Assembly: GCA_045105275.1 (NCBI GenBank)
Contig: JBGCDJ010000006.1
Coordinates: 1,645-65,644 of the forward strand
Length of the DNA: 64,000 bases
Direction: 5' to 3'
Origin: Candidatus Midichloriaceae bacterium
Lineage (GTDB): Bacteria > Pseudomonadota > Alphaproteobacteria > Rickettsiales > Midichloriaceae
Part shown: in pieces, positions 1-64,000 of the stretch
Numbering within the stretch: the first letter of the stretch is position 1
Layout of the letters: every line of letters starts with the position of its first letter
Position numbers and translations under genes: made by a program
The notes under the pieces: generated by a model
Told to the model about the DNA's origin: nothing
What the model saw: the letters and a program-made list of their open reading frames with translations, nothing else
The model's database searches: none

Positions 1-599
1 TCATAAATAACTCTACCAGTATTTGATATCCATGGAGTTTTAGTGCAATCTCCAGAATACTTCTCGCATAAAATAGTGTTTTCCTTGCCGTCACATTCTA
101 AATATGAATATTTATTTTTACCGAGACTTTTGCCATTACTGACTATTTTTCCATCTTTATCAAAGCATACATACATAAATTGCCTATCATAAAAACCAAA
201 ATACTTTACAATAAGACTTTTACTCAATGCACCATTTAGACAAGATCCTAATTGATAAGAGATACATTTTACTTTTTTGTTAGTACAGTAATCTACCGAT
301 CTATAATCTCCCAACATATCAGTAACCTCCTCAAGCTTCATACCCTTTTTCAAGTGATTCTTCGTTAAGTCATTGTACATGCTACATCTGTAATCCATCC
401 AATCTTGGACAGTACCGCCAGTATGCTTGCCAATATGCGTTTTTGTCCACAACTCGGCATCAAACTTGCTTGCACCATACATATTAAATCGCCATGCCCA
501 AGGAATCACCTCTGTTATAATTAAATACACCGTTAGAATTACAACGGCATACTTAACTAATCTTCTAATCAATACATTGCTCTTCTTGGTTTCGCTCAT
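1..599 (-). CDS. Hypothetical membrane-anchored Cys-rich protein, putative immunity protein (runs off the left edge; absent from the ORF track)
   Basis: Manual translation from ATG at 599 is open to base 1: MSETKKSNVLIRRLVKYAVVILTVYLIITEVIPWAWRF...FDAELW...RCSMYNDLTKNHLKKGMKLEEVTDMLG...; N-terminal TM segment, SmpA/OmlA-like GMxxEEVxxxLG motif; overlaps the upstream gene by 35 nt. Confidence 0.75.
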   Translation of the reverse strand, partial: MSETKKSNVLIRRLVKYAVVILTVYLIITEVIPWAWRFNMYGASKFDAELWTKTHIGKHTGGTVQDWMDYRCSMYNDLTKNHLKKGMKLEEVTDMLGDYRSVDYCTNKKVKCISYQLGSCLNGALSKSLIVKYFGFYDRQFMYVCFDKDGKIVSNGKSLGKNKYSYLECDGKENTILCEKYSGDCTKTPWISNTGRVIY

Positions 600-1986
600 G
601 AGTTACCTTAAACTTAAATTTACTACTTATTCTATTTTTATACTTAGCTAAATCTTCATCACTTAATGCTTTGTTATCAATAGCTTCAATTTGTTCTTCT
701 GATAATCCAAAATGCTCAGCTATATCTTTTTTCGTTACATCATCTTTAAATCTCTCTACTGTATATTCTCCATTGCTATAATTGCACAGACTATCAGAAT
801 GACAACTGCCTAGCATTTGCGTATCTCCATAGTCTTTATAAGCTCCTATAATCTTCTCTATTCTGTGAACACTAATATCAATAGTATGAATCACCTTACC
901 AGCTGGATGACTTCCTTTTGAGTTCACAAAGTTTCTATTTCCGTTGTAGATCTCAACTTTTTCGTACACAGCACTAGCTTTTGCTACATCTCCATTTACA
1001 AGCTTTAGCACTATATTATACCCACCTGGTGAATCTACCATATTTACCTGACTAACTAAGTCTGGTCTTAGTGTAGCAATAATTAACGCCTCAATACCTC
1101 CTGATGAGTGCCCATTTAGTATTAACGGCTCAGTATTCCCTGACTCTTTATTATATTGCTCAATGCTACTGATATACCAATCAACTCTGTCTTTTAAGAT
1201 GCCTTGTACACTATTAGTTCCAATTAACACATCATTAATAGCATCTCTCATGAAGTTCTCAAGCCCTTCCTCAGTTGGATTTGCAGTTCCTGCTATGTTA
1301 AAGCTTGATGCACCGTTCTTTGTTTTGATAACAGATGCTTTAGATGCTAGCCTATTATCTTCGTATGTTTCGAATACTTTGCTATCTTGCTCGTTACCAG
1401 CAGGCAATATGTCCTTTTTGATTACATCCTTATCATAGTAACCAGCATTAGCAAAAACTAGTTTCTGATTGACTGTCACGCATAGCTTTTTTTCTTGCTG
1501 TTTTTGTTCTTTATTATCCCCTTCACCTTGTTCACTTCCACCTGAGTTTCCATCATTTGTAGCATCCCCTGAATCAGTCCTTTGTTTGGTATTACCAGTT
1601 CCTGCTCCTTGTGTATCGCCGCTTCCTGAACATTCACTATTAACGTTGCAACCTTCTTGCTCTGGTGTAGGTATTAGCATTTGAGGTGCACCTTTCATAT
1701 TGCCCATATAATCAAACATACCTTCTCTTTCGAATGTTATCTCTGTAAGTACTTGAGGCTTTGATAGATCAATTGACGGATAAGGTTCCCACTTTGGTTC
1801 TGATGCTCCTAATGTACCAGTGCCAAATTTATCGCCTGACCCAAAACTATTACCTTGTCCAATAATATCTCTCTTATAATGAATATCTTGCTTCTGGTGA
1901 GTATCTATTTCATGCATACTCCATTCTTCAGCAAAAATACATTTTCCAATATTATTAAAGGCATCTTTATAACTAATAAATGACAT
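565..1986 (-). CDS. Alpha/beta-hydrolase (lipase class 3-like) with low-complexity linker, putative toxin/effector
   Basis: LNGHSSGG nucleophile elbow (GxSxG), upstream IAGT lid-like motif, downstream DSPG and His; G/S/E/Q-rich linker in the N-terminal half. Confidence 0.72.
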   Translation of the reverse strand: MSFISYKDAFNNIGKCIFAEEWSMHEIDTHQKQDIHYKRDIIGQGNSFGSGDKFGTGTLGASEPKWEPYPSIDLSKPQVLTEITFEREGMFDYMGNMKGAPQMLIPTPEQEGCNVNSECSGSGDTQGAGTGNTKQRTDSGDATNDGNSGGSEQGEGDNKEQKQQEKKLCVTVNQKLVFANAGYYDKDVIKKDILPAGNEQDSKVFETYEDNRLASKASVIKTKNGASSFNIAGTANPTEEGLENFMRDAINDVLIGTNSVQGILKDRVDWYISSIEQYNKESGNTEPLILNGHSSGGIEALIIATLRPDLVSQVNMVDSPGGYNIVLKLVNGDVAKASAVYEKVEIYNGNRNFVNSKGSHPAGKVIHTIDISVHRIEKIIGAYKDYGDTQMLGSCHSDSLCNYSNGEYTVERFKDDVTKKDIAEHFGLSEEQIEAIDNKALSDEDLAKYKNRISSKFKFKVTHERNQEEQCID

Positions 1987-2091
1987 TCAATGGTGCTCAA
2001 TGTGTAAGTAATAAATTTATATTGTGATAAGTTTTGACATTATTCAATGATTTATAATCTACCTTAATCAAGTTGAAATATATTCTGGCTG

Positions 2092-2109
2092 GTAGCAATA
2101 TAGTAGCAA
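2092..2109. repeat. GTAGCAA direct repeat, 11-bp period, about 50 bp beyond the tRNA-Lys 3' end
   Basis: GTAGCAA-TATA-GTAGCAA at 2092-2098 and 2103-2109. Confidence 0.5.
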
Positions 2110-2157
2110 CGGAGTGAATTTTGCTTTTGTAATTTTTACTGAATAGCCCTTAAAAAG

Positions 2158-2233
2158 TGGTGATCCCGACAAGATTCGAACTTGTGACCTACTGATTAAA
2201 AGTCAGTCGCTCTACCAACTGAGCTACGGGACC
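2158..2233 (-). tRNA. tRNA-Lys (anticodon TTT)
   Basis: GGTCCCGTAGCTCAGTTGGTAGAGCGACTGACTTTTAATCAGTAGGTCACAAGTTCGAATCTTGTCGGGATCACCA; full cloverleaf, encoded CCA. Confidence 0.98.
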
Positions 2234-2305
2234 ATTATTACCTTGGAAGTTATAACATATTGACTAAACTAAGACAAAACTTTTTATTTGATAACTAAAT
2301 AAAAT

Positions 2306-2722
2306 TTATCCTACAATTTCAGATTCACTAAAGAAAAATGCAATTTCTTTCTTTGCATTTTCAATTGAATCAGAACCGTGTACTGAATTAGCCTCTATGT
2401 TTTCAGCAAAATCTTTCCTTATACTCCCTTCTTGAGCTTCTTCAGGGTTAGTAGCTCCCATGATTTCTCTATTTTTAGCTACTGCATTTTTTCCCTCAAG
2501 TACTTGAACAACCACAGGCCCAGAAATCATAAAATCAACAAGACTTTGAAAAAATGGTCTGTCTTTATGTGCATAATAAAATAACTTTGCTTGATTTTCT
2601 GTTAATACAATTCTTTTTTGAGCAACAATCCTTAAATCATATCCCTCAAATTTACTATTAATTGCTCCAGTTAAATTTCTCCTAGTCGCATCTGGTTTTA
2701 TTATACTAAGTGTTCTTTCCAT
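2306..2722 (-). CDS. ndk: Nucleoside diphosphate kinase
   Basis: [25 protein letters not shown] active-site His motif. Confidence 0.98.
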
Positions 2723-2908
2723 TTTATTATTATGCTAATTTATTTCCAATAGGTGTTCTCTTAATACATGGTTCATGACCATTTGTATACATTTTTTTAC
2801 TTGAAGCACATGGGCTTTTAATATCATATACTGATGGGTCTTTTGGTTTGCATCCAATAAGACAGATAAGTAGTAGACAAATAATAACTATTTTTTTCAT
2901 AATAAAAT

Positions 2909-3712
2909 CTAGTTTTGTTTATTAAGCGACCTTGGTGAGCCTAAAATATTATACCCAGCATCTACAAATATAATTTCACCAGTAATGCTTGATGATAAAT
3001 CACTTAGTAAGAATGCGGCTGTATTTCCTACATCGTAAATTGTAACATTCTTTTTAAGAGGAGAGTTTTCTTCATTAAATTTCAACATGCTTCGGAAGTC
3101 TCCAATACCAGCCGCAGCTAAAGTTTTAATTGGTCCAGCTGATATAGCATTAACCCTTATATCTAGTTCACCTAAATCTGCAGCTATATACTTAACACTT
3201 GACTCAAGTGCAGCTTTTGCAATACCCATCACATTATAATTTGGGATAACCTTTTCAGCTCCGTAATAAGTTAATGTTAAAATACTTCCACCAGGTTTCA
3301 AAATTTCTGCAGCTTTTTTCGATGTATACACAAAAGAATAGCAAGAGACATCTAAAGTATTTAAAAAATTGCTTCTTGAAGTATCAACGTAACGACCTTT
3401 GAGTTCATTTTTATCAGAAAATGCTATTGCATGTACAAAAAAATCAATCTGGCCATATTGCTTTTTAATTAATTCAAATGCCTTATCAATCGATTTTTCA
3501 TCACTTATGTCACATTCTATTAGTAAATCAGATTTCAATTCTTCCGCAAGTGGTTTAACCCTTTTGGCAAGTATTTCATTTTGATAACTAATTGCAAAGT
3601 TTGCACCGTGATTGTTGCAAATTTTTGCAATACCCCATGATATAGATTTCTCGTTTGCTAAGCCCATTATTAAGCCAACTTTACCTGACAACATTTGATC
3701 CATATTACTCAT
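2909..3712 (-). CDS. fabI: Enoyl-ACP reductase
   Basis: GLANEKSISWGIA, YNVMGIAKAALE, NAISAGPIKTLAA. Confidence 0.97.
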   Translation of the reverse strand: MSNMDQMLSGKVGLIMGLANEKSISWGIAKICNNHGANFAISYQNEILAKRVKPLAEELKSDLLIECDISDEKSIDKAFELIKKQYGQIDFFVHAIAFSDKNELKGRYVDTSRSNFLNTLDVSCYSFVYTSKKAAEILKPGGSILTLTYYGAEKVIPNYNVMGIAKAALESSVKYIAADLGELDIRVNAISAGPIKTLAAAGIGDFRSMLKFNEENSPLKKNVTIYDVGNTAAFLLSDLSSSITGEIIFVDAGYNILGSPRSLNKQN

Positions 3713-3728
3713 ATTACGTATTATTATA

Positions 3729-4208
3729 TTATTTAACTATTTCCCAAGAGCCATCTGATCTCCTGCATGCAGTACCAAATCCTTTCTCAGCTTTATTGCC
3801 AATTTTTATCACTTGAGTATACTCCCTGCAATTTTGACCACTATTATTTACAAAAGTTTTAGTAGGCCTCACATATCCAGAAGCATTAGTATCGGGGTTT
3901 TTCCAAGCAGATGCATTGCCTGATTTGTTATATTCTAAAGCATTCACCTGACTTTTTTGTTGCAACTCTAAGTCTCTTTGATCTAGTGTTTTTCCTAATT
4001 CACTTCCAGCAAGTGATCCCACGATTGCGCCTGTGGCTATAGCAATGCTTTTGCCACTTCCTCCTCCTATAGTTGAGCCAATTAAAGCGCCAGCTACGCC
4101 GCCTCCAATTGCTCCCATCTTTGATTTACTAACTTTGCCAGCTTCATTTGTAAAGCAACCAGATAGTAAAAAAATTGGAAACAATAATATAATGACAAGC
4201 TTTTTCAT
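3729..4208 (-). CDS. 17-kDa surface antigen-like lipoprotein (glycine zipper 2TM)
   Basis: Lipobox LLSGC, glycine zipper GAIGGGVAGALIG, C-terminal WKNPD...CREYTQ...GTACR..DGSW. Confidence 0.92.
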   Translation of the reverse strand: MKKLVIILLFPIFLLSGCFTNEAGKVSKSKMGAIGGGVAGALIGSTIGGGSGKSIAIATGAIVGSLAGSELGKTLDQRDLELQQKSQVNALEYNKSGNASAWKNPDTNASGYVRPTKTFVNNSGQNCREYTQVIKIGNKAEKGFGTACRRSDGSWEIVK

Positions 4209-4309
4209 GTAATTATTTTTATGTTAGTTAGGAAATAATAATATTTATACATTGAAATGCAAGCTTTTATAACTAAATCTATAATATAAAAACTATTATC
4301 TAACATTTA

Positions 4310-5143
4310 ATGAATCTTCCAAATTTAAATTTATATACGGTTTCAGATTCTTCAGGTGAGACGGTTATTGCTGTATCAAAAGCTGTTATCTCTCAATTTG
4401 ATAATATTACAGTTCAAGAATATATGTGGCCTTTGGTAAGATCTAAAGAGCAAATAAATGAAATAGCAGCGGCATTAGAAAAAAAGCCTGGAATTGTTAT
4501 TTATACAATACTTAATAGGGAATTAAGGGAGCATCTAAAGCTAAAATGTAAGGAATTAGATGTAAAATGCTTTTCTCCCATTGCAAATATAATTGCAGAA
4601 GTGTGCTCTTATTGTGGTGTTGTAGCATCTAAAAAAACTCCCGAGAAAGAAATATTATCTGACTTAAATTATTTTAAAAAAATTGATGCAATTAATTTTA
4701 CAGTGAATCACGATGATGGTCAGCAAAACAAAGATTTTAATAATGCTGATATTCTTTTGACTGGAGTTTCTAGAACATCAAAATCACCCACTTCATTATA
4801 TTTAGCGCAAAGAGGCTATAAAGTTGCAAATTGGCCAATTATAAATGGCGTTGAGTATGATTTTTCGTCAATTAACAAGCCTTTGGTAATAGGTTTGACA
4901 ATAAGTATTGAAAGATTATTGCAAATAAGGCAGTATAGGTTAATGGGACAAGATTTGAAAAATTTCAAAAATAACTATACTGATGCAACAAGCATTAAGG
5001 ATGAAATTAAATATGCCAATAGAATTTTTAAAAAAAATAATTTTCCAGTTATAGATGTGACATCAAAAGCAATTGAAGAAATATCAGCTGAGATAATTAA
5101 CTTATATTTTGCAAAAAAAGGTGGGCATCTAATAACTATTTAA
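4310..5143 (+). CDS. ppsR: PPDK/PEP synthase regulatory kinase/pyrophosphorylase
   Basis: VSDSSGET, AINFTVNHDDG, GVSRTSKSPTSLYLA; its expected target ppdK is in the window. Confidence 0.93.
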   Translation: MNLPNLNLYTVSDSSGETVIAVSKAVISQFDNITVQEYMWPLVRSKEQINEIAAALEKKPGIVIYTILNRELREHLKLKCKELDVKCFSPIANIIAEVCSYCGVVASKKTPEKEILSDLNYFKKIDAINFTVNHDDGQQNKDFNNADILLTGVSRTSKSPTSLYLAQRGYKVANWPIINGVEYDFSSINKPLVIGLTISIERLLQIRQYRLMGQDLKNFKNNYTDATSIKDEIKYANRIFKKNNFPVIDVTSKAIEEISAEIINLYFAKKGGHLITI

Positions 5144-5243
5144 TTTACGTTATTAGTATAAAATTGATGATTAATAATTTATATTATGCTAGAAGCTAAT
5201 AATTTGAGACCGTGAAAAATAAATTTAAATATAGTATTTTGTT

Positions 5244-7175
5244 ATGAAAGATTTTAAAAGCAACTTCAACAGTAATCTAATAAGGTGGGTCGGCATTATT
5301 TTTTTGGTGATTGTTGCATATAGCTTTATAGATACAGCCAATATATCAAATAAAAAGCTGATTTTTTCTGAATTTATGGATAGGGTGTCAAGTGGAGAAG
5401 TTAAAGAAGTAAATATAAAAGGTAGTGATATTGAAGGTAAGTTTTCTAATGGAGAATATTTCATTACTTTGTCACCAAGGTTTTATCCTCAGCTTATTGA
5501 TGATTTAAGAGCTCAAAATGTAAAAATCAATATTATTCCCATAGAATCCGCTATGGGCAGCATACTTGGAATGATTTTTTCGTGGTTACCAATGATTGTC
5601 TTAATAGGTATCTGGATTTATTATTTGAAAAATATGCAGGGAGCTGGGGGCAAGGTAATGGGTTTTGGAAAATCGAAAGCTAAATTAATGCAGGATCAGA
5701 GCAAAAAAGTTACATTTGCTGATGTAGCAGGAATTGATGAAGCCAAAGATGAATTGAAAGAGGTGGTTGATTTTTTAAAAAACCCTTTAAAATTTGACAA
5801 GCTGGGTGGAAAAATTCCAAAAGGTTGTCTACTTATAGGTTCACCAGGGACTGGTAAAACATTGCTTGCAAGGGCAGTAGCTGGCGAAGCTGGCGTTCCG
5901 TTTTTTACTATCTCAGGCTCAGATTTTGTTGAAATGTTTGTTGGTATAGGAGCAAGTAGAGTGAGAGACATGTTTGCTCAGGCCAAAAAGCACGCACCTT
6001 GTATAGTCTTTATTGATGAAATTGATGCTGTTGGTCGCCACAGAGGTTCAGGTCATGGCGGAGGAAATGATGAACGTGAACAAACTTTAAATCAACTACT
6101 TGTGGAAATGGATGGTTTTGCTGATAATCAAGGTATAATTGTTGTTGCTGCAACCAATAGACCTGATGTTTTAGACTCAGCCTTGCTTAGACCTGGAAGA
6201 TTTGATAGACAAATTACTGTGCCAGTTCCGGATATAAAGGGCAGGGAGCAAATATTGCAAGTACACATTAAAAAAATTCCTACAGCTCCAGACGTTGATA
6301 CGAATGTTATAGCTCGTGGTACACCTGGTTTTTCTGGGGCAGATCTTGCTAATTTAATAAATGAAGCAGCACTTGCTGCAGCACAATCGAATAGAGATGT
6401 TGTTACTATGCAGGAATTAGAACATGCTAAAGATAAAGTTATGATGGGTGCAGAGAGAAAGTCGATGGTAATGTCGGAAAATGAAAAGAAAATTACTGCT
6501 TATCACGAAGGTGGACATGCACTTGTAAGTTTGTATGTAACAGAATCAGATCCCATTCATAAAGCAACTATAATTCCTAGGGGACGAGCTTTAGGAATGG
6601 TTATGCAACTTCCAGAAAGTGATAGATGTCATCATACTAAAGCTTATTTAGAAGCAAGGCTTGTAATTGCAATGGGGGGAAGAGCTGCAGAAGAAGTTAT
6701 TTTTGGAAAAGAAAAAATCACAACTGGAGCATCAAATGATATTAAAGTCGCTACAAGTATGGCAAAAAATATGGTTACAAAGTGGGGATTTAGTGAAAAA
6801 ATTGGTCCCATAATGGTTGGTGATGATAGAGAGGATGCAATGATGGGATATGGAATGGGGAAACCCCAAGATGTCTCAGGTAAACTAGCTGAAAGTGTTG
6901 ATAAGGAGGTTGATAGATTACTAAGAAGTAGTTATAAAATTGCAAAAGATATAATTGTTAAGCATAAAAAGAAGCTTGAAATTTTGGCAAGAGCACTAAT
7001 AGAATATGAAACCATTACTGGAGATGAAATAAAAGATTTAATGTCTGGGAAGAAAATACGAAGTAGTAGTAAAAAATCAGATAAAGATGATAAAAATCAC
7101 CCAACTTCATCTGTACCAAGCAGTGATTCTGATAATTCCCCTGCTACATTGCAAAAGGTGTCGGCATTATCCTAG
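5244..7175 (+). CDS. ftsH: ATP-dependent zinc metalloprotease FtsH
   Basis: Two TM segments, GSPGTGKT Walker A, IDEID Walker [16 protein letters not shown] zinc motif. Confidence 0.99.
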
Positions 7176-7764
7176 AATAGCAAGTAAGGATAATTAAATT
7201 CAGCGGTCGATTTAACTTAATACCTGCCCTAGAGGTCATTTCATTAAGATTAAAAGAGTTATTTTTTATAATAAAGCAAAAGCACAGGTGAAAAAGTTTA
7301 CGTATAATGCACAACTCTTGATGAAATTGAGTATAAAATTTATTAAAAATAAAATCTTATGTGCTCATAAATATTAATTAGAGATCGTATCATTGATATA
7401 ACATTAAAAAAAGGTCAGTATAAAGCTCTCTTAATTAAAAACTTAAAGAGGAGGTAGAGTAGTAACTTATTGTAGATCAAAAGGAAGAAGAAATAGCAGA
7501 TATCTTAGCGGTGATTATTGATAGTATTGAACAAGCCTTTATGTTTAGATATATAAGGCTTCCGCGCTCCAGCACAAATTATAATGTTATCTCTCATATC
7601 AGTAAGGAACAGATATGCTTTTAAATTATTCTTCTTTGGAAAAATATTAGCGGATTATACAAAAAAAAGCTAAGATAAAACATGAAATAACGCCATATAA
7701 TCCGAGACATTGTATTTATTTTATATCAGAATTTATCATTTAGCACTTATTCAATTTTCTAGGA

Positions 7765-9603
7765 TTATTTCTCTCTAAATATTTTATTATTTACAGTAAC
7801 CTTAAATTTATCTTTTAATTTTTTTAAAATATCCTTTAAAATTAAGTCTTGTTCAATTTGATTTATCTGAGAATCATATAATAATTTATGTTTTTCAATA
7901 TCTTTTCGAGATGGTAAGTTGACATTTTTAAGCTTAGCTAATAATACTTCATTATGTGAATAATCAATAAAGGGTTTTGTAAAAGAATTAATTTTCAAAT
8001 CAAAAATTACTTTATAAAAATCCAGGGGGATCTCATTGTTTAACTTATTACTTGCAAGGCTTATTTTAGTAATTTGAGCCTTTGAAAAATCAAAAAGCTT
8101 TTTATTAATTTCTGAATTAGCTCCATCCTTGTCAGAAATATTCATTTTATTTGTAAATGAAGTTAATTCATTATCGTACCAAATTTGTTTCAACTGTGAT
8201 TTTAGATCATTAAAATCTTGATTTTTTTCTGAAATTATTTCATTTACTCTGAGAATACAAAATTTATTTGTGTCAATTGGAAATATTTCACTTTGTCCAT
8301 TTAATTTTGTATTAAAAGTATGTTCTACAAACAATTTATTTTTAGTAATATCCCCATTTTCATCAATGAAATGTGTGATTTCTGCGACATTTAATTTTTG
8401 ATTATAATCTTTAGCAATTGAATCTAAATTTTTGCCCTGCTTTAATTCATTTTGAATGTTTTTAATAGCAGTTAAAAAGTTATTAAATTGTACATCCTTT
8501 AAATATTCTTTTTTTAATAAATCTTTTACTGCATCAAAGCTCTTCTTTTTTTCTGGAATTATTTTTTCTATTTTAAAAATGTATAATCCAAGTGGCGTTT
8601 CAATTATTTCACTTATTTCACCAACTTTGAGCTTAAAAAGCTTTTCTGAGATATCATTATCAAAGTCCTTTACTGTTATGATTCCTAAATTATATTTACT
8701 AAAATTAGGTGCATATTTTTTTGCGACTTTTTCAAATTCCACACCTTTAATTATCTCAGCTCTTGCTTTTTTAGCATTATTTAAAGAGCTAAATTGTATT
8801 TGCTTGATATCTCTTTTTTCGGGATCAGTAAATAAAAAGCTCTTTTCATTGTAAATTTTTCTTAATTTCTCCTCAGCTACCTCGTTCAACTCTTCTTTAA
8901 AAAATTCTGAAGAAATTAATGTATACTCTACATTACGTTTTTCAGGAATTCTAAATCTTGCTTTATTTTTTTCATAAATTAGATTTAATTGAAAATTATC
9001 TGGTTTATTAGAAATTTTGAATGCAGAAAATGGTATTTTTATTAACTCCACATCTCTGGTTTGTAATATGTCCTGCAAAACAAGTTCAGTTAGGCCAGGA
9101 ATAATAACCTTATTTGTCGATACTGAATCTATAAATGCAATCCTTATAATATCTTCTTTCAATTTATCAATAAATCCCTGCTCAGATACTCCAAAACTCT
9201 TGATTGTTTGATCAAATATATCTTTATCAAATCTATTATTTTTAAAAAAGATGGGAATTTTTAAAATCTCTTTTTTGACCATATTGTCATTAGCTATTAT
9301 CCCCAATTTTTTTGCTTCAAGTAAAATTAAAGTACTATCTATAATATTTTGTAATATATCACTCTTTAATCTATTGATATCATTTTGAGATAAATCTTTG
9401 CCATATTTGAGTCTGGACTCTTTGATGCCTTCTTGGAATATTTTGTCAACATAAAAGAAAGAGTATTCAATATCTGCAATTTTTAGTGCATATGGTAATT
9501 CTTTCTTACTAAAAATACCTCCCAAACTGCTAAAAACAAACGCTAATATTAGTACTAGTAGTAAAAATTTTATAACATTTTTAAATAACTTATTTTGAAT
9601 CAC
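7765..9603 (-). CDS. ppiD: SurA-N/rotamase periplasmic chaperone (PpiD family)
   Basis: N-terminal TM anchor, SurA N-like region, parvulin-like FEKVAKKY...LKVGEISEIIETPLGLYIFKI. Confidence 0.8.
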   Translation of the reverse strand: MIQNKLFKNVIKFLLLVLILAFVFSSLGGIFSKKELPYALKIADIEYSFFYVDKIFQEGIKESRLKYGKDLSQNDINRLKSDILQNIIDSTLILLEAKKLGIIANDNMVKKEILKIPIFFKNNRFDKDIFDQTIKSFGVSEQGFIDKLKEDIIRIAFIDSVSTNKVIIPGLTELVLQDILQTRDVELIKIPFSAFKISNKPDNFQLNLIYEKNKARFRIPEKRNVEYTLISSEFFKEELNEVAEEKLRKIYNEKSFLFTDPEKRDIKQIQFSSLNNAKKARAEIIKGVEFEKVAKKYAPNFSKYNLGIITVKDFDNDISEKLFKLKVGEISEIIETPLGLYIFKIEKIIPEKKKSFDAVKDLLKKEYLKDVQFNNFLTAIKNIQNELKQGKNLDSIAKDYNQKLNVAEITHFIDENGDITKNKLFVEHTFNTKLNGQSEIFPIDTNKFCILRVNEIISEKNQDFNDLKSQLKQIWYDNELTSFTNKMNISDKDGANSEINKKLFDFSKAQITKISLASNKLNNEIPLDFYKVIFDLKINSFTKPFIDYSHNEVLLAKLKNVNLPSRKDIEKHKLLYDSQINQIEQDLILKDILKKLKDKFKVTVNNKIFREK

Positions 9604-10141
9604 TGGCTTTACTTTGAGGTAAATTTACATCGATTGATTTTAGGTTTTTATTTATTTCTTTTATAACTTCATCTGTAATTTCGATAGATTCATCATTATA
9701 AAGCAGCATCCCTTTATCCAGCGCTACCGTCAAATGGTTTTTCTCAGATAATTTTTTAATAATGTCTGCTAAATTATCATTCAGAATTTTATTAATATTG
9801 TTAAATTCCTTCTCAAGATTGACTCTTTGGTTGTAAAACTTTTTTTGTAAAATTTGTGCTTCCTTGGTTAATTCTCCTCTTTTTTTATTATATTCTTTTG
9901 CTGCTACAACATTTTTCTTGTTCTCTAAATCTTCTGCTTTTTTAGAAAATTTCTCTTGCATTTCTCCAGCTTCTTTTTCATATTTATTAAATTCATTTTC
10001 TATCACTTTTTTTGCTTCAGCATGCGCAGTACAGCTTTCAATTATTTTATTAGTATCTATCACTCCAATTTTAATTTCAGCGTGAAGTTCACTTGCACAA
10101 AATACCAATAAAAAAAGCGGTAAAAATCTCAAAAATTTCAT
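9590..10141 (-). CDS. skp: OmpH/Skp chaperone
   Basis: Signal peptide, KIGVIDTNKI, coiled coil, IEITDEVIKEIN; directly after bamA. Confidence 0.88.
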   Translation of the reverse strand: MKFLRFLPLFLLVFCASELHAEIKIGVIDTNKIIESCTAHAEAKKVIENEFNKYEKEAGEMQEKFSKKAEDLENKKNVVAAKEYNKKRGELTKEAQILQKKFYNQRVNLEKEFNNINKILNDNLADIIKKLSEKNHLTVALDKGMLLYNDESIEITDEVIKEINKNLKSIDVNLPQSKASDSK

Positions 10142-10165
10142 TTAAAACTCCAAAAAATATAATTA

Positions 10166-12511
10166 CTAAAAGTTTGTTCCAATACTAAATCTTACTCTTG
10201 ACGTCTTGTCAAATGATTCTTTCCTATACGGTGTGCCATAATCCAATCTTATAAAGCCAAGAGGTGAATCCCATACCAAACCAACACCATAGGATGCTCT
10301 AATTTTTTTACTATCATTTATGTACTCAGACTTTAGTGTTTCTCCTTCACACAACGGCTTAGAACATGTACAATCGTTACCTTTACATTTATATTTGGCT
10401 GCATCTGTATCAAACAAAGTACCGAAGTCAGTAAAAACAGCTCCTTTCATTCCAAATTCTTCTGGCAATCCTAGAGGAAATTGTATTTCAGCAGTACCTG
10501 CAAAAAACGTGTTACCTCCAAGAGAATCTTGATCATTATTTCCTGGATATTCTGTAACCCGTGGTCCTATGCCTGCCACATCAAAACCTCTGATATATTC
10601 TTCTCCGACAAAGAAACTGTCATTAATGTTAACGTTATTACTACCAATTCCTCGAATATTACCTGCCCTTCCAATCAAATTTAAAATTATGTTGTTTTTA
10701 TATAATGGCTTAAAATAACTTGCATATAGCTGATTTTGTAAGTATTTCACATTACCGCCAACTCCAGCAAAATTTTGTGTAAATTTAATGAGATAACCTT
10801 TTGTAGGGCTAATCCTACTATTTAATTTATCATATGAAATTGAGTGACCAATAGAAGATACTCGTGTTTTATTTGGCTGAGCTTTTAAAAACACTGATGC
10901 ATCTTTACTCTTATTTGATTTTTCATTTTTTATAGAATAATTAATATTATGATATAAATATTCGTTAATATCATATCCCATTCTGAGCGTTAACCCTTTG
11001 CTTTTAGCGCTAAAAGAGCTTTGACTTGATCTATCTTGAGATGTTGTAAAAATATCAAATCCGACTGCTAAATTACGATCCATAAACTTTGGTTCAGTAA
11101 AGCTAAAAGATATATCTGAGCTTTTTTTAGCCTTACTAAAATCAAATTCTACAATCTGTCCTTTACCTAAAAAATTATATTCAGATAAAGTTGTTGAGCC
11201 TATTGCGCCTGATGCAGTGTTGTAGCCAATTGCAAAACGCATGGAACCTGTAGATGTTTCTTTTACCTTGATGTCTAAATCTAATTTATCATATTCAGAG
11301 GTTGGCTTATTCTCAAACTCAACCGCACTAAAGTAACCTAAATTAGCAATTTTTTGTTTTGACCTTTGAATTTTTGATAAATTGAATGGATCACCCTCAT
11401 AGATTTTTAATTCCCTTCTAATAACCCTATCTAAGGTCCTTGTATTGCCAATAATATTGATATTTTTAACAAAGTACTTTGAGGTTTCATTAATGATATA
11501 TCTTACATCCACTGTTTTATTTTTTTCGTTCCTATCCAAAGTATAGTCCACATCTATAAAAGTATATCCCTTGTTTCCCAGAAATGTTGTCATTCGATAT
11601 GTGGTTTTATCAATTAAAGATTCATTAAATATCTCTCCCTCTTTATAACTAATAAACTTTTTTAATTCTGATTTTTCAATATCATTTATTTGGCAATCAA
11701 TCGATGATTCACCAAAATTAAATTTCTCACCTTCGCTAATAATGTATGTTAATAAGAATGATTCTCCATTAGGAGTGATTTCTGAAGTTGAGGATTGAAC
11801 TTTGAAATTAGCATATCCTTCTTGCATATAATGCTCCTTAAGGAGTCCTTTGTCTAACATAATTCTATCTTGATCGTATAAATCACTTGAAGAAAACAAC
11901 CTATACCAAGCAGCTTCTTTTGAAGCAATGATTCTTAATAACTCTTTTTGAGAAAATTCTTTGTTACCATAAAAAACTATTTTTTTAATCTTTGGCTTCT
12001 CTCTTTCATTGATAAAAATTGTTACATCAACTGAATCTTGTCCGTGCTTTTTTAATGTTGAATAAGTCGAAGCAGCAAAGTACCCCATTTTCTTGTAAGT
12101 GGATTCTATTCGTTTAACATCACTATCTAACTGAAATTTCGAGTAGATATTACCTTCTTTAATTTGCAACTCTTTTTTAATTGTAGCGGCTTTCAGTTTT
12201 TTGCTACCCTCTATATTAATTTTTCTAACTATTGGATTTTCTTCAATTTTGATAATTATAATATTTTTTGGATCTTGTTTAATTGATATATTGGCAAAAA
12301 ATCCTTGAGAATATAAATTTCTAATTGATTCATCAATATTTTCTTGGGTAATTTTACCTCCAAGTTTGAAATCTAAATAATATAAAATAGTATCTGTGGG
12401 AACTCTTTTATTACCAATAACTTCAATTTTTTGAACATTTTCAAATGCTGCAACATTTAAAAATTGAAGTGAAAAAATAAATATAAAAACAAAATTTCTA
12501 ATTACATTCAT
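10166..12511 (-). CDS. bamA: Outer membrane protein assembly factor BamA
   Basis: POTRA repeats (GNKRV, GNTRTLDRVIRRE), IRGF..AGIGPR motif, C-terminal FSIGTNF. Confidence 0.98.
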   Translation of the reverse strand: MNVIRNFVFIFIFSLQFLNVAAFENVQKIEVIGNKRVPTDTILYYLDFKLGGKITQENIDESIRNLYSQGFFANISIKQDPKNIIIIKIEENPIVRKINIEGSKKLKAATIKKELQIKEGNIYSKFQLDSDVKRIESTYKKMGYFAASTYSTLKKHGQDSVDVTIFINEREKPKIKKIVFYGNKEFSQKELLRIIASKEAAWYRLFSSSDLYDQDRIMLDKGLLKEHYMQEGYANFKVQSSTSEITPNGESFLLTYIISEGEKFNFGESSIDCQINDIEKSELKKFISYKEGEIFNESLIDKTTYRMTTFLGNKGYTFIDVDYTLDRNEKNKTVDVRYIINETSKYFVKNINIIGNTRTLDRVIRRELKIYEGDPFNLSKIQRSKQKIANLGYFSAVEFENKPTSEYDKLDLDIKVKETSTGSMRFAIGYNTASGAIGSTTLSEYNFLGKGQIVEFDFSKAKKSSDISFSFTEPKFMDRNLAVGFDIFTTSQDRSSQSSFSAKSKGLTLRMGYDINEYLYHNINYSIKNEKSNKSKDASVFLKAQPNKTRVSSIGHSISYDKLNSRISPTKGYLIKFTQNFAGVGGNVKYLQNQLYASYFKPLYKNNIILNLIGRAGNIRGIGSNNVNINDSFFVGEEYIRGFDVAGIGPRVTEYPGNNDQDSLGGNTFFAGTAEIQFPLGLPEEFGMKGAVFTDFGTLFDTDAAKYKCKGNDCTCSKPLCEGETLKSEYINDSKKIRASYGVGLVWDSPLGFIRLDYGTPYRKESFDKTSRVRFSIGTNF

Positions 12512-12517
12512 AATGCT

Positions 12518-13693
12518 TTAGCCCAACAATAATTTTAATTTTTTAAAAAATTCTATAGCCTTTAAATCATTCCAAAAAGCTATAGACATCAATCCCATTA
12601 ACATAAAAAACCCAATTTTAAAACAAAGAGCCTGAATCTTATAATGAATAGGTCTTCTAATAATCGCCTCAACTCCATAGAAAAATAAATGTCCTCCATC
12701 TAACATAGGTATTGGAAATAAATTTATTAGGCCCAAATTAAGGGATATAATTGCAACAAAATACAATACTGCTATAAACCCCTGATTTGCCATGCTTTCA
12801 GAGTATAAAGCAATTTTTATGGGACCGCCAATATCTTCTGTTCCGCGCTTTAAGGTTATCATCTGCCAAATAGCCTTCAAAAACATGCATGACATATCTC
12901 TTACTTGGTAAAAAGAATTTTTAAAGGATTCTGTTAATCCTACTTTTCTAAAAGAAAATTTTTCAAAAGCAACTCCAATCATACGTGTTTTAGCAGTTTC
13001 TCCAAATATATTTGTGTACTCTTCCTCCTTAGGTGAAACATTTACACTTAAATAAGATTCTTTGCGGATAACTCCTATTTCTATGCTTAAATTTTTATTT
13101 GTATTTAATTTTGATTTTAAATCAAGTATAGAACCTATTTTATCTCCATTAACATCACTGATTAAATCTCCAATTTGTAAACCTGCAATTTGAGCTGGAG
13201 AATTTTGTTGTATACTAGTGATCTCTGTTTTAAAGTCTTTGACGCCACTATGCATTGATATAATGATGAAAATAGCAATTGTTAGGAGATAATTAGCAAG
13301 CGGTCCTCCGAAAACAATTAAAGATTTTTGCCATAACTTTTTATGATGAAAAGATAACTTCTTTTCCTTTTCCGATAGAGTATCTATTTTCTCTTTATCT
13401 GGAGTGCTCGCAGCACCTTCATCACCATACATTCTGACATAACCTCCAAGAGGTATAAGGGCAATTTGCCAAACAGTATCTTTACTATCCTTCCATTTTA
13501 TTAGAGGTTTTCCAAATCCTATTGAGAATACTTCAATTTTTACCCCAAATAATCTAGCAAATAAAAAATGTCCTAATTCATGAATAAACACAATTGGTGT
13601 TAAAATAACTAAAAACCAAAACAAGGCTTTTGCCGATGTATACATAATAAACAAGGCTGGAGCTATAACTAGTAGCCAAAATAAAGCTTTCAT
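12518..13693 (-). CDS. rseP: RIP metalloprotease RseP
   Basis: HELGH, PDZ region, NLFPIPMLDGGH. Confidence 0.97.
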   Translation of the reverse strand: MKALFWLLVIAPALFIMYTSAKALFWFLVILTPIVFIHELGHFLFARLFGVKIEVFSIGFGKPLIKWKDSKDTVWQIALIPLGGYVRMYGDEGAASTPDKEKIDTLSEKEKKLSFHHKKLWQKSLIVFGGPLANYLLTIAIFIIISMHSGVKDFKTEITSIQQNSPAQIAGLQIGDLISDVNGDKIGSILDLKSKLNTNKNLSIEIGVIRKESYLSVNVSPKEEEYTNIFGETAKTRMIGVAFEKFSFRKVGLTESFKNSFYQVRDMSCMFLKAIWQMITLKRGTEDIGGPIKIALYSESMANQGFIAVLYFVAIISLNLGLINLFPIPMLDGGHLFFYGVEAIIRRPIHYKIQALCFKIGFFMLMGLMSIAFWNDLKAIEFFKKLKLLLG

Positions 13694-13843
13694 TGAAATA
13701 TAAAATATTTATTGAATCTACTAAATAACAATAAATGAACAATTTTACAATTGAAAATTTAAAACAAATGATTGCTTTTTAGTTTGATAGCTTTAAAATC
13801 TGAATAAGGCTATAATAAGTTATTAAAATTTCTATTTAGAATT

Positions 13844-14122
13844 ATGCATAAGATTAAGTACATATTTTTTATTACACTAGTTTTTCCAGTCATTTTTAGC
13901 GGGTGCTCAAAAAAAAATACTAACTATGGAACAACTGAAAAAAATTTCCAAAACAAGCATTTTCCTAGAGACAATGAATTTATCATGAATGGAGGATATA
14001 AAATAAAAGTACCGAAGAATCCATTTATTAGTTCTAAAGAGGCTGTGGAAGTTTATAACAAAAATAGTAAAAATTCTCTTGCAGATGTTCCTAAAGTACC
14101 AGAAACTTTGAAGAAAAATTGA
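13844..14122 (+). CDS. Small hypothetical lipoprotein
   Basis: Signal peptide with lipobox IFSGC; probably cotranscribed with the next gene. Confidence 0.65.
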   Translation: MHKIKYIFFITLVFPVIFSGCSKKNTNYGTTEKNFQNKHFPRDNEFIMNGGYKIKVPKNPFISSKEAVEVYNKNSKNSLADVPKVPETLKKN

Positions 14123-14146
14123 TATCTTAAATAATAATGAATAATA

Positions 14147-15001
14147 ATGACATTATTAGAATTAAAAGATTTTAGCAACGAAATTGAAAAAGTCACTGCA
14201 TTATTAAGAGGTAAATTTGGTGTTATGCCTAAATTTGGTGTTGAAATTGAGTTTTATCTGAGGCATAAAATTGGTAAATTGGCTAATGTAGAGCAAATTG
14301 AATTATTTAAAGAAGAGCTTGAAAAGTCTGGCTTAACAATCACTGATGAAAAGGGGTTAGATCAATTTGAAACTCAGCTACAAGCCTCAAGCAATTGCTT
14401 GCAATTGATAAAATTAATTCAAAATATTAAACTAGATTTGCATAAAATAGCAAATAAGTTACGCCTGAAAATCATATTTAGTCCAAAGCCATTTGTTGGT
14501 ACATATGGTTCTAGCATGCATTTTCATTTAAGTTTATATAATAAGAATAATCATAATGTATTTTCTGACGATACCATAAGCACAAATAAATTTCTTAGCA
14601 ATGTTATTAATTCAATTCTCTTAATGCTAAATCAATCAATTTATCTGCTATGCGGAGATGATTTAGAAGAATATAACAGATTTATGCCAAATTTTATGGC
14701 GCCGATAAATTTAAGTTGGGGAAATAATAATCGAACTACAGCCATAAGAATTCCAGATAGCGACATCAATAGTAGAAGATTGGAATTTAGAGTTCCCTCT
14801 GCTTCATGCGATCCACAGAAAGTTATTTTTTTCTTGCTTATTGCAGTTTTAAATGCCCTAACCAATCCAAAGGCAACAATAGATAGGGTGTATGGCAATG
14901 CAGCTGATCCGCAATATAAATTTAATGATCTATTTACAAGCCCAGCTGCTGCAAAGGATAGTTATACTTTAGATGAAATTTATTCTAAATTATGTATTTG
15001 A
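14147..15001 (+). CDS. Glutamine synthetase catalytic-domain protein (no N-terminal beta-grasp domain)
   Basis: GVEIEFYL, KPF..GSSMHFHLSL, SWGNNNRTTAIRIP, RLEFRVPSASCDP; only 284 aa. Confidence 0.85.
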   Translation: MTLLELKDFSNEIEKVTALLRGKFGVMPKFGVEIEFYLRHKIGKLANVEQIELFKEELEKSGLTITDEKGLDQFETQLQASSNCLQLIKLIQNIKLDLHKIANKLRLKIIFSPKPFVGTYGSSMHFHLSLYNKNNHNVFSDDTISTNKFLSNVINSILLMLNQSIYLLCGDDLEEYNRFMPNFMAPINLSWGNNNRTTAIRIPDSDINSRRLEFRVPSASCDPQKVIFFLLIAVLNALTNPKATIDRVYGNAADPQYKFNDLFTSPAAAKDSYTLDEIYSKLCI

Positions 15002-15030
15002 TATATTGCTTCAGAGTTTGGTAAAGTTTT

Positions 15031-15975
15031 TTATGCACCATTTAGATAAATCTTTATAATATTTGATAACAATTCAATAGCCTCTTCATATGGTCTTTGA
15101 AAACTGTTTCGACCAATTATTGAACCATTGCCGCCACCTTTGTTAATAGCGTCTACTTCCTTATATATCTCATCTTCTGTTTTTGCAGAGCCTCCTGAGA
15201 ATACTACTAGTCTTCTGCCTGCAAAGGCAACCTGCATAATATGCGCAACACGATTTGTCAGATTTTTATATGTATGCATTTCTTTTGAGTAAATATTTAC
15301 GGTTGATTTATCTTCAATATCTTCAGATGGTAACTTTATTTTAATTATATTGGCGCCAATTAATGCTGCAATATGCGCTGCATAAGCAATAACATCTAAA
15401 GATGTTTCTCCTTTTTTGCTCAAATCCCCCCCTCTTGGATATGACCATACAATGGCAGCAAGTCCATATGACTTTGCTTCTGCAATCATTTCTGAAATTT
15501 CCTGTATCATTTCAAGTGAATTATCTGATCCTGGATATATCGTAAAACCTATTGCAGTACATCCTAAATAAATAGCATCTTGTATGTTTGCTGTAATAGA
15601 TTGATTGGGTTCAATGTCCTTATGCATCAAGGAATTTGAGCTGTTAGCTTTAAGTATTAATGGGATTGTTCCACGAAATTCATCAGAAATCGCTTCAAGC
15701 ATTCCCTTTGGTGCGGCGTATGCATTTAAACCTGCATCTAATGCCAATTTCACATGATATTCTGGATCGTATGCTGCTGGATTTACAGCAAAACTCTTAG
15801 CTGGTCCGTGTTCAAAACCTTGATCAACAGGCAAAATTAGCATTTTACCAGTACCAGCCAATTTACCATTCATCAAAATTTTTACTAAATTAGACTTAAC
15901 AGCAGGAGATTCACTCTCGTAGCTTTTTAAAATTTTTTTTACATTTTCGGTTAGTTGCATACAAATTATTTTCAA
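15031..15975 (-). CDS. fbaB: Class I fructose-bisphosphate aldolase (DhnA type); true start probably ATG 15960
   Basis: ILPVDQGFEHGP, WSYPRGG, IIKIKLP Schiff-base Lys, FSGG, GSIIGRNSFQRP. Confidence 0.93.
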   Translation of the reverse strand: MKIICMQLTENVKKILKSYESESPAVKSNLVKILMNGKLAGTGKMLILPVDQGFEHGPAKSFAVNPAAYDPEYHVKLALDAGLNAYAAPKGMLEAISDEFRGTIPLILKANSSNSLMHKDIEPNQSITANIQDAIYLGCTAIGFTIYPGSDNSLEMIQEISEMIAEAKSYGLAAIVWSYPRGGDLSKKGETSLDVIAYAAHIAALIGANIIKIKLPSEDIEDKSTVNIYSKEMHTYKNLTNRVAHIMQVAFAGRRLVVFSGGSAKTEDEIYKEVDAINKGGGNGSIIGRNSFQRPYEEAIELLSNIIKIYLNGA

Positions 15976-16393
15976 AAACTTTTTTTTGAATGCTATTTGA
16001 ATGCCAGTATATTTTCAACATAAAAAAATTATATCAGCAATATATATATTAATATTTTACAAAGCTTTATAAGATTATTAGCGACATACTATTATGACCT
16101 TTATCCTGAAGGTAAGGTCGTAAAATGAAAAATGATTTTTCAGATCTATTTCAATCACTATAATCTAGTTTCATTTTAACTTGACGGTACCGTAGGGAGG
16201 TTAACGGAGCAACGGCTAGATTATATTTGGAGCAAAAGAAGTTTATTGAAGAGAATAAGTGTGTGCTTAAAAAGAGTAATAAGAAGTGATGAAATTTATG
16301 GTTGTTTAGATTCTAAGATTAGTTGCAAAAAAGAGGTTGATCTAGACTGGATGGAATATTAGGATGTGAATATAGAATTTATAAAGTAATTTT

Positions 16394-18157
16394 ATGGTAG
16401 ATAGTTATTTAGAAAATGCAATGGATTATATTCAAGAAACATTTGAAAATGCTAATCAGTAGATGAAAGCAAATGATCCTTTTAGATTTCCAGAAGTAGA
16501 GGCAAGTGTATGGGATGCATTGGACAATGATAGAGGGAATGACAGGGGTAACGATAGAAATGAGGGTCGTGATTATGTAAGAACAAGCATTGCTGGAACT
16601 ATGGATAGTGATTATAAGAAGGGTGCTTACAGTAGAGACCCGGGAGAGGATAGAAATCCAGATAGAGATTATGGAAGCGATAGAGGTGAAAGATTTAATG
16701 AATTAAAAGATAGAGTGGCTGAAGCTGAAAGACAAGTTTTTGGTCATAGTATAGATGATAAACATACTAAAAATGCAATAAAACATGCTAGTAGTAATGG
16801 ATATGATGCAAAAAAGATACAGGAGGGTGCACAGATGTTACGGATTCTGGAAGCTTTTAGTGAGGTATGGGGGAAGGCAAGACAGTAAGAAGAGGCGGCT
16901 GAAAAGGTAAAACAAGAGGAAACTAAAAATAATGAATATCCAATCAAGCAAGGAGATACTTTAGGAGAAATAGCTATAAAACATGGAGTAAATAAAGAAG
17001 AATTAGCAAAATTGAATGGAATTGAAAATCAAGATTTCATTAAAGCAGGGGAAAAACTTATTATTCCAGAAAGTGCAAAGTATCCAAGTGGTGATAATCC
17101 TAATTATCACCAAAAATTTCTTTCTCCAATTACAGAACAAACAGAAATAGGAAAAAAGCAAGCTAGTACTGCAGGTGATTCTACTACTAATATTAATGAT
17201 GAAAAAATTACAGAACAAGAAACCTCAGGTGCCTGCGCAGCAAGTTCAGGGGCATGCGAGGCTTACGGAGATGTAAATTTAGACAATAGCAAACAAGAAT
17301 CAGAAGAAGTATTAAATCAAATAGATAAGGAATTGGAAAATCTAAATCTTTCTCCAGAAGATGAGAATAAGGTTAAAAATGTATTACAAGATATATTAAA
17401 CACAAAGAATAAACAATATAACCTTAATCGTCTAAAAGAAGATCCAATAATAAGGATGATAAAAAAGGGAAACATTGAACAAGTGGATGAAACAGCGGAT
17501 AAAGTATCAAAAGCTAGTAATATAAAAAATGGTGGCTTAGAAGATATAAAAGGTAAAGTAATAAATGCATTAGGGAATACATTAGGAAATAATATATTAA
17601 AAAAAATAATACCAATATTAAATATATATAATATTTTTAGTGAGCAAGAGAAAGTAAGACAAGAACGAGTTGAAGAACAAAAAGCAAGAGAATTTATTCA
17701 AAGTTTAGAAGGAATGCTTAAGGCTGATAAGTTGCCAGAAAATACTGGCACTCCAATTAATGATAATAACAAACCAACTATAGGGACATACCCAGAAGCA
17801 GATAAGCAAGAGCCGCTCCCAGGATTTACTCCTGTTAAAACTGGATGTGATCTTAAAAGATCGACTATTCCTGATAAGAATTTAGAAGATTTTACGTTCT
17901 ACAGCAAAATAAGTGAGAGTAACCAAAAAACTATTCAAGGCGCATTAAATAGTGGTGATAATAGTAAAGTTAGTGATGCTTTAGGTAAGACAATTGATTT
18001 AGATATTCCAACAGAAGCTTTAGATGAATTCATGAGAAATGAGAAAAATAATGAGTATTTTGCTAATTTTATAAATGATGTTCAAAAACAAAGAGACCAA
18101 CAATATGCTGCATTAACTAAATCTAATAAAGCAAGTGATATTGAAGCATCAGTATAA
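16394..18157 (+). pseudogene. LysM-domain protein, polymorphic-toxin-like, interrupted by in-frame TAG (16460) and TAA (16886)
   Basis: ATG 16394 and track ORFs 16463 and 17012 share one frame; 16889-17011 plus the ORF start encodes YPIKQGDTLGEIAIKHGVNKEELAKLNGIENQDFIKAGEKLIIP, a canonical LysM. Confidence 0.82.
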
Positions 18158-18826
18158 AATGCTATCATCCAGATGCACATATACCAAAGAATGAATGTGT
18201 TAAATGGAAACAATGGAACAAACCTTAAAAAACATCAAATTTCCTGAAAGAAGAGAGGAATTAATATTAACTTTAATGGACTTAAGTAATTATAAGTGGC
18301 AAGAGGTAGTTTATACATCTATTTCAAAAAACTTTACTACTAGTTTAAATGGTGAATATGGCATACATTATACTTTAGCTGAAGCAATAGGCATAATATT
18401 TGATGAATTAGGCTTAGATGATTTTTGAAAAAAAACCAATATCCTTATATTCAAATAGGCATAAGATTAAAAAGTAGAAAAGAAGCCGAATATTTATATA
18501 AAGTAGCAGTAAATTATATAAAGAAATATATTGTCCTAATTGGCCTAATTTTGTGAAAGCAAAAAATTGCATATATTTAAACTCTCCTTATTTACACGAA
18601 TTAAGAAAAGCGAGTAAGGAAGCTTTGAATATGTTTGTGAATAATGAAAATGATAATCAAGAATTTATAGATTATTTAAATAAAGGAGAGGATAATATAA
18701 ATAAAAATTATATTAAATTAACTCAATCTAATAAAGCAAGTAATATTGAAGCATCAGTATAAAATACTATCATCCAGATACACATATACCAAAAGAAGAA
18801 TGGGTTAAATGGAAACAATGGAACAA
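18113..18826. repeat. Direct repeat of ~109 bp (18113-18221 and 18718-18826), 605-bp period
   Basis: TTAACT(A/C)AATCTAATAAAGCAAGT(G/A)ATATTGAAGCATCAGTATAAAAT...GTTAAATGGAAACAATGGAACAA present twice. Confidence 0.95.
18204..18762 (+). pseudogene. Putative immunity protein, paralog of 18809-19294, split by two frameshifts
   Basis: Frameshift in the T-run at 18423-18426 and again near 18510 joins track ORFs 18204-18428 and 18553-18762 through KNQYPYIQIGIRLKSRKEAEYLYKVA, colinear with the paralog. Confidence 0.82.
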
Positions 18827-19294
18827 GCAGTAAACAAAAAAATAAAAGAAGGATACGGAATTAAAGGGGTAGAATTTCCTCAAAGAAGAGGAGAGTTAAT
18901 ATTAGATTTAATTTATTTAAGTAATGCCAAATGGCAGGAGAAAGTATTTACTTCATTAAAAAAATTCAAGTTTAAGCCAGTTTTAAATGGTGAATATGGC
19001 ATTTATTATACTTTGGAAGGAGCGACTGAGTTAATTTTAGAAGATTTAGGTTTAGATGATTATATTAAAAATAATCAATATACATATAAAGCAATTGGTT
19101 ACTCGTTAAAATCGAAGAGAGGAGCAGAATATTTGTTTAAGGTTGCTACTTTAATTGATAAGTTATCCGAAAGCGTTAACCCTAATTATGAAATGATTAA
19201 AAACAAACATTATTTAGCATCGCCTTATTTGGATGAATTAAGGAAATTAGTATTAAAATTTTTTATTCCTCCTCCTCATTTTCTAAATTATTAG
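18809..19294 (+). CDS. Putative immunity protein (resembles the SCO4402-like family); 3' end runs into the antisense mrcA end
   Basis: VEFPQRRGELILDLIYLSNAKWQ...LGLDDY...IGYSLKS...SPYLDELRK; family resemblance is by eye only. Confidence 0.65.
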   Translation: METMEQAVNKKIKEGYGIKGVEFPQRRGELILDLIYLSNAKWQEKVFTSLKKFKFKPVLNGEYGIYYTLEGATELILEDLGLDDYIKNNQYTYKAIGYSLKSKRGAEYLFKVATLIDKLSESVNPNYEMIKNKHYLASPYLDELRKLVLKFFIPPPHFLNY

Positions 19295-21746
19295 ATATTT
19301 CTTGTTGCTCATTTTCTAATATATCAAATATTGAATCTGAATCTAATGATTGTGGTGACGATATAATATTCTCTATCACTTTTGCATTTAATTGATCATT
19401 TACATAAGTAGATTCAGAACGATTGCTTTTAAAATTCTCAAGGATATATTTTTTATCTTGAAGAAAATCTTTTTCTTCAGTTATATCTCCTGTTTCTTGA
19501 TCAACATAACTTTTACTAATCGAATCTGGTACTTCAAATTCTCTATCAGGAATAAAGTTTAAATTTTTTAAAAAATCAACAAAAATTGGCAATGGAATAT
19601 TAGATCCTGCTGCATGTTTCCCCATATCTTTAGGTATATCGTATCCTACAAATACACCAATTGTTACATCTGGTGTCATACCTATAAACCATGTGTCCAA
19701 ACTATTATTTGTTGTTCCAGTTTTCCCTGCAATAGTTCTTTTTAGTACCTTAGCTCTTCGAGCTGAGCCTCTTTGCACTACACCTTCTAATAGTGAAAGA
19801 ATTTGGTAATTAGTTCCATCATCAGTTACTTTTTTGCCTAAAAATCCAATTTCAGGATCTAATCTTTGCTCATTTACTTCTTCCTGAAAGTGAGAGGGAG
19901 AATTATTTTTGTGATATAGATCTTTGGGTGAATATAATAATTCTCCATGTCGATTATATACGCTATCTATTAATTTCGGCTGCTTCATCACACCATTATT
20001 TGCAATGCTTGCATAAGCATTAGTCATTTTAAGTAAGGTAGTTTCGTATGCACCTAGTGCCATAGAATAAGTGGGTTTAATACTTGAATTATAAATTAGA
20101 TATCTTTTAGCTACGTCAGCTAATTTTTCTAGGCCTATGCCCAATACCAGCCTTAATGTAGATAGATTTCTGGATTTTTCAAATGCAGTTCTTACTGTTA
20201 TCAATCCATAATATTTATCTGAATAATTTTTTGGTTTCCAGATCGGCATGCCATTCCCTAAATCTATCTCAAGCGGCTCATCTAAAACTAATGTATTAGG
20301 TGGTATATTTTGCTCAAAAGCTGCGAGATATAAAAATGGCTTAAAAGCTGAGCCCGGTTGCCTTTGAGCCTGAGTTACTCTATTGAATTTACTTTGGCTA
20401 TAGTCGTACCCACCAACTAATGCTAAAATTTTACCAGATATGTTCTCAATAACTACCATACCTCCGTTAATCTCTGGTATTTGTTCTAATGTGTATTGTC
20501 CATTAGTGGCTTCATCAAGTAATATAACATCTCCAACTGCAAATTTTTGTTTTAGCTGTATTGCTAAGGATATATTTTTATTTAAAATCCATTCAAGGGA
20601 TAATTTTGATAACTTTATTTCCTTTTCATTTTGTAGTGTTACATTAAGGCCATCTTTATTTATTTTTGTAATAACTCCCAATAAAAAATAATCATGATAA
20701 TTATTTTTAGAAACTTTTTTTAAATTTGCGGTAATGTCATTTTTTATATCAATTTTTGCCAATGCTCCTCTCCACCCTCTTTTTTTATCATAATTTTTCA
20801 ACCCTTTTCTTAATGAATTTTGGGCAGCAGTTTGCAAGTCTAAATTGATATTAGTGTTAACGGTCAAGCCTTTTGAGTAAACGTTCTTTTCGTTAAATAA
20901 ATCAATTAATTCTGATTTAACGGCACCTGTATAATAATTTTCATACTTATTATTTCTGATTGGAGAGTTACTAAGTTGTATTGGAGAATTTATAGCATCT
21001 GCTCTCTCTTTGAAAGTTATAAAACCCTCTTCTTCCATTCTTTGTATCGCCCAATTTCTGCGCTCGAAAGCCCGCTCATAATTTTTATAGGGATTTAAAG
21101 TAGAGGGAGCTTTTGGTAATGAAGCTAATAGCGCAGCTTCTTCAATATTAATTGTATCTAGGCTTTTGCCAAAATAATTATAAGCAGCAACATAAATTCC
21201 ATAAGAATGGTGCCCAAGATATATTTGGTTTAAATATATCTCCAATATTTTTTCTTTAGAAAAAGATTTACTTACTCTATAGGCTAAAATTGCTTCTTTT
21301 AATTTTCTAACAAAACTCCGTTCATTAGTTAAGAAAAATCCCTTAACTACTTGTTGAGTTATAGTGGAGCCACCAACTAATCTTTTATTTCTTCCTATAT
21401 TTAAAATATTTTGCAAGGATGCGCGTAAAATACTTGTTAAGTCAACACCTTGATGTTCAAAAAAATTTTTATCCTCGGCAGCTATAAATGCATTTGTAAT
21501 AATATTAGGTATCTTATCATATCTAACATATACTCTTTTTTCTGATGCATATTCATCTAAAATTTCACCCTTTGGATCGTATAATCTAGTAATTCCAGAA
21601 GGCATGTAATTTGATAACTCTTCATAATCAGGAATATCTTGAAAAAAACTTGCAAAGAATAATAGACTTAAAAAACCTAGAGCAATAATAAAGGCAAAAA
21701 TAATAAAGAATATAAAAAACAGCTTATTGGTAAATTTACTCATCAA
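19263..21746 (-). CDS. mrcA: Penicillin-binding protein 1A
   Basis: Transglycosylase EDKNFFEH, GGSTITQQVVK, RKLKE; transpeptidase RQPGSAFKP (SxxK), SRN, KTGT. Confidence 0.97.
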   Translation of the reverse strand: MMSKFTNKLFFIFFIIFAFIIALGFLSLLFFASFFQDIPDYEELSNYMPSGITRLYDPKGEILDEYASEKRVYVRYDKIPNIITNAFIAAEDKNFFEHQGVDLTSILRASLQNILNIGRNKRLVGGSTITQQVVKGFFLTNERSFVRKLKEAILAYRVSKSFSKEKILEIYLNQIYLGHHSYGIYVAAYNYFGKSLDTINIEEAALLASLPKAPSTLNPYKNYERAFERRNWAIQRMEEEGFITFKERADAINSPIQLSNSPIRNNKYENYYTGAVKSELIDLFNEKNVYSKGLTVNTNINLDLQTAAQNSLRKGLKNYDKKRGWRGALAKIDIKNDITANLKKVSKNNYHDYFLLGVITKINKDGLNVTLQNEKEIKLSKLSLEWILNKNISLAIQLKQKFAVGDVILLDEATNGQYTLEQIPEINGGMVVIENISGKILALVGGYDYSQSKFNRVTQAQRQPGSAFKPFLYLAAFEQNIPPNTLVLDEPLEIDLGNGMPIWKPKNYSDKYYGLITVRTAFEKSRNLSTLRLVLGIGLEKLADVAKRYLIYNSSIKPTYSMALGAYETTLLKMTNAYASIANNGVMKQPKLIDSVYNRHGELLYSPKDLYHKNNSPSHFQEEVNEQRLDPEIGFLGKKVTDDGTNYQILSLLEGVVQRGSARRAKVLKRTIAGKTGTTNNSLDTWFIGMTPDVTIGVFVGYDIPKDMGKHAAGSNIPLPIFVDFLKNLNFIPDREFEVPDSISKSYVDQETGDITEEKDFLQDKKYILENFKSNRSESTYVNDQLNAKVIENIISSPQSLDSDSIFDILENEQQEISNNLENEEEE

Positions 21747-21848
21747 AAAAATATAGTATTGTAGTGTTTGTTTTTAACATTTCTTTTTTAATTTTAAAGG
21801 AAAAATTTAATATGGGATGAGTTTTGATTAAAATTTACTGCTTACACT

Positions 21849-22004
21849 TTTAGCGCATCCTAATTAGTAATGGGGAAGGTTTGCTTGATGATAAGGATGC
21901 GCTAAATACGTAGTCACCCGTTCAGCTACTTTGTATAACGGTACCATATCCAAATCACATATACAGCCTTTAGTTTCTTTATTCCCTACCATAAGTAGAC
22001 AAAG
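21849..22004 (-). ncRNA. Candidate structured ncRNA, copy 1 (three hairpins)
   Basis: 13-bp stem TTTAGCGCATCCT/AGGATGCGCTAAA (21849-21861/21894-21906) plus two bulged hairpins; covariation with copy 2. Confidence 0.6.
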
Positions 22005-22068
22005 GCATGTGTCTTTATAAGAAATAAGTTATGCTGGTTTTTAATAATAACGTATTATATTTTGCATT

Positions 22069-22220
22069 TTCAGCGCATCCTAATGAGTAGTGGGAAGGTT
22101 TGCTTGATGATAAGGATGCGCTAAATATGCAGTCACTCATTCAGCTACTTTGAAATACCGTACCACATACAAACCACATATACAACCCCTAGTTTTACTT
22201 TCTACCATAAGCAGGTAAAG
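22069..22220 (-). ncRNA. Candidate structured ncRNA, copy 2
   Basis: Diverged tandem copy offset by 220 bp; stem 22069-22081/22113-22125; substitutions keep pairing on the minus strand. Confidence 0.6.
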
Positions 22221-22262
22221 TGAGCTAACTTTGCTTGCTATATTTTTTTTATTAAATATTTA

Positions 22263-22291
22263 TTTACTTCATTTTTGCAAAACACTATAAT
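22263..22291 (+). promoter_or_regulatory. Sigma70-type promoter for ffh
   Basis: TTTACT-N17-TATAAT, 27 nt before the ffh ATG. Confidence 0.65.
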
Positions 22292-22318
22292 TTGGCAGAA
22301 TAAATTAATGATTATACG

Positions 22319-23683
22319 ATGTTTTCTTCATTAAGTGAGAATTTTATAAAAACCTTTGATAAAATTAAGCGCAAAGGAACGATATCGCAAGATGATTTGG
22401 AGGTAGCTTTACGTGAAATAAGAATATCAATGCTTGAGGCTGATGTTGCGCTAGGTGTTACAAAAGAATTTATTGCTAATATTAAAAATAAAGCTATTGG
22501 AGAAGAAGTTGTGAATAGCGTAACTCCTGGGCAAATGATAGTTAAAATTGTCCATGATGAGTTAAAAAATATTTTAGGAGCAGAGGAACAAGATATAAAT
22601 TTAAAAATATCGCCTCCTGCAATAATAATGTTAGTTGGGTTACAAGGTGTTGGAAAAACAACAACTGCTGCTAAATTAGCGGCATATTTAAGAAAAAAAT
22701 ATAAGAAAAAAGTGTTACTTGCATCGTTAGATACATATAGACCAGCTGCCCAAGAGCAACTTGCAACTCTTGGTAAGCAAATTTCAGTTAATACCTTGCC
22801 TATTGTTTATGAGCAGCTTCCTCTTGATATAGCCAAAAGAGCAATAGAGGAAGGAAAAGCAGAATCATTTGATTTAATAATTTTGGATACTGCAGGTAGG
22901 TTGCATTCTGATGAAAAATTAATTGATGAAATTATTTCTATAAAACGCATAACTAATCCCATTGAAACTTTGTTAGTAGCGGACTCTATGGCAGGGCAAG
23001 ACGCAGTGAATAGCGCTAAAAAATTTCATGACTCGATAAAATTAACGGGGGTTATATTAACTAGAATTGATGGTGATTCAAGAGGCGGAGCTGCACTAAG
23101 TATAAAATATATTACAGGATGCCCCATTAAGTTTATCGGGCACGGTGAAAAAATATCTGATTTAGAAAAATTCTATCCTGAGAGGGTAGCATCAAGGATT
23201 CTTGATATGGGAGATGTTGTTACTTTGGTTGAGAAAGCTATAGATACAGTAGGTGAAGAGGATGTTGAGCAACTAACCAGGAAAATGCAAAAGGGTAATT
23301 TTGACATGGAAGATTTGAGAAAGCAGCTCAATAATTTGAAAAAAATGGGAGGCATATCTTCGATAATGGGGATGTTGCCAGGTTTTAAAGTGATAAAGCA
23401 GGCTTTGGGCTCAGATAAATTTGATAAAAGCGTTATAACGAAACAAGAAGCAATAATAGATTCTATGACGAAAAAAGAAAAAAGATATCCAAAAATAATG
23501 AATGCATCAAGGAAAACTAGAGTAGCCAAGGGGGCAGGAGTTACTGTTCAAGATATTAATAAATTGTTAAAGCAATTTTTGGAAATGCAAAAAATGATGA
23601 AAAAAGTGGGCAAATTTGACGAAAAGAATTTAAGAAATTTTGGAAACATGTTAGATAATAAGTATAAAAATAAAATTTTATGA
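22319..23683 (+). CDS. ffh: Signal recognition particle protein Ffh
   Basis: GLQGVGKTTT, DTAGRLH, TRIDGDSRGGAALS, Met-rich M domain. Confidence 0.99.
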   Translation: MFSSLSENFIKTFDKIKRKGTISQDDLEVALREIRISMLEADVALGVTKEFIANIKNKAIGEEVVNSVTPGQMIVKIVHDELKNILGAEEQDINLKISPPAIIMLVGLQGVGKTTTAAKLAAYLRKKYKKKVLLASLDTYRPAAQEQLATLGKQISVNTLPIVYEQLPLDIAKRAIEEGKAESFDLIILDTAGRLHSDEKLIDEIISIKRITNPIETLLVADSMAGQDAVNSAKKFHDSIKLTGVILTRIDGDSRGGAALSIKYITGCPIKFIGHGEKISDLEKFYPERVASRILDMGDVVTLVEKAIDTVGEEDVEQLTRKMQKGNFDMEDLRKQLNNLKKMGGISSIMGMLPGFKVIKQALGSDKFDKSVITKQEAIIDSMTKKEKRYPKIMNASRKTRVAKGAGVTVQDINKLLKQFLEMQKMMKKVGKFDEKNLRNFGNMLDNKYKNKIL

Positions 23684-24246
23684 AAAATCTGAAGGATAAT
23701 GAAAAAATAAAGAAGCTATCGGAAGCTTTAAGAAAAAACCTAAAGAGAAGGAAAACAAACAATAAGAAAGATAATAATGAGAAAAGTATGAAAAATAAAT
23801 CTATTAAGTTAGCTTTGGTATTAATTTTATCAGGTATGCTAGTATCCTGTGGTAAAAAAACAGAAAGAGTTGGATACTTTCTAAGTAATGAAAAACTAGA
23901 TGCTATAAAAATTAACCAAACCTCTGAAAAAAATCTCTTGGAGATTTTAGGAGAGCCTACTACAAAATCAAGTTTTGGTCCAAAGACCTACTATTATATG
24001 GAGCGCCAATATGAGCAGGTTGCATTTTTTCAGCCAAAATTAAAAGAGCAAAAAATTGTGGCCATAGAATTAGATTCAAAAAATATAATCAAAAAAATTA
24101 CTACGTACGATGCGAAGGATGCAAATATTTTGAATTATGACTCTGCTCAAATTACAATAAAAGGTAATAAAATTGGAGTGCTAGAGCAATTTGTAAGTAA
24201 TATAGGGAAATTTAGCTCTAAAGCACAAAAAGGTAATGCAAAGTGA
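23680..24246 (+). CDS. bamE: Outer membrane assembly lipoprotein BamE; probable true start ATG 23788
   Basis: Signal peptide MKNKSIKLALVLILSGMLVSC from 23788; ILGEPTTKSSFGPKTYYY SmpA/OmlA motif. Confidence 0.85.
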   Translation: MKNLKDNEKIKKLSEALRKNLKRRKTNNKKDNNEKSMKNKSIKLALVLILSGMLVSCGKKTERVGYFLSNEKLDAIKINQTSEKNLLEILGEPTTKSSFGPKTYYYMERQYEQVAFFQPKLKEQKIVAIELDSKNIIKKITTYDAKDANILNYDSAQITIKGNKIGVLEQFVSNIGKFSSKAQKGNAK

Positions 24247-24280
24247 TTTTTTAAACTAGTGCGGTATTATTATCACAACA

Positions 24281-24844
24281 ATGATTATTATATTTAGTAA
24301 AAATAATTACCTAGAACAAGCTCTAAGAAATTTCAAAATATATCAAAATTTAAAAATCAAAACAACACAGGATAAAAATCAATTAGAGGGAAAGGATAGG
24401 GTTTGTATAATTGATGAAATGGAGAGTAATAGTAATCAATGTCAAATTTCTATTACCTTATCAAAGATAGGAATTGCAAATTTACAAAAACCCTTTCACA
24501 TCTCAAGTTTGAATATTTTGATTATTAAGTGTTTAACAAAACTTAATAACTATATATTTTTAAATAAATTTTCTTTTTTTTATAATGAAAGATTATTGAT
24601 AAATAATAATAATAAAGTTATTAAATTGACTGAAAAAGAGGCGAGTTTGTTAAATTTTATTTTAAAAAGTCCGAATTTTGTTATAAATAAAAATGAAGCT
24701 CTTGATAAGTTATGGCAATATAATATTGACTCGGAAACATCAACTCTTGAGACGCATATTTACCTTTTAAAATCAAAATTTAAAAAGCTTGGCTTTGAAG
24801 ATGTATTGTCAATTCAAAAAGATAAAATGAATTTTAATATATAA
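24281..24844 (+). CDS. OmpR/PhoB-type winged-helix regulator with a degenerate receiver domain
   Basis: KLTEKEASLLNFI...LWQY...TSTLETHIYLLKSK; short N-terminal part. Confidence 0.85.
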   Translation: MIIIFSKNNYLEQALRNFKIYQNLKIKTTQDKNQLEGKDRVCIIDEMESNSNQCQISITLSKIGIANLQKPFHISSLNILIIKCLTKLNNYIFLNKFSFFYNERLLINNNNKVIKLTEKEASLLNFILKSPNFVINKNEALDKLWQYNIDSETSTLETHIYLLKSKFKKLGFEDVLSIQKDKMNFNI

Positions 24845-24846
24845 AT

Positions 24847-24863
24847 TTGGTATGTTAATTGCT
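24847..24863 (+). promoter_or_regulatory. Sigma54 (-24/-12) promoter upstream of fliK-flgD
   Basis: TTGGTATGTTAATTGCT: exact GG-N10-GC spacing, 32 nt before the fliK ATG. Confidence 0.7.
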
Positions 24864-24895
24864 ATATATGCTAGTGGACATTATAAATGTGTTAA

Positions 24896-26116
24896 ATGAC
24901 GGACATAGCTACACAAATTAATCAGCCAAATTTAGCTGCACAAGGCGCTCAAAAATCTTGTGATTTTTCAGATGGTGCTAGACAAGATAGGGAGACTAAT
25001 TTTGATGAAATATTGCAAAGTATATCTACTGGAGATAATGCTGTTGAAGATGAAAAAAAGGTTCAGCCTACAAGAGATTTAAATAATATCCAAAATAAAG
25101 TTGATGGCAATGATACGAGTAGTGATGAAGTTACAATGGAGGAATATTTACAAATTGTACCTAGAAAAATAGCTATAGATACTAGAGCTCAAAATGACTT
25201 AAGTCTTCTTACTTTGGATGAAAATATCCCAATCGATGATGAAAATCAAGCGCAGGCTACTTGCGAGCTAGCCGAGCTAGATTTTTTTTGCGAGCCTACT
25301 CAATTATTTTATGAAGATTATGCGCAAGGTGAAAAAAGTAATAATACTGCGTTATTGCAAGCAAAAATAGAGGCTGCCGAATTTACTGGTGATGATGTTA
25401 GGTTCATCGGAATGGGGAAAAAAATTGAAGTAGATCTTCCAAAAGTCCAATTAAAATATTCAGAATCAGGAGTATACTTTCAAAATCAGGTGGATACTTA
25501 TGATAGTTTGTCATTTGTTTCATCTGGAGTTGATACAAAAGATATAAGAAGTACAGAATTTGTTGATTTGAGTTTTAAATTTAGTGAAAATTTATCAGAT
25601 GCAGATTATAGATATGGGCATAATGCTTACTATAATGGTACAAAATCAATTACGAGTGCTAAGATGAATTTTTCTTTGGATAGCTTAAATAATAAATTGA
25701 TTAACCAGGTAAATTTTTTAATATCTGCTACAGCTAATCAAAAAGATAATAATACTATAGTACAACTAGAACCTGCAGAGCTGGGTAAAATTGAAATAAT
25801 AGTGAATAATCAAGGAAAAGAACGAAACATCATAGTCAACTCCGATAAAATATCCACATTTGAGCTTCTAAAAAAGCATAGTGATGAATTTTTAAGTAGT
25901 GTTAAATCAAGTGATTCTGAAAATGGCATCGCAACAAACCTCACTTTTAATTATAAAGATTTGAGCCAAAATAATCAGACTGAAGATCAATCACAAAAGG
26001 GGCGACTGTCAGTTGAAGGAAAAAATGACACTGTATTAAACGGAGTTGCAGAGCATAGAATGTCACTTATATTCATGCCATTTGATGTTGACAAAAATGT
26101 AGACGTATGGGTATAG
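24896..26116 (+). CDS. fliK: Flagellar hook-length control protein FliK
   Basis: Acidic disordered N-terminus; C-terminal IVQLEPAELGKIEI...TFELLK T3S4 motif; followed by flgD. Confidence 0.88.
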   Translation: MTDIATQINQPNLAAQGAQKSCDFSDGARQDRETNFDEILQSISTGDNAVEDEKKVQPTRDLNNIQNKVDGNDTSSDEVTMEEYLQIVPRKIAIDTRAQNDLSLLTLDENIPIDDENQAQATCELAELDFFCEPTQLFYEDYAQGEKSNNTALLQAKIEAAEFTGDDVRFIGMGKKIEVDLPKVQLKYSESGVYFQNQVDTYDSLSFVSSGVDTKDIRSTEFVDLSFKFSENLSDADYRYGHNAYYNGTKSITSAKMNFSLDSLNNKLINQVNFLISATANQKDNNTIVQLEPAELGKIEIIVNNQGKERNIIVNSDKISTFELLKKHSDEFLSSVKSSDSENGIATNLTFNYKDLSQNNQTEDQSQKGRLSVEGKNDTVLNGVAEHRMSLIFMPFDVDKNVDVWV

Positions 26117-26147
26117 TTGAGTTATATAACGGTTTCAAGTTTGCTTT

Positions 26148-26963
26148 ATGTCTGGGGTAGAATCATCAAAATTAAGTCCAAATTCTTCTGATAACAGTTC
26201 AGTTGATAAAATTGCGAAAGAAAGAAAAGCTTTGGCAGAAGAGAAGCAACGCTTTATGAGCTTTTTTGTGGAATCTTTGAAAGGGCAAGATCCAACTGCA
26301 CCTACGGATCATTCTCAAGTAATTAACACTATGCTATCATACCAAAATACAACTAATTTGATGGATATTAAAGGATTGCTATATGATTCATTCCATGAAA
26401 GTGATGAAGCGAAATTATCCAATATTTCTCGTCAGCTTGGTCAGGGGGTGATAATTAAAGGTAATGATATTGAGCTTACAGAGTCAGAAGAAAATGGTAA
26501 AAAAGTTTTGAAAGCAGATATGACATACCAGTTAGAAGATAAAGCGAAAAGTGTGAAAATTTTAATTAAAGATAAAAATGATACAGTAATTGCAGAGATA
26601 GAGAATGCTGGAAAAAATAAAGGAATGAATGCGATTACGTGGGATGGAAAGCTAACCAAGGATGGGTCTAATGCAAGAATGGCTGATTTAGGCAAATATA
26701 CCTATGAAGTAGTTGCTACTGACGCAAGTGGCAATGATATGAAAGTAGTCACCTATAGTGGTACTCAACACACTATAGATAAAGTCTTTTTGGATTATAA
26801 AGGTTCGCCTGTATTTAATTCAGGTGGGAAACAATTTTATCAAGATCAAATTTTCGGTTATCAAGCTGGCAATGGTGCTGGTAACGACAATTTATTAAAC
26901 TTGAAAAAATATGGAATAAAAGATTTGGGTGCAGAATTTTTTACTACAAATACCGAAGCATAA
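26148..26963 (+). CDS. flgD: Flagellar hook capping protein FlgD
   Basis: SLKGQDPTAPTDHSQVI; FlgD Ig domain ITWDGK...GKYTYEVVATD. Confidence 0.9.
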   Translation: MSGVESSKLSPNSSDNSSVDKIAKERKALAEEKQRFMSFFVESLKGQDPTAPTDHSQVINTMLSYQNTTNLMDIKGLLYDSFHESDEAKLSNISRQLGQGVIIKGNDIELTESEENGKKVLKADMTYQLEDKAKSVKILIKDKNDTVIAEIENAGKNKGMNAITWDGKLTKDGSNARMADLGKYTYEVVATDASGNDMKVVTYSGTQHTIDKVFLDYKGSPVFNSGGKQFYQDQIFGYQAGNGAGNDNLLNLKKYGIKDLGAEFFTTNTEA

Positions 26964-27052
26964 CATCAGCTCGAAATAGTCAATTTTTTGTCGAGCAAAT
27001 ATAATACGTTAACACTATAAAAGTAGCGAGTGGGTTCTTAAATTTTTATATA

Positions 27053-28012
27053 TTATGCAATTTTAATGTATGAACTTTTCCTTAGATTCTTAATAAAATT
27101 CTTCAAATTTAAGTTCAATTTTTGATTGTAAAGTATATTTCTAACTTCATCCTCGCTGAGTTGTTTCTGTACAGTACTTAATTTTTTGATATCATTAATT
27201 TTCAAAATAATAATACTATCGTTTGTTTCAATAGGCTTGCTTATAGCTCCGACATTAAAAGCATTGCTAAATGAATCACTGATACTATTTGATAAATTAG
27301 CTACCTTAACCCAGCCAATAAGTCCATTATTTAAGGAAGTCTTACTTTGTGAAAATTGTTTTACTAAATTTTCATAAGATTCCCCTTCACTTATCGATAA
27401 ATAAATGCGAGTTAAGGTTTTTTCAAGATCCTCATTACTAGCTCTATCCTTATATAGAATGATTTCACAAAGCTTAAGTTCTGTGGCAGGATTTATCCGT
27501 GATGATTTATTAAAGTTCTTAGAGATGACCTTTAAATTATCTGCTACTTCTTGCTTTGAAACAGAAGTCTCTGATTCTATTTGATGTTCTATTAGTTTTT
27601 TTAATAAAAGTTGTGATTTTATATAATTGAATAGACTTTGTTTGGTTATTTTGAATTTTTTAGCTAATTCATCTAAGCTGTTTAATCCACGATCACTCAC
27701 TATATCATTTACATATTGATCTATATGCTTTTCTGAAATTGAAATGCTATTCCTTTTTGCTATTTGAGACAACAATTTTTCGTCAATCATTGACTGGACT
27801 ATATCAATTTTTTGATTAGCATTAATTTTTATGTTATTTAAAAATTCTAATAATTGAATTCTATTTTTTAGTTCAAATGAAGTAATAATTTCTTCATTAA
27901 CATAAGCAACAATTGTATCTTGGTGCGAATTGGCAAAAGTTGTGCTAAATAGTATTGCCGATGCAATAAACAATTTGCTGATTAAAATAGTAAATTTTTT
28001 CCTGATATTCAT
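27053..28012 (-). CDS. surA: SurA-family chaperone/PPIase
   Basis: IVAYVNEEIITSFEL, MIDEKLL, parvulin LVKQFSQ...GLIGWV; follows lptD. Confidence 0.88.
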   Translation of the reverse strand: MNIRKKFTILISKLFIASAILFSTTFANSHQDTIVAYVNEEIITSFELKNRIQLLEFLNNIKINANQKIDIVQSMIDEKLLSQIAKRNSISISEKHIDQYVNDIVSDRGLNSLDELAKKFKITKQSLFNYIKSQLLLKKLIEHQIESETSVSKQEVADNLKVISKNFNKSSRINPATELKLCEIILYKDRASNEDLEKTLTRIYLSISEGESYENLVKQFSQSKTSLNNGLIGWVKVANLSNSISDSFSNAFNVGAISKPIETNDSIIILKINDIKKLSTVQKQLSEDEVRNILYNQKLNLNLKNFIKNLRKSSYIKIA

Positions 28013-28019
28013 AATTATA

Positions 28020-30212
28020 CTAATTAAAGATAGGCTCTATTTTCAAATAAGTTGTAACCGAAGATTTTAAATCCTTTGGTCTTGAATTATCTCTTATTAC
28101 ACCAAAATTTATCTTTAAACAATCTCCTTTATAAAATAAGCCTATTTCATTGCTGATCCATTTGCTTTTTGCTTCTTTATCTGGATCCTTGATTTTGCAG
28201 TTTTTTTCAATTTTGATTTTAGAGCCAAGCTTTTTTCTAGCTCCTGTTTGAATCCCCCAATGGCTATTAAAGTTATACGTAAATTTAACTCCAATTTCTT
28301 GGTTGTATGCATTATGACATTTATTAATATATTTTTTATTAATAAAAATATGATTTAAATTAACATTAGTTTTGCCATGTTGTACTTGAAAATCTAATTC
28401 ATTTTTTATTAGATTTAGGTGATTGGGAGTTAGACTAACATTATCAATTATTGAAATTTTATCATCTAATTGGGCATAAAATTTACCTACAATCTCCGTT
28501 TTTAATGAATTAAAGTTATTATCCCATGTATAAGAAGGATTCTTAACATTTGTATTTACTGGTTTATTGAGTTTATAACTTTGTCCTAAAATCATTCCAT
28601 ACGTATTTTTTCCTGTGTAATAATTGGTTCTAACACCAAAATTTAATCTTGATCCAATCTCAACATTGTCTTTACCAGTAAAAAAATTTGAAGAAAATAT
28701 ATTAGAGGTATTAATTATTTGTGATTGACCATCTTCATTTAGAAAATTCTGCGTAGTATTTGAGTTATATGTAAAATTGACAATGGGTTCTAAGATCAAA
28801 TTTTTGCTTCCAATAAATTTTATAAATGGCCACTTCCAATCAATAGACAAGTTACCAAGCAATCTGTTTTTTATTCCGCTATTTACCGCTTCTCTTATGT
28901 CGTAATAATCGTATCTAATTGCTGGATTAATATTTAAAATTTGTCCAACAGGCAGTGTAATATTATGAAATGAATCAAGTTGAAAAGTGCCTCGTGTATA
29001 GCTTATTCCCTCGGCTCTTCTTAAATTTAGAATATCAGTGGAAAGTGCTACATCTGATATTAAAGGTGAATCTAAGGACAATCTATTATAAGTTCTAATC
29101 CATGGTAATACATATGGAGTATCCTTGTTTTGTGATTTATTTTCTCTTAAATTTTGAAACGAAATACCTTCAAAAGTTAATAATTGATTTTTATTCTCCT
29201 TTCTTAATGAAAAATTACTAGTTAAAATATCATCGTCATTTATATCGTACTTTTTTGTAAGAATTTTATCCTTATCAAACAACCTTTGAAATTTATAATT
29301 TAAAAAATAGTTGTTGTTAAATTTAAAATCACCTTTTGAATTTATATAGCCTTTGAAGGTATTTTTTTTATTTGTCTCCCCCGTATCATTTATCAAATCA
29401 CCATTTATTTCATATTGTCCATATTTCGTAAGATATCGCATATTTACACTGTTTAGTATATGGTTTTTATTACTGACTGTTGGGGTATAAGTTAAATCCA
29501 TTTGAGGCGTAATATTAAAATAATAAGGAATTGATATTTGTAAACCAAGTACATTAGAATTTTTAAATTTAGGAACTAAAAAACCACTTTTTCTAGGTGA
29601 ATTTGGTGTAGGAATAGAGAAATAAGGGAAATAAAATATGGGGACTCCAAATAATTCTATTTTACTTTTTTTAAATTCTACCTTCTTTTCTTTTTGATTT
29701 AAAGTAGCTTTTTTTGCCCTTATTTGCCACAAAGGTATGTTTGGAATAAAATTATCCTTACACACTTGACATGTAGAAAAAACTAAATTTAGAACTATAA
29801 AGGTATTCTTGTCTACCATTTTAGCAAAATCAGAAGATAACAGGCCTTTATGTCCAATCCTAGCTTTAAATCTTATAATTACACCTGTGTTATTTTTTTT
29901 ATCAAAAAAGGCCTTTTTACCAAAAAAATTATTTTCATCATTATTGCTAAATGCTAGATTGCCAATAGCGTATAAATAATTATTCTTCTTATCATACACT
30001 ACTTTATTGGTTACAATACGAAAATTATTTTGTTCAATATATACATTTCCTTGTGCGCTAATTAACTCTTCTTTTTTATTATAAATCAGCTCATCTGCTT
30101 CAATAGTGATTTGGTTCTGCTCTCCTTCGTCATTTTTATCCAGAGCAAAGCAAGCAAAAGAATAAGAAATTAATACAATAGCAAAAAATGGTTTTATAAG
30201 ATTAATCATCAA
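28020..30212 (-). CDS. lptD: LPS assembly protein LptD
   Basis: ITIEADEL OstA domain, FSTCQVC, PLWQIRA, RKSGFLVP, PYYFNI. Confidence 0.95.
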   Translation of the reverse strand: MMINLIKPFFAIVLISYSFACFALDKNDEGEQNQITIEADELIYNKKEELISAQGNVYIEQNNFRIVTNKVVYDKKNNYLYAIGNLAFSNNDENNFFGKKAFFDKKNNTGVIIRFKARIGHKGLLSSDFAKMVDKNTFIVLNLVFSTCQVCKDNFIPNIPLWQIRAKKATLNQKEKKVEFKKSKIELFGVPIFYFPYFSIPTPNSPRKSGFLVPKFKNSNVLGLQISIPYYFNITPQMDLTYTPTVSNKNHILNSVNMRYLTKYGQYEINGDLINDTGETNKKNTFKGYINSKGDFKFNNNYFLNYKFQRLFDKDKILTKKYDINDDDILTSNFSLRKENKNQLLTFEGISFQNLRENKSQNKDTPYVLPWIRTYNRLSLDSPLISDVALSTDILNLRRAEGISYTRGTFQLDSFHNITLPVGQILNINPAIRYDYYDIREAVNSGIKNRLLGNLSIDWKWPFIKFIGSKNLILEPIVNFTYNSNTTQNFLNEDGQSQIINTSNIFSSNFFTGKDNVEIGSRLNFGVRTNYYTGKNTYGMILGQSYKLNKPVNTNVKNPSYTWDNNFNSLKTEIVGKFYAQLDDKISIIDNVSLTPNHLNLIKNELDFQVQHGKTNVNLNHIFINKKYINKCHNAYNQEIGVKFTYNFNSHWGIQTGARKKLGSKIKIEKNCKIKDPDKEAKSKWISNEIGLFYKGDCLKINFGVIRDNSRPKDLKSSVTTYLKIEPIFN

Positions 30213-30300
30213 ATTCTTCTAGCAGTAAAAAAATAACTTATATAAAGAAATAAAAACAGTATACTTAACCAAAAACAATGACTTTGTAAACAAAGTAATA

Positions 30301-31122
30301 TTGATGAATGAAATAATTGAGTTACAAAGAACTTTAAAAGAATACCATATCACTCCTACTAAGCGATATGGACAAAATTTTCTAGTTAATAACAACATTA
30401 TTAACAATATAATTAGGTCTTTAGGTAATATACAAGATAAAAACATACTTGAAATTGGCCCAGGAATCGGAGCTCTTACAAATGATTTACTAAAGACTAA
30501 TATTAAATCTTTATTTGTTGTTGAAATTGATAAAAAAATACTGCCAATTCTTAATAAAATTCAATTAAGTACAGATAAAAATTTTAAAATTATAAATGGG
30601 GACGCATTAAGAATTGAGGAAGAAAGCATTATTGACGGATATTACACAATTGTAGCAAATTTACCATATAATATTAGCACTTTACTTATTGTCAAATGGC
30701 TTAAAAAACTAAGTAATATTAATGAAATTATAATTATGTTACAAAAAGAAGTAGCTGATAGAATTTTAGCTCAACCGTCAACGCATGCTTATGGCAGGTT
30801 AAGTGTTTTAGCTCAATTTACTTGTGATTGTGAATTGTTATTTGATGTAGAACCAGAAAACTTTTTTCCAGTGCCTAAAGTAACGTCATCAATAATTAAA
30901 TTAACTCCTAAACAACTGCAACCTACTATTGAAGAAATAAATAATATTGAAAAAATATGTAAAAGTGCTTTCAATTTTAGAAGAAAAAAAATAAAAAAAA
31001 GCCTGGAGAATGTTTTTGATAATCCTGAAATTGAGTTAGAAAAGCTTAAAATAGATTATAATAAAAGACCTGAACAATTAACTGTTGATGAATTTTTTAA
31101 AATATCTACTATAGTGAAATGA
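30301..31122 (+). CDS. rsmA: 16S rRNA adenine dimethyltransferase
   Basis: KRYGQNFL, LEIGPGIGALT, VANLPYNIST, YGRLSV. Confidence 0.97.
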   Translation: MMNEIIELQRTLKEYHITPTKRYGQNFLVNNNIINNIIRSLGNIQDKNILEIGPGIGALTNDLLKTNIKSLFVVEIDKKILPILNKIQLSTDKNFKIINGDALRIEEESIIDGYYTIVANLPYNISTLLIVKWLKKLSNINEIIIMLQKEVADRILAQPSTHAYGRLSVLAQFTCDCELLFDVEPENFFPVPKVTSSIIKLTPKQLQPTIEEINNIEKICKSAFNFRRKKIKKSLENVFDNPEIELEKLKIDYNKRPEQLTVDEFFKISTIVK

Positions 31123-31145
31123 TAGCAATTAATTTTTTATAAAGT

Positions 31146-31610
31146 GTGATGCAGTATTTTTTAACCAATCAAATTGAGCTTTGGTATGTTCTAGGGGCAG
31201 TGTTAATGATTATAGAAATGTATTTAGGTGGAACAATAGGATTCTTTTTCGCAGGGATTGCAGCTTTTTGCGTAGCTTTATGCATGAAATTCAATCTAAT
31301 TACTTTAGATACATTGATTGATCAAATAGGATTCTTTTTCGGATTTTTTTGTTTGTGGTCAATTATTTTATGGAAACCAACAAAATATCTACTTAATATC
31401 GGCAATACAAAGGCATATCATAATATTGAGGGAGGTATAGCAACTGTATATGGTCATGATTTGAAAGGAGAGAATTTAGGAGAGATTAAGTGGTCAGGCG
31501 CTATTTGCAAAGCTAAATTAGCTCCATCTAGTAAAGATACTATATTAAAAAAAGGTGATAATGTTACTATTGTTTCTGTAAAAAATAATATATTTATAGT
31601 GGAAAAATAA
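31146..31610 (+). CDS. NfeD-family membrane protein
   Basis: Three TM segments plus C-terminal OB fold; typical partner of SPFH genes. Confidence 0.85.
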   Translation: MMQYFLTNQIELWYVLGAVLMIIEMYLGGTIGFFFAGIAAFCVALCMKFNLITLDTLIDQIGFFFGFFCLWSIILWKPTKYLLNIGNTKAYHNIEGGIATVYGHDLKGENLGEIKWSGAICKAKLAPSSKDTILKKGDNVTIVSVKNNIFIVEK

Positions 31611-31664
31611 AGTTAAATGTACTAGTTTGGAGGAGATTTTTTAACATAAATTTTTTAAGTTACT

Positions 31665-32612
31665 ATGGAGTATTTTGATATAAATTCCGGATTAGGGTTG
31701 TTTTTCATAGTCTTAGGTTTTTTTTGCTGGCTAGCGATAAAAATAGTTCCTCAACAGCAGGCATGGATAATTGAAAGACTTGGTAAATACAATAAAACGC
31801 TTCAGCCAGGATTAACCTTCATTTTACCGTTTATCGATAAAGTTGCTTATAAACATACTCTTAAAGAAAAAGCCATTGATGTTATGCAACAATCTGCTAT
31901 TACAAAAGATAATGTTACTTTAGCTCTTGATGGTATAATATATGTTAGAATCATTAATCCTATGGATGCTTCATACGGTGTTGAAAACCCATATTATGCG
32001 GTTACACAATTGGCACAAACGTCTATGCGGTCTGCAATTGGTAAGCTAGTTATGGATAAGACGTTTGAAGAAAGAGAGTACTTAAATAATCAAATTGTTT
32101 CTGCAATAAATGAAGCTGCTAGCACCTGGGGTATCCAATGCATGAGATATGAAATTCGGGATATTACTCCATCCACGACTATTTTAAAAGCAATGGAAGC
32201 GCAAGTATCCTCTGAAAGACAAAAAAGAGCTGACATTTTGGAATCAGAAGGAAAAATGCAATCGATGATTAATATTGCTGAAGGAAATAAGAAAGAAGTG
32301 GTATTAAATTCTGAAGCAGGAATGACAGATAAGATTAATAAGGCCAAAGGAGAATCAGAGGCGATTCAACTAGTTGCAAAAGCAACAGCAATTGGAATAG
32401 AAAAAATTGCAGAAGCTATACTGAAAAGTGGAGGAACTGAAGCGGTCTCTATGAAGCTTGCACAACAATATATAGAGGCATTTCAAAAAATTGCAAAAGA
32501 TGGTAATACCATAATTATTCCATCTGAGGTAGGTAATATAGGTTCTATGGTGGCTCAGGCTACAACTATTTTTGATCAAGTGAAATTAAATAAAAAATCT
32601 ATAAATAAGTAG
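31665..32612 (+). CDS. SPFH/stomatin-like (band 7) protein
   Basis: IVPQQQAWIIERLGKY, AITKDNVTL, LAQTSMRSAIG, WGIQCMRYEI. Confidence 0.95.
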   Translation: MEYFDINSGLGLFFIVLGFFCWLAIKIVPQQQAWIIERLGKYNKTLQPGLTFILPFIDKVAYKHTLKEKAIDVMQQSAITKDNVTLALDGIIYVRIINPMDASYGVENPYYAVTQLAQTSMRSAIGKLVMDKTFEEREYLNNQIVSAINEAASTWGIQCMRYEIRDITPSTTILKAMEAQVSSERQKRADILESEGKMQSMINIAEGNKKEVVLNSEAGMTDKINKAKGESEAIQLVAKATAIGIEKIAEAILKSGGTEAVSMKLAQQYIEAFQKIAKDGNTIIIPSEVGNIGSMVAQATTIFDQVKLNKKSINK

Positions 32613-32621
32613 TAATCAATA

Positions 32622-33686
32622 ATGTTAATTTTTAAAAAAATAAAAAAATTTTTTAATCCGGTAGTATATTTTAAATTAAGTAATGCCAAGTCTTGGCTAG
32701 ATAAAGTAAGATCAAAAATAAATGAGATTAAGATTAAGTCTCAAAATTTGGCAAAAACTAATTACGATTTGGGATTATATCATTTTAATGCAGGCAATTT
32801 AAGTGATGCAATTTTTAGATTTAAGTTATTAAAAAAATTTGGCATTAGCTACCCCGATTTAGACTATTTATTAGGCAGATGTTATTTTGAAAAATTTAAA
32901 TTTGAAAAAGCAAAGCCATACTTAAAGCATTATATGGAGAGAGATAATAAATCTAAATTTAAAGAAGGGGCAGAGTACTGTTTAAATATCATTAATAATA
33001 AAAATGATCAAATTCAATTTGTTCCTTTAGAGATTATTGATCATAAAATTAATCAAGAATTTAGATTTCATCTTAGTGAATTTAGAAAATGTGTAAATTC
33101 TTCGGAAAATTCAACCTATGAGGAATTAAAAAAAATATTAAATGATACAGAAAAAGTATTTAATTTTAATGTATTAGATTTAGGATGCAATACAGGTCTA
33201 TTGACCTATTTACTTAGAAAAAATCAGCTATTAAATTTTGCATTGGGTGTTGATTTAAATGATAAAGCTGTAAAACATTGTGAGAATTTATCGATTGGTA
33301 AAGATAAAGTTTATAATACTGTCATAAAAAAAGATATAAGTAGCTTTTTAGCATCCTCATCTAAAACAGATTCTAAATTTGATATAATTCTGGGGCTTGA
33401 TTTAATTTCATATTCTGTGAAAATAGAATCGTTTTTATCTACGTTACAACCTTATATTACTGATCAGGGTATTTTTTTGTTAAATTACTATTTTGATGAC
33501 ACCCAAAAAGATAATTATGTGCTTAATAACAAATCAGAACAATTTATTTATAACAAATCATTTGTTAATAATATAATCAAGAAATGCGGGTGGAATATTG
33601 TAAAAGAGGAAGTTATGGAAGTTAAAAAAGAAAAATATTCTCTAATTACATTAATTTTGAAGATTAATCATGCGCCTAATAGCTAA
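32622..33686 (+). CDS. TPR-containing class I SAM methyltransferase-like protein
   Basis: TPR-like NYDLGLYHF...YLLGRCY; VLDLGCNTGL SAM motif. Confidence 0.8.
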   Translation: MLIFKKIKKFFNPVVYFKLSNAKSWLDKVRSKINEIKIKSQNLAKTNYDLGLYHFNAGNLSDAIFRFKLLKKFGISYPDLDYLLGRCYFEKFKFEKAKPYLKHYMERDNKSKFKEGAEYCLNIINNKNDQIQFVPLEIIDHKINQEFRFHLSEFRKCVNSSENSTYEELKKILNDTEKVFNFNVLDLGCNTGLLTYLLRKNQLLNFALGVDLNDKAVKHCENLSIGKDKVYNTVIKKDISSFLASSSKTDSKFDIILGLDLISYSVKIESFLSTLQPYITDQGIFLLNYYFDDTQKDNYVLNNKSEQFIYNKSFVNNIIKKCGWNIVKEEVMEVKKEKYSLITLILKINHAPNS

Positions 33687-34434
33687 TAGTTTTAATGTTA
33701 AGCTTTTTATTATATTTGGGTTATTTTTAGTAACGTTGATGTTGGGGAATGTTAGGGGTGAAGATGTTGATGAGGATGAAGATGAGGATTATAGCTTAGA
33801 TAATAATTATTATGATCAGAGCTATACTTTTAGAACTTATGATCCATATGAAAAATTTAATCGTAAAGTATACAAATTTAATAAGGTAGTTGATAGATAT
33901 GTCATTAAGCCTCCTGCAGAAATGTATAGCGCAATTATACCCAATCCTGCTAAAAAGGGAGTTAATTCGTTTATTAGCAATTTGAAAGAACCATTAAATG
34001 TTTTTTACGGGGTAATTCAGCTTAAACCTCATGAAGCATTTCACTCATTTTTTAGATTTTTTATTAATAGTACCTTTGGTATATTAGGAATTTTCGACGT
34101 TGCAGAATTAGCAGGTTTAAAAAAATACAATACATCTTTTGGCGGTGTTTTAAAATATTATGGTGCTAAGCAAGGAGCATATATAGTGTTGCCTATTCTT
34201 GGGCCATCTAACCTTAGAGACGGATTTGGTAATGTAATTGATATTGGGGCAGATCCAATAAATTTTATCAAATTTAAAAATGATAAGAAATTTCTTAAAA
34301 TTTACTATGGAACTAGTATAATAGTTACCAGGGAAAAGTTTATTGGTGCAGATAAAACTTTGTCCGAAGTATCTCTTGATGAATATGCTGCATTACGAAA
34401 TTTTTACTATCAAAAATTAAATAGGGAGAAATAG
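33670..34434 (+). CDS. mlaA: VacJ/MlaA family protein
   Basis: DPYEKFNR, RFFINSTFGILGIFDVA, YIVLPILGPSNLRD. Confidence 0.93.
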   Translation: MRLIANSFNVKLFIIFGLFLVTLMLGNVRGEDVDEDEDEDYSLDNNYYDQSYTFRTYDPYEKFNRKVYKFNKVVDRYVIKPPAEMYSAIIPNPAKKGVNSFISNLKEPLNVFYGVIQLKPHEAFHSFFRFFINSTFGILGIFDVAELAGLKKYNTSFGGVLKYYGAKQGAYIVLPILGPSNLRDGFGNVIDIGADPINFIKFKNDKKFLKIYYGTSIIVTREKFIGADKTLSEVSLDEYAALRNFYYQKLNREK

Positions 34435-34436
34435 TT

Positions 34437-35042
34437 ATGAGAAATATTGTTAAACTGATAAAGAAAATTTTTATATCATTGAGTTTGATTATAATGATTT
34501 TACCCTCATCAATAGCTGAGGAAAAGCAAAAATTAATAGAATTTGTTAATAATACTGCCAAACAAGTAATACTAGTTATTGAATCTACAAATACTAATGC
34601 GCAAAAAGAACAAAAGCTTAATAATATTTTTTGTAGTTCAGTAGATATAACTTGGATGGCAAAATTTGCCTTAGGTAAGTATTACAAAAAAATTAATCAG
34701 CCGCAATTAGAAGAATATTTAATGGCATATAAAAATTTTATGATTAGCACCTATGTATCAAAATTTTCTGAATATAATGGAGTAAATTTTGATATAGAAT
34801 CAGTCAAACATATTGCTCATTCTCAATACATAGTAAGTACAAAAATACTTAATAAAAAGTATACCTCAAAGTATATCAACATAGCATATAGAATTAAGAT
34901 GACTAACAATCACTTTTTAATTAGAGATATAGTAGCAGAGGACATAAGTTTAATTTTAGGTCAAAGATCAGATTTTAATTCTATTCTTTCAAAGGAGGGC
35001 GTTGCATCCTTAATTCAGAGATTAAGAGAGAAAATTAAATAA
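34437..35042 (+). CDS. mlaC: MlaC/Ttg2D phospholipid-binding protein
   Basis: MAKFALGKY, IRDIVAEDISLILGQRSDF. Confidence 0.88.
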   Translation: MRNIVKLIKKIFISLSLIIMILPSSIAEEKQKLIEFVNNTAKQVILVIESTNTNAQKEQKLNNIFCSSVDITWMAKFALGKYYKKINQPQLEEYLMAYKNFMISTYVSKFSEYNGVNFDIESVKHIAHSQYIVSTKILNKKYTSKYINIAYRIKMTNNHFLIRDIVAEDISLILGQRSDFNSILSKEGVASLIQRLREKIK

Positions 35043-35073
35043 AAAATCTTTGCTGTAGACTTTTTAGTTATAT

Positions 35074-35123
35074 CAATATATAGTGCATTTCACGAATATA
35101 TTGTACATATTTTACTATATGTA
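35074..35123. promoter_or_regulatory. Three NrdR-box-like palindromes upstream of nrdA
   Basis: CAATATATAG (35074), GAATATATTG (35094), CTATATGTAG (35114); match the CwAtATaTwG core. Confidence 0.6.
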
Positions 35124-35165
35124 GTATATTTATGATATATCATAAACAATTTTTTTGTTACGATT

Positions 35166-37016
35166 ATGCTAAATGGGGTCTTTGAGAAAATTAATAAAAA
35201 ACAAATATTAAAGTATGAAATTAATCTTGATCATTCGAAAAATGAAAATTTAAGCGAATCAGGAAAAGCAATGCTTTTAGACAGATATTTATTGGATGAT
35301 GAAACATATCAGGATCTTTTTGCAAGAGTTGCGACTCATTATGCAGATAACCAAAATCATGCACAAAGACTTTACGATTATATGAGTAATTTTTGGTTTA
35401 TGCCTGCTACACCGGTTCTTAGTAATGGGGGAGCAAAAAGGGGATTACCAATTTCCTGTTTTCTCAATGAGGTAGATGATAGTTTGCAAGACATAGTGAG
35501 CATTTGGAATGAAAATGTATGGCTAGCTTCCAGAGGAGGGGGTATAGGTACATACTGGGGTAATGTACGCTCAATAGGAGAAAAAGTCGCAAATAGTGGC
35601 AGAACATCTGGGATAGTACCTTTTTTAAGTGTTCAGGATAGGTTAACTCTTGCTATATCTCAAGGTAGTTTAAGGAGGGGAAGTGCGGCAGTATATTTAC
35701 CTGTTTCTCATCCAGAAATAGAAGAATTTATCGAGTTAAGAAGACCAACAGGTGGTGATCCTAATCGTAAAACTTTAAATCTTCACCATGGTGTTGTGAT
35801 TACGGATAAATTCATGGAGGCAGTGGAGAAAGATTTGCCATGGGAGTTAATAAGCCCCAAAAATAATGTTGTTGTATCAATTGTTAAAGCCAGGGATATT
35901 TGGATTAGACTGTTAGTTGCAAGGGTAGAAACGGGAGAGCCATATTTATTATTTATTGATAATGTTAATAAACATGCTCCAGAAATATACAAAAAACATG
36001 GCATGGAAGTGAAAACTTCAAACCTATGCAGTGAGATTACTCTTTTTACAGGGAAAGATTATAAGGGAAATGATAGAACTGCTGTATGTTGCCTATCATC
36101 TCTAAATTTAGAAAAATATGATGATTGGTGTAATAATCAGTTATTTATTACTGATATAATGAGATTTTTGGACAATGTTATTCAGGATTTTATAGACAAT
36201 GCTCCAGATGGTATGCAAAAAGCTAAATATTCTGCTTATAGAGAAAGAAGCGTAGGGCTAGGGGTGATGGGATTTCACTCTTTTTTACAATCTAAAATGA
36301 TACCCATGGAATCAGCAATGGCTAAATCATGGAATCTAAAAATGTTCAAACATATAAATCAAGAAGTTAATAAGGCGTCAAAATTAATTGCTGAGGACAA
36401 AGGAGCTTGTCCGGATGCGGAGGAGCTTGGTATAATGGAAAGATTTACTCATAAAACAGCAATTGCTCCAACTGCTTCTATTTCAGTAATAGCAGGTTCA
36501 ACATCTCCTGGAATTGAACCTATTAACTCCAATGCATATACTCAAAAAAGTTTGACGGGCTCCTTTAATATAAGAAATAAATATTTAAAGGCTTTACTAC
36601 AAGAAAAAGGTCAAGATTCAGATGATATATGGTCATCTATAATGAATCATGAGGGTTCTATAAGTCATTTAGATTTTTTAAATAATAATGAAAAGGATGT
36701 ATTCAAAACAGCTTTTGAAATTAACCAAGAATGGTTAATTGAACACGCTGCGGACAGAACGCCTTATATTAGCCAAGCTCAATCTCTCAATATATTTATT
36801 CCAGCTGATATTGATAAAAAAGATTTAAATAAGTTGCATTACTTAGCATGGAAAAAAGGTATTAAGAGTTTGTATTACTGTAGATCAAAATCATTACAAA
36901 GGGCTGATAAAGTTTCAATTTCAGAAAACATAGACAAACATCAACTTGAAATGAAGCTATCTCCGGTTATAACAAAGGAAGGTAATGAATATGATGAGTG
37001 TTTAGCATGCCAATAA
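35166..37016 (+). CDS. nrdA: Class I ribonucleotide reductase alpha subunit (short, no ATP cone)
   Basis: PATPVLSN, ISCFL, SNLCSEI, VCCLSS, AIAPTASIS, SLYYCRS, C-terminal CLACQ. Confidence 0.95.
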   Translation: MLNGVFEKINKKQILKYEINLDHSKNENLSESGKAMLLDRYLLDDETYQDLFARVATHYADNQNHAQRLYDYMSNFWFMPATPVLSNGGAKRGLPISCFLNEVDDSLQDIVSIWNENVWLASRGGGIGTYWGNVRSIGEKVANSGRTSGIVPFLSVQDRLTLAISQGSLRRGSAAVYLPVSHPEIEEFIELRRPTGGDPNRKTLNLHHGVVITDKFMEAVEKDLPWELISPKNNVVVSIVKARDIWIRLLVARVETGEPYLLFIDNVNKHAPEIYKKHGMEVKTSNLCSEITLFTGKDYKGNDRTAVCCLSSLNLEKYDDWCNNQLFITDIMRFLDNVIQDFIDNAPDGMQKAKYSAYRERSVGLGVMGFHSFLQSKMIPMESAMAKSWNLKMFKHINQEVNKASKLIAEDKGACPDAEELGIMERFTHKTAIAPTASISVIAGSTSPGIEPINSNAYTQKSLTGSFNIRNKYLKALLQEKGQDSDDIWSSIMNHEGSISHLDFLNNNEKDVFKTAFEINQEWLIEHAADRTPYISQAQSLNIFIPADIDKKDLNKLHYLAWKKGIKSLYYCRSKSLQRADKVSISENIDKHQLEMKLSPVITKEGNEYDECLACQ

Positions 37017-37051
37017 AAAAATTTACTGCATCTAGAATGACAATGCAGGCC

Positions 37052-37909
37052 CTATAATTTATCCATCCAGTTATCTCTTACTTTGATAAATAAATATAAA
37101 TGAATTTTTTTATTGGTTAATTTTTCTATTTCACCTTTGGATACTATACTAATTTTTTTAATATTTTCTCCACTTTTTCCTAAAATAATCTTTTTTTGAC
37201 TATCTTTTAGTACTGTAATAACTTGGTGTATTGTCACATCATTTTGCTCTTCCTTCCATGATTCTGTCTCGACTTTTAAGTTATACGGTATTTCCTTATT
37301 TAAAAATTTATATAATTGCTCCATTGTTATATCTTCCGCAAGTTGCTTAACACTTCTATCAGTAATTTCATCTTCATCATAATGCCAATTGCCCTCAGGA
37401 GCATTGCTAATCAAATAATCTATAAAGTCTTGCACCCCTTTGTTGTTTATAGCTGAAATCATGAAAATGTTATTAAATCCTTTATCTTTTGTTTTTTGAG
37501 CAAGATCAAGTAATTTATTTTTATCCTTTATTAAATCTATTTTATTGAAAACAATAATTAAATTTTCTTGAGAGCTGAAATAATTTATGTCAATTAAAGA
37601 GCCATCTAAACAATTTTTTTTAGCGACATCAACAATGATACAAATAAAATCAACGTTTTTAATTTCTTTGAGGGATTTTTTTGTAATAGATTTTTCTAAC
37701 TTATACTTTGGATTTTTTAAATATCCAGGCGTGTCTATAAAAATTAACTGAGCATTTTCCTTAGAAATAATTCCTTTAATATTATCTCTAGTGGTATGCA
37801 CTTTATGTGTTACTGCTGATATTTTTTGATTTACTAATACATTAAGAAGAGTTGATTTGCCTGAATTTGGGGCTCCAATAAGGCAAGCATATCCTATTTT
37901 TTTATTCAT
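37052..37909 (-). CDS. era: GTPase Era
   Basis: GAPNSGKST, HTTRD, DTPG, NKID, KH domain. Confidence 0.97.
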   Translation of the reverse strand: MNKKIGYACLIGAPNSGKSTLLNVLVNQKISAVTHKVHTTRDNIKGIISKENAQLIFIDTPGYLKNPKYKLEKSITKKSLKEIKNVDFICIIVDVAKKNCLDGSLIDINYFSSQENLIIVFNKIDLIKDKNKLLDLAQKTKDKGFNNIFMISAINNKGVQDFIDYLISNAPEGNWHYDEDEITDRSVKQLAEDITMEQLYKFLNKEIPYNLKVETESWKEEQNDVTIHQVITVLKDSQKKIILGKSGENIKKISIVSKGEIEKLTNKKIHLYLFIKVRDNWMDKL

Positions 37910-38570
37910 CTTGATCGTTCATAAAATTTAACATTTCTTTGGCAGCTGTTTGCTCTGCCTCTTTTTTTGTTTTGCCTTGAGCTTCAAATTTATATTTATT
38001 ATTAAGAGATACTGATATGGTGAACGTTGGCTCATGTGGTTCACCATCTCTATCTTCTGTTATATATTTTGGTAATATTTTATATCTTTTTTGCAATAAC
38101 TCTTGTAATTGTGATTTATAATCTTTTTGAAATAATTTATTTATATCTATAAAAAAATCAGCCCACCACTTGCTGATAATACCCTTAATTGTACTAAAAT
38201 CACTATCCAAATAAATAGATGCTATAATAGCTTCGAGAGCATTTTCTAAATTATTGGGATTTTCTCTGCCTCCACACTGTTCTTCGCCATTATCAAGAAT
38301 TATTTTTTGACCTAGATCAAGCTTTTTAGCAACCATAACAATTGTTTTAGAGTTGACGAGGTTTGCAAGAATAATTGATAGTTGCCCCTCAGAGTGATTA
38401 GTGAATTTATGATATACAATATCTGCAATTACAACATTTAAAATACTATCTCCCAAAAATTCCATTCTTTCATAACTAATGTCTTCAACTTTATTTTTGA
38501 CAGCACTAGGATGAGTTAAGGCTATTTTAAGCAGGTTAATATTTTTGAATTTATAGTCTTCTAGTTCCAC
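37902..38570 (-). CDS. rnc: Ribonuclease III
   Basis: ERMEFLGDSIL signature, dsRBD. Confidence 0.98.
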   Translation of the reverse strand: MELEDYKFKNINLLKIALTHPSAVKNKVEDISYERMEFLGDSILNVVIADIVYHKFTNHSEGQLSIILANLVNSKTIVMVAKKLDLGQKIILDNGEEQCGGRENPNNLENALEAIIASIYLDSDFSTIKGIISKWWADFFIDINKLFQKDYKSQLQELLQKRYKILPKYITEDRDGEPHEPTFTISVSLNNKYKFEAQGKTKKEAEQTAAKEMLNFMNDQDE

Positions 38571-38578
38571 AAAAAGTA

Positions 38579-39352
38579 TTATTTAATTATTTTAAAAGCT
38601 CTATTTGTTTTAAGCTTTGTAATAAAATCTAACACTGAAAAATCAGATGTCCAAAATAATATTTTAGCTTTGCCAAGAATTTTATTTTTAGGAACGTAAC
38701 CCACTTTTTTTAAGAATCTACTATCTGTTGAGTTATCTCTATTGTCTCCCATAAAAAAATAATGACCTTGTGGTACTTCATAAACTGGAGTATCATTATG
38801 GTCAAAGTTATTTCGATAGCTTTTTCCATCATCATCCATATAAATCATATAACTGATTCCATTTGGAAGAGTTTCCTGAAAAATATTTTTGACATAAGGA
38901 GTGCCATTTTGTATATCAATTTTCTGACCTTTGTTTTCTTTCTTTACCGCAACATTATTGATATATAGTTGCCCGTCTTTAATTTGTATTTCATCACCAG
39001 GAAGTCCGATAAGCCTTTTTATATAGTGTATGCTACTGTCTTTTGGTAATAAAAAAACTATGACATCACCTCTTTTGGGAGTGTCAAAAGATAATGATTC
39101 GTTAACTAAATCAAATCTATTAAGCATGAAGGAAAAGGAGCTATTATTGTAGCCATAAGCAAATTTTTCAACAAAAAGATAATCTCCTATTTGTAATCCA
39201 GGCTTCATTGAGCCAGAAGGAATTTTAAAGGGTTGATATATAAATGTTTGAAAAATAAATGCAAAAATAAATGCAAAAGCTAGTGAGTTTAATAATTCCT
39301 TAAAGTGTTTATAAGAGAATATTGATTTAATGTAATGATTGGTAGATTTCAT
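38579..39352 (-). CDS. lepB: Signal peptidase I
   Basis: IPSGSMKPGL, YIKRLIGLPGD, MGDNRDNSTDSR. Confidence 0.98.
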   Translation of the reverse strand: MKSTNHYIKSIFSYKHFKELLNSLAFAFIFAFIFQTFIYQPFKIPSGSMKPGLQIGDYLFVEKFAYGYNNSSFSFMLNRFDLVNESLSFDTPKRGDVIVFLLPKDSSIHYIKRLIGLPGDEIQIKDGQLYINNVAVKKENKGQKIDIQNGTPYVKNIFQETLPNGISYMIYMDDDGKSYRNNFDHNDTPVYEVPQGHYFFMGDNRDNSTDSRFLKKVGYVPKNKILGKAKILFWTSDFSVLDFITKLKTNRAFKIIK

Positions 39353-39354
39353 TT

Positions 39355-42033
39355 TTATATTTTAGTGTTATATTTTCCGGCAGATACTTTGGCAATAGGT
39401 ATCCTGTAAGGAGAGCACGATATATAATCAATTTTTAATTTACCTAAAAATTTTATTGAGGTTGGGTCCCCAGCATGTTCACCGCAAACACCAATTTTTA
39501 TATTTGGATTATGTTTTCTACTACTTTCAATTGCCATTTTTAGCAATTCTCCTACTGTTTGCTCATGAATAGAAGAAAAAGGATCCTCAAGAAAAATCCC
39601 TTTTTCTATATAAGTTCTTAAAAATTTACCTGCATCATCTCGTGAAATACCAAGGCATGTTTGGGTTAGATCGTTAGTACCAAAACTTATAAAATCTGCT
39701 TCGCTCGCTATCTCTCCTGCATTAATAACTGCGGCGGGAAGTTCAATCATGCTACCTAATTTGTATTCAAATTTAGTGTTTAGTTCCTTTGCAAGAGCAT
39801 TTGCAGTGTCGTTAATAAGATTTTTCAATACAATAAATTCAGCCTTGTTGATTACTAATGGAACCATTATTTCTGGAATAGTGACAATACCATTTTTCAT
39901 GCATCTGTGAGTTGCTTTTAGAATTGCTTTAACCTGTATTTGATAAATTTCAGGATATGTTATTGCAAGTCTGCATCCTCTATGACCTAGCATAGGATTA
40001 ACCTCTTTAAGAGAATTAGCTCTATTTTTTATCTCTTGGACACTTAAAGACATTAATTTGCTTATATGCGCTAATTCACCTTCATTATCCTGCGGTAAAA
40101 ATTCGTGAAGCGGAGGGTCTAGTAATCTAATAGTTACTGGTGTACCACTCATAATTTTAAACAGTTGGTAAAAATCTTCTTCTTGATAAAATAATAACTG
40201 ATTGAGTATTTTAGAACGCTCATCAATATTTTGAGAAAGGATCATTTCTCTAAAAATATTGATTCTGTCTTCTTGAAAAAACATATGCTCTGTTCTACAA
40301 AGACCAATTCCCTCTGCATTAAAGCTTTTGGCTACTTTTGCGTCTTTTACCGTTTCAGCATTTGCCATAACTTTTAAATGTGCAAATTCTTCAGCAATTT
40401 TCATTAAATTTCCAAAATATCCATCTAACTTAGTTTGGATAGTCCCTACTTTACCTAAAAAAACTTCGCCATTTGATCCATTAATTGTAATGAATTCACC
40501 TTCATCAAGTGTAGTATCATTGATTTTCACAGTGTTTTTTTCGTTATCTACTATTATTTCAAACGCACCTGTAACACATGATTTTCCCATGCCTCTTGCT
40601 ACTACAGCAGCGTGAGAAGTCATACCTCCACGAGATGTAAGAATACCAGAAGAAGCGCCTATGCCCCCTATGTCTTCAGGATTAGTTTCATTTCTTACTA
40701 AAATAACTTCACCATGTCTTGCCATTACCTCTGCCTTACTTGAAGAAAGGGCAATTTTACCAAATGCTGCGCCTGGTGAAGCAGGTAAACCTTTGGTAAG
40801 TAATGTTTTATGTGCATTTGGGTCAATACTAGGATGTAATACCTTTTCAATTATTTCTGGCTCTATAGTATTCAAAACTTGTTGTTTGGTTAACACACCT
40901 TCCTTCAGCATATCCATTGCTATTTTTATGGTAGCTCTTGCGGTCCTTTTGCCGGATCTAGTTTGTAATATCCAGCATTTGCCGTTTTCTATAGTAAATT
41001 CAACGTCTTGCATGTCTCTATAATGCAGTTCAAGCCTACGTAGAATAATTTTTAGCTCCTGATAAGCTTTCGGCATCATTTCTTCAAGTGATTTTTCATC
41101 GCCGAAACACTGTTCTTTAGACTTTATGTTTATTGGAGCAGGAGTAACTACACCAGATACTATGTCCTCACCTTGCGCATTAACAATGTATTCTCCAAAT
41201 ATTTCATTTTCACCAGTAGAAGGGTTTCTTGTAAACACCACACCCGTAGCGCAATCATTTCCTTTATTTCCAAAAACCATCGATTGTATATTTACTGCAG
41301 TCCCGACATCATTTGAGATATTACTCATACTTCTATACTTGATTGCACGTGGTACATTCCAAGATCTAAAAACTGCAGATATAGCATCCCAAAGTTGCTC
41401 AATAATATTTTGAGGAAAATCCATTCCTAAATTATTTTTAACCAAATTCTTATACTCATAAACAACATCCTTTAAATCAGAAGCAGTTAAATCTTGATCA
41501 TCTTTAATTCCTAAAAGTACTTTTTTATTATGTAAAATGGCTTCAAATTTTGACTTGTCCAATCCGAGAACAACATTACTATACATTTCAATATATCTTC
41601 TGTAGGAGTCATAAGCAAATCTTGGATTTTTTGTTAATTTTGCAAGCCCTTTTACTGTTGTATCATTCAATCCTAAATTAAGAATTGTTTCCATCATCCC
41701 TGGCATTGATATCTGTGCACCCGACCTAACTGAAATTAACAACGGATTATGCTCATCTCCAAATTTTAATCCCATTGTATTTTCTAGCTGATTAATGGCA
41801 TCGAGGATTAAGCTTTTTAAAAATTCTGGCAATTGATTAGAATTTTCAGTAAATTCTTTACATATTTCTGACGAAATTGTAAATCCAGGTGGGACTGGTA
41901 TTTTCATTTTACTCATTTCAGCAAGCCCAGCACCTTTGTTGCCCAAAACATTCTTTAGGTTATTTCCTCCTTCAGTCGCATTTTTTCCAAAAGAGTATAT
42001 ATATTTTTTTAAAACTCTTTCTTTTTTATTCAT
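39355..42033 (-). CDS. ppdK: Pyruvate, phosphate dikinase
   Basis: LGNKGAGLAEM, SVRSGA, GGMTSHAAVVAR, GLCRTEHMF, SFGTNDLTQ. Confidence 0.98.
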   Translation of the reverse strand: MNKKERVLKKYIYSFGKNATEGGNNLKNVLGNKGAGLAEMSKMKIPVPPGFTISSEICKEFTENSNQLPEFLKSLILDAINQLENTMGLKFGDEHNPLLISVRSGAQISMPGMMETILNLGLNDTTVKGLAKLTKNPRFAYDSYRRYIEMYSNVVLGLDKSKFEAILHNKKVLLGIKDDQDLTASDLKDVVYEYKNLVKNNLGMDFPQNIIEQLWDAISAVFRSWNVPRAIKYRSMSNISNDVGTAVNIQSMVFGNKGNDCATGVVFTRNPSTGENEIFGEYIVNAQGEDIVSGVVTPAPINIKSKEQCFGDEKSLEEMMPKAYQELKIILRRLELHYRDMQDVEFTIENGKCWILQTRSGKRTARATIKIAMDMLKEGVLTKQQVLNTIEPEIIEKVLHPSIDPNAHKTLLTKGLPASPGAAFGKIALSSSKAEVMARHGEVILVRNETNPEDIGGIGASSGILTSRGGMTSHAAVVARGMGKSCVTGAFEIIVDNEKNTVKINDTTLDEGEFITINGSNGEVFLGKVGTIQTKLDGYFGNLMKIAEEFAHLKVMANAETVKDAKVAKSFNAEGIGLCRTEHMFFQEDRINIFREMILSQNIDERSKILNQLLFYQEEDFYQLFKIMSGTPVTIRLLDPPLHEFLPQDNEGELAHISKLMSLSVQEIKNRANSLKEVNPMLGHRGCRLAITYPEIYQIQVKAILKATHRCMKNGIVTIPEIMVPLVINKAEFIVLKNLINDTANALAKELNTKFEYKLGSMIELPAAVINAGEIASEADFISFGTNDLTQTCLGISRDDAGKFLRTYIEKGIFLEDPFSSIHEQTVGELLKMAIESSRKHNPNIKIGVCGEHAGDPTSIKFLGKLKIDYISCSPYRIPIAKVSAGKYNTKI

Positions 42034-43055
42034 TAATCTACATTGCTTATAGAAATTTCATCCAATTTTTCTGAACCAAGCTCTTTTATCTCTAATATTT
42101 TATCTTTAATTTCTTTTGCTATTTCAGGATTTTCTTTCAAAAATATCTTGGCATTTTCTTTACCTTGACCAATTTTTTGATCTTTATATGCATACCAAGA
42201 ACCTGATTTATTAATCACATCTACAATAACTCCAATATCAATAAGCTCTCCTTCTTTTGAAATCCCGCCTCCATACATAATATCAAATTCTACGATTTTA
42301 AAAGGTGGTGCAACTTTGTTTTTTACAATTTTTACCCTGGTTTGATTGCCTGTAACATCATCCTTTTCTTTTATAGCGCCAATACGTCTTATATCAAGTC
42401 TTACTGATGAGTAGAATTTCAGCGCATTTCCTCCTGTAGTTGTTTCTGGACTTCCAAACATTACACCGATTTTCATTCTAATTTGATTAATAAAAAATAA
42501 TATAGTATTGGTTTTGGATACATTAGAAGTTAATTTACGAAGTGCTTGGCTCATCAACCTTGCTTGCAATCCTACGTGGCTATCTCCCATATCACCTTCA
42601 ATTTCTGCTTTAGGTACCAATGCTGCCACACTATCTACTATAACCATATCAAATGCTCCTGACCTGACTAAAGTATCAGTTATTTCAAGTGCTTGCTCAC
42701 CAGAATCTGGTTGAGATAAAATTAATTTATCCACGTCAACGCCTAATTTTTTTGCATATGACCTATCAAAAGCATGTTCTGCATCAATAAAAGCGCATGT
42801 ACCACCTTTTTTTTGACATTCAGCAATTGCATGAAGCGTCAATGTTGTTTTCCCCGAACTTTCTGGACCAAAGATTTCAATAACTCTTCCTTTTGGATAG
42901 CCCCCAACTCCTAAGGCAATGTCCAAACCTAATGAACCAGATGGAATTGATTCAATGTTTTGAGCTTCCATTTCACCTAATTTCATTACAGCACCTTTTC
43001 CGTATGCTTTCTCTATTTGACTTAATGCAGCCTCTATCGCCTTTTCTTTGTCCAT
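42033..43055 (-). CDS. recA: Recombinase RecA
   Basis: [33 protein letters not shown]. Confidence 0.99.
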
Positions 43056-43199
43056 AAACTTGAATCCTATTTGTGTGTAGTATTACTCAGTTGCAGTATA
43101 GATAAACTATCAATAGTTTCAACAAATTTTTTTATTAAAGTATACAGGCGATTGTAATTTCATCCATTTTTAGTTCAGTAAAATTTAAAATTTGCATTT

Positions 43200-43841
43200 T
43201 TGCGTTGTTTAGCTTACCATTCCTCAAATATATTTTTACATTATATGATTGGATTAACCTTAGATACATCATATTTATATGCTTCTATTGCAATATCTGA
43301 AAATGACAAGATATTGTACTTTAAAAATAATGAAAAAGTAAATAGACAAGCAGAAACACTTAATTTAATGATAGAAGAAGCTATAAGAAATTTGAAGTTG
43401 AGTTTTAAGGATTTGAAATATATTGCCGTTACAACTGGTCCAGGTAGATTTACAGGGCTGAGGGTTGGTGTGTGTGTTGGTAATGCATTGCATTTTGCTT
43501 TAAAAGTGCCGTTACTGCCTGTGTGTAATTTAGCTACAATTGCATTTAATCATCAAGAAAAAAATATAGGGGTGGTGCTTGAAGCAGGGGTAGAAAAATA
43601 TTATTTTCAAGAATTTAATAATAAAATTAACATTTCTCCGATTAAAATAATTAAAAAAGAAGAGATGTGCGAAATTAAAAAAGAGCTTTATTTAGTTGGG
43701 AATGTTGATCAGGTCAATGATAAATTCTTTTTAAATGCAAAGCACATTGCTAAGTTTGCAAACTATAAACTAAAAAATTTAAAAAATTTGATACCAAATT
43801 ATCTAAAGCCACAATATATTATTAATAACTACATAGCTTAA
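43200..43841 (+). CDS. tsaB: tRNA t6A biosynthesis protein TsaB; probable start ATG 43245
   Basis: LTLDTS, AVTTGPGRFTGLRVG. Confidence 0.92.
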   Translation: MRCLAYHSSNIFLHYMIGLTLDTSYLYASIAISENDKILYFKNNEKVNRQAETLNLMIEEAIRNLKLSFKDLKYIAVTTGPGRFTGLRVGVCVGNALHFALKVPLLPVCNLATIAFNHQEKNIGVVLEAGVEKYYFQEFNNKINISPIKIIKKEEMCEIKKELYLVGNVDQVNDKFFLNAKHIAKFANYKLKNLKNLIPNYLKPQYIINNYIA

Positions 43842-43857
43842 CATTTAGGAGTTTAAA

Positions 43858-45288
43858 ATGACAAACAATAGAATTACTGTAGCATATGGAGATGGAATTG
43901 GCCCTGAAATTATGGAATCCGTCTTAAAGATTTTGAGTTATGCTAAAACGGGTTTAGAAATAGAAACTATAGAGATTGGTGAAAAAATTTATAAGAAAGG
44001 ATTTTCTTCAGGAATATCAGAAGATGTATGGGAAGTTATCAAAAGAAATAAGGTATTGTTAAAAGCCCCAATTACAACCCCCTTAGGAAAAGGATATAAA
44101 AGTTTAAATGTAACATTTAGAAGAACATTGGAATTATTTGCTAATATTCGCCCTTCTTTATCTTATTATCCATATGTTGGTAAATTTAAAAACATGGATG
44201 TAGTTATTATACGTGAAAATGAGGAGGATTTATATTCTGGCATAGAGTATAGAATTACCCAAAATTCAACTATGGCAATGAAGCTACTTTCCACGTCAGG
44301 ATGTGAAAAAATTATTCGATATGCATTTGAATATGCAAGAATTAATAAACGTAATAAGGTAACTTGTGTCACAAAAAGTAACATATTGAAAATTACTGAT
44401 GGATGCTTTCAAGAAATTTTTCTTAAAATCGCTCCTGAATACCCAAATATTAAAGCAGAACACATGCTGGTGGATATTGCTTCAGCTAAACTTGCAAATA
44501 ATCCAGAAAATTTTGATGTTGTAGTTACTCTCAATTTATATGGAGATATTATATCAGATATAGCTTCTGAAGTTTCTGGTTCAGTTGGGTTAGCAGGAAG
44601 CGCCAATATTGGCAAAGAATACGCTATGTTTGAAGCAGTACATGGTTCAGCACCAGATATTGCAGGGAAAAATATTGCCAATCCTTCAGGGCTGTTAAAT
44701 TCTGCAATAATGATGTTAAAGCATTTAGGAAAAAATAATGAAGCGGAAATGATCTATAACGCTTGGTTAAAAACTATTGAAGAAGGATTGCATACTGCTG
44801 ATATGTTTAATCCAGAAAAAAGTAAAAAGAAACTCTCAACGTCTGAGTTTACTCAAGCAGTTATTGATAATTTTGATAAAAAGCCAAATTTGTTAGTGAG
44901 TAAATTCCAATCTGCAGCAAATGAAAAAATTTTAATAAAAGAAACTTTAAGCAATAATGAAAAAAGTGAATTGATAGGTGCGGATATCTTCATTAAAACT
45001 CAGTTTACTTCTGAGTTGATCAGCAAATTACAGAAATTAGATGATGTTTTAAAATTACATATGGTATCAAGTAGGGGCTTATTAATTTGGCCAAAAACAC
45101 TTACAAATGCTGAGGTAGATTTTTATAGATTTAGATTTTTAAAAACAAAGAAAGAACATAAAATTTCCCAAAGTGATATATTGACATTGTATAGAAAAAT
45201 AGTTGAATTAGATCTTGACATATTGTCAATTATAAATTTATGTAGTTACGATGATATTATTGGTTTTAGCTTAGCTCAGGGAGAGTAA
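43858..45288 (+). CDS. icd: NADP-dependent isocitrate dehydrogenase (Rickettsia-type with C-terminal extension)
   Basis: GDGIGPEI, RENEEDLYSGIE, NLYGDIISD, EAVHGSAPDIAG. Confidence 0.95.
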   Translation: MTNNRITVAYGDGIGPEIMESVLKILSYAKTGLEIETIEIGEKIYKKGFSSGISEDVWEVIKRNKVLLKAPITTPLGKGYKSLNVTFRRTLELFANIRPSLSYYPYVGKFKNMDVVIIRENEEDLYSGIEYRITQNSTMAMKLLSTSGCEKIIRYAFEYARINKRNKVTCVTKSNILKITDGCFQEIFLKIAPEYPNIKAEHMLVDIASAKLANNPENFDVVVTLNLYGDIISDIASEVSGSVGLAGSANIGKEYAMFEAVHGSAPDIAGKNIANPSGLLNSAIMMLKHLGKNNEAEMIYNAWLKTIEEGLHTADMFNPEKSKKKLSTSEFTQAVIDNFDKKPNLLVSKFQSAANEKILIKETLSNNEKSELIGADIFIKTQFTSELISKLQKLDDVLKLHMVSSRGLLIWPKTLTNAEVDFYRFRFLKTKKEHKISQSDILTLYRKIVELDLDILSIINLCSYDDIIGFSLAQGE

Positions 45289-45293
45289 AAAAT

Positions 45294-46444
45294 TTGAATA
45301 TTACTAAAGAATTAAGAAATTTAGGTAAATTATTTGGTAATGACAAATCTGATAATTTTAAATTTTCATGGATTAGATTGGCGAGGACGCAAAAACATTT
45401 ATTCAGTTGCTTAAAACCTATGGTGATCCAGAAACAGCGCTACAAAATATAGATTTTCTTGCTAAAAAAGGAGGTTTTTCGGGTGAAAAATTAATTGCAC
45501 CTAAACAAATCATTGAGAAAGAAATAGAGGAAACCAAAAAATATGGTGCAGACATTATCCTCGCATGTGAACAGAATTATCCAAATTCATTGCTGCATAT
45601 TCCAGATTTTCCACCAGTTATTGTAACAAAAGGCAATGCACAGCTTTTAAACACGCCTATATTTGCAATAATTGTAGCTAGAAATTCCAGTATTAATGGT
45701 AATAAGTTATCGTTTGAATTTGCTAAAGAAATTTCAGATGCTGGGCTCACCAATGTATCTGGACTTGCTAAGGGGATAGATTCATTTGCACATAAAGGAA
45801 GCCTAAATAATGGAACGATTGGCGTAATTGCAGGAGGGATAAGCCATATATATCCTAAGGAAAACAGTAATCTTTATGAGGAAATATATGATAAAGGTCT
45901 TGTGGTCACCGAGCAACCAATTAATTCTTCAGTCTTAGCTCAGCATTTCCCTCAAAGAAATAGGATGATAGCCGGGTTAGCTTCGGGGGTGCTTGTTGTA
46001 GAAGCTACTAAAAAATCAGGAACTTTAATCACATCTAGATTTGCCTTAGACTATAATAGAGAGGTATATGCTATACCAGGATCTCCGTTAGATTCAAAAT
46101 CGCAGGGGACTAATGAGCTTCTAAAACAAGGAGCTAATTTAGCGTTAGCTCCTAAGGATATAATTCAAGATGTGGACAGATTTATTAAAGAAAATAATGC
46201 GTTTGTCTATGATAATAATGAGAAATTTACCGGCAACCATATGAAAAAATTACCATCTGAATCGGAGCTTGCTCTATTTAGACAGAAACTTTTTAATTCT
46301 TTATCTCACTCACCAATTGAAATTGATGATATTGTAGAGCAACTTGAAATACCGATTAATATATTGAGTTACCTTCTGTTAGAGCTTGAATTAGCGGGTA
46401 AAATATCAAGATTATCGAATAATAAAATATACTTGATATCTTAA
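45294..46444 (+). pseudogene. dprA: DNA-processing protein DprA with N-terminal deletion/frameshift
   Basis: Frame from TTG 45294 gives ...SWIRLARTQ, then shifts near 45393 into TFIQLLKTYG; body has SGLAKGID, FPQRNRMIAG, VVEATKKSGTLIT. Confidence 0.8.
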
Positions 46445-46502
46445 TCAGGCAAGGAATTTAAAAGCAAATGTACAATATTAATTATTAACCTATCCAAAAT
46501 AT

Positions 46503-46531
46503 TTGACCAAGTATTTAAAGCATACTATGAT
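46503..46531 (+). promoter_or_regulatory. Sigma70-type promoter for pal
   Basis: TTGACC-N17-TATGAT. Confidence 0.7.
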
Positions 46532-46567
46532 ATGACGTAAATAATAACATAATTACAAAGGAGCCAT

Positions 46568-47041
46568 ATGAAAAAAGTATTATTAACTGTTTGTTCATTA
46601 GCACTAATTGCAGGAGTTGGGTGTAAAAATAAGTCACAACAATCTACAAGTGGTACTGACAGTAGCACGCTCGATTCAATACCTAGATCAACTTTTGAAG
46701 AACTTGAGAAAAAAGTTGGAGATAGAGTATTTTTTAGTTACGATAATTCCGGTTTATCAGATAGTGCTAAAGCAGTACTTGATAAGCAAATTGAATTCAT
46801 GAAAGAAAACTCTCATCTTAAATTTGTTCTTGAAGGTTTTTGTGATAAAAGAGGCACAGTTGAGTATAACTTGGCGCTTGGAGAAAGACGTGCAAATAGT
46901 GTTAAGAAGCATCTTGTGCAGCATGGTATTAATCCAGACAGATTAATTGTAATTAGCTTTGGTAAAGAAAGACCAGCAGTTAGTGGTGATACTGAAGAAG
47001 CTTATAAGCAAAATAGAAGAGTAGTAACAGTAATTAGATAA
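46568..47041 (+). CDS. pal: Peptidoglycan-associated lipoprotein
   Basis: Lipobox GVGC, DRVFFSYD, EGFCDKRGTVEYNLALGERRA, SFGKERP, NRR. Confidence 0.96.
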   Translation: MKKVLLTVCSLALIAGVGCKNKSQQSTSGTDSSTLDSIPRSTFEELEKKVGDRVFFSYDNSGLSDSAKAVLDKQIEFMKENSHLKFVLEGFCDKRGTVEYNLALGERRANSVKKHLVQHGINPDRLIVISFGKERPAVSGDTEEAYKQNRRVVTVIR

Positions 47042-47072
47042 TTGATTGTTATATACTATCGTTAATTTTTTT

Positions 47073-47117
47073 AAAAAACCTGAACATGATTTTGGAAATG
47101 TGTTCAGGTTTTTTTTT
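47073..47117 (+). terminator. Intrinsic terminator after pal
   Basis: AAAAAACCTGAACA / TGTTCAGGTTTTTT 14-bp inverted repeat with T-tract. Confidence 0.85.
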
Positions 47118-47128
47118 GAATATATGGT

Positions 47129-47836
47129 ATGAAACCTATTAGGATAGCAAAAGCACTTTCTAATTATGGCGCATGCTCTAGAAGGCAAGCAGAAGTATTA
47201 ATTTCAGAAAGTAGGGTAAAAGTAAATGACCACATACTCACATCACCAGTTTATCTAGTTACAAGTTTAGATAAAATTTATGTAGACGGTGTTATTGTTT
47301 CAAAATCCACACAAACACGTCTTTGGAAGTACTTTAAACCAAAAGGCGTTATAACAAGTCATAAGGATAACTTTGGTAGAACAACGTTATTTGAAATATT
47401 ACCAAAAGATATTGGTAGGGTAATTTCTATTGGGAGATTAGACTATAATACTGAAGGATTAATTTTATTAACAAATAATGGAGATTTAGCGCGAAAATTA
47501 GAATTACCAGCAACACAATTAAAAAGAATTTATCTTTGCAAGGCGCACGGAGCTATGCCAAAAAATATGATTAAAGAATTATTTAAGGGAATAGAAGTTA
47601 ATCAAGTTCAATATGGTTCTATTATTGTAGAATTATACAAAAAGCAAGGTTCTAATTCATGGTATAAAATTACCTTATATGAAGGAAAAAATAATGAAAT
47701 AAGGAATGTTTTTGCACATTTTAAGCTTCAGGTGAATAGATTAATAAGAACTGATTACGGAGACTATTCTGCTCATGACATGAAATCAGAGCATTTAATT
47801 GAGCTAGATGACGAAAAATTTTCTAAATATTTGTGA
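47129..47836 (+). CDS. rRNA pseudouridine synthase (RluB/RsuA family)
   Basis: S4 domain CSRRQAE, KPKGV, IGRLDYNTEGLILLTN, EGKNNEIR. Confidence 0.93.
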   Translation: MKPIRIAKALSNYGACSRRQAEVLISESRVKVNDHILTSPVYLVTSLDKIYVDGVIVSKSTQTRLWKYFKPKGVITSHKDNFGRTTLFEILPKDIGRVISIGRLDYNTEGLILLTNNGDLARKLELPATQLKRIYLCKAHGAMPKNMIKELFKGIEVNQVQYGSIIVELYKKQGSNSWYKITLYEGKNNEIRNVFAHFKLQVNRLIRTDYGDYSAHDMKSEHLIELDDEKFSKYL

Positions 47837-48015
47837 TAAAATTAAAAATTGATTTTTGTCATGATTTTAAAGAGCTCATTCAGAATTGCTATTTGTGGTA
47901 GCTTATGGACGTATAATTATGACTTTATTTTATAATTATATGGCGGTTTAAGTTAACATACACAATATTTATTGTTCTATATAATCAAAAATAATAAAAT
48001 TTCTTCCACCTGGGG

Positions 48016-48082
48016 TTGCGCTAACTTTTAGTTGTGCTAAGCTTAAATCATACAAGTAATCAATTTAATTAAATTTAGGAGG
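48016..48082 (+). promoter_or_regulatory. Putative promoter and strong RBS of the broken 48088 gene
   Basis: TTGCGC-N16-TAAGCT (48016-48043); AGGAGG at 48077-48082, 5 nt before ATG 48088. Confidence 0.55.
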
Positions 48083-48087
48083 AAATT

Positions 48088-49025
48088 ATGTTTAGTATGT
48101 TTGGATATGGTGGAGGGTCAACAGTTGTTGAATAAGACGTTGCAGTAGCATCATCTACGGCTTCAGCTTTAGCACTGTCATCTGTGGCCTTTGACGCTCA
48201 AGATGTGGAAGAAAGTATGGGTGTTTTTGATGAATTTGATTTAGATGATAATCAACAGGATCTAATAGATACGCTTGATGAACTTCGAGAAAATGTAGCG
48301 ATGGGAGCTAAAGCTAATGAATTAATTTTAGATCAGCTAAAGCATATGCAAGAATGGATTGAAGTATTAGAAGCAAATACTTTTGTAGAGGCAGCTAAAT
48401 GGATTTTTGAAAAAATATGTGAGTTATTTTGCAAAATCCAAAAAGTGATGGTTGATATTGGTGAAAATATGCCATTAATAGGTGGTAAAGCTTCTAGGGC
48501 TGGAGAGTTTAACGACTTAGATAAGCTTTATGAAAAAGAAATAGCAAGAATAGACAAACTAGATGGTAAAAATGATTTAGGGGATAATAAAAAGAAATAG
48601 CTGCTTTAAAGGCTAATGCTAAAGTAGGGTATGAAGCAAGGCAGGATGCTCTACATGCGAAACATGAGCAACAAGTTGATGCAAAATATGGTAAAGGTAT
48701 GTATGCAGCACAGCAGCAGGCTGAAAAAGCAGGAAAAGAGGTAACTCCAAGACAAAAAGAAGCTATATGGAAAGCTGATGCTACTTGTAAATATAATCAA
48801 ATTGATCAGAAGCAACAAGCGCATGTTAAGCAAAGGAAAGTGCATGGTGCAATATTGGCAAAAAAATATCCTGAGCTTCAGAGGGCTGGTCAATATGTTG
48901 GTAAGCAAGTAGGTAAAGCTGGTCAGTATGCAAGTGAGAAGGCAAGCGCCGCTAAGAAAGCTGTTGGTAGTTTTGCAGAAAGAGTTTCTAAGGGATCTGC
49001 TCCTGCAGCAGGTGCGCAACGTTAA
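48088..49025 (+). pseudogene. Single hypothetical (putative secreted) protein gene broken by in-frame TAA (48133) and a 1-nt deletion near 48590
   Basis: ATG 48088 is in frame with track ORF 48184; GATAATAAAAAGAAATAG shifts into KEIAALKANAKVGYEARQ..., which is in frame with track ORF 48699. Confidence 0.78.
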
Positions 49026-49049
49026 TTTTGCTACTTAAATTAACACGAT

Positions 49050-49096
49050 AAGTGGTTTTAGTTCATACTTAGGTATGTCTAAAATCACTTTTTTAT
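49050..49096 (+). terminator. Intrinsic terminator
   Basis: AAGTGGTTTTAG / CTAAAATCACTT stem followed by a T-run. Confidence 0.75.
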
Positions 49097-49315
49097 TTTA
49101 TAATAAAATGTTTTGTGGTAGTTGTATCTACAATAAAAATTATGTTGAGTAATAAGCTTGAAGGGTGATGAAGTTCTAAGATTAAAAAAATTGCTACAGG
49201 AAATAAAAGGGCAAAAGCTCAATCTTTTTTCTGAGAAAGTTTTAGATGTAGAGGTGTATAAAAATTTGTCACTTCAGGAAAAATTTGTACTTGATACTCT
49301 TAGCATGTTCAAAAA

Positions 49316-50116
49316 TTAATAAATTTTATCTTTGAAAAATTGCTCCTTAAAAACTCTTTCTTGCAAATTATTATCCTTGTCGAACAACAACTGCTTTTCT
49401 ATACTAAAATCAAGAAGAATTTCTACAGCTTTTATATTTCTAATTTCTTGCGAATCAGCCACTGCACTAACAGGTCTTTTATTAAATTCTATAATTTCAA
49501 GTCTAACTATGCTTTTATTTGGAATCAAAGCTCCATCCCATCTTCTTGGCCTAAATGGGCTGATTGGTGTTAATGCTAAAATATTAGAATTTAAGGGAAT
49601 AATAGGACCATATGCAGCAAAGTTATATGCAGTGCTTCCTGCTGGAGTTGCAACTATAACTCCGTCTGCATATAAGGAATCCATCCTTACTACATCATCA
49701 ATAATAATTTTTATTTTAGCAATCTGATTAGTTTCTCTCAGTAAAGAAACTTCATTGAAAGCATGCGCTTCTATAATTTTATCTTCCTGGGTGGTAACAA
49801 TCATTTTAAGAGGGTAGAGTTTTACATTTTGGGACTCTCTTATTCTATCTATGAGATTGGTTACATTGTATTGATTTAATAAAAAACCTATAGATCCTCT
49901 ATTAATTCCATATATTGGTATATCAAGATTTTTTGTGGCATGAAGTGCTCTTAGCATTTCTCCATCTCCCCCAAGAGTTATAATAACATCATACTTCTCA
50001 ATTTCTTGAAGATTAATTTCTTTGAAATTATACTTTTTGTTTAATACCTCAAATGCTTTACGTGATTTTTCAGATTTTTTATCGTATAAACATCCTATAT
50101 GAAGATTTTGTATCAT
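49316..50116 (-). CDS. nadK: NAD kinase
   Basis: LGGDGEML, GSIGFL, AFNEV, ADGVIVATPAGSTAYN. Confidence 0.96.
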   Translation of the reverse strand: MIQNLHIGCLYDKKSEKSRKAFEVLNKKYNFKEINLQEIEKYDVIITLGGDGEMLRALHATKNLDIPIYGINRGSIGFLLNQYNVTNLIDRIRESQNVKLYPLKMIVTTQEDKIIEAHAFNEVSLLRETNQIAKIKIIIDDVVRMDSLYADGVIVATPAGSTAYNFAAYGPIIPLNSNILALTPISPFRPRRWDGALIPNKSIVRLEIIEFNKRPVSAVADSQEIRNIKAVEILLDFSIEKQLLFDKDNNLQERVFKEQFFKDKIY

Positions 50117-50179
50117 GAATAAAAATTAGCTATACTGTAGATCTAAACATACATTATATAAAATTATAAATATATAAAA

Positions 50180-50734
50180 ATGGACGATGAAAAATATATT
50201 TTAGATATTGATGAACTAGTTGTATGGAAAGATGAAATTAAAGATGTAAAAAAACTTGAGAGTCAGAAAAGAGTTGATATCACTGAGTTTAATAATAATC
50301 TATCAAAAGTTGAGAATAGAAAAGAAAATCATATTGCAAAGCCAATTGTACCTATAAATAAAGATCAATTGTCCAGTAATATTTTAAAATTAGGTGATCC
50401 AAGTAGAATGAATAGTGGTATGCATAAAAGCATTTCCAAAGGAGAATATAAAATAGATTCAAAGCTAGATTTACATGGATATTCAATAGATGAAGCGTAT
50501 AATACATTGGTAAATTTCTTAAATGATTCGTATCAAAGAAAGTATAGAATGCTTCTAATTATAACTGGAAAGGGTCTTAATTCACCTGATAAATCTTCCA
50601 CGATTAAGGAAAGTTTTTTTGGTTGGATTCAAGCATGGGAGGTGAAAGATAATTTTTTATATGTTAATTATGCTCATCAAAAGCATGGTGGTAATGGAGC
50701 TTTTTATGTATTATTAAAAAAACAAGCATCATGA
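50180..50734 (+). CDS. Smr/MutS2 domain protein
   Basis: LDLHGY, LIITGKG, HGGNGAFYVLL. Confidence 0.92.
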   Translation: MDDEKYILDIDELVVWKDEIKDVKKLESQKRVDITEFNNNLSKVENRKENHIAKPIVPINKDQLSSNILKLGDPSRMNSGMHKSISKGEYKIDSKLDLHGYSIDEAYNTLVNFLNDSYQRKYRMLLIITGKGLNSPDKSSTIKESFFGWIQAWEVKDNFLYVNYAHQKHGGNGAFYVLLKKQAS

Positions 50735-51414
50735 ATATATTGATAACAAGACCCTATAATCTTGCGATTAATTCTCATAGTAGGATAAGCAAATTAGGCA
50801 AAAAATCTATTATAATTCCATTTATTAAAATAAAATATCATGATGTGGAGATTGAAGATAATCATTATGACTATATAATTTTAACAAGCCAAAATGCAAT
50901 CGCCACATTTGAAAATAATCCATGGATGAAAGATAAGTCAACTTTAGTGGTTGGAGAGAAAACAAAAGAGCTGCTACTAAAGAAGAATTGCAAAACAATA
51001 TTATTGAATGAGGAAAATGTTGGCGATTTAATTGATAAAATATGCGACAAAGTCCCTATCCCTTCAAATATATTATATATTTGCGGAGATCATTTATCCT
51101 ATGATTTGGAAAGTAGTTTAAAAAGCAAGGCTTACAATATTACTTCTAAAGTGGTATATAATTCTGATGCAATAATAGAGTTAGCAAAGAATGAGGTTAA
51201 TCAAATAAATGAAGTTGTTGAAATAGTTATGTTTTATTCACCTAAGACAGCTAAAGTATTTACTGATTTAGCTCTAAAATATAATTTGTATACAATAAAT
51301 AAAATTGCAATTTGTATAAGTGATAGATGTGTAAGTAGTGTTGCAAAATTAAAATGGAGAGAGATTAGAGTTTCTAGTGCTCCAAATGAAACAAAAATGC
51401 TAGAATTGATATAA
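50731..51414 (+). CDS. hemD: Uroporphyrinogen-III synthase
   Basis: ILITRP, ILTSQNA, VGEKT, MFYSPKTA. Confidence 0.88.
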   Translation: MNILITRPYNLAINSHSRISKLGKKSIIIPFIKIKYHDVEIEDNHYDYIILTSQNAIATFENNPWMKDKSTLVVGEKTKELLLKKNCKTILLNEENVGDLIDKICDKVPIPSNILYICGDHLSYDLESSLKSKAYNITSKVVYNSDAIIELAKNEVNQINEVVEIVMFYSPKTAKVFTDLALKYNLYTINKIAICISDRCVSSVAKLKWREIRVSSAPNETKMLELI

Positions 51415-52311
51415 ATGTTTAAGATAACTCCAGCTAAAGGTAAGATAATTTGTGTGTACGGTCCAACGGCTTCGTCTAAAACAAAATTTGCGATTTCGCT
51501 AGCAAAAAAAATAGGGGGAGTTGTGATTAATGCGGATTCAATGCAAGTTTATAGTGAAGTTCCTATTTTAACATCGCAACCAAGTTATGAAGAACAAAGT
51601 ATCATTTCTCACAGACTTTATGGCATTATAAATCCGACAAGTGATTTTTCTGTACATCAATGGCTAAATCTTGTTGTTAAAGAAATTGATGATATACGAA
51701 AGCAAAATTTGCACCCTATATTAGTTGGGGGTACTGGTATGTACTTAACTAGTCTTATTAATGGGATTGCAAAAATACCAGAAATTACCCAAAATATAAA
51801 ACAGGAAGTAGAAGATTTAACAAGAGAAAAGAATAATGCAGAATTGCATGATATGCTAGTAAAATACGATGCTGATTTAGCAAAAAAATTAAGTGTGAAT
51901 GACAGGATTAGAATTTTAAGAGGTCTAGAGGTAATAATAGCAACGGGCAAATCAATTCTAAAATGGCAAGATTTAAATAATAAATTTTACCAAAGAGATG
52001 ATTTTATAAATATTTATATCCGCTTCGATCGTGCTACATTATATGACAATATAAATAGTAGATTTTTAAAAATGATTGAGCTTGGAGTAGAGCAAGAAGT
52101 AAAGGAAATTATCAAAAAATATGATGCAAATAAGCTTCCAAAAATTATAGGTTTGTGTGTTTTACATGACTATATATTAGGGAATATAAGTTTTGAAGAG
52201 ATGGTGGTTACTATCCAAAAAAATACCAGAAACTATGCTAAAAGACAATTCACATGGTTTAACAATAAACTTAATCATGATCATATTGTTTTGAACTATG
52301 AGCAAAATTAA
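51415..52311 (+). CDS. miaA: tRNA dimethylallyltransferase
   Basis: GPTASSKT, INADSMQVY, VGGTGMY, TRNYAKRQFTWF. Confidence 0.97.
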   Translation: MFKITPAKGKIICVYGPTASSKTKFAISLAKKIGGVVINADSMQVYSEVPILTSQPSYEEQSIISHRLYGIINPTSDFSVHQWLNLVVKEIDDIRKQNLHPILVGGTGMYLTSLINGIAKIPEITQNIKQEVEDLTREKNNAELHDMLVKYDADLAKKLSVNDRIRILRGLEVIIATGKSILKWQDLNNKFYQRDDFINIYIRFDRATLYDNINSRFLKMIELGVEQEVKEIIKKYDANKLPKIIGLCVLHDYILGNISFEEMVVTIQKNTRNYAKRQFTWFNNKLNHDHIVLNYEQN

Positions 52312-52874
52312 GAATCTGAATCGGAGTTATTTTTTCTCCATTTCAGGTATTTTTTCATCATAAATTCTTTTTTTATCCGGGATAACTTATCTAAAAAAAC
52401 TATACCATTTGTATGGTCAATTTCATGTTGTAAACATGATGAAATGATATTATCAGAAACTTCTAATAAATTTTCCTTACCATCTAAATCTAAATATTTA
52501 ACTTTTATCCTATTGTATCTTTCTACCTCTGGAAAGATATTTCCAAAAGAAAGACATCCTTCGGTATAGGTCTTTTTGTCATTAGATTTTTCTATAATTT
52601 CAGGATTAATTAAGATTCTAGGTCCTTCTTTTAAATTCAGTGGTACATCACCTTTTCTTCCTGTATTTATTATATCTACAGCAATGATTTTTTTAAGCAC
52701 ACCAACTTGAACAGCAGCAAGACCAAGACCTTTATGGTATTTCATTGTAGCGATAAGATTTTTAGAAAAGTCTATAATTTCAGAGTTAAGCTCCTTTACT
52801 AATTCAGATTTTTTATGTAGCAGTGGGTCAGGCTCTAAAACTAAAGGTAATATTATATTTATATGGTCGTCCAT
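52308..52874 (-). CDS. def: Peptide deformylase
   Basis: GLGLAAVQVG, EGCLS, QHEIDHTNG. Confidence 0.97.
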   Translation of the reverse strand: MDDHINIILPLVLEPDPLLHKKSELVKELNSEIIDFSKNLIATMKYHKGLGLAAVQVGVLKKIIAVDIINTGRKGDVPLNLKEGPRILINPEIIEKSNDKKTYTEGCLSFGNIFPEVERYNRIKVKYLDLDGKENLLEVSDNIISSCLQHEIDHTNGIVFLDKLSRIKKEFMMKKYLKWRKNNSDSDS

Positions 52875-52962
52875 TTTTTTAAATAAATAATTTAGCTATT
52901 GTTAAACATAATTATTTTGTTTATTCTCAACGTATATAATATTTTTATGCTTATGTTAAGTT

Positions 52963-53364
52963 ATGCTTGGTTTATTTTTAGATTTTTTGAGAATAAGGAC
53001 GTTAATTATTTTAGGTATACTTTATTCGTTTCTAAGTGTTGCGAGCCATGGGAATTTTAGTTTAAAGATACCAGATTTAAAAAATATTGACCTTTCAAAT
53101 ATATCAGCAAGCATAAATTCTATAAAAGATCAGGTTTTAGGTGGTAATTCTAAAACAAAAAAAGATTCAGGTGCTGCCAATGGAAGCGGTTATGTTAGTA
53201 AATTTGATGATATGAAAGATCAAGTTTTAGGTAGTGGTTCTAAAACAAAAAAAGGCTCAGATACTGCTCAAACAAGTAGTGGTATTAATCAGTTAGATGA
53301 TATAAAGAGCGGTGTTGCTGAACTTAAAAAAGAAGTTGATGGTATTCTAAATAATAAGGAGTAA
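52963..53364 (+). CDS. Hypothetical membrane/secreted protein with a 30-aa internal tandem repeat
   Basis: Hydrophobic N-terminus; KDQVLG..SKTKK.S repeated at 53125 and 53215 (90-bp period). Confidence 0.7.
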   Translation: MLGLFLDFLRIRTLIILGILYSFLSVASHGNFSLKIPDLKNIDLSNISASINSIKDQVLGGNSKTKKDSGAANGSGYVSKFDDMKDQVLGSGSKTKKGSDTAQTSSGINQLDDIKSGVAELKKEVDGILNNKE

Positions 53365-53432
53365 TTAGCCATTAAATTTGTAATTTTATCTTTATTTCGG
53401 TAGAATGCTCTGAAGTGATTATTATTTAACCT

Positions 53433-55088
53433 ATGTTAGTTAGCCTTTATATTAAAAATTTTATACTTATAGATTTTTTAGAAATCAATTTTAAAAAAGG
53501 TTTAACAAGTATAGTGGGAGAGACTGGATCAGGGAAGTCTATTATATTAAAAGCTTTGCTTTCTATATTTGTAAAAAAAACTAGTTCTAGCGTTGTTAAG
53601 GATCAATCTAAAACAACCTCTATCACTGTTGAATTTGATATTTCTAATGATGAATATGTTATTAATTACCTCTTTGAAAAAGGATTTCTTAATAATAATG
53701 AAAAAACACTGATCATCAGAAAAGTTATCAGTTTTGATAGTAAAAATAAGATTTTTATTAATGATCAACCGACGACAATTGATAACATTAAGGCTATTGA
53801 AAAGCATTTATGTGAAATCTGTTCTCAGCATAATCAAGTGAAATTACTGGATTCAGGCTCTCATATTGAAATACTTGATAATTATATCAATTCCTCAAGT
53901 AAATTAAATAATATAAAAAATATCTATCAAAAAATTCTATTTTTAAAAAAGGAGTTGAATGAATTGCAAAATAATATTCAAAAAAATGAATATGAAAAAG
54001 CCTATCTTTTAAATAAGATAAAAGAACTAGAAGAATTAAATATTTCAGAAAATGAGTTGGATGAGATATCTGTCAAAAGGAAAAATTTATTAGAATGCTC
54101 AAAAATTTTGGATGTAAGCCAGTTTGTTTCAAAAAAATTAATTGAAGGTGACAGTAATATAATATCAGAATTATGGTTGATACATAAGCAATTAAATAAA
54201 TATGCTGACGTATTTATTCCTCACGATAAAAATTTAGAGTCGATTATTTTAGAGTTAGAAACATTTAATAGTGAGTTAACTACAATAAGTCAAAATTTAA
54301 TTGATGATACTGAAAATATAGAAGAAATCGAGAGTAGATATTTTAAAATTAAAGAGGCTGAAAAAAAATACAAGGCTAGTTCATCAGAATTTTACAGTAT
54401 TATAGAGCTATCTAAAAAGAGATTGCAAATTTTAGAAGATGAGACTTTTAATCTTGAACAAACTAAAAAAAGTATTGAAGATTTAAAGCAAGGTTATTTT
54501 AAATATGCTAAAGAATTGAGTGAACTAAGAAGGCAAGCATCACATAAACTTCGAGAAAAACTGATAGCCATTACTAAAAATTTGAATATGGAGCAACTGG
54601 ATTTAAAAATTGATATAGTAACTACAGAATCAATAACTCCCAAAGGGATTGATATTGTGCAGATATTAATCAAAACAAATCCTGAGCAAAATTTTGAAAG
54701 TATTGATAAAATTGCTTCAGGTGGTGAAATCTCCAGAATAATGCTAGCCTTGAAGTTGGTTTCAAGCAGGCACTATGGCAATAAGACAATAATTTTTGAT
54801 GAAATAGATTCAGGTACTGGAGGTAAAACAGCAAAAATGATTGGTGTTAATTTAAAAGAATTATCGAAAAGTATGCAGGTTATGCTAATTACACATCAGC
54901 CTCAAATTGCAGCTATATCCGACAATATTTTTAAGGTGACAAAGGAATTTGAATTCAATAAGACAGTGCTAAATGCTAGGTATCTTCAAAAACATGAGGT
55001 TGAAAGCGAAATATCCTATATGATTTCAGGTGAAAAGTATGATAAAAAAGCAAAAAATACTACTCAAACGCTATTATTGAAAACCTAG
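53433..55088 (+). CDS. recN: DNA repair protein RecN
   Basis: GETGSGKS, ASGGEISRIMLAL, IFDEIDSG, ITHQPQIAA. Confidence 0.95.
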   Translation: MLVSLYIKNFILIDFLEINFKKGLTSIVGETGSGKSIILKALLSIFVKKTSSSVVKDQSKTTSITVEFDISNDEYVINYLFEKGFLNNNEKTLIIRKVISFDSKNKIFINDQPTTIDNIKAIEKHLCEICSQHNQVKLLDSGSHIEILDNYINSSSKLNNIKNIYQKILFLKKELNELQNNIQKNEYEKAYLLNKIKELEELNISENELDEISVKRKNLLECSKILDVSQFVSKKLIEGDSNIISELWLIHKQLNKYADVFIPHDKNLESIILELETFNSELTTISQNLIDDTENIEEIESRYFKIKEAEKKYKASSSEFYSIIELSKKRLQILEDETFNLEQTKKSIEDLKQGYFKYAKELSELRRQASHKLREKLIAITKNLNMEQLDLKIDIVTTESITPKGIDIVQILIKTNPEQNFESIDKIASGGEISRIMLALKLVSSRHYGNKTIIFDEIDSGTGGKTAKMIGVNLKELSKSMQVMLITHQPQIAAISDNIFKVTKEFEFNKTVLNARYLQKHEVESEISYMISGEKYDKKAKNTTQTLLLKT

Positions 55089-55349
55089 GTATAAATTTGG
55101 CATAGTCAAATTTAAATCATCTGGTAGTATGCAATGAATGGTATTTTTAATTATAAAAATGAGGAATTTAAGCCGAAGGGCCAATTCAGTAAGACTACCT
55201 CTTACCCTATAAGTATATTTGCAAAACTCCCATTACAAAAATCAGATTTAATGAATGACACTTTATAAAAAATATGCACATACTTATTAAGAAAGGTGTG
55301 GGCTCTAATAAGTCTACTTATAACTAATGTAAATTTATTTATTTGAATA

Positions 55350-55865
55350 ATGCAAAAAAAATATCATATACTAATGAGAGGTTTTCATTGGATATCAGCA
55401 ATTTTAATCATTGCTTTACTTGGTATAGGAGTATACATGGCTAATTTTAATAGCGCATATAAATATGATTTATATGATCTACATAAATCATTTGGTATAA
55501 TTATATTGTTTGTAACATTACTAAGAATCATAACAAGATTACTCTCTAAAATACCAATATTACCATCAGGATTTAATTCTATAGAAATTAAATTATCTAA
55601 AATAGTATATTTTTCAATGTATTTATTAATCATAATAATGGTAGTTAGTGGATATTTGATGTCAGATTTAAGTGGCTATTCTGTTAAAATATTTAATTTT
55701 AAAGTCATTTCAATATTTGATGTAAATCTTGAGATGGCGAATCTATTTCATTCTATACATATGTATAGTGCTTACACCTTGATAGGTGTGATTTCCCTTC
55801 ACATTTTAGCAACAATTAAACATATTGTAGTTGAAAAAATAAACCTTTTGCCCAGAATTATATAA
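55350..55865 (+). CDS. Cytochrome b561 (YceJ/CybB-like)
   Basis: FHWISA, LHKSFG, FHSIH, LHILATIKH heme-ligand His pattern over four TM segments. Confidence 0.92.
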   Translation: MQKKYHILMRGFHWISAILIIALLGIGVYMANFNSAYKYDLYDLHKSFGIIILFVTLLRIITRLLSKIPILPSGFNSIEIKLSKIVYFSMYLLIIIMVVSGYLMSDLSGYSVKIFNFKVISIFDVNLEMANLFHSIHMYSAYTLIGVISLHILATIKHIVVEKINLLPRII

Positions 55866-55886
55866 TTTTTATGTTGATTAGCAATA

Positions 55887-55972
55887 TGGTGGAGGGAGCA
55901 GGATTCGAACCTGCGTACGCAAATGCGGGCAGATTTACAGTCTGCTGCCTTTGTCCACTCGGCCATCCCTCC
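55887..55972 (-). tRNA. tRNA-Tyr (anticodon GTA)
   Basis: GGAGGGATGGCCGAGTGGACAAAGGCAGCAGACTGTAAATCTGCC...GGTTCGAATCCTGCTCCCTCCACCA; long variable arm. Confidence 0.98.
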
Positions 55973-56354
55973 TTTATATATAGCCAAGCTAGCAAGTTGA
56001 ATTGAAGCATATTTTTACTAAAAACACAAGCTGAATAAAACATATTACTAAGCATTGTAAAATAAAGAGGGTGTCAAACATACGATCATCTGAAGATGAA
56101 GCAATGGTCAGATCATAGATCCGTTAGGTAATAAGGATTCTAAATTTAAAGATGCCATATTCATGATTCCTGAAATATTTTATTAAGTTTGATTCTGTTT
56201 TTAACACTCTCTTCCTTTTATAATTTGCCACATTCTATCAAATATTTCCTCCATTTTTACAGATATGAAAGATCCAAATTTACTAACTTAATTATTTATA
56301 TAATTGAAATATGCCTTTATCTATGAAATAAATAAACTTATAAACGACTGAATA

Positions 56355-58643
56355 TTGATTAAAGTGGAAATAAAAAGCAAAGAAAAAATAAATACTTTTT
56401 ATCAAAAGGTAGCAGATTTTATTCCAATCGCTTGTCATTATAACGATACAACCCTTTTAACTAAAAATGCGGATTTAGTTCAGACCATAGAGATTCAAGG
56501 GTTTATTGATAAAAATTCTGATGATCAACAAAGGGTTTTAAGAGATGATGTAAGATCAGCAATTGCAAATCACCTAAAGGATTCAGAAATAGCGGTATAC
56601 ATACATATTGTCAGGGAGTATAAAAACATTATGCCCACTCCATACCAAGGATCAGATTCAATAGTAAACCTCGTTGAGAATGAGTGGTGTGCACAGAATG
56701 GCTGGGATCGGCAACTTGTTAATACGTTGTATATAACTTTGGTAAAAAAGGGACCTAAGTTAAAACTTTTTAATATAGCAGATTTCTTATCCTCTATAGT
56801 TTCTTATACTTTAAAACATAAGTATAATACGCATCTAGAAAAATCTATTAATATTCTAGATAACATTACAAAAGCTATAAAAGATGATCTAAAAATATTT
56901 TCGTCAAAGATTCTTACTGTAGTAAAAGAGGAAGATGCTTTTTATTCAGAGCCATTATCTTTTTATTATTATTTAACTCATTTTAAAAATAAAAAAATTA
57001 AAATAGAACAGTGTGGATTTTCAGAATTATTAGCAGATTTCAATATAACTACAGATTTTAGTATTTTGTGCAATAGTAGTGAAAATCAAACAAAATTTGC
57101 AGCTGTTTATTCACTTGAATTGAAAAGTTCATTAGAGGAAGAATTTTTAGAGCCCATTACTCAATGTCATTCGCAATTTATTATCTCTGAATTAATTACT
57201 CTAGTATCTGATAAAAAAGCTATAAAAGATGTTGAAAATTATAAAAAAGCTTTAAAAAGTGTTAGAAGTTTGGAAATGTCGAAAGATTTGTACATAGATG
57301 AGATGCTTAATTCAGATAAGGGGGAAATAAGTGATTTCTGTTCATCACAAATTAATATTACATTTCATTATGATAATTTAAATTTGCTACAAGAAAAAAT
57401 AGAAACAGTTTCTGAGCAATTTAATAATTTAGGGATAAAAGTAGTTAGGGAAGATTTTAATCTGCAATCAATTTTTTACTTCAATCTGCCAGGCAACACT
57501 TTTTATAGTAATAGATCATTTTATTTGCCTGCCTCTTTTATAGCTGCTTTTAGTAATATTCATTCAAAGAGTATGGGCAACTATAATGGTAGTATTTGGG
57601 GAGATACAATTACAATATTAAGAACTCTTAAGGGGGGGTATTATCATTTTAATTTCCATTATAAAAATAATGGAAACACGATTATCGTAGGTCCTAAAGG
57701 AACAGGTAAGACAACGTTAACTCATTTTTTATTAGCGCAATCATTAAAATTTGATATAAAGATCATATATATTGATTTAGAAAGCAGAAGTGATAAATTT
57801 CTAAAATCAATAAATGGTAACACAGTAAAATTAGAAAAGGATAAAGAATCTCCAATTCAAATTGATTTATTGAATATAGATAATTATGATGGAAAAGTTA
57901 ATTGGTTTGCTGACCTATTGCTTAAAATTTGTGCCCACAATGATGTACATAGATCAAATAATAAAGACTATATTGAAAAATTTAATAATTTAGCAAAAGA
58001 GCTAATTGATATTAAGAATTATGATGAAAAGATGAAATTATTGGAAAATTTCATCGAAGCTTCTAATGATATAACGCTAAAAACTAATTATAAAAAATTT
58101 TTTCAATCTGATTTTTTTGATAAATTTTTCAAAAAAGATGAGACAACAATTTTTAATAATGAAAAATATTTAGGGATAGATTTTGCTGCAATTGCTGATT
58201 TATCAGAGTTATTTAATCCTTTTTTAGGTTTATTATTAGCTAAATTGCCAAAATTTTTGACAGGAGAGAAAACCATTATTGTTGTTAACCACTCACACAG
58301 CATATTTGAAGCAGCTGCGTTTCAAAATCAAATTTTGAGCTGGTTAGAAAAACTAACTAACAATAATGCCATGATTCTCTTAACTCAGGAAAACATAGAT
58401 GATAAAAATATTCATAATAATCTATCAGAGGTTATGCCATATTTTGCTTCTCAATTATATTTATCTAATAAAATGCTAGATAAGGATTTTAAATATATAT
58501 TTAACTTGTCTAATCAAGAATTTCACTACATAAAAAGCTATGATCAAAGTAAACGTAGGTTTCTTGTAAAGCATGGAGATGATTCAATATTTGCAAAAAT
58601 GGATTTATCGAATCTCAAAAAAGTATTAGATTATCTTGGCTAA
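56355..58643 (+). CDS. virB4: VirB4-family type IV secretion ATPase (stand-alone second copy, rvhB4-II-like)
   Basis: IPIACHY..TLLTKN..LVQTI, FYFNLPGN, YHFNFH, GPKGTGKTT Walker A. Confidence 0.9.
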   Translation: MIKVEIKSKEKINTFYQKVADFIPIACHYNDTTLLTKNADLVQTIEIQGFIDKNSDDQQRVLRDDVRSAIANHLKDSEIAVYIHIVREYKNIMPTPYQGSDSIVNLVENEWCAQNGWDRQLVNTLYITLVKKGPKLKLFNIADFLSSIVSYTLKHKYNTHLEKSINILDNITKAIKDDLKIFSSKILTVVKEEDAFYSEPLSFYYYLTHFKNKKIKIEQCGFSELLADFNITTDFSILCNSSENQTKFAAVYSLELKSSLEEEFLEPITQCHSQFIISELITLVSDKKAIKDVENYKKALKSVRSLEMSKDLYIDEMLNSDKGEISDFCSSQINITFHYDNLNLLQEKIETVSEQFNNLGIKVVREDFNLQSIFYFNLPGNTFYSNRSFYLPASFIAAFSNIHSKSMGNYNGSIWGDTITILRTLKGGYYHFNFHYKNNGNTIIVGPKGTGKTTLTHFLLAQSLKFDIKIIYIDLESRSDKFLKSINGNTVKLEKDKESPIQIDLLNIDNYDGKVNWFADLLLKICAHNDVHRSNNKDYIEKFNNLAKELIDIKNYDEKMKLLENFIEASNDITLKTNYKKFFQSDFFDKFFKKDETTIFNNEKYLGIDFAAIADLSELFNPFLGLLLAKLPKFLTGEKTIIVVNHSHSIFEAAAFQNQILSWLEKLTNNNAMILLTQENIDDKNIHNNLSEVMPYFASQLYLSNKMLDKDFKYIFNLSNQEFHYIKSYDQSKRRFLVKHGDDSIFAKMDLSNLKKVLDYLG

Positions 58644-58720
58644 AATCCTAAAATAGGTATTGAAAAAGTAATATTACAAGTATACCATCGGTTAACGCCT
58701 TCACTATACAGTAGTTTAAA

Positions 58721-59995
58721 ATGAATAATCAAAACAAGGCCTTTTTAAAATTGCCAAATATAAAACAAGAGATAGAATTGCCGATTATTGAAGGAACGAA
58801 AGGGCCTTCAGCAATAGATGTTAGAAATTTATATAAAAGTACTGGCTATTTTACTTATGATCCAGGTTTTATGTCAACTGCTTCTTGTGATTCATCAATA
58901 ACGTATATTGATGGGGAAAATGGTGTGTTACAACATAGGGGATATAATATTACTGAATTAGCTGAAAAAAATGACTTTATGGACGTATGCTATTTGCTTT
59001 TATATGGTGAATTACCAGGTCAAACAGAAAAAAGCACCTTTATAAATTCTATAAAGCACCATACTATGGTGCATGAGCAATTGCAATTTTTCTTCAGGGG
59101 CTTTCCCAGGCATTCCCATCCTATGGCCATAATGGTTGGTACGGTAAGTTCATTATCAGCTTTTTATCATGAAAGCCTGAATATTAAAGATGAAAAACAA
59201 AGGGATGCAACTATTCTTAAAATAATTGCAAAAATTCCTACACTTGCTGCTATGGCGTATAAATATTCTGTAGGATTGCCATTTGTTTATCCAGATAATA
59301 AATTAGATTTTAGTTCAAATTTACTAAAAATGATGTTTGGGGTTCCTACTGAAGAATATAAAGTAAATAATGTCGTAGCTAGAGCACTGGATAAACTTTT
59401 AATTCTTCATTCAGATCATGAGCAAAATGCTTCAACTTCAACTGTAAGATTAGCTGGTTCATCAGGAGCCAATCCATTTGCAGTTGTGAGCGCAGGAATT
59501 GCTTCACTTTGGGGGCCTGCTCATGGAGGGGCCAATGAGGCGGTGATTAAAATGTTAGAAGAGATTGGTGAGCCAGAAAATATTCCTAAATACATTAATA
59601 AAGCAAAGGATAAAAATGATTCTTTTAGGCTTATGGGCTTTGGTCATAGAGTTTATAAAAATTATGATCCAAGAGCCAGTGTTTTAAAAAGGTATTGTCA
59701 TGAAGTCTTATCTGATTTGAACATCAAAGGTGATAAATTGCTCAATATAGCTACTGAACTTGAAAATATTGCTTTAAAAGATGATTATTTTAAAGAAAAG
59801 AAATTATTTCCAAACGTAGATTTTTATTCAGGAATAATTTATAGAGCGCTTGGCATCCCTACGCAAATGTTTACTGTATTTTTTGCTATAGCTAGAACAG
59901 CGGGGTGGGTTTCTCAATGGAAAGAAATGATAGAAGATCCTAAAATGAAGATAGGAAGGCCAAGACAAGTTTACAAAGGAATTAAAGAAAGGTAG
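58721..59995 (+). CDS. gltA: Citrate synthase (type II)
   Basis: [46 protein letters not shown]. Confidence 0.98.
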
Positions 59996-60034
59996 TATAT
60001 ACTCACTTGAAATGATTAATAAATCTGTACATGT

Positions 60035-61090
60035 ATGCTAACTAGTATATTTAAAAAATTCTCAACAAGCTTTAAAGTAGTTGCAATATTTGTTGTAATT
60101 GTAATTATATGGATGTTAAGTGGAGTATTTTCTGAGAAAGAATCTGCAGCAAAAGTTGATAAGGATAATAAACATGCCAATTATAAAATTATCAATTCAA
60201 TAGCGGTGGAAAAAGCTAAATTTTTAATTTTTACAGGAACTGTTGAGGCAAAAAATCAAATCGATTTGATAAATGAAGTAGATGGAAAGGTAATAAATAT
60301 TTTTGTGAACGAAGGTCAGCAATTAGCAAAAAATGATCCTATTATTGATTTAGAAAAAAAAGATTATCTTGATAAGCTGAACTCAGCAAAAGAAAATTTA
60401 ATTAGTAAGGAAGTTTTGTATGAATCTGCACTAAAACTTTCAAAAAAAGGGCTGGGATCTGAATCTAATATTGCTGATGCAAAAGCTCAATTTTATCAGG
60501 CGAAAGCTCAATTAAAACAAGCATGGTTGAATTTTGATAATACAACTATTAGAGCTCCTTACGACGGAATTATAAATAAAATAGACGTTAAAAAAAGTGG
60601 TTATCTTACTGTAAATTCTAAAGTTGGCAAGTTCATATCTAATCAGATGATACAAATAAAATTTGACATACCTTATAAACAATTTGATCAAATTAAAAAT
60701 AGTATTGGAGCTTATGTTTTTATCAATGGTCAAAAAATTTCTGTTCCAAAAATATCTTCGCTAAGCGAAATAGCAAATGAATTAACAAAAACCTATGCGG
60801 CCGAAATTATTACGAGAAATGTAAATGACACGTTAAAAAGTGGTCAGTTAGTAAAAGTTTTTGTTTATGTAGGTGATTTTGAAGCTCACAAAATTTCTCA
60901 ATCTACTCTTAGCATTGATACGAATGGATTTACTGGAATAAAAGTAGTCAATAATAAGAATATAGTAGAATTTATTCCAGTGGAAATAATAGATGAAGAT
61001 AAGGATGGGTTTTGGGTGATAAACTTGCCTAAGCTTACTAAGATTATTACGTTAGGGCATGTATATTTGAAATCAGGAGAAAAATTATAA
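60035..61090 (+). CDS. RND efflux periplasmic adaptor (membrane fusion protein)
   Basis: N-terminal TM, lipoyl half EVDGKV...EGQQL, helical hairpin, TIRAPYDGII. Confidence 0.9.
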   Translation: MLTSIFKKFSTSFKVVAIFVVIVIIWMLSGVFSEKESAAKVDKDNKHANYKIINSIAVEKAKFLIFTGTVEAKNQIDLINEVDGKVINIFVNEGQQLAKNDPIIDLEKKDYLDKLNSAKENLISKEVLYESALKLSKKGLGSESNIADAKAQFYQAKAQLKQAWLNFDNTTIRAPYDGIINKIDVKKSGYLTVNSKVGKFISNQMIQIKFDIPYKQFDQIKNSIGAYVFINGQKISVPKISSLSEIANELTKTYAAEIITRNVNDTLKSGQLVKVFVYVGDFEAHKISQSTLSIDTNGFTGIKVVNNKNIVEFIPVEIIDEDKDGFWVINLPKLTKIITLGHVYLKSGEKL

Positions 61091-63861
61091 ACTACAACGT
61101 AGGGAAAATATTTAATATTCCTTTTAGTGATAATTTTTTAGAACAATTCATTAAAAAAACTTTAAATATTTCAAATAATTTTAATAATCCCCAAAATAAT
61201 CTCATACTCCTTCCTCACAAAAGAATACAAAATATTTTTCTAAAAAAACTATTACTCTTTAATAATAAAATATTATTTCCTCAAGTGCTCACTTTCACTG
61301 CTATAGATGAAAATATATTAGAATTTGATAAATTTTGCAAAAATATTCATGGTGCTAGAATTGATTTACTTAAGAAGCAAATCTTAAAAAATGATCAAAC
61401 ACATATTTTAATACTATTAATTTTGGAAACAATCAAAAAGCAAAATACTCATAATGAGTTTGATTCAAAATTTTTAAATTCCATAGATGTTCATAAACTC
61501 TCTAAAAGCATTGATGAGTATTATTATTATCAATATAACCAAAAGGAAATTATTCCGAATACAAAAATTGAAAGGTTGTTTTTGGAAGTTATTAAGGAAT
61601 TAGATACTTATTTAAAAATCAAAAATACAATTCTAAAAGTAAATTCTTTAAATTACTCCACTGAAGAAACTGTTAAAAATTGGGATCATAAAGGGGATAG
61701 CTGTATTTTTATTATTTTACCGCAAACAGAAATACATTATGTGAAACACTTGATTGATAATTTAGTTAAGTATAAAAATGCTTACATTTTTATCAGAGGT
61801 TTTGATAAAAGCTCAGGTATTAAAAATTTGTATCAAAAGCATATATATGATTTTTTAAATAGAAATAAAATTCCTATTGATTCGGTTCATGATATCTCTA
61901 AATTAAAGCCCATAGATTATTTTATACCGTCTATTATACTGAATAATATTGATGAGAAATTTGATCAAAATTTGTTAACTAATGTAAATATTCTTCGTGG
62001 AAAAAATCTAAATGAAGAAGCTAAAATGATTGCTCTTGTAATTAGAGAAAAATTAAAAATGGGTAAAAATAATATCATCATACAGACAAAATCTTATGAG
62101 CTTGCAAAAAAAATTGAAAACTCTTTAAAATTTTGGAATATTAATACGGAGAATTTGGTAAGTAATGCACCTAATAAATCCACGTATTCACACTTTTTTT
62201 TACTAATATCACTATATTTAAATACAAAAAAAAATGACTATTTATTATTGCTCGACATTTTAAAATCTAATTATTGCAAAATAGATAATAAATTAATTAA
62301 TAATTTTGAATTAAAATTTTTAAGAAAACTTTTTTACAGAGATAAAATTTCTGACTACCTTATTGATTTAAATAATTCAGAAAAAAATGAATTTAATACT
62401 CTACAGGAAATAGAAGGTAAATTTTTAGAGAAAAAAATATTGTTAAAAAATTCTGCTTTAACTATCCAGGAATATTTTAAAATCCATTTAGAGCTATTTT
62501 ATTTTCTTAAAAATGATTCAGATAATACTGAATTTGATGAATTATTATCATTGATTGAACAAAAGTTAGAAGTTTTTAAAAATGAAAACAGTCTTAATTT
62601 TGATCAATATATTAAAATTATTGATAAGCTTTTAACATCTAATGAGAAATCTAATAATTTTAAAAATTCAAAATCTGTAATTATGTTACAAACTTTTGAA
62701 ACTAGAAATATTCAATATGACACAATCTTTTTTGCAGGATTAAACGAAGGTATTTTTCCAGATTCAAATTTTGATCAAAATTATTTCAGTGCAGGGTTTC
62801 GACAAATAAATAACTTAAAATCAATAGATTCTGAAATGCAGTTTATGGAATATGATTTTATCAGCTCCTTTTTTAATAATGATTTAATACTGAGTTGTTC
62901 CGAATCCACTAATACAAAAAATCAGATTTGTCGGTGGCTGGAAAAATTATTAGCAATTAAAAATCTAAATGAAAAATCAATAATTTTTACAGAAAAATAT
63001 AGAAAATTACTTCAAAATATTTATAAATTACCTATTGAAAAAAATACTGATATTGAGTATGCAAGGGTTGATATTGACCAAAGGCCTAAGAAAATTTCAG
63101 TTACTGGTGTAGAAAAATTAATATCTAATCCATATGTATATTATGCAAAATATATATTGAAAGTGAGTCCACTAGAAAAAATTGCTAGAGAGGCTGAAAA
63201 AAAGGAATTTGGAATATTACTTCATGATCTAATACCAAAAGCTTTATCAGAGAAACATAAAAATTTAGAAGAATTTAATAATTATTTTTCCACAAAATTT
63301 AATGAATATATAAAGTATAAATATGTGCCGTATAAAATATCAAAATTTTGGTATCTACGTTTAGGCAATATAGCTAACGCTATACATAAAAATTTTTATT
63401 ATGAAGGTGAATTTAATTATTTCAATGAAAAGGCAGGGAGCTTCAATTTGCTATTTAAATCTCGCAATATAGAACTTTTTTGTATAGCAGATAGAATTGA
63501 AATTTTGCAACAAGAGAATATAGCTAAAATTATTGATTTTAAATCTGGATATATTCCAAATGCAAATGAGGTTGCTAAAGGATTATATCCTCAACTACCT
63601 ATTGAAAAATATATATTTATCAACAATGGATTTGATATAAATATTAACAATATTTCTAATGCGGATTTAGAGTATTTTGATATTAGTGGAAAATTAGAAA
63701 ATGTAGAGAAACAAGTAGTAAGCACAGACCTAATTGAAACGGAAAAAGGATTAAAATTATTAATAGAAAAATTTCTATGCAATGAAACGGATTTTTTTAT
63801 TAAAAATAAAGTTAATAATAAAAGAAATAAAAGCTATTTTCATATTTTGAGAATAACTTGA
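61087..63861 (+). CDS. addB: AddB-like double-strand break repair protein (PD-(D/E)XK nuclease); N-terminus extends to ATA 61087
   Basis: Frame open upstream of GTG 61285: NYNVGKIFNIPFSDNFLE...ILLPHKR...LFPQV; C-terminal ISVTGVE...NPYVYYAKYIL, ADRIE, IIDFKSG, PQLPIE. Confidence 0.82.
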   Translation: MNYNVGKIFNIPFSDNFLEQFIKKTLNISNNFNNPQNNLILLPHKRIQNIFLKKLLLFNNKILFPQVLTFTAIDENILEFDKFCKNIHGARIDLLKKQILKNDQTHILILLILETIKKQNTHNEFDSKFLNSIDVHKLSKSIDEYYYYQYNQKEIIPNTKIERLFLEVIKELDTYLKIKNTILKVNSLNYSTEETVKNWDHKGDSCIFIILPQTEIHYVKHLIDNLVKYKNAYIFIRGFDKSSGIKNLYQKHIYDFLNRNKIPIDSVHDISKLKPIDYFIPSIILNNIDEKFDQNLLTNVNILRGKNLNEEAKMIALVIREKLKMGKNNIIIQTKSYELAKKIENSLKFWNINTENLVSNAPNKSTYSHFFLLISLYLNTKKNDYLLLLDILKSNYCKIDNKLINNFELKFLRKLFYRDKISDYLIDLNNSEKNEFNTLQEIEGKFLEKKILLKNSALTIQEYFKIHLELFYFLKNDSDNTEFDELLSLIEQKLEVFKNENSLNFDQYIKIIDKLLTSNEKSNNFKNSKSVIMLQTFETRNIQYDTIFFAGLNEGIFPDSNFDQNYFSAGFRQINNLKSIDSEMQFMEYDFISSFFNNDLILSCSESTNTKNQICRWLEKLLAIKNLNEKSIIFTEKYRKLLQNIYKLPIEKNTDIEYARVDIDQRPKKISVTGVEKLISNPYVYYAKYILKVSPLEKIAREAEKKEFGILLHDLIPKALSEKHKNLEEFNNYFSTKFNEYIKYKYVPYKISKFWYLRLGNIANAIHKNFYYEGEFNYFNEKAGSFNLLFKSRNIELFCIADRIEILQQENIAKIIDFKSGYIPNANEVAKGLYPQLPIEKYIFINNGFDININNISNADLEYFDISGKLENVEKQVVSTDLIETEKGLKLLIEKFLCNETDFFIKNKVNNKRNKSYFHILRIT

Positions 63862-64000
63862 GATTTTTAAAAAAAAGTTAGTTATTTTTGAAGTTTTTTG
63901 TTAAATAAGTATGTCGCTAAAATAAATAATATGAAATTAAAAATCACAATAGTAATAAAGGATAAATAATTAAATTTACCTATACCTAGCAAACTATGCC

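Follow-up and report, generated by a model that had tools for sequence, protein, structure and literature searches.

The window, that is, the whole stretch of 64,000 nucleotides that was analyzed (contig JBGCDJ010000006.1 of a Candidatus Midichloriaceae bacterium, a Bandiella-like intracellular organism), contains an intergenic site at which mrcA and ffh are divergent and between which two copies of an element are located. The Pfam domains confirmed the identity of both flanking genes, which had been proposed in the original prediction.

Two copies of the element between mrcA and ffh

A genome search revealed that the element is duplicated as direct repeats with an offset of 219-220 bp and approximately 83% identity over 156 nt; the two direct copies and their coordinates had thus been correctly recognized at the outset. 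A repeat finder broke the copies into three collinear blocks of 80-87% identity. The repeated unit is approximately 155 nt long, and the conserved RNA element within it comprises approximately 140-150 nt. Within each copy lies a near-perfect inverted repeat whose arms of 16-22 nt flank approximately 26 nt. The pair in the window represents the sole copies in this 1.14-Mb, 20-contig genome. The features of the locus, for which the limits of copy 2 were set by the conserved columns of alignments A3 and A4, are as follows.

19263-21746, minus strand: mrcA, encoding a class A penicillin-binding protein (Pfam Transgly, PCB_OB, and Transpeptidase)
21750-21777, minus strand: mrcA promoter-like site TTAAAA-16-TATATT, between copy 1 and the mrcA start codon, in a region conserved in the Bandiella relatives
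21842-21996, minus strand: copy 1, mrcA-proximal and diverged (covariance model R1, 155.2 bits at 21836-21996)
21843-21912, minus strand: hairpin H3 of copy 1 (21843-21861 with 21894-21912), with a 32-nt loop at 21862-21893 (inverted repeat I2, outward pair table, and alignment)
21944-21964, minus strand: hairpin H2 of copy 1 (A4 columns as for copy 2)
21963-21978, minus strand: conserved 5' block of copy 1, the counterpart of the copy 2 block
21988-21993, minus strand: -10-like box of copy 1, the counterpart of the copy 2 box
22062-22212, minus strand: copy 2, ffh-proximal (R1, 173.5 bits, E 9e-26, at 22056-22215)
22063-22131, minus strand: hairpin H3 of copy 2 (22063-22081 with 22113-22131), 17 bp with one U·U mismatch and a 31-nt loop (inverted repeat I1)
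22082-22112, minus strand: loop of copy 2, UAUCAUCAAGCAAACCUUCCCACUACUCAUU, 31 nt with a single G, containing CCUUCCC
22163-22183, minus strand: hairpin H2 of copy 2, 5-7 bp with a UUU-containing loop (A4 columns 33-39 with 47-53)
22182-22197, minus strand: conserved 5' block UAAAACUAnnGGUUG(C/U) of copy 2, (near-)invariant columns 21-34 in A3 and A4
22204-22209, minus strand: -10-like box TATGGT of copy 2 (TATAGT or TAAAGT in relatives), recognized by visual inspection of alignments A4 and A5, at the 5' limit of the conserved region
22263-22291, plus strand: ffh promoter-like site TTTACT-17-TATAAT (10/12 consensus matches)
22319-23683, plus strand: ffh, encoding an SRP54-type GTPase (Pfam SRP54_N, SRP54, and SRP_SPB)

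The two copies differed in their conserved parts. The 5' block of copy 1 was altered (GGCUGU versus GGUUGC), and its loop carried one inserted base and two substitutions in an otherwise invariant sequence. Because of these changes in the loop and the 5' block, copy 2, the loop of which is identical to the family consensus, was taken as the canonical gene here; we infer that it holds this status and that copy 1 may be decaying or diverging.

Distribution and gene neighborhoods of the homologs

Searches with covariance model R1 identified the element in 5 of 28 genera of the Midichloriaceae (Rickettsiales), at one or two copies per genome. All six of the other genomes from the same genus carried it, as did four further genera. 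When 38 other families of the order were searched, each represented by one genome, no match was returned. A pattern based on the conserved part, applied to a collection of species genomes, matched only Midichloriaceae records, namely those of Ca. Bandiella numerosa, a Bandiella sp. chromosome, Ca. Aquarickettsia rohweri, and several MAGs. Scanning metagenomes contributed five further copies from the same genus, one partial copy, and three chance matches. The carriers comprise five genera, and most of the sequences come from one genus.

All of the homologs were intergenic, and their neighbors varied. The arrangements, given in the sense of the RNA, were as follows.

The window, G002, and one metagenome contig: tandem pairs spaced by 219, 268, and 313 bp; ffh upstream and divergent, mrcA downstream in the same direction
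Aquarickettsia: one copy; ffh upstream and divergent, mrcA downstream in the same direction
G001, G003, and G006, mrcA-side copy: a 711-aa gene upstream in the same direction, mrcA downstream in the same direction
G001, G003, and G006, ffh-side copy: the ffh promoter upstream, a convergent gene downstream
G007: an ADP/ATP translocase gene upstream, mrcA downstream
G032: a cytochrome c gene upstream, manC downstream and convergent, with the manC stop codon in the loop on the opposite strand
G019: an IS1-like element upstream, prfB downstream and convergent
G015: an RNase D-like gene upstream, a fliK-like gene downstream

Because the sequence of the element is kept while its neighbors change, the element is best read as a gene of its own and not as a leader.

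Several of these loci had particular features. The manC-like ORF of G032 (mannose-1-phosphate guanylyltransferase/isomerase; L033:1534-2961) enters the hairpin on the opposite strand and ends there in ...YLAHPNE and its stop codon, and an IS1-like two-ORF transposase (L021:1734-2485) adjoins the single copy of G019. In G001, G003, and G006, the copies are apart and in the same orientation, with the G003 pair separated by 250 kb. These separated copies are L017 and L030 on the G003 chromosome (at 124.5 kb and 373.8 kb), L034 and L042 in G006, and L036 and L037 in G001. A rearrangement breakpoint lies exactly between the mrcA-side and ffh-side copies of the three genomes, and recombination there may have used the repeat as its substrate. 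In a tree of the copies, grouping was partly by species group and not by position; the duplication may reflect either one old event with subsequent gene conversion or two events.

Hairpin H3 covaries on the minus strand

H3 comprises a 10-bp core rich in G+C, three pairs that are A-U or G·U, the U·U mismatch, and a lower stem of 4-5 bp. It corresponds to the third of three hairpins (SL1, SL2, and SL3) in the original prediction, which was right about a real helix with a 31-32-nt loop and understated its length, giving 13 bp where the stem reaches 17 bp with its lower part. RNAalifold predicted H3 from the homolog alignment, and the covariation was kept as more sequences were aligned, which was the check that had been suggested. 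On the minus strand, 98.0% of the cells in H3 were paired among 15 sequences, with six pairs changed on both sides; among 21 homologs, the paired cells amounted to 98.6%, with seven compensatory pairs. In none of 500 shuffles did the percentage of paired cells in H3 alone come up to the observed one, and pairing fell to 26-51% when the partners were slid against each other. The lower stem covaried without conservation of its sequence (UAC/GUA, UGCAU/AUGCA, GCAC/GUGC, and UAUAC/GUAUA), and the core of H3 in G015 exhibited two double substitutions, from G-C to A-U and from C-G to U-A.

Without strand-specific selection, transitions from Watson-Crick pairs should yield both mirror forms equally often. 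The results revealed 26 G·U versus 0 A·C cells on the minus strand in the set of 15 sequences and 37 versus 0 in the set of 21, and the G·U wobbles occupied at least six stem positions in several lineages. The strand-specific wobble pattern noted originally therefore became stronger when homologs were included. Since G·U pairs occur only on the minus strand and are accompanied by compensatory changes, selection acts on a minus-strand RNA and not on the DNA. The 21 homologs from five genera thus bear out the selection on minus-strand RNA structure that had been proposed from the two copies, and we consider it very probable that the element specifies a functional minus-strand RNA.

An RNA from the plus strand was considered and rejected. 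An apical AGUGGG/UUUGCU mini-helix and a k-turn-like UGAUGA/AUGA motif can be drawn for it, but the wobbles in the stem are all of the minus-strand kind.

The 5' domain

The conserved region opens with CYUCUUAURGUAG, which holds the -10-like sequence TATAGT, TATGGT, or TAAAGT. This opening is followed by the invariant block UAAAACUAnnGGUUGC and then by hairpin H2; after H2 come the AAAGUAGCUGAA block and GUGA, the latter immediately 5' of H3. In H2, 70.7% of the cells were paired, and the core pairs (34-38 with 48-52) were present in 71-95% of the sequences. Four pairs of this hairpin had changed on both sides, and G019 was fully compensated, with C-G in place of the U-A found elsewhere. These findings lend moderate support to H2 as a small covarying hairpin.

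A candidate helix P1, in which GGUUGC pairs with GUAGCU (the AAAGUAGCU block), was paired in 91.7% of its cells and rich in G·U; no covariation was found for it in the homolog alignment. A pairing of the loop with the 5' block (GGUUGC with GCAAACC) was rejected, again with no covariation. Covariation outside H3 is thin because the carriers are limited to five genera and the sequences belong mostly to one of them.

The first two hairpins of the original prediction fared differently from the third. All three quoted sequences are present in the window as written. The three-hairpin fold itself was not supported, as the minimum-energy folds of single minus-strand sequences were no better than those of shuffled sequences (z -0.45 and -1.82); folds of single copies consisted of a local 3' hairpin and a 5' half that was unpaired or weakly structured. 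SL2 paired no better than shuffled columns, with 153 of 500 shuffles reaching the observed level, and it competes with the covarying lower stem of H3 for the same bases. The inner stem of SL1 was fully paired solely in the two window copies, had mismatches at one or two of its four pairs in 14 relatives of the same genus, and has its 5' half in the nonconserved flank, outside the conserved region. Neither SL1 nor SL2 was retained.

Transcription signals and coding potential

The -10-like box at the 5' edge of conservation in copy 2 is a putative promoter element, as judged by inference only. A consensus promoter scan did not pick up the TATGGT box, and no conserved -35 sequence was found in the relatives. 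The position of the ffh promoter-like site, downstream of copy 2, excludes the element from the ffh leader. This site is present also in relatives whose ffh-side copy does not adjoin mrcA.

Each copy additionally contains a sigma-70-like sequence GTGACT-18-TATCAT on the minus strand (22107-22136 and 21888-21917), in which TATCAT is situated at the 5' edge of the loop. Its use as an internal promoter was rejected; the -35 part is not conserved, and a transcript starting in the loop would drop the 5' arm that is under selection as RNA. H3 was likewise rejected as an intrinsic terminator, considering its 31-nt loop, the A-rich sequence after the stem, and the lack of a U-tract; a terminator scan did not report the hairpin. 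On the plus strand, a terminator-like hairpin with 12 pairs (4 of them G-C) followed by ATATTTTTTTT is located at 22210-22239, shortly before the ffh promoter. It has no gene to terminate, since none is encoded on the plus strand upstream of it, and it overlaps SL1 of copy 2. This hairpin, which with its T-run follows copy 2, was only weakly present in relatives and was not conserved among them.

On the minus strand, a 42-aa ORF (MVGNKETKGC...) runs across copy 1 (21864-21992), and the corresponding frame of copy 2 ends after 23 codons. A coding function was rejected for this frame of copy 1, for a 19-aa frame with a GUG start, and for a 13-aa plus-strand frame, which were either not conserved or conserved alike at all codon positions.

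The 31-nt loop is nearly invariant

The loop was identical in 16 of the 21 homologs, and two others (G019 and copy 1 of G002) differed from it at one base; differences at several positions were confined to copy 1 of the window, G007, and G015. The loop was kept across genera in which MrcA is approximately 67% identical and the other intergenic DNA cannot be aligned. Because it contains only one G, it is expected to stay single-stranded. Base-pairing seeds of small RNAs usually comprise 7-12 nt. That a 31-nt loop should stay invariant from genus to genus is unusual for such a seed and points to a specific conserved partner.

We searched this genome for trans duplexes of the loop. The best reached -26.8 kcal/mol, which was not better than the results for 12 shuffled loops (-26.6 to -31.6). 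Two exact 11-nt matches of the GGGAAGG type, complementary to the loop, were found, and both were located within coding sequence, at codons for W-E-G-F.

Comparison with known RNA families

The original prediction had recognized no known RNA family, and the Rfam scans agreed with this. Over the element, Rfam 15 at E ≤ 10 returned only chance-level matches to snoRNA and miRNA families (E 0.23-7, far below gathering), and the scan of the whole window at the gathering threshold returned two tRNAs only. SRP RNA, an idea suggested by the neighboring ffh, was rejected because the real SRP RNA is located 70 kb away on the same contig (C6:93862-93958). The element was also rejected as a tmRNA, a permuted tmRNA being present on contig C12; ARAGORN placed this two-piece gene, with the tag VNTKFAPANENQAFALAA, at C12:58802-59133.

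We further compared the element with 6S RNA (RF00013), which resembles it in length and in being a conserved noncoding RNA of single or low copy number. RF00013 did not match over the element even at E ≤ 10, nor elsewhere in the genome, and three Rickettsiales 6S RNAs used as nhmmer queries gave no match in this genome. Among the genera of the family, RF00013 was undetectable in all five carriers of the element and was detected in 10 others, and 13 genera had neither RNA; the element was thus found only in genera without detectable 6S RNA, a complementary distribution that is not significant (hypergeometric p ~0.09) and includes no phylogenetic correction. The 6S RNA gene precedes ygfA in two other Rickettsiales families, and ygfA is its usual neighbor in G037 and G039. 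In the present genome, a homolog of ygfA (5-formyltetrahydrofolate cyclo-ligase; C2:13266-15196) abuts the divergent radA and leaves no room for a 6S RNA gene. The 6S RNAs of G008, G037, and G039 fold as rods. The element, unlike 6S RNA, has no rod fold with a central bubble and does not lie beside ygfA; its identity as a 6S RNA was rejected on the basis of this fold and the missing RF00013 match.

A stand-alone small RNA as the preferred reading

We propose that the two elements are paralogous genes for a structured small RNA of approximately 140-150 nt that would be transcribed from the minus strand. Each gene would form its own transcription unit rather than part of a UTR, with the -10-like TATAGT or TATGGT at the 5' edge of conservation, and the stable 17-bp hairpin may constitute the 3' end of the RNA or protect it from exonucleases. 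The RNA would act in trans through the displayed loop. The first choice for its mechanism would be a pairing, independent of Hfq, of the C/A-rich loop and its anti-Shine-Dalgarno-like CCUUCCC with purine-rich ribosome-binding regions; tblastn identified no Hfq homolog in the genome. Among the three options originally offered, paralogous regulatory small RNAs are accordingly the one we favor. On the comparative evidence, a stand-alone small RNA appears quite likely when set against a leader, and a trans-acting minus-strand family of such genes, whatever its partner, is on balance the likely explanation of the element. Pairing of the loop with ribosome-binding sites is put forward only tentatively as the mechanism. 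The family is best read as undescribed and restricted to one subclade of the Midichloriaceae, comprising Bandiella/Aquarickettsia and four other genera.

A role in protein binding or in tertiary structure fits the near-total invariance of the loop at least as well as pairing does. It is a serious rival because invariance over 31 bases exceeds what a seed needs. According to this explanation, the element is a decoy or scaffold RNA whose stem-held open loop binds a conserved protein, the most interesting candidate being RNA polymerase in genomes where 6S RNA was not found. The genome has no excess of sites complementary to the loop, RF00013 is missing from the five carrier genera and present in 10 others, ygfA abuts radA, and the TATCAT of GTGACT-18-TATCAT coincides with the 5' edge of the loop in each copy, all of which are in line with such a role. 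However, the complementary distribution with 6S RNA did not reach significance, the 6S-type rod and central bubble of the G008, G037, and G039 RNAs are missing, and the GTGACT box is not conserved across relatives. We therefore regard a protein-binding RNA as rather unlikely. A bolder form of the idea, in which the element would represent a new class of protein-sequestering RNA whose loop mimics melted promoter DNA or another nucleic-acid ligand and replaces 6S RNA in a subclade lacking a recognizable 6S gene, seems very improbable.

The element might instead be a cis-acting 5' leader that controls the translation or stability of mrcA. The element immediately precedes mrcA, in the same direction, in genus g1 and in G007, and the UACUCAU of the loop can pair with the start region of mrcA (AUGAGUA) in Bandiella and G007. 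This pairing does not extend to Aquarickettsia, in which the mrcA start AUGAAAAAA offers no site for UACUCAU. Moreover, the sequence is also kept at sites away from mrcA, in the ffh-side copies of G001, G003, and G006 as well as in the single copies of G032, G019, and G015, and in the window a promoter-like site intervenes between the element and mrcA. A leader is accordingly an improbable explanation.

A function at the DNA level, such as a cruciform or a palindromic site for protein binding or recombination, could account for the near-perfect inverted repeat that underlies the hairpin and for the rearrangement breakpoint between the copies of G001, G003, and G006. DNA or symmetric recognition would not, however, produce mismatches of such strand asymmetry, with 37 minus-strand G·U pairs and no mirror image, and the lower stem covaries without keeping its sequence; such a function is highly improbable. 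The remaining readings, which take in the two other options of the original prediction and comprise a non-autonomous mobile element and a guide RNA for a recombinase or nuclease (of the IS110 bridge RNA or IS200/IS605 omega-RNA type), are suggested by the tandem duplication and by the IS1-like transposase next to the G019 copy but are scarcely credible, given that the genome has two copies with none dispersed, that the position is syntenic across the genus, that no recombinase gene stands beside any of the 21 copies, and that the genome contains no IS110 DEDD domain (PF01548). A dispersed repeat or MITE of the REP/RPE type was also rejected, with two copies at one locus here and one or two per genome in relatives.

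Relation to known systems

The AbcR1/AbcR2 (alpha-r15 family) and CcsR ("cuckoo") RNAs are alphaproteobacterial small RNAs with C-rich anti-Shine-Dalgarno loops and tandem paralogs. The stand-alone small RNA proposed here would be similar to them as an intergenic RNA of approximately 100-150 nt with head-to-tail paralogs and a stable hairpin that presents a pyrimidine- or C-rich single-stranded motif (CCUUCCC). In contrast to these RNAs, the element has no Rfam match of any kind, and what is invariant in it is the whole 31-nt loop rather than a short motif; it also lacks a U-tract terminator, its genome lacks Hfq, and no target rose above shuffles. The IS110 bridge RNA is a structured RNA of approximately 150-190 nt with large loops that is encoded within the IS110 element beside the recombinase. 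The element resembles it in being structured, of about that length, and equipped with a large loop, but has no recombinase adjacent to it or elsewhere in the genome and is not mobile.

Trans-acting small RNAs of the Rp_sR and Rc_sR series have been described in Rickettsia (PMC4683814, PMC4896933, and PMC5105140). The element, as read here, would share with them the features of an Hfq-independent, lineage-specific intergenic small RNA in obligate intracellular Rickettsiales. They differ in that the Rickettsia RNAs belong to the Rickettsiaceae, whereas R1 produced no match in the sampled order beyond the five Midichloriaceae genera, a comparison made by a model search at the genome level. Our literature search found no paper that describes an RNA regulator (sRNA) in the Midichloriaceae.

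The Midichloriaceae are endosymbionts and parasites of ciliates, corals, and ticks. As judged from its sequence and conservation, the element is a bacterial small RNA of a new and narrowly distributed family; it does not represent a new kind of system, and nothing links it to a mechanism beyond the repertoire of small RNAs and ribonucleoproteins. These findings reveal a strongly constrained, lineage-specific RNA for which the strand and the main helix can be read from evolution alone. The alignment and the covariance model could serve as the starting point of a new RNA family and lead to better annotation of these MAGs, and naming the partner of the loop would show how genes are regulated in reduced intracellular genomes without Hfq.
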